Assembly: GCA_024679065.1 (NCBI GenBank)
Contig: JAGIQG010000010.1
Span: 74,462,001-74,526,000, forward strand
Length of the DNA: 64,000 nucleotides
Direction: 5' to 3'
Source of the DNA: Sphyrna mokarran
Lineage: Eukaryota
Every line of letters begins with the position of its first letter. Positions within the stretch are counted from its first letter, which is position 1. Below, piece by piece: positions 1 through 64,000 of this stretch. The position numbers were made by a program, and so were the translations under genes. The notes below the pieces were generated by a model. The model worked only from the letters and a program-made list of their open reading frames with translations. It had not been told where the DNA came from and did not search any database.

Positions 1-1110
1 AAAGTGATATTGATGCACAAAACAGGACTATTGTTCACAAGGCCAACTGCCTAAAGGGTAGCATACGTACTAAAACAGACCAATGAAAGAAAGGAAGTAG
101 CCCTTATAGGGAGAGCATGAAAAACCATTAGCAAATTCAAAACTTGCCTAAATATCCAAAATGATGGACAAGGCATAAGAGCTATGAGCTGGCAAAATGA
201 AATCAAAAGATACAACACAAGAAAATACAGTGCGAGTTGTCACTGTAAACCTAGGAGTGATTTTGGCACTCAGGAACAAACACACACTGGTGACAGAACC
301 TCTAAATCATCAGTGAGGCAGATCTTCTGACAGTAGTCCATGAAAAAAAACAGGAGGATAAGTAGAAATCATATCTTAACTAGAATGTACATCAAAGAAT
401 CTCGAAATGTTACATGAAGTAGAAACTCCTTTGATCGGAAAGTTTTGGTGGCTGAAAGCAAATTATAAGAATTTAATAAGAGAGGAAAAACAAAGAGTTG
501 GATAGTTGGGAGAAAGTTGGCAGCAACTCTGAAGTATCATTAGGGGATGACCAACCTTGTTACATAGATGGATATGCATGGAAAAAGTACTCCCATAGAT
601 GGGACATAAAAAGTTAAAGTGAGACGAGTGGCTGGGAGTTCTGAGACAGCCTTGGAGATCAAGATGTTAGAGAAGAATTCCCACGGCAGTAAAAGCAATC
701 CTGAGAAATGTTTTGGCTTTGTTGATCACATATTCATGGAAAGGTAGGGTAATCAAAAGGAAAGCTGAATTTTTGCAGGGTGACAATTTTAGGCGCTTTT
801 GAAGTCATGTAAAGCAAGCAAAGTCAAAGAGAATCTATTGAAACTAAACAACTGATTGTTAATTGATACATTAAGGATATTCTTTGCTTATGTCTACCTT
901 ATTGAAAGTAAGCTGTACTCAACAGATAGCAGATCCAGCAATATTCTACTAGTATCAAAAAGAGGAATTTGCAGGCATCTTTATGATGGATGTTGATGGT
1001 TTTCCATGGGGAGGTTCTGTGAAATTTGAGCAATTTGTTATAGATTAAGATCAAAGGTAAATATAAAGTTAGGAGTCAGATTTCAGAGCAATTAATAAAC
1101 TGAGATATTA
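1..1110 (+). mobile_element. Decayed Ty1/copia LTR-retrotransposon pol fragment (RT domain)
   Basis: Manual translation across stops and frameshifts gives RWICMEKVLP..DGT*KVKVRRVA (~565-635), FPTAVKAILRNVLALLITYSWKGRVIKRKAEFLQGD (~678-785) and LKVSCTQQIADPAIFY*YQKEEFAGIFMMDVDGFPWGGS (~902-1018). These match copia RT blocks (KARLVARG, SPT, DIKxAFLQG, DPxxF, HVDD). Assigning 1-420 to the element is an extrapolation. Confidence 0.75.
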
Positions 1111-1802
1111 AGCAACATAGGTAGGTAGTAATCTTGAACTGACAATCAAATCTAAAAATTGTTACACATATTCCGATAAATCAGCTCCAATCTACTCAAC
1201 CACACCTCATTAGAAAATTCCTCCATACCCAGGAATGTGGACTGCCTCTAATGCCAGTTTATCTTTCCTTAGACAAGAGATCCAAACGTTTCACAGTATT
1301 CCAGATGTATATTTTTATATTCTATTTGCTTTAAATAGAGCCAACATTCTATTTGCCTTTACTGTTACCTGCTAAAGCTGCATGCCAGTTTTTTTGTGAT
1401 TTATGCACGAGTTTTCCCAAATCCCTCTGTGTTGCAACCTTCTGCAGTCTTTATCCATTTCAATAATATTCAGCTCCTTTATTCTTCCTATCAAGTGCAT
1501 AACTTCACATTTTCCTACATTATATGCTATCTGTCAATATTTTTACTCACTCATTTAACCTGTTTTTGTCCTTATATATACTATTGTGTCATCCTCACCA
1601 CTTGCCATCCCAGCTATTTTTGTTTAATCTGCAAACTTGGCAACAGTACATCCACTTCCCTCACTCATAATATATATTATGAATAACTGTGGTTCCAGCA
1701 CAAATCCTTGTGGCATGCCAGTAGTTACAGGTTGTCATCCTGAAAGTGCTCCTCTTATCCTAATTCCCAGTCTTCTATTAGTTAGCCAATCCTCTTTCAA
1801 TG

Positions 1803-1958
1803 ATATGGAGATGCTGGCGTTGAACTGGGGTGGGCACAATAAGAAGTCTCACAACACCAGGCTAACAACTAACAGGTTTATTTGGTATCATGAGCTTTTG
1901 GAGAGCTGCTCTTTCATCAGGTGAGTCAACTCACCTAGTGTTGTGAGACTACTTAGTA
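1803..1958. mobile_element. Penelope-like terminal mini-element with inverted repeats and a decayed hammerhead core
   Basis: Flanked by a 15-bp TSD, aatcctct(t/a)tcaatg (1788-1802, 1959-1973). Internal IR taagaagtctcacaacaccagg / cctagtgttgtgagactactta. The minus strand reads CTGATGA-aagagcagctctcc-AAAA at 1920..1896. Confidence 0.7.
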
Positions 1959-3218
1959 AATCCTCTATCAATGCTACCATGACTCTTATTAAGTAGCCTT
2001 TCATGCAGGACCTACTGAATGTTTTTTGAAATCCAAATATTTCCCCTTTAATTATCCTGATTGTTATCACCTCAAAAGAATTCTAATAAATTTATCAGGC
2101 ATGATTTCACCTTCATGAAGCCGTGCTGATGCTGCTGGATCATATTATCTTTATCTAAATGCTCTGCTATTACACTATTTTTAATGGACTCTAACATTTT
2201 TCCAATATCACCTGTTAAGCTAATGGCTTATAGTTACTTGTTTCTCATCTTCCTCATTTTTTGAATAATTGAACATTGGTAGTTTTCAAATCCTCTGGGC
2301 TTTCTCTAGAATTTAAAGATTCTTCAAAGATTACCACCAGTGAATCCACTATCTTTATAGCTATTCATTTTAGTATCCTAGGATGCAACCCATCAAGTCC
2401 AGGGAACTTCTTGGTCTTTAGTCCTATTAGTTTGCCTAATACTTTTTCTCTAGTGATAACTCTACATTTGTTTCCTCCCACCCCTCCTACTGTCCCTTGA
2501 TTATTTAGTATTTTTGGCAGTGTCTTCCACTGTGAAGACTATCAAAAAGTATGTATTCAATTCCTCTGAAATTTCCTGGTTCCCCATTATTATTTCTCCA
2601 GTCATATTCTCTAAGGGGCGTATGTTCTCTTTGGCTTCTCCCATTTTATATATTTAAATAAACTCTCATTGCCCATTTTTATCTTATTTGCTGGTTTACT
2701 CTCATAGTTTATCTTCTCTATTTTTTGTTGGTAATCTTTTGTAGGTTTTTAAAAATTTCCCAATCATCTGCCTTACCCCCAATCTTTGCTGCTTTGGATT
2801 TTTTTTCTTCAGTTTATTACTATCTTTAATTTTCTAGGTTAACAATGGTTCCTAGAATTCTTCTTCCTTATTGGAAGTCTTCCTTGTTGTGGGTCATGAA
2901 GCATTTTCATAAATTTCTGCCTCTGCTGATCAAGCACCTTTTTTGCTAAACTTTTTTTCCATTCCATTCCAGCCAACTCTGTTCTCATTCTTTTGTCCAA
3001 CCTTAATTGAAGTTTAGCACAGTTGTTTCTTACCTAAGTTCCTCTCTCATATTAAATGCTAAATTTTACCATGTTATGGTCACTGTTTTCTAGGAGATCT
3101 TTTATTCTGAGATTGATCATTAAACTGTCTCATCGCACATTAACAGATCCAAAATAGCCTGATCCCTGGCTGGATTAATATCATATTGTTCTAGGAAACT
3201 GTCCCAAATACACCGTAT

Positions 3219-3354
3219 GGTTGGAATCTTATCACCATTCAAGCTGCTGAAATTTTTCAATCCCGTTGCAGTGAACAGAGATTTGGCTCATTGCCAAATT
3301 CTCTGATCTTGCTGTGGTAGAAGCATGGTGTGAATGGCAGGTAAGATTGCACCC
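3219..3354. mobile_element. Short MITE (PIF/Harbinger-like) inserted in the CR1
   Basis: Imperfect TIRs ggttggaatcttat / gtaagattgcaccc. The internal tttggctcattgccaaattctc motif is shared with the 8625-8777 copy. Confidence 0.6.
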
Positions 3355-4431
3355 AAAGAATTCTTCCTCATGGTTCCTCTGCCAATTTGATTTTCCAAAT
3401 CCACATAAAGATTAAAATCATGCTGACTTAATGTTACTTTTTTTCACATGTACAAATTATCTCTTGATTTATTCTCAGCCCTACAGTATAGCTATTGTTA
3501 GGAAGCCTATAGACTATTCCCATCAATGTTGTCTTCCCCTTGTTATTTCTTATCTCCATCCTTACGGATTCTACATCTTCTGATCCAAAATCATTTCTTG
3601 CTATCATACTTATTCATCCCGTATGAACAAATATACTCCACCATCCTTTCCTTCCTGTCTGTCCTTATGAAAAGTCATATATCCTTGAATACTTCATTCA
3701 CAACTTTCATGTAACCACGTCCCTGTAATGGCTAGAAGGTCAAATCCATTAACGTCATTTATGACATTAATTCATTTATTTTGTGCTGAATTTAAAGTGC
3801 ATTTAAGTGAAGCGCGTTTGCATTTTTGCATTCTTATCATTATTTATCCCTTGGACTCTCTTTGCTGCTTTTTTATGCTTGTACACTCTCCATTCCTGTT
3901 ACATTCTGGGCAGACTTAGGCTATTACCTAAATAGCATTCTTGCAATGCTGCATATCCTTTTGCTTTGTTAATCTATCAACTCCTCTCCAGGCCATCCCC
4001 CTGTCTGTTTAGTTTAGAGCCTTCTCTACTTCCCTAGTTATGCAGTTTGCAAGAACAGTGGGGTCAGCATGGTTCAGGCTGTCCCAACAGTACAGCCCCC
4101 AGGTTGATGTTCGTGCTCCGCAAATTGAAACCTACTTCTTTCACACCAGTCTTTGAGCCAGGTACTTCTCTCTCAAATTTTATATATTCTATGCCAATTC
4201 TCAAGTGGCTCAGCTAAAAATCCAGAGATCATAACCTTGGAGGTTCTTTGTTAAATTTAGTGCTGAGTTTCTCAAACACACTCTGCAGAACAACTCTCCA
4301 TTTATATCATTGATACTTACTAGGACCATGACAATGGAATCCTCCCCCTCCCACTGCAAATTCCTCTCCAGCTCAGAACAGATGCCTCAAACCCTGACAC
4401 TGGGCAAGCAGCACAGATGCCTGGATTCTGG

Positions 4432-4705
4432 CAGTGGTCCCTCACAGTGCCAGAGGTACAGGATCAATTCCTGACTTGGGTCACTATTTGTACAGAGTCT
4501 GCACATTCTCCCCAGGTCTGCATGGGTTTTCTCCAGATGTTTAGGTTTCCTCCCACAGTCCAAAAGACATGTTGGTCAGGTGCATTGGCCATGTTAAATT
4601 CTCCCTCAGTGTATCTGAAGAGGCGCCAGAGTGTGGCGAACAGGGGATTTTCACAGGCTTACATTAACACTGCAATGAAGCTACTGTTTGTGACTAATGA
4701 ATAAA
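4432..4705 (+). mobile_element. HE1/V-SINE-like SINE with tail type B, partly 5'-truncated
   Basis: V-domain core gcacattctcccc..tgcatgggttttctcc..ggtttcctcccacagtccaaaag. Tail gtgtggcgaacaggggattttcacag...gactaatgaataaa. Confidence 0.85.
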
Positions 4706-5263
4706 TTTTTTTCTTTCTGGAGATAGGTTGCAGTGGAGTTCCTCAGGGCACAAGTATTAAGATCACTGCTTAAACTTCCTCAACTTGGATAGGCAGAACA
4801 CAATTTCAAGATTTACATATAATACAAAGCTTGCTCAATGATGGTATCATGGTATGCTTTAAACTGCCAGGTGCCAAGCCTAGACATAACATTGTGGTTC
4901 AAATATTAAAAGTGGAAGGTTCAGACAATAATGCCTCTTATTGTGTAATTAACATCCTTACTCTATATTCTTGCACCTTATTGAATTTATTTGAACTATG
5001 ATTTTTCTTGTTTTTGCAAAAGGCAACTGTGATGCAGCCAGAATTTTCATTCATTCAAAAAGAAATAGTACAATGGGTCCCTGCCTTAGTAGTAAAGGAT
5101 TGAAACAGGAGTTCGGCAAACAATAAGGATTTTGACAGACAATTTGTTTGCAGATCTGAATAAATTTCCAACATTCTCTTTCTTCCCAAAGAAGCTCAAC
5201 TTGGCACAGTCTCCCTCAGTCACAATGGTGCTGGCACTCAGATCACTATTTCTTCATTGCTGC

Positions 5264-5438
5264 CACCAATATCATAACATTAATCATTGTCTCAAAGTGC
5301 AGTAATCACACAATTAAGAAGTGACTTTGATAAAACTCTTCTAATATATTGGAATGAAGGGTGCCTAATTGTGGAGATGTGAATTTTAGGTGATCTTAAG
5401 TTCATTTTAGAAATAAAGTGGAAGTCTAAATCTGGGAA
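5264..5438 (+). repeat. 175-bp local direct repeat, copy 1
   Basis: Aligns without gaps to 6016..6190; 6 mismatches counted by eye. Confidence 0.95.
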
Positions 5439-5754
5439 GTGCTGATCCAACTGATGGCAGCATGAAACCAGCCTAATCTAAATTAAATACATAGATTGAA
5501 AGATTTGTTTCCAGGAAAATAAACTAGTCAAGTTGTAGGTGAAAAGAATTCATTTCCTGAACAATGGATCAGAGAATAGTAAATAGGCATTTCAGTTCCT
5601 CAAACCTATCATATTCTGCTATTTAATAAGATCTAGACTGATCAGTATCTCATTTCCAATTACCTGGTTATATTCTATTGGCTGGCATTTACAAAACACA
5701 GTTTCCACGACAGGAACAGTTTCACTTCACTCATTTAACACCGACTAACAGTTA

Positions 5755-6003
5755 ATTTTTGAAGGTGGGACTTCCACTCCCAGGTACAGCAAGGCCCACC
5801 TCAGAGAGTTGCTGGTCAATCAGGCCAAGCAGCAATCAGATGAGGCCTTTAAATAGGTATTAATTGCTCACTTAAGGGCCTCAAGTGGCCCACTGACAGC
5901 TAAACTACACAATGCTAGCCCACCGCTGGTAAAATTGTGGTTCAGGCAGGGAAAAGGGGATAGGCAACAGTCAGGCCACCCATTGGGCAATGTAAAATCC
6001 AAC
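5755..6003. mobile_element. Degraded non-autonomous DNA-transposon-like repeat
   Basis: GC-richer block with taattgctcacttaagggcctc, ending gtaaaatccaac. It resembles the 20160-20740 block; no TSD seen. Confidence 0.35.
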
Positions 6004-6015
6004 TCCATACACGAA

Positions 6016-6190
6016 CACCAATATCATAACATTAATCATTGTCTCAAAGTACAGTAATCACACAATTAAGAAGTGATTTTGATAAAACTCTTCTAATATA
6101 TTGGAATGAAGGGTGCCTAATTGTGGAGATGTGAATTTTAGGTGATCTTAAGTCCATTTTAGAAATAAAGATGAACTCTAAATCTGGGAA
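6016..6190 (+). repeat. 175-bp local direct repeat, copy 2, abutting a LINE 3' end
   Basis: Matches 5264..5438 at an offset of 752 bp. Confidence 0.95.
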
Positions 6191-6850
6191 ATAAAGAAAA
6201 TAAAACACTGGAAGAGGCCCTCCGGCCATCCAAACCTGCACCGACCACGTTGCCCAACTTAATTAAAACCCCCTTCATTTCCAGAGACCATATTCCTCTA
6301 TTCCCATTTCATTCACGTACTTGTCAAGACATCCCTTAAAAGTCACTACTGTATCTGCTTCCACTACCTCTCCTGGCAACGAATTCCAGGCACTCATCAT
6401 TCTGTGTAAAAAGCTGCTTCATACATCTCTTAAAACTTGGTCCTTGCACTTTAAACCTATGCTCCCTAGTAATTGACTCTTCCACCCTAGAAAAAAGCTT
6501 CTGACTATCCACTCTGTCCATGCCTCTCATAATCTTGTAGATTTCTATCAGGTGGCCCATTGGCAGCCTCTCAACATTCATACTCTTAATACTCCTATTT
6601 GCCAAAAATCTTTCAATCTTGGATCTGAAATTTTAGCCTCAACAACATTTTGGGGGTGAGAAGATTGGCGTTTTCTTCTGTGAAGAGGTGCTTTATAACA
6701 TCACCATTACCTTGCTCAACTCTCAAGGTTACATCCCCTTCTTCTGGAATTTCCAAATAGCTTCTATTTACCCTGGCAGTACAATCCTTAAATCATGAAC
6801 ACCTCAATTAGATCCCCCACTTAATCTTCTATATTCAAGGGAATCCAAGA
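6191..6850 (-). mobile_element. CR1 LINE 3' end (6191-~6570) plus an older CR1 fragment
   Basis: ORF 6336..6605 gives LIEIYKIMRGMDRVDSQKLFSRVEESITREHRFKV, the CR1 ORF2 C-terminus. The 3' tail ggatggccggagggcctcttccagtgttttattttctttat ends at ~6191. Confidence 0.85.
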
Positions 6851-7639
6851 TTTATTGGAAAAAAAGCTTTTATTAATATTTTCTTTAAACTGTTAATCAT
6901 GAACTTGCCAGATAATTATTTGCAAAAGTTGCCAATGAATTAATATAAAATGTAAAACCCGGTCATTGACAAAAGCTGAAATGAAGACCGAAAATGCTAA
7001 ACATGTACAGCAGGTTCATTAATACCTGAAAGACAAAAGCCAATTAATATCACAGGCATTATGAAATACATCCTAAAAAGGAAATATTTTCAGGGCGAAT
7101 GGGGGAAGGGCATTGGGTCACATTGGAATGCTCTTTCAAAGAGTTAGCACTGGCATGATGGGCCAAATGATTTCCTTCTATGCAATTCCTACAATGCAAC
7201 TCTTATTATTTTAGGTATGACCGTTGATCAGGATTTATCTTGTGTTGTACCATTTCCACTGTTTATGCTTCAGCTTTCCAGTATAAACCATTTGTCATTA
7301 TTTAAACAGGTTTTGGAGACATGTAACACATTCTGAACTTCCTCACCATATTAGTTACAATGTCACTTTGTTAAATTAAGCAGTATCTGGTGTTTTAACA
7401 CATGGATTTTACTGGATGTAAACCAGAATTTGAAAATGAGTGTGCTAAAATATGTAATAATTTAAAATTTTAAAAATGCTCCAGTCATTGAAATTCACAT
7501 CATATCAGCTCTGACTGCATGAAGACAATGGCAACAATAGCTGCAAAACAGGATAATTTAAGTTTCACAGCTGGAAGAGCACCATCTACTGTTCCAAGTC
7601 AAACTAAATGATTAATATAGTTCTTATACTATGTACAGT

Positions 7640-7780
7640 TTTAGATGCTAAAGATGTCAAGAGATATAGGGAAAGTGTGAAAGCATGATGGAGAAAAAAA
7701 AACCAGCTATGATCATACTGAATGGCACAGGTGGCTCGAAGGGCCAAATGGCTTACTTTTCCTCCTATTTTCTATGCTAT
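7640..7780 (+). mobile_element. CR1 3' UTR/tail fragment
   Basis: ggctcgaagggccaaatggcttacttttcctcctattttctatg, a typical CR1 terminal stem-loop tail. Confidence 0.65.
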
Positions 7781-8624
7781 TAAGCTAGAGTCACTGGAAA
7801 ATCATCAAGTGAAACCATCTACTTAATTCTCCTTCTTGTCCTTTGACTATTTCCTTTTATAATTACCTCACAAATATTTTTCTAAATTGCTTTCACAACA
7901 ATATATTCCCTATCTCAATAGCCACTCAAAAAATATTGGGTGGTATTTAACGGAGAGTTCTTTTCTGTCAGTTGGAAAGTCAGTGAGAACCTGTGCTGTC
8001 ACTTTTATGGAAAGCCTGCCAAATTTCACGCAAATTAGGAATTTAGCTGGACATTGACAGGCCTTCTCCAGATTAAGGACTGGCAACTCGATTGTTGCCC
8101 ACACAATACCCACCTGAGGCCTAATATCTTATTTAGATCCCAGCTTACAGGTGAGTGATAGCAGGAGGAAGAGATATTAGGGTTGGGTTCATGGGAACAG
8201 GAATAGCAGCATGAGAAGGGATTAGCTCAGAACAGTCCCCAGCACACCCACTTCTGATACTGGGTCCCTCTATCAGACACCAAGTGAATGAATGAGGGGT
8301 CACTTCAGCAGCCCAGAAACAATTGTGCACGCAATTGTTTTTCATTCTCCCTGTATGGTGAGCTCCATGCCTACCAGCATTGGTGGTCTGAGGTCTTTAA
8401 AAGCCTCAGGCCTTCCCATCACAGACTTAATCAGAGTGAAGGTGACAAAGCAGCACACTCCTCACTCACCATCTCCTGCCCGATTAAATTCCCCACTAAA
8501 TGCCATCAAACTCGCCACAGGAAGAGTATCAAATCTGTCCAATTTGTTAAAAAATCCTTTTAATTTCCTCTCTCTGTTCTTATAGTAATAATCCTCAACT
8601 TGTGTCTCTTCACCAGCCAATGAA

Positions 8625-8777
8625 AATAATCTTGCACATAATCGCCAGAAACCTGCAACTTCATTTACAGCTGGGATTCTGTAGTGCCACTGAGCAAATG
8701 GAGTTTTGGCTGAGTGCCAAATTCTCCATTCTGCTGGGCAGTGGAGTGGGAACAAATGAGCTCAGAGAAACCCGCCC
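8625..8777. mobile_element. Short MITE (same family as 3219..3354)
   Basis: Contains ttttggctgagtgccaaattctcc and ends gagaaacccgccc. Confidence 0.5.
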
Positions 8778-8921
8778 AATGTCAATCTATTTGGATAGAA
8801 TTTTTTTAACGCTATGTGCTTTAATGTTCATTATTTTACTCTTAACTATACATTCTAGTTTGCTCAAAAAATTTGAATTACTGAAGCATAACTACATTTC
8901 TATAAATTTATGTTGGCTATT

Positions 8922-9446
8922 TAGGGTTGCCAACCCTCCCAGAATAGTCAGGAGTCTCTTGGAATTGGCATCAGTCTCCTGGTGGTCAAAGAAAGCTTTC
9001 CAATAATTGTGTAAATTTGGTGCGTTTGGTCACCCCAAAACCAAGTCTGAGGATTGCACAGCACTCCATTCCTGTATTGCAGAACAGGCCACAAATCCCA
9101 GAGGAACCTGTGGCTAGGGTAGGGGTACAGTCCAATAATGTGACTTGTCAAGTGAAACACCAGAAATTGACATTAAGAGTGAGAGTAGCAGCTGGATATG
9201 GCTATGTCAGAGGGCAAGCAGCTCAGTTGAGAATGAGATTCTAATGTCATTGATGTTTCGAGTAGCTCTCTCCCCTCCCTAATTATTGTGCATTGAGGGC
9301 AGAGAGAGTAGATGGGGCATGATTTGTATTTTCCTTGTACAGCCAACTCACTAATCTAGAATCAACTTGCACCATGCAAATGACTTTTCATGATGTCACT
9401 TCGACTGATGCTTTGTGGAATATGTCCATCCGAGTTGGCAACTCTA
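8922..9446. mobile_element. hAT-like non-autonomous element
   Basis: 13-bp TIRs tagggttgccaac (8922-8934) and gttggcaactcta (9434-9446), one mismatch. TAGGGTTGCCA termini are typical of vertebrate hAT MITEs. No 8-bp TSD is preserved. Confidence 0.55.
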
Positions 9447-10012
9447 CAACCATTGATGATTATCCAACGCCTCTGTGAAGTGTTAATTTCACCAATTTAA
9501 TTTCATTAAATTTAAGTCCAAGTGTTTCAAAAAGAAACAAATACATGTGAACTCATTGATAGCTCATCGGAAATGGACTGTGAATAGCCGAGCTATACAA
9601 ATCAAGAGTTCGCATCGAACCCTCAGCTCTTTGAGATATTATGTTGATTTCAAGCCAGTGATCTTCGCATGAAAATTCCTGCTGGTAAAAGGCTGAAGTT
9701 TGAACTTGTAGTACAACATCAAACTGCTGTGATGCTCAGTAAACTGGTGATTCAAACTAAAGCATTAAGACTATCACATATATGAGATAGTAAAAAATTC
9801 CTTAGGCTATTGCCTTAAAGAGAAATGAAGAAAAATTGGGGTGGGAATAAATATCATTTGTTTGGAACATATAGAGTTAAGATGCTCCAAAAATAGGTAC
9901 AAAAAGTCATCTTTATCTGCTCTCTATGAACATTATCTTCACCTAAAAATATCCACTCCCAACTCATTCAGATTTCCCAAATACCTCCTGTGTGCAGACT
10001 TTCTTTTCTCCC

Positions 10013-11435
10013 ACGGTACTGGGACCTCTTCTATTTGTAATATATATAAATGACTTGGAAGAGGGAGTAAGTGGAGTGATCAGCAAGTTTGCAGATGATA
10101 CAAAGATGGCTGGACTTGCGGATAGTGAGGAGCATTGTCAGGCGATGCAGCAGGACATAGATAGGCTGGTAGCTTGGGCAGATAGATGGCAGATGGAATT
10201 CAATCCTGATAAATGCGAGGTGATGCATTTCGGGAGAAAGAATGTAGGGGGGAGGTATATGATAAAGGGTAGACCTATTAAGAGTATAGAAACGCAGAGG
10301 GACCTGGGGATGCAGGTGAACAAGTCTCTGAAGGTGGCAGAGCAAGTGGAGAAGGTTGTGAAGAAAGCATATAGTATGCTAGCCTTTATAGGAAGGGGTA
10401 TAGAGTACAAGAGCTGGCTTTTAATGTTGCAGTTGTATAAAACGTTAGTTAGACCTCATTTGGAATACTGTATCCAGTTCTGGTCGCCCTACTACTGGAA
10501 GGACGTGGAGAGACTGCAGAGGAGGTTTACCAGGATGCTGCCTGGTATGGCAGGTCTGAGTTACGAGGAGAGGTTAGGCAAATAGGGACTGTTTTCCTTA
10601 GAAAGACATAGACTTAGAGGAGATCTAATAGAGGTGTATAAGATTATGAGGGGTGTAGGTAGAGTAAACAGGGTTAAGCTTTTTCCTAGGATGGACTCGA
10701 ATAGCACGAGGGGTCATGGGCTTAGGGTGAGGGGGGTAATGTATAATTTGGATACTAGAGGGAGTTTTTTCACACAGAGGGTGGTGGTGGTATGGAATGC
10801 GCTGCCAAGTAAAGTGGTGGAGGCAGGTACTCTGGAGTTATTTAAGAAATACTTAGATGGGCACATGAACAGAATGGGAATTGATGGATATAGAAAACTG
10901 ATTTAAAATAGGGATCATGAGCCTTGGGAGTCCCTGGAAAGTGTGTAAATAGGTGATGATATTGATGTACTTGTTTTTATCCTACGGATGCTTTGGTCCA
11001 CCTTGTTGCCTAACAAGGAGCATACACGCGATGGGTCGTGAAAGGATTTTTTTCGAGAGTATCCTACTGCTTCATGCCATTAGTGCACGCTTGACCTGGA
11101 CCATTTGATGGGCAACGCGACAGCTCAGTGACTATTGCTGTGCTGTGCAGATACATGGATTTGGGCCCGTGTCTGTGGGAGTTTGCGCATTCTCCCCGTG
11201 CTTGCGTGGGTTTTCTCCGGGTGCTCCGGTTTCCTCCCACATACCAAAGATGTGCTCTCAGGCTAACTGGCAAAACAAATTCTCTCTAAATTGTCTCAAA
11301 TTTGGTTTTTAATCCATAGATCTATAAACATAGACAGGGATCATGGGTAGAGGTGGGAAAATCGGGGTGGCGGTGCGGGCTCGTTGGGCCGAAGGGCCTG
11401 TTTCCTGTGCTGTTTTGTTCTTTGTTCTCTTTGTA
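10013..11435 (+). mobile_element. Young 5'-truncated CR1 LINE (RT/C-terminal ORF2 plus ~530-nt 3' UTR containing a V-SINE body)
   Basis: ORFs 9992..10585 and 10634..10906 are the same frame, split by one TAG (10583-10585): VLGPLLFVIYINDL, KFADDTK, WQMEFNPDKC, VRPHLEYCIQFWSP, LRGDLIEVYKIM. The 3' end gggccgaagggcctgtttcctgtgctgt plus (ttgttct)-like repeats lies at ~11385-11435. Confidence 0.92.
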
Positions 11436-13566
11436 ATATCTATGGACCTGCCATTTTTCTGTTCTGCCAACAGTCTTTGAGATACCACAATCAGGCTTAT
11501 GCCATCACCCAAAGCATCAATATCTTGTTGGCCAATTATAAATGCAATGTGTGCTTGTGGCAGTAGTTTTTCTTTGCTTTTTAATTGCTTTGCAACCTCG
11601 ATATCTTTCTCAAATATTCTCATTCGTGCAACAAAGTTGAAGATTTATTTCCAGAAATAACACTTTTTGGGATACAGCGAATGAGTAATTTGAAACATGA
11701 CATGGTAAGTGTGCTATGGTTAGGTGTAACAGATAAGTTTGGACTTGTTCTCTAGCACTATGGCTTCTCTGCTGTTACTTTGGCTGATGTAGATCATGAG
11801 ATAAAGATTTGTCAACAACTCATTATAATTGCATCATGCAACTATCAGGATGATAGAAGATGAACAAGATGGATGTTGGTCTTTTTACTGTCAACCAATC
11901 CCGATGTTGGTCCTCTGTGACAATGTACATTGTGTTTGACAAGATAATTATGGATGAGAGACACCATTCCACTCATCTTAATTCATCCATTCAGAAATGC
12001 TGTATTACCCTAAATTTCACCATCAAATTATTTGTTGAAAGATTCCATCGTTTTTGCCCCTATTGTTGTCTTTAATATTTTGTGTCCATTTTTTCCATTC
12101 ATCATGAAGCACTAGGAGTCATCTGAAAAGGGATGAAATAATGCAGACCAATATACTTGAGGAAAATTATTAGTTTTTTTTTACTATTTTCACGCATTAA
12201 TTAAATGCCTTCTGCATTTTTGAGACAGAAATGGCATACCAAATAACTGGTGATAATTCACCAGTGTCAAATATAATGTGCAGGGAATGTGGAAATATCA
12301 GCAATGCCCCACTGGAGATCAAAAAGCAAATCCCAATGAGCTCTACCTCTACTCAGAAACCTGAGTAAGATGGGTCAATCACATAAATCTTAACTCAATA
12401 CATATCATGAAGTACAAAGTGGAGCTGCATCACCGTGCTTTAAAAGGAAAGCATTAACAACATATACTTATACCCAAGAATTCATTGTCTCACCAACAAA
12501 AAATATCATAACTGCTATAAACTGACCCATTAAAGCAACGTCTCCTTTGACAAAATGATTATAGCAAATATTCAAACATTTCCAACAGCAACTGAAAATG
12601 TTCCCATTGTCTGATTATATCAGTTTGACCATGCAAACATATTCACATTAGAGTAATTAAAAAGTTCACATGGGTTTGTTCATAACTATATGGACAGATT
12701 TGGATTCTTATCACTTATTAGTGAAAGGAAGCATTTCAAATTCTCTACTAATGTCAATGCAGAATTTCAGCCTGTTTGCACAGAAGTCGTCCATTTAATC
12801 CAACTTATTTAAAGAAATGGAACAAATTCCATTTAGGGATACCTGCAATTAATAGAACAGCATTCGAATGTCAAGGTAGTAGTATTAGAAGTCATTTTGC
12901 TAATGGAATTTATGAAAGAGAATAACTCACTCTGGCCGTAGTATGGCTCTTGTCAGATACTATTATTGTTTAAACTTTTGGACATTCATGTCCACATATT
13001 TGGCTGAAATGCCAGGGAAGATTGACTGCTCAAGCATCAGGAATCTGCTTTACACACATTAAGAAAACACAAAGGTCAACCTAATCTATCCATTCAGAGA
13101 CCGGGTCCTTTTTCACATAACAAACAGGATATTCTAGCCTGAGCTCTGCCACAACTGAAAGGTGGCATAATTGGCTCAGTCAAGCAAGATCCTTTCATTG
13201 AAAGCTTCTTTCACTGCATTAAAAGCTAACCAATTTCTTCCACACCATGGCACTGTGGAAATACTTCGCTGCTACAAATGAGGTAACAAAATTATGATCA
13301 CCTTGAATACAAATAATTGTCTACTGATCTTTTATTAATAATAAAGGGACAGCACGAAATTTTCAGGAGAAATTCATTTCCTCAAAGGAACTGGATATAT
13401 GAAAAAGCATGTGACAATTTTTAGAAAGGGCTGGAACGAGGGACATATTCATCACCACATCATTCATCACACTGTGATCACATGTATGGAGTATATTAGA
13501 ATGTATTACTATGACTTTTATTTTGTCACATCTTTGCAAAAGTTAGGAAATTATCTGAAAAACCAA

Positions 13567-13885
13567 TTGGTTCACTAACGTAATTTATGAAAGACAGCTG
13601 CCCGCTATGGCTATGCTATGCCTCCTGTCACGTTGTATGTTGATTGACTCTTGATGATCTCAGTCCGAAAGTCATGCTGGTCAGCTGCACTGGCCATGCT
13701 AAATTCTTCCTCAGTGTACCTGAACAGGCACTGGAATGTGGCAGCTCGGGGATTTTTACAATAACTTCATTGCGTTGCCAATGTAAGCCAACTTGTGACA
13801 TTAATAAACTTAAGCTTAATTAGGAATGAGCAATAAAAACTGCCTTGCTACTGTCATCCACATTCCATAGACAAATTTAAAAAAC
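13567..13885 (+). mobile_element. LINE-derived 3' tail interrupted by a V-SINE 3' fragment (tail B, ~13660-13812)
   Basis: ggttcactaacg...gactctt and aattaggaatgagcaataaaaactgccttgc...aaaaaa flank ggccatgctaaattc...aacttcattgcg...aatgtaagccaacttgtgacattaataaact. Confidence 0.65.
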
Positions 13886-13924
13886 ATCCTGAAGTCATAC
13901 TGTCAATGTAGTCAATAATCTTAC

Positions 13925-14097
13925 CTGCAGCAGATGACAGCTTTACAAGACAAAGCCAGATCTAAAAATGAGCGACGGACTTCAAAAGACAGTGCGTAGT
14001 TCAACGTGTGCCCATCTATAATGAGGGCAAGTTCGTTCTCTTTATTCAAGGACTCACCTAGGTCCTCACAATGACGAGTAAGTGTTTCCCTGGTTGC
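13925..14097 (-). CDS. ATP8A2: Internal coding exon (173 bp, phase 0 to 2) of a P4-ATPase phospholipid flippase, ATP8A2-like
   Basis: The minus strand reads gtttatttttcag|GCA ACC AGG...TGC TGC AG|gtaag. It translates to [57 protein letters not shown](R), the ALIIDG...AVICCR segment of ATP8A. GHTL and SFEVRRSF match ATP8A2 rather than ATP8A1 (GKTL, TFGVRQYF) as I recall the human proteins. Confidence 0.93.
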
Positions 14098-15777
14098 CTG
14101 AAAAATAAACAAATACATTATGAATAATCTTGATATTAGAGGGATAAGTGCTGGAGTTGTCAGCAAATGAGTGGTATTCAACTATTGGGTGAAGTGAAGT
14201 TGGAGGAAGTTCCAAGTGATGCAAATCCAAGGACACATTGTTCTCTCTTGCAAATAATAAGTGGTTATAAGGGAGGTTACAGTGATTTCTGTTGACTTTG
14301 GAGGCTTGCAGAATTTGGGGAGGAACATGTGTCCCAACGCTGAAGGGTCTAAGATTCAAATTTTGGTTACCATCTCCCAATGTTGAGAGTGTATGTTTTT
14401 AGAAAGTATATCTTTGTGAAGTCATCTCAAATGATGATGGTGCCACTCATTCTCCTTGTTTTCTTCCCCCATAAATAAAACATTGGGAGCTGCAGCTGCA
14501 GCCACTAATCCTGAGGGACCACTGTTAACTTCTGAAGAGGGAGGGAGAGTTCTGCGAATGCAGCATCACCTCCTTGTCCTGCACCTAGCGTAAGCACAGA
14601 TGCATATATCTTAGTAGGTATGAATGAATTGGCCCTAAGGGATCCACACACGCAATACAGATACATCACAGTCATCTGACCAGCAGTAAGAGACCAAGAT
14701 ACAGAAGGTCTAGAGCAGTCATTGGAATGCTGAAGGAGGGATGAATGCTGAGCTCCACGCTGATGAAAAGTCTCTGGAGAGATCTGTCAGACAGGAGGTG
14801 CTGGATGTAGAGCATGAGGCATGGGAAGCTGTGGCTGAGACTGCGTGCACTAACATGGACAGTGAATATATCCACACCATTACAGTGATCTTCAGAATGC
14901 ATGGCTTCCTCTACTGAGACTTGCGACTGTCATGGAAAGCGAAACCCAGCAGCTGGATATCAGGTATGTGTTCTGATTTGACATCTTTGCCTCATCTCTA
15001 ATCTCCAGTGCCTCAAGCTAGAGCCAGAACATGGCAAGATTGCCTCACATCACATCCAAGTCCTGGCTCCTTTAAGGAAAACAGGGAGGGCAAAATGAAT
15101 GTAGCTTCCATTGGGAGGGACATCTCTCGGGTGCTTCTAAGGGGGGAGCCTCTCCTTCATCTCTTCTCCATTGATACAAAATGCCTCAGAGTGCTGCACT
15201 GATAGAATAGCCTCCTGCCACTATGCAGGTGACTCCTGTAACGCTGGGATGCTCACATCCCAAGGCTGCCTTAGCAGCCCACAGGCTTCAGTTCCAGGCC
15301 CGCTAATAAATGCAAATTAAATTTCCATACTGAAACCAATTCCACACCAACATCAGGTGCAGATCTAATGACATTGAAAATCCTGGTTGCGGAGATGTGC
15401 TGAGGATCTGACACTCACTGGGAAGTCCACAAAATGGTTGCCCCTGATGTCTCCAGCCTGCTGCATCATACAAGTAGGGCAGCAAGCTAGGAGAACTGCC
15501 CTCCTGGAGTTATGTCATTTTCACGCTGAATAGTCAGTTAGTAGGGTAGTCCTTTGCTTACCTCTGGGTGCCTGACATTGCGTCTGCCCTCTGCATCTCT
15601 TGCACAGTAGCATATTGAACTACATGAACAATGGTCTCCTACAGAATGAACAATGCTGGAGTGCATAAACTTAATAGCAGCAATTTCTGAATGTCCCCTT
15701 CTCTGCTAAAATATCAGGCTGAACAGCATGAGATTCTCTCACCTTTTTTCAGCCACTGTCCTGCTTTGAGATTTTAT

Positions 15778-16576
15778 GGAGGTGATTTTCCAAAATTGAA
15801 GTGATCAACGAGTGAAAGCTAGAGGTTTTCTCCCCATTGTTTGGGTGTATTTAGTAGGATGCAAACCGCCAAGGGATTCACACCAGTAAGGGAGGAGGGG
15901 GCCAACCCCACTTAAGTGGGTCATAGCGCATGCGCCAATCTGTCAATGGGGAGATCCTCCAACCCCCTCCACTCTGATCACCAGCCCCTGTGATCACTCC
16001 CTCCTCCCCAATTGCAGCCTCTGTGACCCCTCTTCCCTCCATCGCTGGCTGCCAGCTCTTCCAATTCCCCCCCCCCCACCCTCCCTAGCCCTATTCCTAC
16101 CCCCTCCAATGGCCAGTCCCAAATGCCTTCTTCCCTTCCAACCCAACCGTTCCCTAATGCAGAATGCACAGTAAGTCCACATTCCCCCCGACCACCACCA
16201 AACAGCCGCGCCCCCCAATAGGTCTCAACCCTCGGCATTACCATGGTGCCAGGCTGACACTGCCCAAGGAGCAGTAGCCTTTGCCCCCGAACTCCCAGGG
16301 GTTGTCAATGGTCTCTGTCCCCACTAACAAGGTGATCACATGGGTTCCCCATTAATTGGGTCCAGCTTCAATGCCTGCTGCTGGGAACCTCTCCTGGCAG
16401 AGAAAGCATATGGAAATGGCAATTTGTAGAGAGTAATCAATCAGCACATGGTTTATTACATTGAAAAAGAGGGCTTGGGAAAGTTGCAATCATCTGGATG
16501 CCGGTCATGATCCTACTAACATTTTCTGGCTCGCTGCACTACTTGAGCAGTACAATGGGCCAGGAAAATCGTACCC
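15778..16576 (+). mobile_element. ~800-bp GC-rich MITE (PIF/Harbinger-type)
   Basis: TIRs ggaggtgattttcc / ggaaaatcgtaccc and a 3-bp TSD TAT on both sides. The internal gcgcatgcgc and C-rich tract are shared with the copies at 18862, 34915 and 46026. Confidence 0.75.
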
Positions 16577-16929
16577 TATATCTGCTTTTGCAACACATCC
16601 TGATACTCAGTGTGACTCCCTCTGAACATTTCTAAAGAATGGCAAAAGAATGGCATATGCAAAATTTAATGAGCTTAATATCTCGAAAATAGTCTTTTTT
16701 AAATGGCAGACAGCCTATCGATTTCAGCGCATGCCCAACTTGTGTATTATTGAAGACTGTCATGATGAGATTGGATAAGCAAGCCGGTGTCATCGTGCCA
16801 GAGTTCGTACATGCCTGATTCCTAATTATAAAATTCACCTCTGTGGGCTGCGATGGGTAGAGTTTGGCCAGGGTTTAAACAAAGAAGATTTCAATAAATA
16901 TGGCAAAAGCCACTGTGTAAAGTTAAAAT

Positions 16930-17499
16930 GTCTACATAGATTGCTGAAGTTTTCCTTGAAAGAGAGGATTTATCTGTAAGTAGCTTATAACAATTAACAA
17001 AGGTAAATTTAAAACAGGTGGCAGAAATTGATTTAAAGAAGGCATGAAGTAGTCAGAAAATAGTCAGAACAGTTGGAGGAAAAAGATAATCTGGGTAAAA
17101 TGCGAATTGAGTTGGCTAGGATTCAGTTACAAATGAAAAAATGAACTCAAAGAGATAGCGAAAGAAAGGGAAACAGAAAGTGAGATGTGAAGGCTTGAAT
17201 TAGAATTTCAAAGATTAAGAGAAAGGTAAAGTCTTAAATTACAAAGAGAGGGGGAAGCCAGGAAATTTGAGCTAGATAGGGAAAGACTTTGGTTATGTGA
17301 ACAAAAAGAGTACTAGGCAGACTTAAGATGGATCAGATTTAACTTCTAGTTCTGGTTTGGCAAGGAATATTCTCCCAGTGCCTAAGCTCAGTGCGCTGGG
17401 AGTTGAAATAATTTATGTCTTATTTGAGAAGATTACTACAAAGTTACAAATAGCCAAAACAAACATTGATTTTATTCTGTTCTTTTGGTAGGAAAAGCA
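16930..17499 (+). mobile_element. Decayed Gypsy (Gmr1-like) gag, N-terminal part
   Basis: An E/K-rich coiled-coil-like stretch, then LARNILPVPKLSALGVEIIYVLFEKITTKLQ/*PKQTLILF..LVGKA (cf. IxLVPxF...FEKIA...WP...LxGKA). Confidence 0.65.
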
Positions 17500-17504
17500 T
17501 TTGG

Positions 17505-17667
17505 CTCTTTTCGATGGTGTGGTGAGACTTCTTAACATTGATCAAAAGCCATTTCTTTTTCTCCAAAAAATTCCACAAATATTTGATTCTGTCTCTTCCC
17601 TCAATTTCTAAAACTTTGCCTTTGGATACTGGGACTAACTCAGATGCATTAAGATTGTATCATGTTA
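17505..17667 (-). mobile_element. Continuation of a Gypsy gag in inverted orientation
   Basis: The minus strand reads LNASELVPVS/RQSFRN*GKRQNQIFVEFFGEKEMAFDQC (cf. LxAYELVPEAYRQKFRN...TYVEFAREKExxFDRW). Confidence 0.7.
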
Positions 17668-17913
17668 TACAGTAATTGGCAGAACTCTTAAGAGTATTGC
17701 TATGCAAAGGGATCTGGGTACACAAGTACACAGATCACTAAAAGTGGCAATCCAGGTGCAGAAGGCAGTCAAGAAGACATACAGTATGCTTGCCTTTATC
17801 TGCCAGGGCATCAAGTATAAAAATTGGCAAGTCATGTTGCACCTTTATAAAACCTTAATTAGGCCACACTTGGAATACAGTATTCAATTCTCGTTGCCAC
17901 ACTACCAGAAGGA
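17667..17913 (+). mobile_element. CR1 ORF2 fragment
   Basis: ORF 17702: QRDLGTQVHRSLKVA...LYKTLIRPHLEYSIQFSLPHYQKD. Confidence 0.88.
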
Positions 17914-18172
17914 TGGCACAGAGATCAGCACTGCTGCCTCACAGCAGCAGGGATCTGGGTTCGATTCTCGGCTCGGGTCACTGCCTGTGCAGAGGTTGTA
18001 TATTCTCCCCATGTCAGCGTAAGTTTCCTCGCACAGTGCAAATAATATGCTAGTTAGGTGCATTGGCCATGCTAAATTCTCCTTCAGTGTACCTGAGTGT
18101 GGTGACTAGGGGGTTTTCACAGTAACTTAATTGTGAATGTAAGCTTACTTGTGAAACTAATACTTAAACTTT
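17914..18172 (+). mobile_element. HE1/V-SINE-like SINE with tail type B
   Basis: tRNA-like head with B box ggttcgattct, a V-core remnant, and tail gtggtgactaggggg.ttttcacagtaactt...aatgtaagcttacttgtgaaactaat. Confidence 0.85.
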
Positions 18173-18276
18173 AAAAAACTATCTCCCTCTTGCACTCCAT
18201 GCAAGTGCAGCCCCTAAAATGCACAGGTTTTAACATGCTGGGGCTGAGCTTCATAGCTGTCCAACACTGCTGATAT

Positions 18277-18356
18277 GGGGAGAATATACAGACCCAAGCC
18301 GAGAATTGAACCAGATCTCTACTGCTGTGAGGCAGCAGTGCTAATCACTGTGCCAT
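18277..18356 (-). mobile_element. V-SINE 5' head fragment
   Basis: Reverse complement: tggcacagtgattagcactgctgcctcacagcagtagagatctggttcaattctcggcttggg. Confidence 0.8.
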
Positions 18357-18371
18357 CAAACCACTAAACGA

Positions 18372-18660
18372 ACGTGTGTAGGAGTAAGCAAGCTAGTATG
18401 TTGGGAGTGATTAAGTGTGTGGAGCGGACCATGAAAGAAGTGTGTGTATGGGGATGAGCATAAGTCACTGAGTGAGCACATGAGGTGAATGTACCAGACT
18501 GAAAAGAGCGTGCGGTTGCCTGTTGGGGAACAAGTGTGTGGGACTGAGGGCGTGCAGAGGTGAGTATATGGGAGTGAGTGCCTGAGACTGAAAATGCTGA
18601 TGTATTTGCAACAAACTGGATGAGTGGGGCTCATGTGTGAGTATGGGTGAGTTTGAGTCT
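18372..18660. repeat. Degenerate GT/GA-rich minisatellite-like tract
   Basis: Recurrent gagtgtgt(g/a)tggga-like units. Confidence 0.5.
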
Positions 18661-18861
18661 GCCTTATATTCAATCTTGGGTTTCTCATTCACTTTCACCA
18701 CACCCACACGCCAACTCCAACTCTGATTTTTATTACTTACTCTTTTTTTTAAACTTAATTTATTGCTAAGATATTGCTGTACTTTTGCTCAGCAATTGTT
18801 TTTTTCCTTAAAACACCAACATTTCTTTTGAAATTCAGTTTTTTTGTTGTGCTAAGCCTTA

Positions 18862-19638
18862 GAGGTGATTCTCCCAAAAAAAATTCTAAGTGTTGGATTT
18901 ATGTAGAAACTGGAGTAAATCACTCTGGTTTTTCAGAGGGCATTTCAAAATGAATCTCCATACTCTGTGCACTGCAGAGTGCACTCGTGTGAATCAGTCC
19001 AAAAGCTGGGGGTGGGGCCTATTCTTGCCTGAGAGGCTGGCAGCATAGCACCGAGTGGGCCACTGTGCATGGTCCGATCTGTCAGTACCAAGATCAGCGC
19101 ATGTGCAGTGGCCCCTTTCTGTCAGCCTCCTGATTGCTGGCCAGCCCCTTGTCAGCTGTGCAACCCTCACCCCCAATAATCACATGCCAGAGGCTTTTCC
19201 TTCCATCAGGCTCTATTTCTATGGCACTGCCTTTGCTTGGTGGGCAGTGCCAAGTGTCCCTTAGGCATTGGTGTTTTGCCCTTTGGTCAGTGCCAGGGGC
19301 TTAGGATGACACTGCCAAGATGGCAATGTCCAGGGGCACCACCCCTCCCTTCCTGATCTCTGGTTGGGGGGGGGGGGGGGGTCTCAGTTGCCCCCCCTCC
19401 CCCCTTTACTCCAGTGGGGTCAGACTTCCAGCTTTCCACAAGTGAGCAGTTTCAGTCCTGGGCCTGCCGACGGCTTGCATACGTTATGAGCTTTGTGTCG
19501 ATTTCCAGCATGGAGCTGACCGCGCTGGAAGTTCAGCTGCTGGAGATGTGCGGAGACCATGGTACCCAGTAGGGAGACTGCCAGTCATGGCCTGCAGCAT
19601 TACGAAAGCAGTGCAGCGGGCTGGGAGAACAGACCCCC
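18862..19638 (+). mobile_element. GC-rich MITE (PIF/Harbinger-type)
   Basis: TIRs gaggtgattctccca / tgggagaacagaccccc, with TTA target duplication at 18859-18861 and 19639-19641. Confidence 0.8.
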
Positions 19639-19659
19639 TTATCTTTCTAAAATTTGCTC

Positions 19660-20010
19660 ATTAGCCTCTCAAATGAGAGAAACAAGCAAAGTTTGGACAA
19701 ACCTGTTCTAAACTATCCCACAAACACAGAGGGCAGAAAGCCTTAGTTTGAAAACCCACAGAGAAGCTGGAGAGTTAATGAAGTTGATAAGGAACAGAAT
19801 AATAATTATCACAATGGGGATAGCAAAACTGAAAAGACAGATGCTTCTCAGGGAAACAAATGTGAAAGAGACAGTGTAGGTGACGTAAATGATTCAAGGA
19901 GACTAACATGTTGCCTTTGCCATAAGATGGGCCTGTGAAAGTCAATTGTTAGAAGTTAAAAGCAAGCTATCATAAGCTTGTCTGCTGTTTCTCCAGAAAC
20001 TGCAGAACCA
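19660..20010 (+). mobile_element. Gypsy gag C-terminal remnant with a CCHC zinc knuckle
   Basis: ~19903-19962 reads LTCCLCHKMG(H)VKVNC*KLK (C-X2-C-X4-H-X4-C with a 1-nt loss). Confidence 0.6.
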
Positions 20011-20789
20011 ATGAGTAAAGCTTGTGACAAACCAATACCTAAAGAGTGAAAAACTCCAACTTCTGAAATTGAAGTCATCCCGAAGCCTCAGATTTGCCAG
20101 TGGAGATTTAAAATCAACCAGTATCAAGATGAACCTGCTTGCAAACTCGTAGCCCCAGGCATTGAAACGGAATCCTTCAGCAAAATTTTGGGTTAATTGA
20201 TTCAGAACCTTGATGGTGGAGACCTGCTGTCGAGAGCTTCCAGCCAGAGACCAGCAGTTCTCTTTTGCCATCAACACCAAGGACAGCAATGCAAACACTA
20301 GAGGTCCAATTTTGCTGAGAGAACCTGCTCCAGGCCAAAGATGAGCCAGGGCTGGGTGAAGGGGAAGTGAGTGGTCAACATTACCACCTGCACCCCCCCT
20401 CATCCGATGCTGAGTCCCTCAATCGGGCATTGAGTCCCTGATAATGAGGGAATTCTTCTAAGTGGTCACTGCACACCAGCTCACTGGGCAGCAGTTGGGA
20501 GGGACAGGAAAACTACAAGGCTGCCACTTATTCCCTGAGCTACCACTGAATTGCAATGGATTCAGGGATAAGGAGTCTTACTGATAACCTACTGGGATTG
20601 GCTGGAAATCCCACATCAACACCTGTCATCCCTTGAAGGGCAGGTTTAGGCACTGCTGGGAGACTGATCAGAGTCCTGTGATTAAATGGGACCGCTGCCA
20701 TTGTTCTGACTGCAACAGGCTGGATTAAATTCCGTCCGTTGAACCTATCCCAGTGTTTCAGGTGGGTGTTAAATATCCAATGACACCGT

Positions 20790-21015
20790 TTCAAGACAAG
20801 CACGAAGTTCTGTCAGAGTCCTCAACAACGTTCCTTCTTCAACCAACACAATCAAATAGAGATTAAGTGATTACGCATTGCATTGCTATTTGTGGGATAC
20901 TGCTGTCCATATAATGATTGCTATGTCTGCCAGCGTACTAATCGTGACATCAAATGGTTTGTTGCGTGTGAAACACTGCCCCAAGACGCACAATGAAGTG
21001 CTGTATAAATACATG
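20790..21015 (+). mobile_element. Deu-domain SINE (SacSINE1-like), 3' half
   Basis: cttcaaccaacac...attgctatttgtgggatactgctgt...gtgctgtataaata; homologous to 42420-42850. Confidence 0.6.
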
Positions 21016-23229
21016 ATAGAAAACATCTCTATTCAGGAAGTTAAACATGAATAAATAAACCTTTGTCATGCTTCTCACAACCACTATGTAACAAAACTTT
21101 CAGCTATTAACGAGACTTCAAAGACATGACATTGACTCTTTAACTCAAGATTAAAAAAAAAGTTCCTTGAAACCGATAGATGACTGATTAATGGACCAAT
21201 TAACAAAAACCTAATTTTCTTTACACTGCACAGATTAATGAGTAGCATTCTTAATAGGGAAAGAAATGTGTAAACTTGAACTCTCTCATTTTTACACAGT
21301 AAAGGAATTCTAAATACTAAAAACAAAACCTACAACACAAAAAGTTGGAAGAATTTTGGTTTTCCAGAGGATAAAATTTTACCAACGCGGCTTTTTAGAA
21401 GCCTTTTACATAAATACCATCAATAGAAACTGAACAGAACTGTATCTTCTGTATGGGTTCCCGGAACAGGCCTCAGAACTCACTATATGAGAATATGAAC
21501 TTAGTATCCTGTCTTTGGTGAGGTGAAGTTATGTTTGTGGACAGTGCTGGTGGAAAATTGGTTTATACAGAGTTTCTAGCTCTTCTTTCACCTGTAAAAA
21601 TTCAGGGGCAAAACAAGTCCTCCATCAAATGGACAAACGCATAAAATTTCAGAAATATCATTGTACAAGTACAAGGGAAACTTGTCATATATCATGTGTT
21701 GCTTTCAGCATCAGGGGTTCTTAAATTGTAAAAGATTGGGGTTTCTGTGCGGCATTTGATAACAGCACGATCAATATGGAGACTGGCACACTAAATAAAC
21801 CAAAACATTTCTCTTCAATTCCTACTGGTCAGCCTCCAAATGTTTTCAGGCATGTGTCACATTTGCGCAATTAATGGTGTGTCTGTCTGTTCAGTTCATT
21901 CAAATTATGTTGACCACTAGTTTTCTGGCCATGCTCTTTCAACCAGGTTCACTCACTGGTGAGGCAAAGTTGCACCCTGTCCCAATCCGACCTTGAAAGG
22001 CCTCCAAAGATAATTCTGGAGTCCCACATAAATCTGCCACTAAGTGCATGGAAATTAATTTAAGAGGGAACACAAGGAACCAGCCAGAATTTGATTTAAG
22101 GAGATTAATTTAAAATTTAACTACAAAGTTAATGCAAGCAATAGAGGAGATATAAATTACAAGCTGTAGTTAATGGAAACAACTGAACTATTTCAAGTTT
22201 TTTTTTCCTGGACATCATGCATCTAGCTCGAGTATCTGTTAGCACCCAATGCTGCTGAGGGAGAGCAAACTCTGGATAGAGCATTCAGCATGAACACTTC
22301 ATGATAATCTCAGATATTGTCCACTTTATAGCTCAGCCATATATAAACTTAAGAGCTATAACTTGTTTCTTTCACAAAATTAGCTCAGTTTAAATGGCAT
22401 CGCTGTACTTCCTTCCATGAGGTATAAACAGGGCAAGAAAAATATCTTACATTATCAAAATTATGATCTGACATTTTTAAAAAGTGCCTTTATAATTGCT
22501 TTTCCCTCAAGTTCTAATTTAATAGAAACAAAGCATACTTCATGTTTAAATTGCCCATTACAGTCGCTTATGACTATTGTTTTTTTGCGGTAGGGTGATC
22601 CCCACGTCTCTTGTCAAGAAGCAGCTGGTTCAGTCAAACATTAAGTTCTGATGATAATACTTGAGACTTCATACCATGAAAGGTGATAACTTTTGTGTGC
22701 CTTCATCAATTATGAGGAAAACTAGGAGATTAATTGGATTCACCTCAAGCTTTATAATTTGAAAGGTTATCATTACACTCCTATTTCGTCAATTTGGTGC
22801 TTCTTTCAACAACCAAATGTTTGATATTGTTCACAGTAGGATATGGATATAACATGATTTTATTCATCAAATTTTGTAGTTCCAAGTAGCTGCAATCTAT
22901 TGCTGTGTATTCTACTGCACTCATTTAATCTCCTTTATGGAAGGTTCTGTATACGTATTTCCAGATCCAAAGGTAATAAAGTAGAACTCCAGAGTATTCA
23001 TCTAGCCTCCTGTTCAATATCCAACTGTGGCCAACTTTACTCTCAGCTTCTATTTATTAATAACCACTCAAAAATAAACCAATGCATAATCTTGAAATGC
23101 ATTCAAGCTTTACTTCATTGATGAACTATTGCTCATTTCCTCTAAAACACAAAATTAAAAAATTTGCCATTTAGTGATTTTTAAATATTTATACACTTCC
23201 TTTAACATAAAGGAACATTGAAACTTTCA

Positions 23230-23900
23230 TAATTGGGGATTGGATGTGGACAAGAGGCAGTTAAAGGATTTTGTCAGAGATTTAGGTTTTTGACATTCCT
23301 GTGAAGGTGGGCAACATTTAAGCACAACAATAGATGATTTTAAGAATGGAGCTCCAGAGTATGAAGGAAAATGGTTGATGACCTTGCTAGGTATGTCTAT
23401 ATGGAGAAGACAAATACATGACAGACCAAAGTTAGGAATATGGAGAAGATGGCTCACCAGCACCTTCTCAAGGGCAATTAAGGATGGGATACAAATGCTG
23501 GCCTTGCAACAAAGTTCATATTCCATTGAAGAATAAACATGGACAGGTTGCAAAGTTAGGAAGAAGAGTGGAAGGATTGGAAGATGAGAACAGGAATTTC
23601 ATGTTTGGGGGATGGGAGCCAATCAGAAAAGTAGATCAGGTGAGCTAGGTTTTGTGCAGAATCAAACGTGCACAGTGGACCTCTGGATCAATGAAAGTGA
23701 AAAAAGATGGAGCTTGGGATCCCCAAAAGGAAGGTGCTGAAAATTCAATTCAGAATGAGTGAAGATTTCGGTGGTAGTGCAGGTGAGATAGGGAAAAGAG
23801 AGGAACAATATGGCTGAGGTACAAGTAGATACTATTGGTGATGAATTGGATATAGGAGTTGAAGCTCTTAGTACAGCCTAAATGAGTACCCACGTTGGAG
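23230..23900. mobile_element. Old L2-like fragment (-) with an inserted LINE 3' tail (+, ~23440-23538)
   Basis: The tail gaagatggctcaccagcaccttctcaagggcaattaaggatgggatacaaatgctggccttgc matches the terminus of the 29585-31530 element. The L2 call rests on purine-rich similarity to 47560-47840. Confidence 0.5.
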
Positions 23901-26320
23901 GCAGGATGAGGAAAGAGTTAGGTTAACTAGCGGTTTCAGTCATGGTAATTTCCAATTAGAAATAGCTAGTTGCAGTTAGGAAGTGAGAATACAGAAGTGG
24001 AATCTTAACTGCAAGTAGTAATTCAATCCCTTTCCTTCCACAGACCATTGACCATTTGCCCAGTTTATTTTCCCTAACAGAAGGTGAGCCTTCTAGTTCC
24101 ATTTGGAACTGTGAAATTCCTCTTTAGCCTGTAAGATAGAAGTGCAACATGAAGTTTACTGTGAGATGGCTTTTAATTCCTTTAAGTGGAAACCCTGATT
24201 TATCCATGTTCTCGAAATCTGGTCAAGTGATACTTTAATGGGAGAGAGGAGGAAAAGTTGGGGGAAAAAGCCAACCCCAATCTCCCTTAGTAAGGTTGTC
24301 ATAGACAGTTTCAGAGTGTTACAGGCAGTCTCTGGAAAATGAACCTGTCCTCTCAGAGAAGCAAGGGGAAGAGCTTAGTTAGGAATTAAATAATTTTTAA
24401 AAAGATCAAAATACTATATAAATAAAACAAACCATATAAAAGTGACAGTAATAGTTCATCACATCACATACTAATTAATGATATTTCATTCCGATGGTAT
24501 AGACATATGGAATAGGCTGTTTGTTTTGATAAATATTTGAAGGACATCTCCAGCGACATTAATTCAAAAATAGAAAAGAATCTCATCAGCTTTAATGTAT
24601 GCAGTGAACACATAAGGCATTTCAACAAACCAAAGGAATAGCAATTCCTAAGACAACAGCTGACAGATGTATCCGTGTTGAAAGTATTGTTCATTTTTGT
24701 GTACCATTTAAATAAATTAAATCTCTACAGTACAAGGCAAGAACAAAAGGTACAATAGCTACTATTGTGAATCTGCACACTAGAACATGGCCCCTTTGTA
24801 AGTATCTGATCAGAACAGCCTACAGACCCAGTGTTTTGGGTGGTCTTAGCTGCAGGTTACACCCCAAAGCTCTGTAAGCAATCATGTAATGACATGTCGT
24901 TTACAATTTCTCACCTTCAAACGTCCCGGATTACTACAGTCACAGTGGTTTTGTAAAACTGCATATTAATACCAACGTTTTATTAGCCACGAAAAAAAAT
25001 CCAACCAGGGCGCTGTATAGGTCTTTTCATTCACTATTAAATATAGATACCATTTTTGTTCTATCTGCTCTGGGACTAAACATCTAAATAAAATATAAGC
25101 AGCCAAATCGAGCCTCAAGACATTAAATAATTAACCGCCTTTAGTGGTTTTGCAGCAAATAGTAAATTGAGTACTGCTCAGTCAGACAATTTAGTTTCCA
25201 GCCTCTGGCAGGTTTACATGTGGTTGTCCAAGTAGTTCACGATAGGAACACAAATGCTGGTGCTAGCAATGATCGAACAATATGAACTAAAATTGCATAG
25301 GCAAATCTTTAAACTGCTTTCACATTGATATTTGCTCCAAAGTTGGAATGAATATCTTTTTCTGCTCTTTTGGTGCTGAAATTCTTGACATTTGTTCAAT
25401 TACATGTACTGACTTACCACAGACCAGTAATTAATTACAGAACCTTTGATGTTTACTTGAACCAGGACCATGTAGCTGGAGTTTTGTTTAATAAGCCATT
25501 AGGGTGGCAATTTCTTTTAAGTTTGATTAACTCTTGTTAGTTGCTTTTCCCAGTTACTAATTATTTGTAATATTTCTCCTGAACCAAAGAAAAAACAATT
25601 AATGATTCAAACAAATCCAGTGTGACTTCTGTAAATAATAAATTGTTCTCCACATCTTTTAAAAAGGTACATGCATTAACTGTTTTCTGATTTATTCAGC
25701 TAAAGGTACACAAATGGATTTATCATCACTCCTGCACAGTTGACAGAACATCACTCATGAGCAAGAGGCCTATTCTTTTCTCTATCAATCAAATTGATTC
25801 ACATCTGTAACATCAAAACAGCATGGAATCTCTGGTATTTTGAAAGCTTTACTACTGACACTTTTTGCTTTATTTGTGACAACCAGATGGAAAGGAGCCC
25901 GCTAAAACTCTCAGAAATATTGGAATACGGAAACAAACAACAGTAATGAGACATGAAAGCAATAAGGAAGGGCCTTGGATTCCCTCAAAATAGAAAAATC
26001 AGATCTTGAAATGATCAATTAATGGAATGCCCTGAATACTAATCCAAAATAAATGTATTATTCTGACAAAAAAAAATCAATAAATCTTAGTAAATGGACA
26101 ATGAAAGTCAAAGATTCTGGACTCCTCATGTATGAATGTAAAAATGTCAACTGATGCTGGAGGTCAAACCTACATTTTACACCTGGATCCAAGCAGCAAA
26201 CCCATTTTAATTCCTCTTCAAAGGAACTTCCAAATTCCCATCAAATTATACAGAAGCACTAGACCTTATTCTAAATTCACTAATAGGTGGCTACTACTGT
26301 GTATATTTTGGACCACATGT

Positions 26321-26482
26321 AGGGTGGGACTTTTTCCTCCTCCACAGCATGTTTTGCAGCGGCAGCATTGTATGGCCCCATCTTTGTCAATGGAGTTTTG
26401 CGTTGAATGCGTTCCTCACTGCTGGGAAACCAGCAGTGGGAGCGTAAGATTCTGCCGGCGTGAACAGGAGCAAGGTTTTCTC
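26321..26482. mobile_element. Short MITE
   Basis: Starts agggtgggactttt; internal gtcaatggagttttgcgttgaa and gtaagattctgccggcgtgaac resemble the short-MITE family. Confidence 0.5.
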
Positions 26483-27589
26483 GATAAAGTTTATCAGCAG
26501 TCAGGAACTGCAGAAATTACTAGTGACATGTTCAGCTGTTAACATTCCGAGAGGTTATTAATTAGTGACCTGGCCGTAGAAGATGTTTTGTTCTGGTGGT
26601 ATGAAGTGGGTCTACATGACAGTTGGGGCAAGTCTGAAAATAAGTTGGCCTTTGAGTGAGTGCAGGTATTTGTGAACTGCTTGGAATTGCACTCAAGGTT
26701 GGGGGTAGCGGTGGGAGCTGTGAAATGATACTGCAAAGAATTTAGCTGCATCTTGAGGATCTCAAAAAACGACTTCGAAGAGAGCTGAAGTGAAATGGTG
26801 AATCTTACAGCTGCATGTGATATGGGCTATAATTGAAAGCAACTCCAATTTGCAGCCATGCACTTTGCCTTTAAATACCTCACTTTGTGCACAGTTTTAA
26901 AAAATTAACTATGGCTTCGGCTACTAGAAGTGTCAGTCAGTATTTCCATAAATGTCAATCGCTGAAGATCTTCAATTTAATATTTCAACAGCAAACCTAC
27001 CACTGTTTCTTTTTCTCCTGTTATTGCAGCTACAGTAGCACTACTGATCTATGACCTTTAGACAACAAATTAAGCCAGACACATTTTCTTTCGCTTTGTC
27101 AGTTGAACTAACTGCTTGACATTTATGGATTCTTGGTTGTAAAATGTGAGCTCCATGTACATCAGTCATGTGCAACAACATCTGCCTTCTTTGCTTTTGT
27201 CATGCAAGGTCATACCATGCTGATTATTATACAGGAAAGCATCTAATTCCAGGTCACTGTTTTAAGGATCTGGATTTCTTGCTAAGTATCAGTGCTGCCT
27301 TTAAAAACATAAGCTATTGGCGTTTTTGATTAGCATTTTGGTCATAGATGAATAGTGATTTTACAATCCAGGTTTACAAACAACGTTTTCTGAGATAAAT
27401 CAGCAGTTGTCCAACTTTATTTGCTTAGTGCAGAATAGATTAGTTAATTTCCTACTGTGATTATTGAAAAATCATTAAGGCATTTCCAAGGAAACAAATA
27501 GTTCACTTTCCTGACTTTTAATTTCAATTTCCTCTTTTCAGAAACCCAATCATCTTCCCCTTCCTAATATTAGAATGCCACACCTATAC

Positions 27590-28122
27590 AGCATTGGAAT
27601 AGCTGGCAATATTGTGAGCAGGATACTGCAGTTTAGGAAGGCCTTGGAAGGAAGGAGTGCAGCATAGATTTCCCAGAATGATGCCTGGACGCCAAGAGTT
27701 AAATTGTAAGGGCAATCCAGGGTTGGAATTTAAACCTTGGAATTTATAAAAGGTTATTTGGTCAAAAATTTCAAGATCTTAAGGAGAACAGATTGAAGGA
27801 AACTATTTCTGCTAGCTGAGGAATCTACAGGATGGAGGTAAGAACTAAACATTAGAACCAGATTTTTCAGGGGTGAAATTGAGAACCAATTCTACATACA
27901 AATGATATGAGGATATCGGAAAGGGTATTGGAAACTTTCTTCCACAACAGGCAATTCATGCAAGATCACTGTTATTTTTAAATCTAAGATTGATAGATTT
28001 TTGTTCACCAAAGGTATTAAAATGAAACACATGGAGTTAGGCCATAGATCAGCAATGATTTTACAGAACAACAGGAACAGACTTGCAATGTAGAGTGATC
28101 TACTTCTATTCCAATATTCCTA
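27590..28122 (+). mobile_element. Degraded CR1 3' end
   Basis: ttggaaggaaggagtgcagcatagatt.cccagaatgatgcctgg ... gatagatttttgttcaccaaaggtattaa ... ctacttctattccaatattccta. Confidence 0.7.
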
Positions 28123-28499
28123 GAACTATAAATATTACCGATCAGTAACCAGTGAGAGTACAACACTACAGTATTTTCCCCATTAAAGTCCTCGTTGCTT
28201 TCTTTAAAAGTACAACTTTAAGGAAGCAAAGTTAAGTGAATCAGATTTACCCATTAGAATAAATGGAGTTAGGTTCCACAGTGAGTTTCTTTCATACATA
28301 TAAAAATGCAGAAACTTAAATTTTAAGTTATGTTGATTGTGGAAGACGTGGCCACAAGTAAACTCACCAAGAACATTTGAATAAAACTTTTGGGTTGGTT
28401 TGGGTTATATAGAAAAGGTATTTCCTACTTCATGCTTCTGAATTTTACTTAATGATTCTTAATATTAGAAAACAAAAAAATTGTATATCTAAATAAATG

Positions 28500-28650
28500 C
28501 AAAATACTTCTATGCTGGAGATGTGAAACAGAAACAAGGTGCTGGAAAAATTGAGCAGGTCTGGCAGTATTCATGAAAACAGAAACAGTTTCTCTCTCCA
28601 AAGATGCTGCCTGACCTGTCAAGTTCTTTCTGCAGTTTCTGTTTTTAATA
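28500..28650. mobile_element. Palindromic Penelope-like terminal remnant (head-to-head arms)
   Basis: Arm 28526-28586 pairs imperfectly with arm 28588-28646 (caggtctggcag / ctgcctgacctg; aaacagaaac / gtttctgttt). The same arm occurs at ~43480-43570. Confidence 0.6.
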
Positions 28651-29230
28651 TCTGTATATTTGCATTACCCAGCTATCGTCATGTCACACTTTATGACTTG
28701 AAAATGTTAATGGGGAAAGTAGTTGTAGAGCGTAATAGCAACATAGATCTTGCTTCCAGTACCATGTTTTTGTTGTTCACATTTATAACAACACGTGCCA
28801 AGCACTCAGAAGCCAGTCTAGTTGTGTGACATCACAAGAGGGGAGATGAGGAGATGACAGTTTCAATCTGTTCTCTCCTATGTCCTCAACTATGACTTTG
28901 ACAGTCAGTAACCTGTATTTTGGATGAATCCACAAACCACGTGGTAGACTCTGCAAGTCTCCCTGGAAATGCTGATATTTGTAAATGGACACACAAACTA
29001 AGAGAAATCTAGCTGAATTAATATTTATTGTCAAAGGTCCTGACGTCAATTGTATGATTCCTATAGCAATGCCTTCCAAGATCAGCTAATTTAGGACAAA
29101 CCATTAACTGAAGTTAGACTTATTATTAAAGTAACAGCTGAAGCATTAAAGTACTGCATGTATATAATTCTTACCAATTCTATCCTCTAGGATCAGTCAG
29201 AAAATGGCTTCTTCATTCCTTCACTTCACA

Positions 29231-29505
29231 GGGCCACACGGTAGCACAGTGGTTAGCACTGCTGCTTCACAATGCCAGGGATCCAGGTTCGATTCCCAGC
29301 ATGGGTCACTGTCTGTGTCGTTCTTCCTGTGTCTGCATGAGTTTCTTCAGGATGCTTCCATTTCCTCCCACAGTCTGAAAGGTGTGCTGGTTAGGTGGAT
29401 TGACCCAAACAGGCACTGGACTGTGGCAAATAGGGAAATTTCACAGTATTTCACTTCATTGCAGTGTTAATGTAGGCCTTATTTGTGATTAATAAATAAA
29501 CTTTA
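29231..29505 (+). mobile_element. Near full-length HE1/V-SINE-like SINE with tail type B
   Basis: A box tagcacagtgg, B box ggttcgattcc, V core, and tail cacttcattgcagtgttaatgtaggccttatttgtgattaataaataaacttt. Confidence 0.9.
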
Positions 29506-29584
29506 TTTCATTTTGTTCCAGGAGAATACATACCCGAGAGAAATATGTCCGGCTTTTAGACAGTCAGATGTTGAGCAGTTTTTT

Positions 29585-31530
29585 TTAAATTCACATACAC
29601 TTTCACAGGGTGTGACCATTGCTGAGCAGTCCAGCATTTACTGATCATCCCGAGTTGCCTGTGAGAAAAATGGTGAAACACTTTTCTTGCACCACTGCAA
29701 TCTTTGTGGTGTAAGTACATCCAGAGTGCTGTTAGGAAGGGAGTTGTAGAATTTTGATCCAGCTATCCTGTAGGAAAGCCATATAATTACAAGTCAGAAT
29801 GCTGAGTCAATTGGACAGGAACTTCTGGGTAGTGGTGTTCCCATGCATCTGCTGCCGTTGTCTTTCTAGATGCTGAAGTCATGAGTTTGGAAGATGTTGT
29901 CAAAGGAGTCTTCGTGTGTTCCAGCAGTGCATTTTGTAGATGGTACACACTGCTGCTACAGTGGATCACTGGGGAGCAAGTAAATGTTGAAGGATATGGA
30001 TGAAGTACCAGTCAAGCAGACTGTTTTGTCCTGGATGGTGTCAAGCTTCTTGAGAGCTCTTGAAGTGTCATTCATCCAGGCAGATAGACAGCATTCCATC
30101 ACATTCCTGACTTGCGTCTCCTAGATGATCAACAAGCTTTGGGGGGGGGTCAGGAAGTGAATTACTTATTGCAGAGTTTCCAGCCTCTGACTTGCTCAAA
30201 TGGCCACGGTATTTATACAATCAGTCTAGTTCAGTTTCTGATCAATGGGTTTCCCAGAGTGTTGTTAGTGGGATTTACAGTGATGGTAATACCACTGAAT
30301 ATCAAGGAAATATGGTTAGATCTTCTGTTGTTGGAGATGGTCATTGCCATTGCTTGTACTTGTGTGACATAAATGTTACTTGCCATTTATTAGCCCAAGC
30401 TTGAATGTTGTTTAGGTCTTGCTGCATTCGGAAATAGACTGCTTCAGTTTCTGAAGAATTGCAAGTGCTGTTAAACTTTATGTAATCATCAGTGAACATC
30501 CTCACTTTTGACTTTGTGATGTAGGGAAGCTAATTAATGAAGCAGCTGAATATGGTTGGGTCTAGCACACCATCCTAGATAACTCAGTGACTCATGCAGT
30601 GATATCCTGGGACTGAGATGATTGACGCCCAACAATCACAAACATCTTTTTTTGTGTGAGGCATGACTCTAACCCACCTTCCTCCCCCACCCCAGATTCC
30701 AGTACTGCTTGGGCTCCTTGTTGCCATACACAATCAAACGCTGCCTTGATATCAATGACAGTCATTCTCACCTCACCTTTGATGTGACCCTCTTCTCTTC
30801 ATGCTTGGACCAACACTGTAATGAAGTTAAAAACTGAGAAGCCCTGGCAGAACCCAAACTGAGCATGTGAGCAGGCTGTTGTCACGCAAATGTGTTTGCA
30901 CTGTTGGTAACCCCTTTCATCACTTTGCTGATAGAGGGTACGATGATTGGACAGAAATTGGAAGAATTGGATTTGTCCTGTTTTTTGTTGATACATTATA
31001 CAAGGGCAAATTTCCACCGAGTAGATGCTAGTACTATAATTGCATTGAAACAGTTGGTTAAGTACATTGCTAATTCTCCGGCAGAAATCTTCAGTACTAT
31101 TGCCAGAATGTTGTCAGGGCACATAGTTTTTGCCTTCAGTGATCTGATATCATGTGGATCAATCTGATTGAAACTAGCATCTGCGAAGCTGGAGACCTCA
31201 GAAGAATGCCAAGATGGATTATCTATCCTGTATTTTCAACTGAGGATGTTTGAAAATGCTTCACCCCTTTCTTTTGTACTGAAGTGCTGGATCTCCCATC
31301 ATTGAAGATAGGGATATTTGTGCAGCGTTCTCTTCCAGTTAATTACATAATTGTCCATGAGCATTCACGACTGAATGTGGCAGGACTGCAGAGTTTAGAC
31401 CTGATCATTTGATGGTGGGACTGTCCAGCTCTGTCTGCTGTTTATGCTGTTCAAAATGCAGGAAGTCCTGAGTTGTAGCTTCACCAGATGACATTTCATT
31501 TTTAGGTATGCCTGGTGCCCTTCAGCACTC
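29585..31530 (-). mobile_element. Degraded CR1-clade LINE (RT through 3' end), second family
   Basis: The minus strand at ~30480-30680 reads approximately LESCLTQKKMFVIVGRQSSQSQDITA...VLDPTIFSCFIN*LPYITKSKVRMFTDDY (RT core). The 3' tail at ~29585-29700 matches 23440-23538 and 62160-62245. Confidence 0.8.
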
Positions 31531-32914
31531 TCCATTTTAACCTAGTTTATTACAAAACTCACATTCCTAACAACAACTCAGATTTATGTGACAACAATTT
31601 TGCATTTACTTTCTACCACTGTAAAAAATATATTGATGTTGTTCCTTTGGAGAACATTCTGATGTCTTTGAATTTAATTTCGTCTTCTATATTCAGAACA
31701 ATCAAGGAATAATTTCCTCAATCACAGGTGCTTTTGCAAAATTCTACTTCATAGAGCATTAAAACATTCATCATTCACTGCATGACCACACAAACACAGC
31801 ACAATTTTAGCGAAGCTAAACTCCTGAAAAGTGCATAACTTTGTGTTCGTCTGAAGAAACTGACTTTAAAATCAAACTGACTCTTGGGTCAGCACACAAG
31901 ACGATCATGTTGTACAGTGTTACTAAGTTATCCATTCAATAATACTATTTCCCTGTTCAAAAGGCAGAGCTATTTCTGAACTGTAGACCTAGCCTCTGCC
32001 ATTATCAACATTCACTAATTTCCGATTTATAGAGGAAACAGCCATTTACAGGTCAAGGCACATTAAGATTGATTTACCAGCCCGTGGAATCACACAAATT
32101 GCTAATAATAAAGCACATTAGTGGAGAAAGACTCAGCCTTTGCATAATAAAATATTTTCCCTCTAATTTCCAGAAATTAGTACATTCAGAAATATCACAG
32201 TTCCAAGAGCACTGTGCAGGACGCAATACATTGATATTTAACAAAACACGCTTAAAAATAATCAACAAATGTCTTTAGGATCTTCCCTCCAAATGCATTG
32301 TATAACAAATGGTTTCAGGATGTTGATTGATCATCAATATGCTAAAAATTAGTTTTCACAAAATGTGTTTTACCAGACATGTTCAGTGACAATAGCATAC
32401 AACCCAAGTGAAATCCTTTGAATTACATCTCACTCACAAGAAATTATAATATCAGGAGCTTCGTGCAATCACGAACTGGCTGATTGTATTTCCATTCAAC
32501 TTGCTGATCACATGAAATTAAAGACAAATAGGGACTGAAGCTGGACTCCCAGTAAATTCAGGACAGCTGCAGAGGAAAACGTGTTAAAAGAATAATTGTA
32601 CAATGAAACATGGAAGAAAATTGCTTCAGAAATGTGATGTAGTGACACATGAGCAATCTGCAAAGTATCTTTGGAAACCAACTTAAGAATTCAAACAAAA
32701 CCATTACAAACAAAAATGCTAAAACCGACACAATCAATTATGTTTTCACAAGAAATAATTGAGTATAATTTGTACAGGCACTTCCTAGGGCAAAATGGAT
32801 TTTCACTCCTAATATAAAATCAAAATAGGATTAGCATTCTGGTTTCTATTAGGAGAGAGAATATCATTATGGAAACCCTGTTTCACTCTACAAGGAACTC
32901 AATGAATTGTAAGT

Positions 32915-33065
32915 GTGTGTTAATGGTAAGAAACAGTATCGTCAGGAAAATAGATACCGTTTTCTCAATTGCACTCAGGAATCCTGAAGGTTGCCCTGAC
33001 TGCCCAGTGCCAAGGTTAAAAACAGCTCCTCACAACAGAAGAACTTATAAGGGAAGTAGGACTAG
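32915..33065 (+). mobile_element. CR1 ORF1 esterase fragment
   Basis: VRNSIVRKIDTVF / ...RLP*LPSAKVK (cf. VGDSIVRGID...CCLPGARVK). Confidence 0.55.
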
Positions 33066-34914
33066 GACATCTCATTGAGCAAATTGTCGATCTACTTCAC
33101 ACATCATAAATGTCCTGCCAAAGTCAAAGTCAACGGACATTTGAACAGCTTGTGTATTTTATAGCATTGCACCTACTGCGATGGGACAATAAAATTCTAT
33201 CTGAGATGATATTCACCAGTTATACATGATAGTTAACTTAATTCTTCAGCAAACATATATACACAGGATATGCCAACAGTGATACTGACCTTAACAGGTC
33301 CATGACATATAGGGAAATGCTAGAAATCAAACTGACAATTTGTGATTTAAAATGGTGGATTGATGATGAATCAACAGAAACCATTTGTTATACAATGTGT
33401 TTGGAGAGAAGATCCTAAAGACATTTGTTGATTATTTTTAAGCATGTTTTGTTAAATGTCAATGTATTGCAACCTGCACATAGTATATTTCATATAACCA
33501 GTCTTTCTCTCCCCACAGAAAGAGGAGAGCTGTTGTGTAATTGGCAGGAATGCCAAATCTATTAAGTCTTGTCTAGCTAATTCTGAACATCTAAACGTGA
33601 GAGGTATTAACAAGTGTGCTTTTATATTTCCTTCTTCTCATTTCACTTACAATTGGGATTTTATAGTTAGTATTTTTCTTACTGACCACTGCACATTTCT
33701 ATCACAGATGTGTTTTGAATGAAATGCCTTAATGTGCTTTAATGATCCTTTCGGTAGGAGTTTTTCATTCCAGTAACTAGATTTGATTCTCCTGAAGGTT
33801 ATATTAAATACCAGCACAATATTTGCACTCTTTTAGGTTTGCTTACAATATGAAATTATTCTTCTTGGCTGCTGATATAATATTGATTTGATTAGCTAAT
33901 CAGCTAATTAAAATGCAGCAGTGAAGATTGGTTCAGAAACCCATTACAATGGTTTTCCAAAATGAAACAAAAATGTCAGGTTGATTTCTGCTAACTGCAC
34001 TTTGTCATATTTTTAAAAATTATTTTCCTTTGTAGCTTTGAATCAAGTGCCTTCTGCGCAGGGCAGAACAGAATGAATAACAGAAGCAGGTGCAGGATTA
34101 GCTTCTTCGACAACCTTTCCTGACATTAAGCTCATACGTTTTTATAAAAACAGTTCTCCTGTTCAGGAGTTCAAGTTAAGTAATTCCTTAAAATGAGTAA
34201 ATAGCAGTAAACATTATTCAGAAAGAAGGAGGAACGTGTTAAAATAAAGTTTTGCAGAGCCAAGAAATCAAACTTTCAAATTGTGCAAAAAGCTGAAGTT
34301 TTTCAATTATGCAAGAACATACTGTGCACCACCTAATCTGGATCCAAGAGCAAAACAATTAGGAGGTGACCACAGGATAGGTTAAGAATGGATATTTCAC
34401 CCACAGTGTCCTCAGACTGCAAGAAAGGATCTTTCATCAGTGATCCAAATTTGACAAATCACTGTTATCAACTAGAGTTGCCACATCATGTCTAAACTCA
34501 TTAACTTCAACAATTTATGCCTGATTCAACAAAGGCTAAGCATCCATACAATATTTGTGGTGACTTTTCAATAGATTGTAAAATCTACTTAGAGAGGTCT
34601 TAAGGCTCAGTGGGTAGCAGCTCTGCCTCGGAGCTCGGAGTAATCAAATTGTACTGTACAAACATAGGCTTCTGAACAAAAATCTTAATTTGCATGTATT
34701 CTTGGGATAACACATGAAATTCAGGATATTTGTTCAGTAGTCTTAGTTCTAATGAAGTCGTCACACTAATGTTCTTGTGATTCGGACACCAGGACACACA
34801 TCCTTCTCCATTTAAATAGTATGCTGCTTTGCTATTTTTCCTGCCAAACTTCACATTTCCCCAGGCATAATGGCCCATTCACTTAACCTATCCGTATTCC
34901 TTTGCAGACTTTAT

Positions 34915-35908
34915 CATTCGGATTCTCCCAAAAACATTCCAAGTCCCCAAATGGGAGTAAAGCCCGCTACATTTTCAGCATGATTTCCAGATTGAATCTC
35001 CCACACTGTGCATCACAGAGTGCCCTAGTAGCAGTGCGTGGGGCCTATTCCCACCGAGATGCCGGCAGCATAGTCCTGAACAGGCTACAATGCATGCACA
35101 AATCTAACAGCACTGAGATTGGCAATGCACAGTGGTCCTGCACTGCTGGCATCCCAATCACTGCCCAATCCCACAAACACCAACGCTGGCCTTCTGACCT
35201 CCACAGCCCTGACTGCTTGAATCCTGAACCTCTCCAGGCCAGCCCCCGTAATCTCCATCCCTGGCCTGCCCCGGTCTTCCCGCCACCCAGCTAGTGCCAA
35301 TCTCCCGATCCCCTCCCAATCCCTGACAGTCCCAACACCACCCCACCCTCTGCAATCCAATCTCCAGCAACACCCCCCGCCAACTCTCCAAGCCTGTTTG
35401 GCCTGCTGTAATTGCTATCCTCCCTCCCTCTGATACTGATTCAACAATTCTCAGTGCTGAGTGGCAGCAGGACCCCACCCCCCCAAATCTCTCTCCTAGG
35501 CCCCACCCCTTGGCACTGCCCGATGTCCATGGGCAAAGCCACTTTGCCCCTTGACAATGCCAGGGAACCAGACTGGCACCCCCTTACTCCTGACCTCCTG
35601 GAGGGTCTCCTTGGCCTCCAGCCAGGTCAGGCCACCTGTCCCCCATTAGTGGGAAGCAGTTGTAACAATCCTGGCAAGGGGGAATGGGAGTATGGAGACT
35701 TCAGAGCTGGGCTCGCTAATGAAATGGAACTATGGATTAGCATATTATAATCAATGCCATGCCAATTTCCAGTGTGGAGCTGATTACTCTGAATATCTTT
35801 GCCACAGTGATGTATAGAGGCCACGGCGCCAAGTAGGAAGCCGACAAAATGGCCTCCACTGATACTTCCTGGCCCCATCGCGCAGCAAGCTGTGAGAATC
35901 GCACTCCC
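34915..35908 (+). mobile_element. ~1-kb GC-rich MITE (PIF/Harbinger-type) inside the CR1
   Basis: Ends gattctccca / tgtgagaatcgcactccc; the internal gattgaatctcccacactgtgcatcacagagtgcc is shared with the 46026 copy. Confidence 0.75.
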
Positions 35909-36524
35909 TTTTATGTTTCCTTTACCACTTTTTCTACCTATCTTTGTGTGATCTGAAAATTTAGTAGCTAAGCATTTGGCCTCTTCATCCACATCATGGA
36001 TATACATTGTAAACTGTTGAGGCCCCAGCACTGATCCCTGTGTCATTCCACTCATTATATTTTGCCAGCCTGAGAAATAACCCATTTATACTAATTCTGT
36101 TTCCTGTTAGCTCATCAATCCCTATCCAGGCTAATTGTTATCCCTATACCATGTGCTCTTGCTTCATATAGCAAGCTTTGATGTGGCACCTTGCCAAATG
36201 CCACCTGGAATTCAAAGTACGCCACTTTCACAGGTCTCCCATTATCTTTGTTGCTAATTATTTCCTCAAAGAAATTAGTCAAAACACAATTTTCCTTCCA
36301 CACAACCATACTGACTCTATCTGGCTGCATTGAGATTTTCCGAGTAACCTTCTTCATAATAGATCCCAGCAGAATCCTTATTATAAATACTAAGCTAACT
36401 GGCCTCTAGTTTCCTGCTTTCTGTCTCCCTCCTTTCTTAAATAAAGGAATTACGTTAATTATTTTCTAATCTGATGAAACCTTTCCAGAATCTTGGGAAT
36501 TCTAGAAAATTAAAAACAATTAAT

Positions 36525-37082
36525 TTTGTCCTTCGTTGCTAGAGGGATGGAGTTTAAAAACAGGAGATCATGTTGCAGCTGTATAAGGTGTTGGTGAGGC
36601 CACATTGTAACGTGTACAGTTTTGGTCTTTTTACTTGAAAAACGATATACTGGCACTGGAGGGGGTGCAGAGGAGATTTACTAGGTTGATTCTGGGGATG
36701 AGAGGGTTGGCTTATGAGGAATGGCTGAATAGACTGGGATTATACTCTTTTGAATTTAGAACAATGAGGGGGGATCTTAAGAAACAAATAAGATTATGAA
36801 GGGAACAGATAAGATAGATGTAGATAGGGTGAAACCAGAACTAGGGGACATAGCCTCAGAATAAGGGGGAACAAATTTAGGACTGAATCGAGGAGGAACT
36901 TCTTAACCCAAAGGGTTGTGAAACTGTGGAATTTCCTGCCCAGTGAAGCAGTTGAGGCTACTTCGTTGAATAAGGGATTAACAGCCAGGGCAGGGCGGTG
37001 GGGGGAGGCAGCAGTGGACCTAAGTCCACAAAAAGAGCAGGCTGAAGGGGCCAGATGACTTACTCCTTCTCCAAGTTCTCAT
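36525..37082 (+). mobile_element. CR1 3' end nested in the minus-strand CR1
   Basis: LQLYKVLVRPH..LEGVQRRFTRLILGMRGLAYEE..; tail ggctgaaggggccagatgacttactccttctcc. Confidence 0.85.
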
Positions 37083-38769
37083 TAATCTACTACTATCTCA
37101 ACAGCCACTTCCTTTAAGGCCATAGGATAAAGTCCATCGGGATCTGACCTTGTCAGCTTTTAATTTTAATAATTTTTTCAGTACCTTTTCCCTAGTGGTT
37201 GTAATTGTTCTAAGTTCCTCCATCCCCCTCAGCTCTTGATTCACAATTATCTCCGGGGTGTTATTTGTATCTTCTACAATGAAGACAGATGAAAGATATC
37301 TGTTCAATTCATCTGCAATTTTCTTCCATTATTAATTTCCAAGACTGACTCACTTTACTTAGTCTTTTCATTTTTAAATATCTGCAGAAGCTGTAATTGT
37401 TCTCATATTCCTAGTTAGTTTTTTTTATCATACTCCGATTTCTTTTATCATTCTTTGATGTTTTTATACACATTCCACTCTTCTAACCATCATGAACCTT
37501 AGTGGAATTGTACACCTTTTTTTCTAATTCAATCCTATCTTTAACTTCCATAGTTAGCAAAAGTACATCCTTTCCCCACAGCCTTTCTTTTTCACTGGAA
37601 TGTATCTTCACTTGCTGTTATGAAATATCTCTTTAACTGTCTGCCACTGTATCTTTACTGATCTATCCTGAAATTTTCCAGTTCACTTTAGCCAAATGTC
37701 TTTATATGCTCATAATTGTCATTGTTTGAGTTTAAAATACTGTTCTTGAACTTATTTTTCTTTCCCTTGAACAGAATGCAAAATTTATCATGTTATGATC
37801 ACTGTTACCTAAGGGCTCCTTTACTATGGGTCATGAATTAATCCTGCCATGTTGCACATCACCAGATGCAGAACAACATGATCTTCGACTGGGTGTAGAT
37901 TGTGTTGCTCAAAGAAACCATCCTGAAAACACTATGAACTTATTTTCCAGGCTACTCTTGCCAATCTGATTCATTCAATTTATATGTCAATTCAAAGCAC
38001 CCATAATTATTGCTGTATCCTTCTCATAAGCCCTCATTATTCCTTCCTAAATACCCCATCCTACAAGATGTTACAGTGACTTCCTACCTTTACTCTTTCT
38101 TATCTCTGCCAAAACTTATTCTACATTTTGATCAAGGTCCTTTCTCTTCATTGTACCAATGTCATCTTAATTAATAGAACTGTTCCTCTATCTTTTCCTT
38201 GCTTCCTGTACTTCCAAAATGTTATGCACCCTTGAATATTCAAGTTCTAGCCATTGTTATTTTGCAGTCATGTCTCTGAAATAGCTACCAGATTTTAAAT
38301 ATTTATTTCTATTTGCACTCACAATTCATCCACCTTGTTATGAATGCTTCAGGCTTTTAGATACAGATTCTTTAGTTTTGTCCTTTTATTATTTTTGCAG
38401 CCTCTAGTCTTATTTGCTGACACACTGTTACGTTTGTACACCCTGTCCTTTCCTGCCATTATTTCCCTTATTGTCACATTGCTGACTTGCCTTTTCTTTT
38501 TATTTTATCATATTTTCTCACACTTGCTCCCTCGTCCTACTATTTAGTTTAAAGCCCTCTCTACTACTCTAGACAATACTCACTCGAACACAAGTCCCAG
38601 CATGGTTCACGTGAAAACCATTCCAACAACATTGCTTCCCACTTTTCCCACTACTGATGCTCATACCTCACGAATCAAAACCCATTTTGCCAATATCAAT
38701 CTTTGATCACACATTTAACTCTCTTATTAACAACTAGTTATTTAGCCAAACAAAACTTGTCTATTGCTG

Positions 38770-39522
38770 AAAGAAACAGATAATGTGGTTTAGAAAGTGT
38801 ATGTTTCACTTGTCTTTACTGGCTGAGGCACAGAGTTTAAGAATCAAGAGGTTATGATGGAACTACGTAAAATGTTAGTTAGGCCACAGCTGGAATATTT
38901 TCCAGAATTCTACCACCCTGCTGCCATGGAATCGGAGTGAGTGAGGGGCAGACAATGGATATGTCCATTGACCTCACAACAGAAATTTCCAAATTCACTC
39001 GAGCAAGGCTATAAAATCCCACCCATCGTGTGCACTTCTGGAATCCACGTTATAGGAGGGATGTGATAGCACTGGAAGGGTGCACAGGAGATATACCAAT
39101 ATGATGCCTAGGCTGGAGAGTTTTAGTTGTGAAGAGAGATTGGATACCCTGGGGCTGTTTTCCTTGGAGCGGACGAGACTAAGGGGGGGAACATGTTTGT
39201 GATATATAAAATTATGAGCATAGATACAGTAGACAGGAAGAAACTTTTCTCCTTGAAGGAATCAATGACTGGGGTGGAGAGATTTAAACTAAGGAGCAGG
39301 AGGTTTAGAGGAGATGTGAGGAAAAGTTTTTTCACCCAAAAGGTTTTGGGAGATCAGAATTTACTACTTGAAAGAGTGGTGGAGGCAAAAACCCTCATAA
39401 CATTTATGAAGTATTTAGATGTGTGCTTACAATGCCAAGGCATACAAGTGCTAGAAAATAGGTAGCTTGTCTTTGACTGGTGATGATATGATGGACTAAA
39501 GGGCCTTTTCCTCTATGATTAT
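38770..39522 (+). mobile_element. CR1 3' end interrupted by a short MITE (~38897-39024)
   Basis: ORF 39193: FVIYKIMSIDTVDRKKLFSLKESMTGVERFKLRSRRFRGDVRKSFFTQKV; tail atgatggactaaagggccttttcc. The MITE ends taaaatcccaccc. Confidence 0.8.
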
Positions 39523-39524
39523 GT

Positions 39525-39901
39525 CCAAGCTTTTTGTCTTCTACTAATCACACTTGGCCACACAACTGATGCAAGGGGAAAACAATAATATACTGTACGA
39601 GACAGAAGTACTCATTGGCTGGCCAGTGAACTCTGGTAGAAGTCATGAAAAATGCACCAGGGAAATTGACAGTTAACTGCCAAGCATTGTTTGGCATTTA
39701 AACAGGCAGCTTGACCCTGATTGGTCGAGGCATTTCCTTGTGCAACAAGTCAGCAAATAACTATCGCTTATTGATTTTAGCTGAAAAACAGACATAATGT
39801 GTGTACACATTCTGTCTGCAAAGACTGGGGCTCTGTGTATAAATATATCTAACTTCCAGTACACACAAAATGTGCCACATTGCAAACACAACTGACAATC
39901 T
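39525..39901 (-). mobile_element. Penelope-like element: GIY-YIG C-terminus and pLTR remnant
   Basis: The minus strand reads IVSCVCNVAH / VLEVRYIYTQSPSLCRQ (cf. the PLE terminus LEAxYI...PxLCRQK), followed by a region homologous to 45150-45256. Confidence 0.6.
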
Positions 39902-41129
39902 CAAATCCCTCATTCATCAAATTACCAAATTCACATCTATGACTACCCACACATAGTAACTAGCTACGCCTTTGTGCTTCATATCTTACAGCTAGAAAGG
40001 AAGCCAAAGCTGCAGAGCTGATTGACCAGAAGCATGGTCTGGGAACTCTTCCAGGGCCTCTCATTAGGGATGCAAATTAAAACTAGATTGCTGAGAGGGA
40101 ACTAGGAGTGTTCTTCTCGTTGGTCAAGAGTTGGAAATTTTGGGTTAGTTTTCCTTGTATGCATCCAGTTGTATACACTTGGGCTAAATGTTGCCACGCA
40201 ATCTACAAAATGGATATAAGAATAGGAGTGCATCATTGAGGTCTTTGCACTGCTAAGAGTTCAAATTTGTCACAGGACATTTTAAGGACATTTGTTGGGA
40301 GAGAGTTAAGAGTAAGACATTTGCTGAAAGAACTCCTGCCAGAAGTACAGCACTTGCCAGAAAGATAACATTTGGATAACATTCTGGCAGCTGATCGGAA
40401 TTTGTCATAGGTTGAGGGTGGGGTGGTTGCTGTCATTACCCAGTATCAATCAATCAGGTACTAAAGTATTTATCAGAGTTTAAGGATTATCATAAGACTT
40501 CAGTATAGAGATCAGTGAATCCTGTGCAGACAGAATTGTCAGGCTGAAATAATTGCCTTGACAGAGCGAGAGCGACAGCAATCTTCCAGCAGGAAGCTGT
40601 GAAGGATGCAACTTCAGCAGTAAAGCTAGTCTGGAAAATTGTGGTTTGGAAAAGCATCCACAAGAGATAAGTCTTAAAATTGCAAATATGTTACAGTTAA
40701 GGTGGTTTAAAATCTAAAGACATCATGAGTCAGGAGATCAGGTTCAAGGAACTAAGAGAAGACTACAAAAATCTCAGAATCTGTGAGAAAGACATGGACA
40801 TTGAAGTTGAATATTGTGCTATGCCTCAACTAGTGAAATGTTAAGCATCAATCTTTATTGTCAGATAGACTTCATTAGTTTGCATTCTAAATTTGTACTT
40901 GTCCTTTTCGTCAATGTAGTTATGTCCCAATAAGAATTTTGTTACTCTGCGAGTTTAATGTAGAACAAATCCCTACACTACAGAAACAGATATAAGCAAG
41001 TCATCTGTCTGCCTCATCAGTCACTAAATGCAAGAACTTTCGAATTTTACTAAATGCAACTTTTTTTGCATTAAAACCAAGTTTTTGTTTTGATTGAGGG
41101 TGCAGCAAAATTGATTATTGATGAGTTTA

Positions 41130-41700
41130 AGGAAACAAAACAGAAATAAAGTATGCCCAAAACTGCACAATATTCCATATGGGGCCTACCAATGAGTTAT
41201 ATCAGGTGAACTGAGTGCTTCGAAGGCTGTAAAACTTTTACTTTATGCCTTGTTCAGCATCTCACTGGCCCCCACCCCCACTCATTTCTTTGAGGATCCC
41301 AAGGTGCATTTCATCTGCTCCAGATGCCTTGTGGGCACTTAGTGCTTTGATTTCCTTCATAACACAGGCTTTACTGACCTCCACATCTGTTATATCTGTT
41401 GTTTGGAACTGGAATTTGCCCAAGATCTTCATCTGTGATGACTGATGTGCAGAATTCATTTAACACATCTACCATTTCCTGATCCTCTAGATTTTGACCC
41501 ACTTGTCCCTCTTTTAATCTTTGTCTCTTTCACTGTCACAAAAAAGCTTTTCAATCACTCTTGTGGTGTCTGCAGCAATTCATAATTGACTGTGCAGAAT
41601 TTCCAATCTTAAATAGCTTTTGACTTTGTCTTTTTAAATTTTGATCTTGCAAGGTGGATTTCTTTGCAGTTCACTTGATGAATAATTTGTTCAAAGTCTC
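41130..41700 (-). mobile_element. Old CR1-like fragment
   Basis: ORF 41262(-): VMKEIKALSAHKASGADEMHLGILKE (cf. KSPGPDGxHPRVLKE). Confidence 0.6.
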
Positions 41701-42149
41701 TTTCAATCGTTCAAATAAGTGTTTTTTTAAATTTACGAAACTGTTCTCAATTGAGTTTCTCCAGCCAGGCAGTTTTGCTTTATTAATGATTAATGATGTC
41801 ATTGATTTTAATGTTAGTTGTCAACACTGGTTAACATTAAAACATGTCACCCCATTGCAGTTTGTTTTCAAGATTAACTCAATTATTACCATTACAAACT
41901 TGTCTGATCTTACAAAAGATGTCTACACATTTGATTTTTCCTCATCTTTTCAATAATAAAGATATCCTTCATTATTATCACAATGTAGCTCTTAGAATGC
42001 ATTAACAGTATAATGGTACACCAGTCCAAAAGCAAATTCACTTCAAAGTAATGCTATTGTCAGTTCGTACCGGAACATCAATCTTACATTCCAGGCTATT
42101 TTCTTTCCATTGCTATAAAGGACAAATCCATTTTGCACTAACATTTATA

Positions 42150-42300
42150 ATGTAATGGCTTGCTATGTGCAAGTTGACTGCTGTATTCATACCTTACAAT
42201 AGTAACTGCACTTCACTTCAAAAACACTTCATTGACTATAAGGCATTTTGGGGTGTCCCGAAATTGCAAAAAGTGCCAAATAAATTAAAGTTCTCTCTTC
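42150..42300 (+). mobile_element. Deu-SINE (SacSINE1-like) 3' end
   Basis: tgctatgtgcaagttgactgctg...cacttcaaaaacacttcattgactataaggcattttgggg...aaattaaagttc. Confidence 0.65.
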
Positions 42301-42419
42301 AATGCTGACATGTACGCTGTAACTCACCTGAATAATTTTGTTTCTTATTGTGCATGTTGTACTGACAGTGCACATCTATTTCAATTATTGCCATTACTGC
42401 CAAGTTGATACTTATGAAA

Positions 42420-42850
42420 TCAAAAATTGAAGATTTCTATTTTGACAGCACTTTTCACTTTCAAACCACTCTATGCTCAATAAATTATTTTCGAAGTGTA
42501 GTCCTTGCTCTAATGTAAGAAATGCATCTGTCAATTTGCACAAAGAAAACTCCCACAAACTGGACTTAAGTAATGACCGGGTAACCTGTTTTACTGGTGT
42601 TGAATAAATTTTGACTATATCACTGATAACCCCTCTGCTCTTCTTTGAAATAGTGTCATGAAATCTTTTGCACCCACCCACAGGCAAGATCAGACCTCGG
42701 TTTAACATCTCATCCAAAAGATGGCACCTCAGAGTGCAGCTCTAACAGCACTGCACTGGAATGTCAGCCTCAACTTTTATCCTCAAGCCCTAAGTTGGGA
42801 CTTAAACTCTGAACTTTGAAACTCATAGGCGAGAGCTATAGCTGACACAA
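42420..42850 (-). mobile_element. Near full-length Deu-SINE (SacSINE1-like)
   Basis: The minus strand shows a tRNA-like head (ttcagagtttaagtcccaac), a Deu core (gtgccatcttttggatgagatgttaaaccgaggtc...catgacactatttcaaagaagagcag) and an L2-like tail. Confidence 0.75.
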
Positions 42851-43199
42851 ATCAATCATATTATCTATCATTAAAGTTGCCCTACACTTTCATATACTGT
42901 GCCTTTATGTTTGTTCAGTCATATAAACAATTATTTGATACAATTAAGAAACAGCAACAAACTTAATAAAAATCAGATTGATGATATTTTGCAGAACACT
43001 TCTGTTCAGTCTGAAAGAGTCTTCTGGTGGCCTATCATTTTAATTCTTTAACTGGCTCTCATGCTGACATTTCTGTCCTTAATCTTCTGCACTGTTTAAG
43101 TAAAGTTGAATGTAAGCTTGAGGAATAGCACATATCTTTCATTTAGGCACTTTACAGGTTTCTGAACTCAACTGAGTTCAACAATTTCAGACCGTAAAC

Positions 43200-43590
43200 T
43201 CTGTTTCCCACCACGCTCCTCTACACCCTCCGCCTCCCAATTTCGCTTTTTTTTTTGCATGTTTTAGTTTTTCTTTTATTTTTGTTTTCTGACAGTAGCA
43301 TATCTACTCCAGGCGCACCTTTTCATTTCTAGCCCCATGGCCATTTCCTTTGGTCCTGTAATGACTTTTCAATCATTCAATCTCTCCTACTCTGCACAGA
43401 TCTTACTTCTGTCCTCGTCCCACCTTTTGGTCAAAACCTGTTATACCTTTAACTTTTCCAGTTCTGATACTAAGTCTGAAATGTTAATTCTGTTTCACTC
43501 TCCACAGATGCTGCCCAGTTCCAGAATAATTCCAGCATTTTTAAAAGAATTTTATTTCATTCTTCCAGTGCTCAGGGTTGTGTGCTTTTT
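43200..43590 (+). mobile_element. Penelope-like 3'/pLTR remnant
   Basis: ttttccagttctgata...ctgaaatgttaattctgtttcactctccacagatgctgcc...tccagcattt; the same arm as 28588-28646. Confidence 0.5.
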
Positions 43591-44411
43591 GATAAAAATC
43601 TTACTCATAGAATGAAATGAAATCTCCATTTTTAAATGCCTGATTTGCCAATCAGCAAAATCCTGATAAGCAGTCAAAAATTTATTTTTGATTGCAACCA
43701 ACTACAGTTTCCTTTGCCCAGCTCTAAAACTTACAATTATTCAGTTGTATTAACCATGTCAGACAGAGTTGATTTGAGGAGCTTCAATCAGGGTATGTGT
43801 TTCAGCACAAAAGATCTACTGGAGAGGACATTTGAAGGTCATCAAAAGAATGTCCTTAAAGTGTATCAAAGCAAACAGTATAGCACTCTTGTGTGGAATC
43901 TGTTAGAATGTGTTTGAGTCAATAATCAGATTTATAGCCATCATTAATACTTCTTAAACATTAGCAGAGAACAAACATATTACTGAATCGCACTAAATAA
44001 TCAAATGCTTGCAAAAGATAATTTGAAGCTTTCTCGCAGCTCAGTCCACATGATCAACATTTGATGCAATAGAACAGGCTACAGTTTGAAATACCTCAAA
44101 GTCATTATTGCACTAATGAGTAAACATTGTCTTTAGGAAATAAAATTAAGTAAATAATGACTTTGTTAAGAACGCAGAACAAACAAAAACATCTTGATCA
44201 TTGTTCAGGCTCAGGATGAGGAAACACCATTCAGGAATCTGAATTATCTAAACTCTAGTGGCCATAACAGCAGCAGAAACTAATTCTGCTAATTCAAGCT
44301 GGAATATATTCAAATCATTTTTGAAAATGATGCAAATATGGTACAGCAATTCCAATATTAGTTTTTGAGGATACAATTGCACAGTTCCATTCTTGGCATC
44401 ACACTTCGCAG

Positions 44412-44850
44412 ACAAAGAACAAAAAGAACAAAGAATAAAACAGCATGGGAAACAGGCCCTTTGGCTCAACGAGCCCGCGCCGCCACCCCGATGTTCCCAC
44501 TTCTACCCGTGATCCCTGTCTATGTTTATAGATCTATGCATTGAAACCAAATTTGAGACAATTTAGGGAGAATTTGTTCTGCCAATTAGCCTAAGAGCAC
44601 ATCTTTGGGGACGTGGGAGGAAACCAGAGCACCTGGAGAAAACCCACACAAGCACAGGGAGAATGTGCAAACTCCCATAGACACAGGCCCATGTATCTGC
44701 ACAGCACAGTGATAGTCACTGAGCTGTCGTGTTGCTCATCAAATGGTCCAGGTCAAGCGTACAGTAATGACGTGAAGCATTAGGACACTCAAAAAATCCA
44801 AGAGCAGCCCTCTCACGACCCATCGCGTGTCTGCCCCTTGTTAGACAACA
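44412..44850 (-). mobile_element. Second copy of the composite CR1-3'UTR/V-SINE unit (homologous to 11004..11435)
   Basis: The reverse complement aligns co-linearly from tgttg(t/c)ctaacaagg through cgcttgacctggaccatttgatg, the V core and ctaaattgtctcaaatttggttt to the (ttgttct)n tail. Confidence 0.92.
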
Positions 44851-45149
44851 CTGACATTAGCTTATTCTGAAAGGCACAAATAATGGCTCCAAAACATCAA
44901 ATCATATTCCTGTGACAGAAAGTGCTCTAGAAGTCTCAATTAAAGGATATTGGGAGAAAGACTTTCTGCAGATACTGTTCTTATGTGATCAGTTTATTTC
45001 TAAAGAATATTTACAATTTCTTGACAGATTGAAAATACCATTGTGATTGGGTTGGATTAACGTGCATTGTTAGGTTAGAGTAGGAACACTTAACTTTATA
45101 TCTATCCAGTGCAAAACTGACTTAGAAGTCCAAAAATGGAAAAGTACTG

Positions 45150-45256
45150 TTGCTGAAAAGAGAGGCTGTGAAAGCTTTTGCCTTGCACTCAGCAAGATTC
45201 GCAAGAATAACAAATCTAAAGAAAACAACTTATACTGCATGAAAAGAGAGTGCTGC
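45150..45256 (-). mobile_element. Penelope-like pLTR fragment
   Basis: aagcttttgccttgcactcagc...aaaacaacttatactgcatgaaaagagagtgctg, homologous to ~39527-39615. Confidence 0.45.
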
Positions 45257-46025
45257 AGTACAAATTGCTGTTCCCTTTAGAAGATGTTGCTCATATAAAG
45301 CATGTTCAGAAAATTAACAGAACTTTGAGTTAGAAGATAATGATTTCTTCCACTTATTTACTCAATGATCCCCATGTGTTAACAACAGTTTTACAGTACA
45401 AAATGTCTGAAGTCAGTCAGGATTTTAAAATGTTGCAATTAATATTATCTGATTTCTAACACACACAATTACTACTTAAGACTGAGGTATTCTGGAATAC
45501 AGGGCACATTTATGCCAATCAGCAGAGGCTGTCAGAGTAATAAAACACTTTCATAGCTGAAATCTCAGCAGTAAAAGGAAATAAAATCAGTTTTCAGGCA
45601 ATCATTTTCAAATACTAGCATCTATTTTAAAATCAACAAAAGATTGGGCTCTTATGGTGGCCGAGAGGTATGTCTCACTGACATTCACACTCCCGCTGTA
45701 GCGAGGTTGGAGAATTTAGCAGGATGGGAAAATCCCATTTGCGTGAAAATCCCATAATAGCCGAAGTGTATTCGCTCAACGTCAATTCCTATTTACCAGG
45801 TGCAAGACGAGATAAGCTGCATCAATCAGAACAGAAAAGTTGTATTGGTGAATGGGACAAGCAAAGTCAGTGATGGATTAGTCAATGTCATGGCAACCTC
45901 ACCATAAAATGTTTAAACTGCAATCTTAGTGAGAGGGCAATAAGGATGACTGATTAGGAAATGGAAAAAAAATCACAGTACTGTAGAATAAAGCATTTTT
46001 CAAAGATCTGGGTTTATAAGAGCTT

Positions 46026-46790
46026 GGCTGGGATTCTCACAAAAAAAATCTCAGTCCTCATTTGAAAAGGGGAGTAATTCCCACAGATTTTTTTTTTTTT
46101 TTAGGGATTTTCAGATTGAATCTCCAACACTGTGCATCACAGAGTGCCGTAGCAGGATTCCCTCCAAAAATCGGGGGGCGGGTGAGTCCTCTTCCCACCA
46201 GAGAGATCAGCAGTATGATGCTGAATGGGCCACTGCACATGCACTGGTCTGTGAATACCAAGATTGACACATGCGCAGTGGCCTCGCATTGCTGACCTTC
46301 AGATTGCCAGCCAGAGCTGAACTCAAGTCCCCCCCACCCCCTCAATTGCTAGCCTCCTGGACCTCCGTGGGCAAACCTCAATGATCCCCCCCTTCCAGCC
46401 AGCCCCGATCTCCCAATTCCACCCCCAGAGCAGTCCGATGCCTGGTGGGCAGTACCAAGGTGCACCTTGGGCATTATCAGAGGTCATGTGGCATTGTCCC
46501 TCTTATCCCCTACTTCCTGGGAGTTTGGGGGGCTTCAGCGGCCTCTCTTCTCTCTAGCAGGGTCACCACCTATTCCCTGTTAGTGGGGAACAATCAGAAA
46601 CCTTATTGGAGTGGACGACACCTGGCAGGGAATGGACCCGGAGTGTTCAGTTCCAGGCCCACTAATGACATTGAAATCCAGATTTCCATATGACCTTTGG
46701 CTGGGAGACACACAGACTCCCAGGCACCAAGTGGGAAGCCTGCAAAGCAACCTCTGCTCATGACTCCTGGCCTACTGTGCTGCTCTAGTG
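46026..46790 (+). mobile_element. GC-rich MITE (PIF/Harbinger-type), right end unclear
   Basis: Starts ggctgggattctcacaaaaaaaa; internal homology to 34915-35908 and 18862-19638. Confidence 0.7.
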
Positions 46791-47559
46791 AACTATAATC
46801 TAATCAGAGTAGCTACTGTGCTGCAGGAAAGCTTTGGTGCATGCAACTTCTACTTTGAGCTTGCAAGGTAAACAAATAGCTAAGGTTCTATTTATCAGAC
46901 TGTAACACATGGAGCTATATGAATCCCAAGGCATACACTGACCAGTGAAGCTATGTATGCAGTACAGAATGGTAGAGAGACCTTTAGCAGATTTATCAGC
47001 TAGCATGTCAAAAAAAGTGAGCATATTAGACTGCTCTGTCACAAAAATGAATTGGAGCATGGATTAGGTGTGCCTAACAGTAACTTACAAACAGTAATTT
47101 ACAAAATTGGACCAAATCTCAGTGAATGGACATGGACCTTCTAACTTGTTTGCCTTGGCATCCATCTACCTCTGTTTCCACTTCAGTTCTGCTTTTGGAG
47201 GTGACGAGTGGACATTATTGGGAGATGGGACTGTGAAGTCAAGAGATGGCCTGACTTAATTCCTGTTATGAGAATGAATACTCAAGCCCTAATCTCACCA
47301 AAGTGACAATCTCCAGTGGCACACTCTGTAAACCTCTGTGTGACCTGCTGTTCGATATATAGTTCAGTCTCTGATGTAAAGTACTAAACGCAAAATCAAA
47401 ACAACTGAAAAATTAAATCTTTGCTTGGGCTCAGAAACCAATTTAATAGGATCAGAATGTAAAGTAACTAATTTGTAATATTTATGTCTCAACTTATTTC
47501 ATGATTTATTCTGTAATTGAATCAAAATGAACAAATACTCATATTGTGTCTTCAGTGCA

Positions 47560-47845
47560 GCAAGAAGTTCCAACATATATTATGTAACAAAATTTAAAAC
47601 TAAGCCACACAATGAAATATTAATACGGATGATCAAAAGCTTGGTCATAGAGATAGGTTTCAGAGTGTTTAAAAAGTGAAGAGTTTTAGAAAGGGAATTC
47701 CCGAGTTCATGGCCAAAGCAGCTGAGTGTACAGCTGTCAAAAAAAAAAAGCATTTAAATTCTGGAATACATAAGAAGTCAGAATTGGAGGAGTGCACAGA
47801 TCTGAGAGTTGTAGGACTGTAAGTGGTTACAGAGATAGAAAAAAG
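47560..47845 (-). mobile_element. L2-like LINE 3' region
   Basis: gatgatcaaaagcttggtcatagagataggttt...gggaattcc...cagaattggaggagtgcacagatct...ggttacagagatag. Confidence 0.55.
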
Positions 47846-49079
47846 AAAAGGCATGGAGAGGCAGTATTAGATACAATATGGTACGTTGTACTTCATGGGG
47901 TCACCTGACTCGGAGTCAAAAGATAAATAGGATGTGTAAGAAGATTGTAACAAGGCTGATTATGCCTCGCAGTTGTGTGTTCATATTCTATTAATAAAGC
48001 TAATTTACAGTAAGGGTTTTTGTCTTCCTGCAGTCTTATGCAGTTTTTTTTTGTTTACACATTTTAGTGAAGTGACATAGCTTATCACAGTTCTTACAGT
48101 GCTTTTGTGGGCTGGATAACTATGTGGTAAATGCTCTGTTTCACATCGACAGTATTTATTGGAGAGATTTTCCAGGCCCGCTAGCTCCGACTACGAATTG
48201 CAATAGCCTAGAGAATTCAACGGCAGTGCAAAAATGGTTAACTTCCTCTTTGAAGTGGTTTGCAACAGAGGAAATGAAACCACAGACTGTCGATCAGTCT
48301 TAGGCTCTGCCAACATTGCAGTCAGGATCACTGGGGTACTTGAGGTGCATTCAATTGTGAAGGAAAATAAAAATAAACGTAGGTGGCTGGACAATGATAG
48401 AAATCCATTGATCTGGCAGCTGAATCTTATACAAAATACTGCACACTGAATTTGTAACTGACCAAAGGCTTCAAGTGTAATGGAGAGGATTTCAACAATT
48501 TGAGCTTGCTGGGAAGCCTCAGCAATTTCAAATCAAAACTGAGTGCACAGCTGTGCAGACTGCCCCTTGACATCTTTCTACAGAAGATTTTAAAAGGGGT
48601 TTGCTCTCACCTGAAGCTTCCGACAGGGAGAAAGAAAAATCTCTGCTGCAGAATGGAGTCTGCAATGATTTAAAATCCTGCCAGGTTACAAGAGGCATGG
48701 AGGTTAAAAGTACGTTGCAACTTAAGAATTTGTACTGCTGACAGCTGGAATACAGATATTGCTCACAGAGATGCCTGAAATCACAATGCCAGCAATGATC
48801 TTCAGATCTGCCAGGTCTAAAATGGACAGTCCGGCCATGATACCCCATTCCAATTGAGAGTGGTGAGGTTGTCTGTCATGAATAAATTAGCATCTATCCA
48901 AATCCCATCTGATAGACAATGCTAACGTCAGCAGGAAACCCTTCAGGTTTCCCACTGGCATAGGTGCTTAGATCCAATTCAGGAGACTGGCAGCCCAATA
49001 TATTTTGATAATATTTTAATTATTTTTTACCTTGAGGCTATTTGTTTTTCCCTTGCTGCTTCTGTTTAACAGCATATAA

Positions 49080-49760
49080 CTGCTTTACTGTGCAGTGATA
49101 TTCTTCTGTTATGTTAAGTCTGACATTTTGTTTTCTCTTCAGATATTTATAGCTTTCTCCAACATGAAATCCACTTTTCCCAAAAACTGCTCTCTCAGAG
49201 TATCATTTGTGGTCCTGCAAATTATTCTACCTTGGATGGATGATTCTTCAAGCTCTCTAAATTCACATGATTTAGTTTATTTTATAAACATACTGACTAA
49301 TGTTATCACTGCCTTGTGTGCATGTAAAAAAATTTGCATCCCTCATGCGTGTTTCTTTTTTAAGGAGTATAGTAAGCTTTGAATTTTTCCACTTTTTTTT
49401 CTCCAAGTAATTTCGCTTCTCATCATCTTTAAATGCAAATGTGTTATAAACTTCCAGGGCTTCTTCCTCTGCAATGTGAAGGAAGATGGAAAACTCTCAT
49501 TACTACCCATCGCTGTGATGTACAGCTCAAAGTGCTGCCAAAATCTCCCCCAGTTTTCTCTGAGATTGCCCTCCAAACTGAGCTCTATTGGTGGTTTCAG
49601 AACCTCCATTGTTATATTTAGTTCACTTCCAACACCATGTCTTGTTTTGAAGTCGCAGGGTGGCCAACACCATTGCTGTAAACCAATCAATTACATAACA
49701 ATTAATAACAGGTCATGAACATACAACTGCAAGGCATCTGCTGTCTTGTTCCAGGAGGAA
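49080..49760 (-). mobile_element. Gypsy LTR-retrotransposon remnant: LTR end, PBS and gag
   Basis: The minus strand reads ...agaCA|TGGTGTTGGAAGTG (PBS-like, 49637..49624), then MEVLKPPIELSLEGNLRENWGRFWQHFELYITAMG and, further on, CKFFTCTQ...SCEFRELEESSIQGRIICRTTNDTLREQFLGKVDFMLEKAINI. Confidence 0.75.
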
Positions 49761-50139
49761 CCCATGGAATTTTATCTCAAATTGAGTCAGTACCATTAGG
49801 AGGAAAGGAATGGAAAAATCTATCATTTTGATTCTTATTCTGATGTCAGTTGTGTGGAGAAGTGCGTCAAGCCCCACCTTATTAGGGCCATGCCCATGAG
49901 GAGGATTTTTGTTTGAAAAGAGTTAGGGGGTAAAAGCTCAGCTTTTTAAAATGTATGTGAAATCAATACCACTTACATAATTCATCAAAGGAAACCCAAC
50001 ACCAAAAAAAATCCAAATTGTTAAAACAGAGCTTGCAAATCCAAACTCAGAACAAAGAAATAAAAAGTGATGATAAATATGAGATAATGAGTCTACTGCT
50101 ATTGATGTCAAAAGTAACAAATTATGTTAAACAAATTCT

Positions 50140-50535
50140 TTATGAAATACAGCTTCCATTCTGGGTCTCCTTGGAAGCGAGAAGGTCAATTGGAGATTGA
50201 AGTCAAAATCATGAAGAACTTCAATAGAATAAATAAGAAATTGATTCCAAGGGCAAGATCGACAACCAGAGGACACAGATTTGGCACAATTAGCAGAAAG
50301 GTACAGAGGCAAAATGAGGAGTTTTTTTTAAACATTGAGTTGTGATCTAGAATGCACTGCCTGAAAAAGTGGTGCAAGCATATTCAAAAACAACTTTCAA
50401 AAGCGAATGTGATAAATGCTTGAAGGTAAAAAAATGCAGAAAAAGCAGTGAATGGGATGAATTGCATAACTCTTTCAAAGAGTTGGCTTAGACATAATGG
50501 GCCAAATGTCTTTCCTTTTGAATCATTCTGTGACA
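50140..50535 (+). mobile_element. CR1 3' end
   Basis: IEVKIMKNFNRINKKLIPRARSTTRGHRF; tail gacataatgggccaaatgtctttcctt. Confidence 0.75.
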
Positions 50536-53439
50536 CTCTGGGTCAGATCTGATGACTTTGAATTGTACCAGCTGAGAGAATTCTGCACTCATGGACCTGC
50601 AATTTGTATTTGTCTGGACTCAACTCAAAAACACACACAGTCTAAAAATCTAAGATCAGGAATGTGCAGTGTTGACAAACCACAAAATTACCTACCAATG
50701 GCCTATCACAGCAACCCTGCTACAGTTACAATTTTAAAACTGAAATTTAAGTACCACAGGTCCTGAATCAGCATACTACTAAACAAACTTTTCCATACTT
50801 TACATTCAAATCAACTTGTTCTAAGAATATACTGTGAATTTTTACTTACATAGATTCTGAAAAGCACAAAACTTTTCTTAATTCTGACAAACTTACTCCA
50901 CCTGTGTATGTGGCAACTTCTCAAAATCCCAGATATTAAAAGGAGTGCAAGTTCCACATGATATTTTCAAGACATTCCAATTTTGGTGTCCAATAATCCA
51001 TCGTCAGTCATACAGCAGCTATCATGCAGCACTCCCTTTGGCTCCTACAACACTTTAATGACTTCCACATGCATTCTGGTGAGTTGAGAGAGTGAGTGTA
51101 CTAATCTAATAAAAGGGTAAATCCATCGAGTCCATTATCACTCATTTTATTGCGCTTAAATTTGTTTTGGCAAGGAAGTCCCATTTCATCTGGTCACACA
51201 GTAAGGTGGTATCAGTTCACTCACCCTACTGCCATTTCCCTCATACTTTGTGCAGCTGTTTTCTGTAGCTTTCAGAACACTGCCTCTCTACACTTCCAAA
51301 TACCCAAGGGCTCTCAAAGTGCTATTCTAATGTTTCCAGACTTAACATTTTCATTCCACTTTTTAGCCTTTCCTACCTGTAAAATTTCCCATGAGATTCA
51401 GTTTCTGCACCTTCTCAAACTTGTGCCACTTTATATGTTAATTTAATGTGAAATTTTGCTGCAAGCCACACATTCCCCAATGTCTAGATTGTATTGAAAA
51501 AACAGTTTAATTTAAAATGCCAATCAAGTTCCTTCAAACAAGCTCTCATGGTTAATTTGATTCATTCTGATGATAGAAGTGTGTTATTGTTTTATAAAAA
51601 GCAGTCATCTTTATGGGGGAAGACTGTATTATTTGTCTCCATTTTGCTTCTGGGACTTGTCCTTTCTTGCAATTCGTCTCAATTTGTGAATTGATTATTT
51701 CATTTCTGTGACTTGTTTTGACACTTCCTCTCCTTCCCATACTATTCCCTCATTGTATCTAGCATTCAGTTCCACTGGTGCCAGCAGCCCTTAGATACTT
51801 CATCCATGTGTATATCTTAACAGCAAGGCACATTCCACAGATGGCCATAATTTGTGCTCAAATCAAAAGTGTAAAGATGTTAATTGGCATTGCATTACAA
51901 TGAAATTGAAGTTAAAATAGATTTCATTTCAAAACAGATAATAATGGCCAGTTTGGAAAATATTTCTATCAAGTCAATATGCTAAATGCCATATTAAGTC
52001 CCAAATGTATCAAAGAAAGAGTAATAGTTACAACTTCCTTTCTTCTTTAATACATTTTTGCTAGCCTTCATTCCTCCACAGTATGGAAACTATTGCACTT
52101 AACTTTTCCTACACACAACTCCACTCACCCATCACTCCAGTCTTTCTTGACCCACGTCTCCAAACACCTTAAATTTATCACCTTCAAGTCCCGTCATAGC
52201 CTTTCCTTACTATACTATTGCAATCTCCTCCACTCCATAATACTCTATTCTTCTGACTCTGCTCTTTTACATATTCTTTCATTTCTTCCTTGAACCTCTC
52301 TGGCTCCTGTTCAGTATTCTCTCCAAAATCCTTTTTTCCTCCAAACCTTCATTCCCCCTTTAAGTTAAATCCCATTTTTTGGATTAAAGTCTCTGATCAC
52401 ACTTCCAAATCTCATCTTTCCCGTCTCTGCATTAAAAGACAATTACTTGTTGTTAAATTTAATTAGAACCCAGTTTTAGGTTAGGTCCCAGCTACAGAAA
52501 ATAATCTCAATCACTGTACTGTAAAGGTTATACTTAATCTTGTGTTAGCCTGGAAATGAAAAGCCACTGGGAGTTAATGCTGCATTTTTGAAGCAAGAAC
52601 TTCCATTCTGTTATTTTTTTGCATGACATAAATCCTCAGCTTTTGCCTCATTGCAATGAATCTTTGTACAGGAAAAATAAATCAGCAGCGGTGATTTATT
52701 CCAGAGTAGTGACTTGAATTCTTCTTGCAACCATTTCAGTGCTAACAATGTCAAATGTCAAAGAATTAACTATAAAATCAATACATCAAATAGAGCTTCC
52801 AGATTTTTGCCAAAACTTTTTACAAAGTGGCAACAGAAAGAGTGAGCCAGAAGTTATTTAAAAATGACTGTGACACTAATGCTGCTTAATATATGCACAG
52901 ATCAGGCAACTTTAGGAAAGTGCAGATAAATGTGAATATCTTAAATTGCTGTCTGAGATGTGGCAAACGTGCAAAAGCAACAGCACTCCATCTGGTTCCT
53001 CGTTTGAATCTATTGGATAGCTTGAAGTTTCTGTATTTCATACTGTAGCTACAGACAAAACTCACCACTGAAAGTTAAGACTTATCCAGTTCAAAGTACT
53101 ATTTTTAACCTTGCTGCAAATCTCAATTAATGCCAAGCAATTTTTCTGAAAATGAAACTTTATAGGTGTGGTGTCTTATTCCTTTAATTGCTGATGCAAT
53201 TTCTTTTTTTTTAAAATGAACTCAAATTCACTTTCAGTCTATACTTTGTCGCTTTCTGATTTGAGTTCAAAATTACTATTCTAATTTACACCTCCTGGTT
53301 GATACTCATTAACAGTATTTTTAAATAGACATACTGTTGCTTCATATAGGCCCCAGATGCAATGTGGAGAGCACTGCATACCAAGATCTAGATTATTAAT
53401 ATACATCAGGAAAAGACAGTGTTGCAATACCTTGGAGAA

Positions 53440-53770
53440 CTCCACTACAATCTTACCTCTAGCCTGAAAAATATCTATTGACCATTGTTCTGTTTCCTAT
53501 TACTCAGCCAGTTTTCTACCCAAGTTGTTACTGTCCCTTTTGTTCCATAAACTGTAATTTTTCTTACAAACCTGTTGTGTGGCACCCAAAAGTTAGCAGA
53601 ACTTTAAAACTCCCCACAAAAGCTGCGAATGCTCGGACAAACTGAAATTTTTCAAGATAGATATCAGCAGATCAGGTAAGGAATGCTTGGTGGAATAGCA
53701 GGGAAATAACAGGTGGAATAGCAGGGAATGGTGGGATAGGCTCATGCCCTTCTGCTGTTTTCGTATCTCT
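53440..53770. mobile_element. CR1 fragments (RT piece on -, 3' piece on +)
   Basis: ctgtttcctattactcagccagttttctaccca...ctgttgtgtggcacc (-), followed by aagatagatatc...taggctc..ccttctgct (+). Confidence 0.5.
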
Positions 53771-55403
53771 TGAGAAACAGTATAACTGCATATTTATCCC
53801 TGCTGTTTAAAGTGGAAATATGTCATTCGACAAGAACCAACACATTTCAATACAAACAGTTATCCAGGCAATAGGCCTAACAAATATTGATCTGACATAT
53901 TGGATGTGAAACAGTGTTCCTGTACATTATGGTCAATATTCTTATTCCAATCAACACTATGAAAAAAAGCTAATTGAATATATGCATAAAGTGTCTACTA
54001 CATTTTCCTATATGTCAATGACCACTTGGAAAGTGTGCCATATAAAAGCTGGTTTTTTAACTATAATTTAATACTAAAACTAGCTTCTTAAAATATTGAA
54101 GGTAGAATCTTTCTCTTATTCAGAATTATCAACTTCTTTAACACTGGCAACACATATGTTTTTCTCTTCTCTCAAAAATTAACATCACACCACATTGCCC
54201 AATTCAAAGACTGAACTAGTGATATTGGCAGCCCGTGTAGTGTCACAAATTGACCTGACTTCTTGAGAATGAGTATGTCTATTTTAAGATTTAAAGAAAA
54301 TATTTATTTGTAGTTGGAGTGATATTGGTTGACACTTTGTCTTAAACCTGATGTATAGGCTCAGAAAATAGTTTTTGGCATTGTAGGGCACAGTGCACAA
54401 TTATCCGAATCTGAAGCATCATCTTTCACCTCTATATCCAACTCTGAGAAAGGAGACAAAGCTTTCCTTTCTTCCTCACAGGTGTTTAGGGACATAAAGG
54501 GGGAATTATTTCAATCGTCAGCAACCTTCTTATATCTGCCTGTGTTTTGAACAGAATATTACATTTTCATAATTCACCTGGACTTATTAAGTGAATTAAT
54601 TACTTAATTAAGTAATTTTCAATTTAAAAAATCATAAAAACCATACATACATCAGTTTCAACTAAGATGAAATACCTATACTGTAAAGATCCTTACAAAA
54701 AGGATGTTTACCAAACATGTCGCCTCTTGCTACATGCAACATTCTCTGATCAAAGGGGCAAGTAAGCCACATGCTCTCTGGTATCTGACAAAGTCACTCA
54801 GTTTTCATTAGGTACAGAGTGTGCAGCACTAGCTGTAATTCATCAGACCCCTTTAAACCTTTGTTTATGTAAAGTTATCACTTTATCTATAGTTTGCTTG
54901 CAGCTAGAACTGCCAATTTAAAATTGCAAGTAATACTGCTGGAATTTTATCACATAGGTTTATACTTCAAATTTTAAATAAAAGATATTTATTCAAAGCA
55001 GTTTACATGGTGGAAATTGATCAAAAAAGCAAGCTGCTGATTCTATACTAGCCTAATATACCATTAAACAACCGCATAGTAATATTTAAACACTAGTATG
55101 ATCCTTAGGTCAAATTTTCTGTCTGTTGACAACATTTATACAATGATCATGAAGGAGTAAAGAATGAAAAGAGGCCATTTGTCTATTAAATTCTAAGTTT
55201 CACATAACATGCATAATTTTTCACATAGAAACACTTATCCACCCTAAAAGTAAATTTGACAAAAAATTCTCCAGAACTGCCTGCAATCTATCCAATTTTA
55301 CAAGCTTCATTTCTTAATTCTGGTTGATAATTTTCCCACAGATAACGTTTTCCCTGGCGCTAGAAGTACAATAATCACCCAGAGCATCAATTCATTTCAT
55401 TAT

Positions 55404-55715
55404 GGACAGCACAGTGTTACAGTGATTAGCATTGTCATCTCACAGCACCAGGGACCCAGGTACAATTTCGGCCTCGGTCACTGTCTGTGAAGAGTTTGCA
55501 CATTCTCCCTGTGTCTGCGTGGCTTTCCCTGGGGTGCTCTGGTTTCCTCCCATAATGCAAAGATGTGAGGGTTAGGTTGAATGACCATGCTAAGTTGACT
55601 CTAGTGTCAGGGGGATTAGCAGGGTAAATGCATGAAGTTACAAGAATAGGGTCTGAGTGAGATTGCTGTCAGTAAGACACGATGGGCCAAATGGGCTTCC
55701 TTCTGTTCTGTAGTT
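55404..55715 (+). mobile_element. HE1-like V-SINE with a CR1/HER1-type tail (tail type A)
   Basis: tRNA-like head, full V core, and tail acacgatgggccaaatgggcttccttctgttctgtag. Confidence 0.9.
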
Positions 55716-56129
55716 TAATGCTCCTGCATAATACCTGGTATTGGTGTAACTACCTTTGCGGTTGTGAGTTAATGATTCTATTTCAGCACTGACAGCATCA
55801 CATAGTTAATATGTTCACAATTCATTTCAGCAAGCTAAGAAGGCGGAGCATAGAGACAAATTAAGACTGGGTTGAAAAAAAACCAAAATATTCACCTTTA
55901 TTTCAATCTTTGTAACATTTCTGCTAAAGAATTGAAGCTTCTCGCACAAACAAATTTCAGTTTACATATGAAACAAAACCTTGTCCTATGCAAAGTTCAC
56001 TTGAAAAAGACAATCTTGCTATGCTCGGAAAATACTGTACGACTCCAACACCTAAAGAAAATGCTGGTTTTACCAACCTCGCCTGTGTAATTATAAACTT
56101 CTTGCCTTCCAATTATAAGTTTATATTAT

Positions 56130-56207
56130 AAAGTTTACTTTTTATTAGTGTCACAAATAGGCTTACATGAACACTGCAATCAAGTTACTGTGAAAATTCC
56201 ACTAGAC
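56130..56207 (-). mobile_element. Solo tail-B fragment
   Basis: Reverse complement: ctagtggaattttcacagtaacttgattgcagtgttcatgtaagcctatttgtgacactaataaa. Confidence 0.85.
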
Positions 56208-57929
56208 AGTTAAAAATGACACAGGTGGTTACAACAACACCAGGTCTTATGCAGGAGTATTAAATTACAAATAAACCATTGATTAGGAAAGCACTTAAAG
56301 CATAGATGGGAGATAAGCAAATAACCTTTTTCTGCTTGGCAATTAGTAGCTCGGAGTTGCATCCAAATGGTTTATAGATGTTTGTGAACTCCTTGACGGT
56401 GTCTATTCTATCTGTTAATGTTATCAGGGATGTGGTTTTCTACAAACAAACGTCAGGAAATTGGACTCTCAAATTATTGCACAGAATCAGTGTAGTTAGA
56501 GTGCATAATACTTTTGCTAATTGTTTTCGTCCCCTGAATATTTTATGTTTATTCATTTGTATAATCATCTAAACTCAAATTTCAATCGCCTCCATTTCTT
56601 GGGCCCGATATACAGCTTTTTACCTAGCTGTGGTATTATGATCTTTCACGACCCAGGAGATAATGGATATGGGGAACAAAGAACAGTTGCCTCACAGCCA
56701 TTTCCTTGGTGCTCTGATCTACTTTGTTAGAGCTGTTTCACTTGAAAAGTTTAGCATCACATTTGGTTTGAATTGATCCTCCTCAGCCTTCATTGGTAAA
56801 AGCATCCAGCGATACGTAACAAACTATTTGAAGCAAGAAGCTTCCAGATATAATCCCCAGATGGAGTTAAACTAGTCGATTTAACTAACATTTAGGTCAT
56901 TATATTTTTCCAAATATTCCTGGACAATGGAAGCGAAGGGTAGGTTGAAGAGTTATTGTAGTTCATCAGCTGAAGGTTCTGACTCCTGGCTTCTGTTGCT
57001 GGAAAGTGAACAGGTTTAAGCATTGGTTAAGTACAGCATCAAGCTTGATTGGCATGCCTAGCAAGAGCAAACACTAACCCAGGCTCACACAAAAAGAACA
57101 CTCACTTGACTCATTGGAGCCAGCCCTTCTCATGGGACGCCTGCGAGAATTGGCTTTTCCTTTGAAATTTCCCAGTAAACCAGCAGCTTGCAATGGTACC
57201 ATTCATTTACAATTTAGCATCTACTGTCCTCACTCAAGAGTAGGAAGTTAGGGGGACAGATCACAAAATAAATTGTTTCTCATACACATATGAAATGGAA
57301 TAACAAATTCAACAGGTAGACCTATTTATAAACAGTACTCGTATATTATTTTAAATACTAAATATGACAGTGCCTTTGGCTTTCATTATGGCTTTTTAGT
57401 TGTCTTTTATTTGGTTTTTTGACTTCTTGTGGCTTTTATTTACAGTGCCTGCATCTTTGCTGAAAAGCTAAATAGCCAACTCATTCCAGTTGAAACAAAC
57501 TGGGAAAATCTTTGGCAAGTCCATTATTTAAGTAGAAATCTGTTAACTGAATGGAAGACAAACACCACGAAACAATAAACAGAATTTTGCACTTTTGTTT
57601 TAAGGGAGGCCAGGTGATGATGGATACTGAATGAATGCCAGTGTTTTCACTGCAATCTACTGCAATTAGGGCAAAGCCCAAAGGAAAAGCCAGTGCCAAT
57701 GAAATCCACTTTCTCCTAAACGTATGAGCTAATATAACACTTACAATTTGGCAGCAAACAAAAGCCTGAACAAGATTATTAATCATTCAAGATTTGCTTT
57801 ATTTGTCAACTGTCTTGCCATTAACAGGTCCCCTAGAGCCAACATAAACAGCTTTTTGCCTCAGCTGCTTAAAGTTTCTTGGTCCAAGCTCTGATTTTGG
57901 ATCAGCATCTCGTAGGAATAGGTGTGATC

Positions 57930-58197
57930 AAGGAATATGTGGCCAGGTTCACCAGAGATAACTCCCCTATTTTTCTATGAAATAGTGCCATGCATTATTT
58001 TAAATCTACCCGATCAGGAAGATGGGATCTCGGTTTAATGCATCATCTTAAAAGAGGTACCTCAAAGGGCAAAATTGACTCAGCTCTGCACTGGATTGTC
58101 AGTCTTGATTTTTATGTTCAAGCCCAGGAGTGGGACTTGAACCTGGAACCTTGTGACTTAAAGGCCAAAATGTTATCAACTGAGACACAGTTGACAC
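57930..58197 (-). mobile_element. Deu-SINE (SacSINE1-like), 5' part
   Basis: The minus strand shows B box ggttcaagtcccactcc and a Deu core (gatgatgcattaaaccgagatcc...catggcactatttcatag). Confidence 0.7.
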
Positions 58198-58554
58198 CAC
58201 CCTGGCTTTGGTAGAAATGTTGTTCTCAGACGGCAACAACACTGTTTCTTACTGAAGTCTGATTATAATTTCAACCATCTACCTCACCTATAATAAAACA
58301 GTGGCAGTGTTGCTCATATCCCCAATTGCACCTTGGCCTCATTTCCAATTCTTACAGTACCTTTCCCATTTCCAAGCTCACACTTTGTACCCCCCTCCCT
58401 TGTCTCTGCTTCACAATCCAGCTGACTGCCATCTTCCAATTCTATTCTAAATTTCTCATTGAGAAATCCTTCACCAACCTCAGCATCGAGTGATTATTCG
58501 TCCTTAATGATTTCAATCTCTGTGAGAACAAAAAAAGGGAACTGAATAATTCAC

Positions 58555-59110
58555 AAAATCCCTCGAGCCTACTCCATTATTCAATAAGCTCACGTTTGAT
58601 CTTCTATCTCAACTTCACTTTCCCATCTTATGCCAGTCTCCCTCTGGTCCCTTAGTATAGAACATAGAATGCAAAAGTGCAAAAGGAGGCTATTCAGCGC
58701 ATCAAGTCTGCACCGGCCAAGTTCCAATCCCCATTAATCCTCTGTACTTACCTTAGCTAGTCCCCCTGACATGAAAAGGTAATTTAGCATAACCAATCAA
58801 CCGAACCTGCAATCTTTGGACCGTGGGAGGAAACCCACACAGATACAGGGAGAATGTGCAAACTCCACACAGACAATCACCCAAGCCAGGAATCAAACCT
58901 GGGCCTGTGAGGCACCAGTGCTAACCACTACGCCATCATGCTACCCAAAAAGTATCCAAACCTCTGTTAAGGGATCTTAAAGATTGAGAATTTACAGCTG
59001 TCTGGGATAGAGAAAAAAAACCCCTTTGACTGACAAAATTTCGCCTCATTCAATTCTGAATGGCTTATCCCTTATCTGGAGAGTATGTTACCCAAATCCA
59101 GACTCTCCTA
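58555..59110 (-). mobile_element. CR1 3' fragment interrupted by an HE1-like SINE (58660..58947, minus strand, tail A)
   Basis: SINE reverse complement: gggtagcatgatggcgtagtggttagcactgg...V core...gacttgatgcgctgaatagcctccttttgcac. agtat occurs on both sides (58655-58659, 58951-58955). Confidence 0.8.
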
Positions 59111-59699
59111 TGACTCTCCTTTCATCATCATCTTTGGGAAATCATCAAGCTTTATTGATATCAGCACTAATTGTTCTAATATCCATCTCAATTCAATTTT
59201 CTTTCTCTTATTCACAGGCATTATACTTCCTTGTATCTCCCAACATCTACAATTACATAACTCTCTGCAACCCTAATGTTACTTTCCTTTTGACCTTAAA
59301 AATATTCTCCTGTCACAATTCAATTCAAAACTCCCAACTGCCTAGCATTTAGCTTGTCTTTTCCAAAGTAATTCTGAAACTGTCTATTTGTTGAACCATT
59401 TATTCACCTTTGGTGATCTTTCCTCTGAGAGATTCAGAGAAATGGCTGAATCTCTCCCATTTCAGCCATTCCTATTAGTATAGCCTCCTCAAGATTGAGA
59501 ACAGACTTGAGCATGCCTGACCAACTTCAGATATCCATTATCCAGTGAGCATCATCAGGCCTAAATCTCTCTGGCAATACAACACACTACCCCATTCTGA
59601 AAAACAAAAGATAATTTTCAGTTATTTTTTCTCACTGCCATATGTCACATAATCTATCAAGGACTCTCCAACAATTCTATCAGTGATAGGGTGATACAT

Positions 59700-59960
59700 A
59701 ACAGCAGATAAAAGACAGAAAGAGAAGAAAAGAAAAATAGCAAGGCAATAGAGAACATACTGGAAGGAGAGCGGAAAAGTGGAAATTAAACAAGCAAATA
59801 AATAAAGACCAGATGGAAGAGAGAGATAAATGAAGGAGAGGCACACAGTGGGAGGATTAGATGGAGAAAGAGGGATAGAGACAACAAAAACATGAAGGAA
59901 AGAGTGCACAGAGTCAAATCATGAAGGAAAAAGGGGAAAAGAGTAAACATAAGAGAGCAT
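59700..59960. repeat. Purine-rich (GA) low-complexity tract
   Basis: Almost exclusively A/G runs; this explains the hydrophobic spurious ORF 59622..59909(-). Confidence 0.6.
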
Positions 59961-60229
59961 AAGTTTGAATTACTGAAAGCAAGGATATGTTTCCTCTCAG
60001 GCTCGCTCTGGCTGACTGCCTACTGCCACTTTTACCTGTTGATCATTCGCAAATTTTTATCCTTGCTCTCTCTGACTGTGTGATTGTGATGGAATACAAT
60101 TGCGCAGCTGGTGATGACGCAAAGCCTCACTGATGCATTCTTTCAACTACTTGACATGTTCAGAACTTTTCTCATTTATCACAGTGTTCCCGTCACACAT
60201 TGATGGAGGATATCTGACCAGTAAAATCA

Positions 60230-61475
60230 AGGGAGACACAAATCAGTAAATTAGAGACCAAATAGCTGAACATCTCTCATAAGGAAAATGTTAGAAGCCA
60301 TTATTAAAAAAGTTACAGCAGGCACTTTGATGAGCTCAAGGTAATCAGGGAGAGTCAACGTGGTTTTGTAAAAGAGAAATCATGTTTCACTAATTTAGTG
60401 AAGTTTTTTGAGGAAGTAATATTTGCTGTGAATTAGGGGGAACCTGTGGATGCATTATACTTTGATTTTCAGAAGACATTTTATAAGTACCACAACAAGG
60501 TTTATTATGGAAAAACTACTCATGGTAGTTTACTTATTAGTGTCACAAGTAGGCTTACATTAACACTGCAATGAAGTTATTGTGAAATAGTATGGATGTA
60601 ATAAATTGGCATAGATAGAAGATTGTCTGACAGAAAGCAAGGAGTAGGCATACATGGATCTTTTTCAGATTGGCAAGCTGTAGTAAGTGGTATGCCACAA
60701 GGATCAGTGCTGGAACCTCAGCTGTTTACAATTCATACAAGTGATTTGGAGAAGGGACTGAAGGCACAGCTGCCAAATTTGCTGCTGATACAAAAATACG
60801 TAGGAAATTAAGTTGTGAAGAGGATGAGTGAATGAACAAAGATCTGGTGGTAAATGGACTACAAAGTGGGAACATTTGAAATTGTCTATTTTGGCTGCAT
60901 GAATAAAAGAGAAGCATGTTACTTAAATGGTAAGAGATTGCAAAACTATGCGGTGTAAAAAGGTGGGTGTCCTAGTGCATGAATTGCAAAAGGTTAGTAT
61001 TATGTAGGTACAGCAAGTAATTGGGAAAATTAATGCAATGTTATAATTTATTCAGGAGGACAATTGAATACAAAAAGAAAGAGGTTATGCTTGAGTTATA
61101 TAGGCAATAATGAGATCACATCTGGAGTATTGCATACAGTACTGTCACTTTATTTAAGGAAGGATGTAAATGTGTTGGAAGAAGTTCAGATGAAGTTCAC
61201 CAGAATAATACCTGGAATGGGTTAGTTATCTTATGTTGAATAGGTTAGCCTATATCCACTGCAGTTTAGAACTTTAAGAGATGACGAGATTAGAATATAC
61301 AAATCCTGAGAGGACTTGACAGACTGGCTGGCGATGTTTCCTCTTATGGAGGAATCTAGGTTATCCCACCTAACCATTTGAAGTTGCTAGCAGATCAGTC
61401 ATGATCTTATTAAATGGCATAGCAGGCTCGAAGGGCTGAAGGGTTTATTCCCGTTCATTATTCACATGTTCGTAA
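60230..61475 (+). mobile_element. Degraded CR1 LINE (RT to 3' end) with an inserted tail-B fragment (60527-60588, minus)
   Basis: SQRGFVKEKSCFTNLVKFFEEV..LYFDFQKTF; ORF 60623 SGMPQGSVLEPQLFTIHTSDL; tail ggctcgaagggctgaagggtttattcccgttc. Confidence 0.85.
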
Positions 61476-61769
61476 CAATTGCTTTACATATCTATTATTA
61501 AATCTGGTTGGACTGCAACATGCACTATTTTAACCCTCAATCTCTCTGTGAGCACAATTTAATATTCCACAGCCATTCTAAAAAACAAAGATACCTCCAG
61601 CATTTTACCTCATTCCTATTGCTATGTATCACCATAGCCCTCTGCTATTTTATCTCCAAAAACACGGCTGAGGAACTCATGAAATTCTCTGTCGCTAAAA
61701 CTGAAACCATTTGTTAAATCTGCCTCTGTTGCTTTACCTTCTCTTTGTTCATCAATCCAAATCTTTTTA

Positions 61770-62245
61770 AATTCTTTCTTGGAATGTGAGTGTCACCATC
61801 AAGGCCAACATTTTTTGCCCGTTCCTAATTGCTCTTAAGGTAATGATGAGTCACCCTCTTGAAACATTGCAGTCCATCTGGCCTAAGTGTTGTTAAAAAG
61901 AGTGTTCCAGGTTTTTGATCCAGCAACCATGAAGTGAGAACAATATGGTTCCAAGTCAAGATGGCTCCTTCAAGAGTACTTTCAAAACCTGCAATTACCA
62001 TCTCAAAGAACAAGGGCAGCAGACACATGGACATCATAACACTTGCAAGTTCTTCAAGACGCATAACATCCAGACTTGAACTATATTGTTATTTTTTTTC
62101 TGTCCCTACATCAAAATCCTGGAACTCCCACCTGAACAGATGTACCTACATAATGTGGACTTCAGTTTCAAGGGCAATTTGGGATGGGCAATACATTCTG
62201 GCCCTTCTAGTAACATCAACATCCCATGAAAAAGTTTAAAAATCA
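61770..62245. mobile_element. Two 3' fragments of the 29585-type LINE joined head-to-head
   Basis: The minus copy (~61770-61962) and the plus copy (~61963-62245) both end in the gggcaatt.gggatgggcaa.a...catcccatgaa tail, pointing outward. Confidence 0.7.
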
Positions 62246-64000
62246 AAAATATTCACCACCCCTTTCCGTCTCATCTTATCAGCATATCCTACTACCTCTT
62301 TCTCCCTTATATTTTACTGATGTATTTGTTTCCCTGAAATTACCTATTTATTCACCTCAACTACTCCTTGTGATGGCGAGTTTCCACATTCTAACTATTC
62401 TCCGGGTAAAGAAATTCCTCTGGAATTCTCTATTAGATTTATTAGCCTTATACATCTTGTATTCATTGCCACTTTCTTTGTATCCCACAACAGAGAGAAA
62501 AAAAAGGGAATAATTATGAAATCTGTCCACAGTAATCCAATAATAACAAGTCTACCTCTCTGCATTTTACTTACCCTTCCTTAGTTTGTGTTGTATCTGC
62601 TTTGGTATGGCCAGTCCTGCATCTAACACCCCAAATAGTGGGCATCACAGGTGGCTTTCACTTTATTAATTTCAACTGGCCAAGACAAGGATTTTGAAAT
62701 GCTGCAGGGATCAACTGATGAATCTCATGATCAGGACCACTGTTACAGTAACGGAAAGTGTCAAAATCTGTAATTACATGAATTTCTAGTGATAACATTT
62801 CATCAAGTTGTGACAACTTTGAATCTATTCTCTAATCAAAAATAGTTAAAAAGGATTCAAGTTATCATATCAGATCGGAAAAAAGCCAACTGCAAAGTAA
62901 GGTAAATAAAACCAAAGCACTTCAAAAGAATTGAAGGATTGAGAGCTTTCTTCTAAAGGTCAACGACAATGACATTATCTGGGTAATTTCATGGATTACC
63001 AAATCACAAAGGGTTATAAAAATTGTCTACAGCCACATCAGAATACTGTTGGAAGTTGTGGCTTGAACTAAGAATTATAGTTTGTATTTTGGGGTCAGCA
63101 ATGAAGCAACAGTGCTCACTCCTGATGTTGAAGGAAGCAGCCTGCAAAAGACCTAGCAATTTCTGTGGCATTGATTTCCTGATGATAATTTGGCACCAAG
63201 TCAAGATGATCTCTTGGTATGCAGCAACAGTGATTCAGCAAGCAGGTAAGCAGCCAAATTATTGACACACAACAAGCCAGCAAGTTAAAAGCACTAGTTA
63301 CCTTCACTTCAAAAAAGTTCAGCTAGCAAAATAATGATAAACAAACTAAAATCATGTGGAATTTTGATCATAATGGAGAAATTAAGCAATCTACAAAATT
63401 AGATTTAAGGCCAAGGAGAAAGTAGTTGTGAAGATGATTCCCTTTAAAAATCCAGTTACTTCTCATTCAAAAAGTATAACGTTATCAGGGTTTTTTTTAC
63501 AGCAAGATTGGAGATCCCAGTCAATTCATAGATTTTCCTAATGATTGCATTCTGAGAGTACTGCAACTACCTGGAGAAGGCTAGATTCACTGATAGCAAT
63601 TTCTGGATTTCTGCATTATTCTGTGTTTCGTGCGAACTCCAGAAGTTGCTGTAAGATTTGGTGGCATAATGATGGTGGCTGCTGACAGTTTACTGTCATT
63701 ATTACCACAAATTCCATGCTTGTGACTTGATTTCAAATGCATTAAAACAGAGCTGGCTGAGGAGTTGTACCTGTAAAAGTAAACAAATAGCGATAGCAGC
63801 CAGATAACGTAAGTATGTAAGCTTCCCTGTCTTGAAAGAGGTAAGGAAAAAAATCACTGAAAGAAGAGGAAATCATTAACATGTCAGGTAACATGGGGGC
63901 AGGTAAGGAATGTTTGGTAATCAGGAGTTTAGTAGAAATGGGTAGGGGAAATAGGAGACAGCAGTAGAAGCAAAATGGATAGAACTAATTTTAGTGCAAA

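What the first reader, a model, noticed from the sequence alone, without database searches (positions are those of the whole stretch)
10013..11435. CR1 LINE whose 3' UTR appears to have captured a V-SINE
Seen: after the ORF2 stop (10906) there is no CR1 tail. Instead there is ~200 nt of unique UTR, then a decayed tRNA-like head (gggcaacgcgacagctcagtgac, ~11110; A-box remnant, no B box). A well-preserved V-domain follows (gtgtctgtgggagtttgcgcattctccccgtgcttgcgtgggttttctccgggtgctccggtttcctcccaca, ~11169-11241), and only then the CR1-type stem-loop tail. Known: HE1 SINEs borrow their 3' end from HER1/CR1 LINEs, so sequence normally flows from LINE to SINE. Inference: here an autonomous LINE uses a captured SINE as its terminus, keeping the V-domain while losing the Pol III promoter. 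This hints that the V-domain, whose function is unclear, benefits retrotransposition itself. The ORF has only one stop and a short deletion, and CpGs are retained, so the family looks young.
Basis: partly seen in the sequence, partly recalled or inferred. Interest (0 to 1): 0.75.

Follow-up and report, generated by a model that had tools for sequence, protein, structure and literature searches.

The report
Shark LINE carrying a captured SINE
A jumping gene in a shark-like genome appears to have absorbed the remains of one of its own parasites into its tail end, the reverse of the usual direction, though a second full copy proving this has not been seen and no benefit is shown.

Summary
The anatomy is real. 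A 5'-truncated CR1 ORF2 (10013-10906) is followed by about 200 nt of UTR, a tRNA-like head without a B box, a V-domain-like block and a CR1-type tail ending at 11435. Indirect evidence favours one retrotransposing unit. A database relative (P0003, 85% identical) ends ORF2 with the same unusual six residues, so the stop is a subfamily trait and not a break. No tail lies in the spacer or the 3' flank. A second copy (44850-44412, minus strand) starts 105 nt upstream of the head, shares the B-box loss and carries a T6-7 run, so it reads as a truncated LINE copy rather than a Pol III SINE. The ORF2 and UTR ages agree (about 3% decay each). No second copy joining ORF2 to the V-domain could be reached, so family status is about 80% likely, not proven. 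The claim that the V-domain helps the LINE is unsupported: 2 of 5 ordinary SINE copies show the same V-over-flank conservation. Whether the terminal tail came from the SINE or is the LINE's own is unresolved. New variant of a known kind; interest 0.5.

The parts
10013..10906 (+). 5'-truncated CR1 ORF2 (end of RT to C-terminus); one internal stop at 10583-10585, 3-codon deletion near 10505-10513; subfamily-specific C-terminus ending GYRKLI
10907..11003 (+). 97-nt spacer, inferred proximal 3' UTR; no second copy seen, no tail similarity
   Evidence: protein searches with its open frames found nothing related
11004..11109 (+). UTR segment shared with copy B (91/101 identical), upstream of the tRNA-like head; holds a T7 run at 11047-11053 (T6 in B); weak post hoc hint of an old tail remnant in its first 60 nt
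11110..11168 (+). decayed tRNA-like SINE head: 5' half kept, A-box remnant 11121-11131, B-box region deleted near 11155
11169..11241 (+). V-domain-like conserved block (63/73 matches to the majority base of 5 ordinary SINE copies)
11242..11345 (+). post-V segment: first ~50 nt still SINE-homologous (29/47), the rest shared only with copy B
11346..11435 (+). CR1-type 3' tail with small hairpin at 11386-11398 and imperfect TTCTTTG terminal repeats
44412..44850 (-). copy B: covers A 11004-11434, 381/420 aligned sites identical, same B-box loss; read as a 5'-truncated copy of the same LINE

Best explanation
This is a 5'-truncated genomic copy of an elasmobranch CR1 subfamily whose master RNA has a long (~530 nt) 3' UTR containing the remains of a V-SINE. 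The LINE is transcribed by Pol II from its own 5' promoter (inferred, not in the window). ORF2 protein binds the CR1-type hairpin and repeats at 11346-11435 and starts target-primed reverse transcription there (established for stringent L2 LINEs; inferred here). Copies are therefore complete at the 3' end and cut at random on the 5' side: A stopped inside the RT region and B stopped inside the UTR. Most likely origin (inferred, roughly even odds against the other routes together): an ancestral copy read through into a same-strand V-SINE downstream whose tail its ORF2 protein could still recognise, and the longer RNA became a master. Other routes are a template switch, or SINE insertion into the UTR upstream of the LINE's own tail. 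The Pol III promoter, no longer needed, then decayed. The V block is most likely a passenger.
For: (1) The ORF2 end is a family trait. Of 245 fetched proteins, 49 carry the terminal GY-type motif in their last 30 residues: 38 end 8 residues later, 4 end 4 later, 4 end 1 later and 3 end otherwise. P0003 ends in the same RKLI as A. In a tree built without the variable end, A groups with P0003 and P0022 (100/98), inside a clade holding all four GY+4 proteins (97/92) (50 of 245 proteins chosen by me, ~115 columns). (2) The first tail after the stop is at 11346-11435, and there is none in the spacer or 3' flank. Six of the 10 other CR1 fragments in the window carry a tail directly after the last coding sequence they retain; the other 4 matched only upstream parts. 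(3) Copy B begins 105 nt upstream of the head, lacks the B box as A does, and has a T6 run about 55 nt after its start. Runs of four or more T act as Pol III terminators, context permitting (PMC4758252 section 11). (4) Ages agree. A has 8 private amino-acid changes in 123 columns, giving a non-CpG decay of ~3% (compatible range ~1.5-5%). A versus B gives 27/378 non-CpG differences, ~3.6% per copy (2.4-5.2%) if split equally. (5) The chance that one of two such units starts within 100 nt of a given stop on the same strand is ~0.0016, before allowing for the finding having been picked for this adjacency.
Against: No second DNA copy with ORF2 joined to the V-domain was found, and the spacer 10907-11003 was seen nowhere else (none of these collections holds shark genomes as DNA). 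One copy B cannot separate random truncation from a fixed 5' end. A locus-specific CR1/V-SINE fusion on one strand exists in the same window at 17666-18176, so such joins do arise singly. No full-length ORF2 of this subfamily was found; the best long relatives are 63-67% identical, so autonomy is inferred. The hint of an older tail in 11004-11060 is weak: profile p 0.02-0.03 and post hoc, pairwise test p 0.24-0.40, and many genomic tiles score higher. Tail folding is not better than shuffles (z -1.1 and -1.3). No target-site duplication was found for A or B.
Confidence: 0.78

Rival explanations
1. Single-locus chimera. An independent non-autonomous element of about 430 nt was joined to a CR1 copy at this site only, by template switching during reverse transcription or by insertion with loss of the LINE's real tail.
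For: Copy B exists without ORF2. A CR1 fragment fused directly to a V-SINE occurs at 17666-18176. The spacer has no second copy. Template switching and recombination are accepted routes of module exchange (PMC4758252 passages).
Against: The 430-nt unit has no B box and an early T6-7 run, so it has no evident promoter of its own. No leftover LINE tail lies on either side. The ages of the two halves agree. The SINE fused at 17912 keeps a perfect B box and a different tail, unlike A and B.
Confidence: 0.14
2. One unit, but the terminus is the LINE's own tail: only the SINE head, V block and a short post-V piece were recombined or inserted into the UTR. This is a sub-case of the main reading with a different origin.
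For: SINE homology fades after about 11290 (19/42 matches in the next segment). The tail core matches CR1 tails (27-28/45) about as well as SINE tails (26/45, 29/44).
Against: Two ordinary V-SINE copies in the window do end in CR1-type tails, and the single best match to A's tail core is one of them. The weak upstream tail remnant would favour read-through.
Confidence: 0.3
3. One unit in which the V-domain is kept by selection because it raises LINE RNA stability, packaging or reverse transcription.
For: A matches the ordinary-SINE majority at 63/73 V sites but at 57/90 head and post-V sites (p 0.001); B at 62/74 and 61/90 (p 0.02). The B box was deleted right up to the V block.
Against: Ordinary copies show the same trend (231/264 against 286/377; individually significant in 2 of 5), so a donor SINE from another family would explain it. 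A and B are not independent. A versus B identity is flat across modules (90-92%).
Confidence: 0.2
4. The V-domain is native to the LINE UTR and SINEs took it from there (a LINE origin of SINE bodies).
For: LINE-derived SINE middles are documented for RTE and Vingi 5' UTRs (PMC5786205).
Against: The block is preceded by a tRNA-like head remnant. The subfamily sits among CR1s with the common longer C-terminus. V-SINEs range from vertebrates to cnidarians (PMC4824008 passages), far older than this clade.
Confidence: 0.03

Closest known systems
HER1 LINE / HE1 V-SINE pair of sharks and rays (Ogiwara et al. 1999, 2002; seen only as cited in PMC3747384 table and PMC4824008 passages)
   Same: CR1-type ORF2, tRNA-like head, conserved V-type block and a LINE-type tail shared between LINE and SINE.
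   Different: Here the SINE modules sit inside the LINE's 3' UTR, the B box is gone, and the ORF2 C-terminus is 4 residues shorter than the common elasmobranch form. Identity to the HE1 or HER1 consensus was not tested.
Elasmobranch CR1 consensus families of PMC13343379 (e.g. ScyCan_CR1, CarCar_CR1 series)
   Same: Same superfamily and host group. Named relatives come from Mustelus, Hypanus, Leucoraja, Stegostoma, Mobula and Chiloscyllium.
   Different: Passages read mention no SINE in a 3' UTR (1 occurrence each of 'SINE' and 'UTR'). The consensus cells are cut at 400 characters, so their 3' ends could not be inspected; this family may be among them unremarked.
LINEs with SINE-like or tRNA-like pieces in Repbase: Ingi-3_AC (possible recombination with a Ceph-SINE) and RTE-1_DAn (PMC5786205)
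   Same: Possible SINE-to-LINE sequence flow.
   Different: Ingi-3_AC involves the 5' UTR and an RTE-derived piece; the RTE-1_DAn case is a tRNA-like sequence only. The paper says no sequence similar to conserved SINE bodies has been found as their source.
3' UTR replacement in mammalian L1 (PMC5753468 passage) and L1 3' transduction (recalled)
   Same: LINE lineages swap or extend their 3' UTRs with unrelated sequence.
   Different: L1 uses relaxed poly(A) recognition. CR1-group LINEs need a cognate hairpin, so an extension must end in a compatible tail.

Membership tests
CR1 LINE (vertebrate canonical CR1) | ORF2 with RT domain grouping with vertebrate CR1s | tested here: met
   RVT_1 E 2e-8; 57-66% identity to named elasmobranch relatives over this region; tree of the C-terminal region
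CR1 LINE (vertebrate canonical CR1) | 3' hairpin plus short terminal repeats, no poly(A) | tested here: met
   26.8 bits against a profile of 8 other tails, p 0.001; TTCTTTG-type repeats in A and B; folding energy itself not significant
CR1 LINE (vertebrate canonical CR1) | Endonuclease domain, ORF1 and 5' promoter (autonomy) | not testable with these tools
   copy is 5'-truncated at 10013; no full-length subfamily member among 120 listed longer hits
CR1 LINE (vertebrate canonical CR1) | Short 3' UTR, tail within ~100 nt of the stop, as in the other copies in this window | tested here: not met
   tail lies 440-530 nt after the stop; this marks a variant, not exclusion from CR1
V-SINE / HE1 (for 11110-11435) | tRNA-derived head with working A and B boxes | tested here: not met
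   5' half homologous (p 0.02 in A, 0.001 in B), A box 2 mismatches, B-box region deleted in both; no Rfam or ARAGORN tRNA call, but none for the ordinary SINEs either
V-SINE / HE1 (for 11110-11435) | ~80-bp V-domain | tested here: inconclusive
   73-86% identical to the conserved block of 5 ordinary SINE copies; the published consensus could not be compared; label recalled
V-SINE / HE1 (for 11110-11435) | 3' tail shared with partner CR1 (HER1) | tested here: met
   CR1-type tail; whether SINE-derived or the LINE's own is unresolved
V-SINE / HE1 (for 11110-11435) | Independent insertion with 5' end at the head | tested here: not met
   2 of 2 copies carry at least 105 nt upstream of the head
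Multi-copy LINE subfamily with V-SINE in its UTR | Several genomic copies with ORF2 contiguous to the V block | not testable with these tools
   no shark DNA collection available; indirect support only

The most novel reading that the evidence does not exclude
An autonomous elasmobranch CR1 lineage captured a V-SINE by read-through, adopted the SINE's tail as its own terminus, lost the Pol III promoter, and has kept the V-domain under selection across sister subfamilies (the whole short-C-terminus clade). That would be the first conserved SINE domain inside a self-mobilising LINE, where its role can be assayed in cis.
Probability: 0.17. Interest if true: 0.78.

Novelty: new variant of a known kind. 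Interest (0 to 1): 0.5.

Why it matters
The function of conserved SINE central domains is an open question, with three competing models (PMC5499810 introduction). A Repbase-wide LINE/SINE comparison reported LINE sources only for RTE- and Vingi-derived middles (PMC5786205). A LINE family that carries a V-domain would show SINE-to-LINE flow and give a natural construct in which the domain can be deleted without touching a Pol III promoter. In practice, short 5'-truncated copies of such a LINE, like copy B, would be miscounted as SINEs in shark repeat annotation. If the V block is only a passenger, this is a neat but modest case of 3' UTR replacement.

Tried and rejected
Searches for other copies of the UTR. 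A natural open frame over 10953-11105 gave no candidates. A frame over 10918-11079 against 1.84 billion representatives gave 5 hits, all repetitive proteins at 30-38% identity, rejected as chance. A 22-nt motif in bacterial and archaeal genomes gave 0. An ORF2 profile there gave 6 pattern matches, 1 relative and 0 loci returned. Plasmid and phage records gave no match. None of the 120 longer relatives matched beyond 10940, and none of the first 120 hits beyond 10933. The cluster look-up could not be made.

Rfam found nothing meaningful in 9500-12000 or for any SINE head in the window, so no known small-RNA head was detected at 11004 (insensitive test). Old-tail remnant: not significant by pairwise score, marginal by profile; kept as a lead only. 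A chance break at the ORF2 stop was rejected because of P0003. SINE insertion with the LINE tail left downstream was rejected because the flank has no tail signal (only 105 nt tested by profile, 205 nt pairwise). Target-site duplications: none convincing.

Literature: 10 searches showed no listing that describes a CR1 with a V-SINE in its 3' UTR; three of them returned 0-1 papers because of strict terms. Repbase, Dfam, SINEBase and the Ogiwara papers could not be consulted. Supplements: PMC13343379 consensus 3' ends were cut off; PMC4824008 file 1 was not searchable; PMC9826928 had no matches. Unseen supplements may bear on novelty.

Full report
Setting. The window is elasmobranch-like. The ORF2 relatives with names come from sharks and rays at 57-66% identity over this region, higher than bird and turtle CR1s. 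The element lies on the plus strand, opposite an exon at about 13924-14100 that matches a solved phospholipid-transporting P4-ATPase (6k7g_A, E 1e-22). It is therefore probably intronic and antisense. The species was not determined.

Observation. ORF2 runs from 10013 to a TAA at 10904-10906, with one internal stop and a 3-codon deletion. A profile built from 8 other CR1-type tails in the window, which also recovered two untrained tails near 7106 and 7701, finds a tail at 11346-11435 (26.8 bits, p 0.001). It finds none in the spacer or the 3' flank. Between stop and tail lie a 97-nt spacer seen nowhere else, a 105-nt segment shared with a second copy, the 5' half of a tRNA-like head with the B-box region deleted, a block 73-86% identical to the conserved middle of five ordinary SINE copies, and a post-V stretch whose first ~50 nt are still SINE-like. 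The A- and B-box consensus motifs and the name 'V-domain' are recalled. The founding paper is not held, so the block was compared only with SINEs in the window.

Is it one unit? The second copy, B (44850-44412, minus strand), covers 11004-11434 with 381/420 aligned identities. It does not start at the head, as a tRNA-derived SINE should, but 105 nt upstream. It shares the B-box loss, and it has a T6 run about 55 nt in (T7 in A). Such runs act as Pol III terminators, depending on context (PMC4758252, first part of section 11 read). B is therefore hard to explain as a Pol III SINE and easy to explain as a LINE copy truncated inside the UTR.

Independent support comes from proteins. Among 120 listed relatives of the ORF2 C-terminus (243 found), P0003 is 85% identical and ends in the same unusual residues as A. 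In a census of all 245 fetched proteins, 49 had the terminal motif. Of these, 38 end eight residues later, 4 end four later, 4 end one later and 3 end otherwise. A tree of 50 of these proteins, which I chose for closeness and spread, was built without the variable end. It joins A with P0003 and P0022 (100/98) and holds all four short-ended proteins in one clade with A (97/92). So the sequence right after the conserved motif was remodelled in an ancestor of the clade, the stop at 10906 is original, and the LINE's UTR begins at 10907. Other lineages also have altered ends, so 3' remodelling recurs in shark CR1s.

Ages agree. A has 8 private amino-acid changes in 123 columns, which simulation puts at about 3% non-CpG decay (1.5-5% compatible). 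A versus B gives 3.6% per copy (2.4-5.2%), assuming an equal split; B lost 8 CpGs to A's 4, so it may be the older copy. Other CR1 fragments in the window are far more decayed.

What speaks against. No DNA copy joining ORF2 to the V block was reachable. Searches with two natural UTR frames, a motif and an ORF2 profile in prokaryotic genomes, and plasmid and phage records were blank or gave chance hits. These collections hold no shark genomes as DNA, so the blanks say little. The same window has a CR1 fragment fused to an ordinary V-SINE at 17666-18176, showing that single-locus chimeras occur, although that SINE keeps its B box and has a different tail. No full-length ORF2 of the subfamily was found, so autonomy is inferred. 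I put one unit at about 0.78 and a single-locus chimera at about 0.14.

How it works. Shown: the order of parts, the family-specific stop, the shared promoter loss and a CR1-type tail. Established for related LINEs: ORF2 protein recognises a cognate 3' stem-loop (PMC4176376, abstract and outline only; zebrafish L2 elements). Inferred: a Pol II transcript of the whole LINE ends at the 11435 repeats, is primed there, and is copied leftward until truncation. The capture most plausibly arose by read-through into a downstream same-strand V-SINE with a compatible tail. A faint tail-like stretch at the start of the shared segment would fit this, but it is marginal (p 0.02-0.03, post hoc; not significant) and lies about twice as far from the ORF2 end as tails in ordinary copies. 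The terminal tail cannot be assigned to SINE or LINE. Its 45-nt core in A matches one SINE tail at 29/44, two CR1 tails at 27-28/45 and the other seven tails at 19-27/45. 'Uses the SINE as its terminus' is therefore possible but not shown.

Does the V-domain help? A and B match the ordinary-SINE majority better in V than in head plus post-V (63/73 against 57/90, and 62/74 against 61/90). Ordinary copies show the same trend (231/264 against 286/377), significantly in 2 of 5, because V is the part shared between SINE families. A donor from a family not present in the window would give this pattern without any selection in the LINE. I give the selection reading about 0.2.

Comparison with what is known. 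HE1 is listed as the V-SINE of sharks and rays with HER1 as its partner (PMC3747384 table and PMC4824008 passages). Kojima 2018 (PMC5786205, parts 1-4 of 5 read) compared Repbase LINEs and SINEs. It found LINE-derived SINE middles only from RTE and Vingi, noted a possible Ingi/Ceph-SINE recombination in a 5' UTR, and says no source sequence for conserved bodies has been found. How well Repbase then covered sharks I could not check. The 2026 CR1 survey (PMC13343379, passages and parts of its supplement) lists many shark CR1 consensus sequences whose 3' ends I could not see. PMC5499810 (introduction, part 2 and passages) sets out three models for conserved domains, one being LINE interaction. 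PMC11481361, PMC7245038, PMC5753468, PMC10468316 and PMC2911107 were seen as passages only, and PMC9826928 as a supplement search only. Ten searches showed no listing that describes this structure, but Repbase, Dfam and subscription journals were out of reach, so it may be catalogued without comment.

Verdict. This is probably a real CR1 subfamily with a V-SINE remnant in its 3' UTR, a new variant of a known kind. The functional claim is untested. Interest 0.5; about 0.78 if selection on V inside the LINE were shown (probability about 0.17).

Noticed in passing
window 17666-18176 (+): An older CR1 ORF2 fragment (67% to P0144 over 83 aa) is fused directly to a V-type SINE that keeps its B box and has a non-CR1, AT-rich tail; a single-locus LINE/SINE chimera or nested insertion.
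   Followed up: partly
window 4431-4687, 13661-13821, 17912-18176, 29244-29507 (+) and 55419-55700 (+), 58650-58937 (-): Two V-type SINE families share head and V block but differ in tail: four copies end in an AT-rich non-CR1 tail and two in a CR1-type tail, an example of tail exchange.
   Followed up: partly
window 13924-14100 (-): Exon of a P4-type phospholipid-transporting ATPase (match to 6k7g_A, E 1e-22); the element is antisense to this gene.
   Followed up: partly
window 32213-32338 and 33359-33480: 126-bp inverted repeats, 90% alike, bounding about 1.27 kb; possibly a non-autonomous DNA transposon.
   Followed up: no
window 5264-5438 and 6016-6190: 175-bp direct repeats, 96.6% alike, 750 bp apart, abutting the tail of the CR1 copy at 6190-6680; a recent local duplication or LTR-like pair.
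   Followed up: no
window 49343-49690 (-): Open frame whose middle resembles the start of a Gypsy-type gag (recalled resemblance, not tested).
   Followed up: no
window ~7106-7200 and ~7701-7790 (+): Two further CR1-type tails from very short, heavily truncated copies.
   Followed up: partly
proteins P0144, P0148, P0153: CR1 ORF2 proteins 62-67% identical to this region are labelled with bacterial species names on contigs of 1.6-3 kb; probably vertebrate DNA contaminating bacterial assemblies.
   Followed up: no
proteins P0011, P0012, P0023, P0160, P0153, P0154, P0159, P0174: A second clade of elasmobranch-type CR1s also has shortened or altered ORF2 ends, so 3'-end remodelling has happened more than once; their UTRs would be worth inspecting.
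   Followed up: partly
window 19281-19424: A hairpin-forming stretch gave several weak microRNA-model matches, all far below gathering scores; probably low-complexity chance.
   Followed up: no
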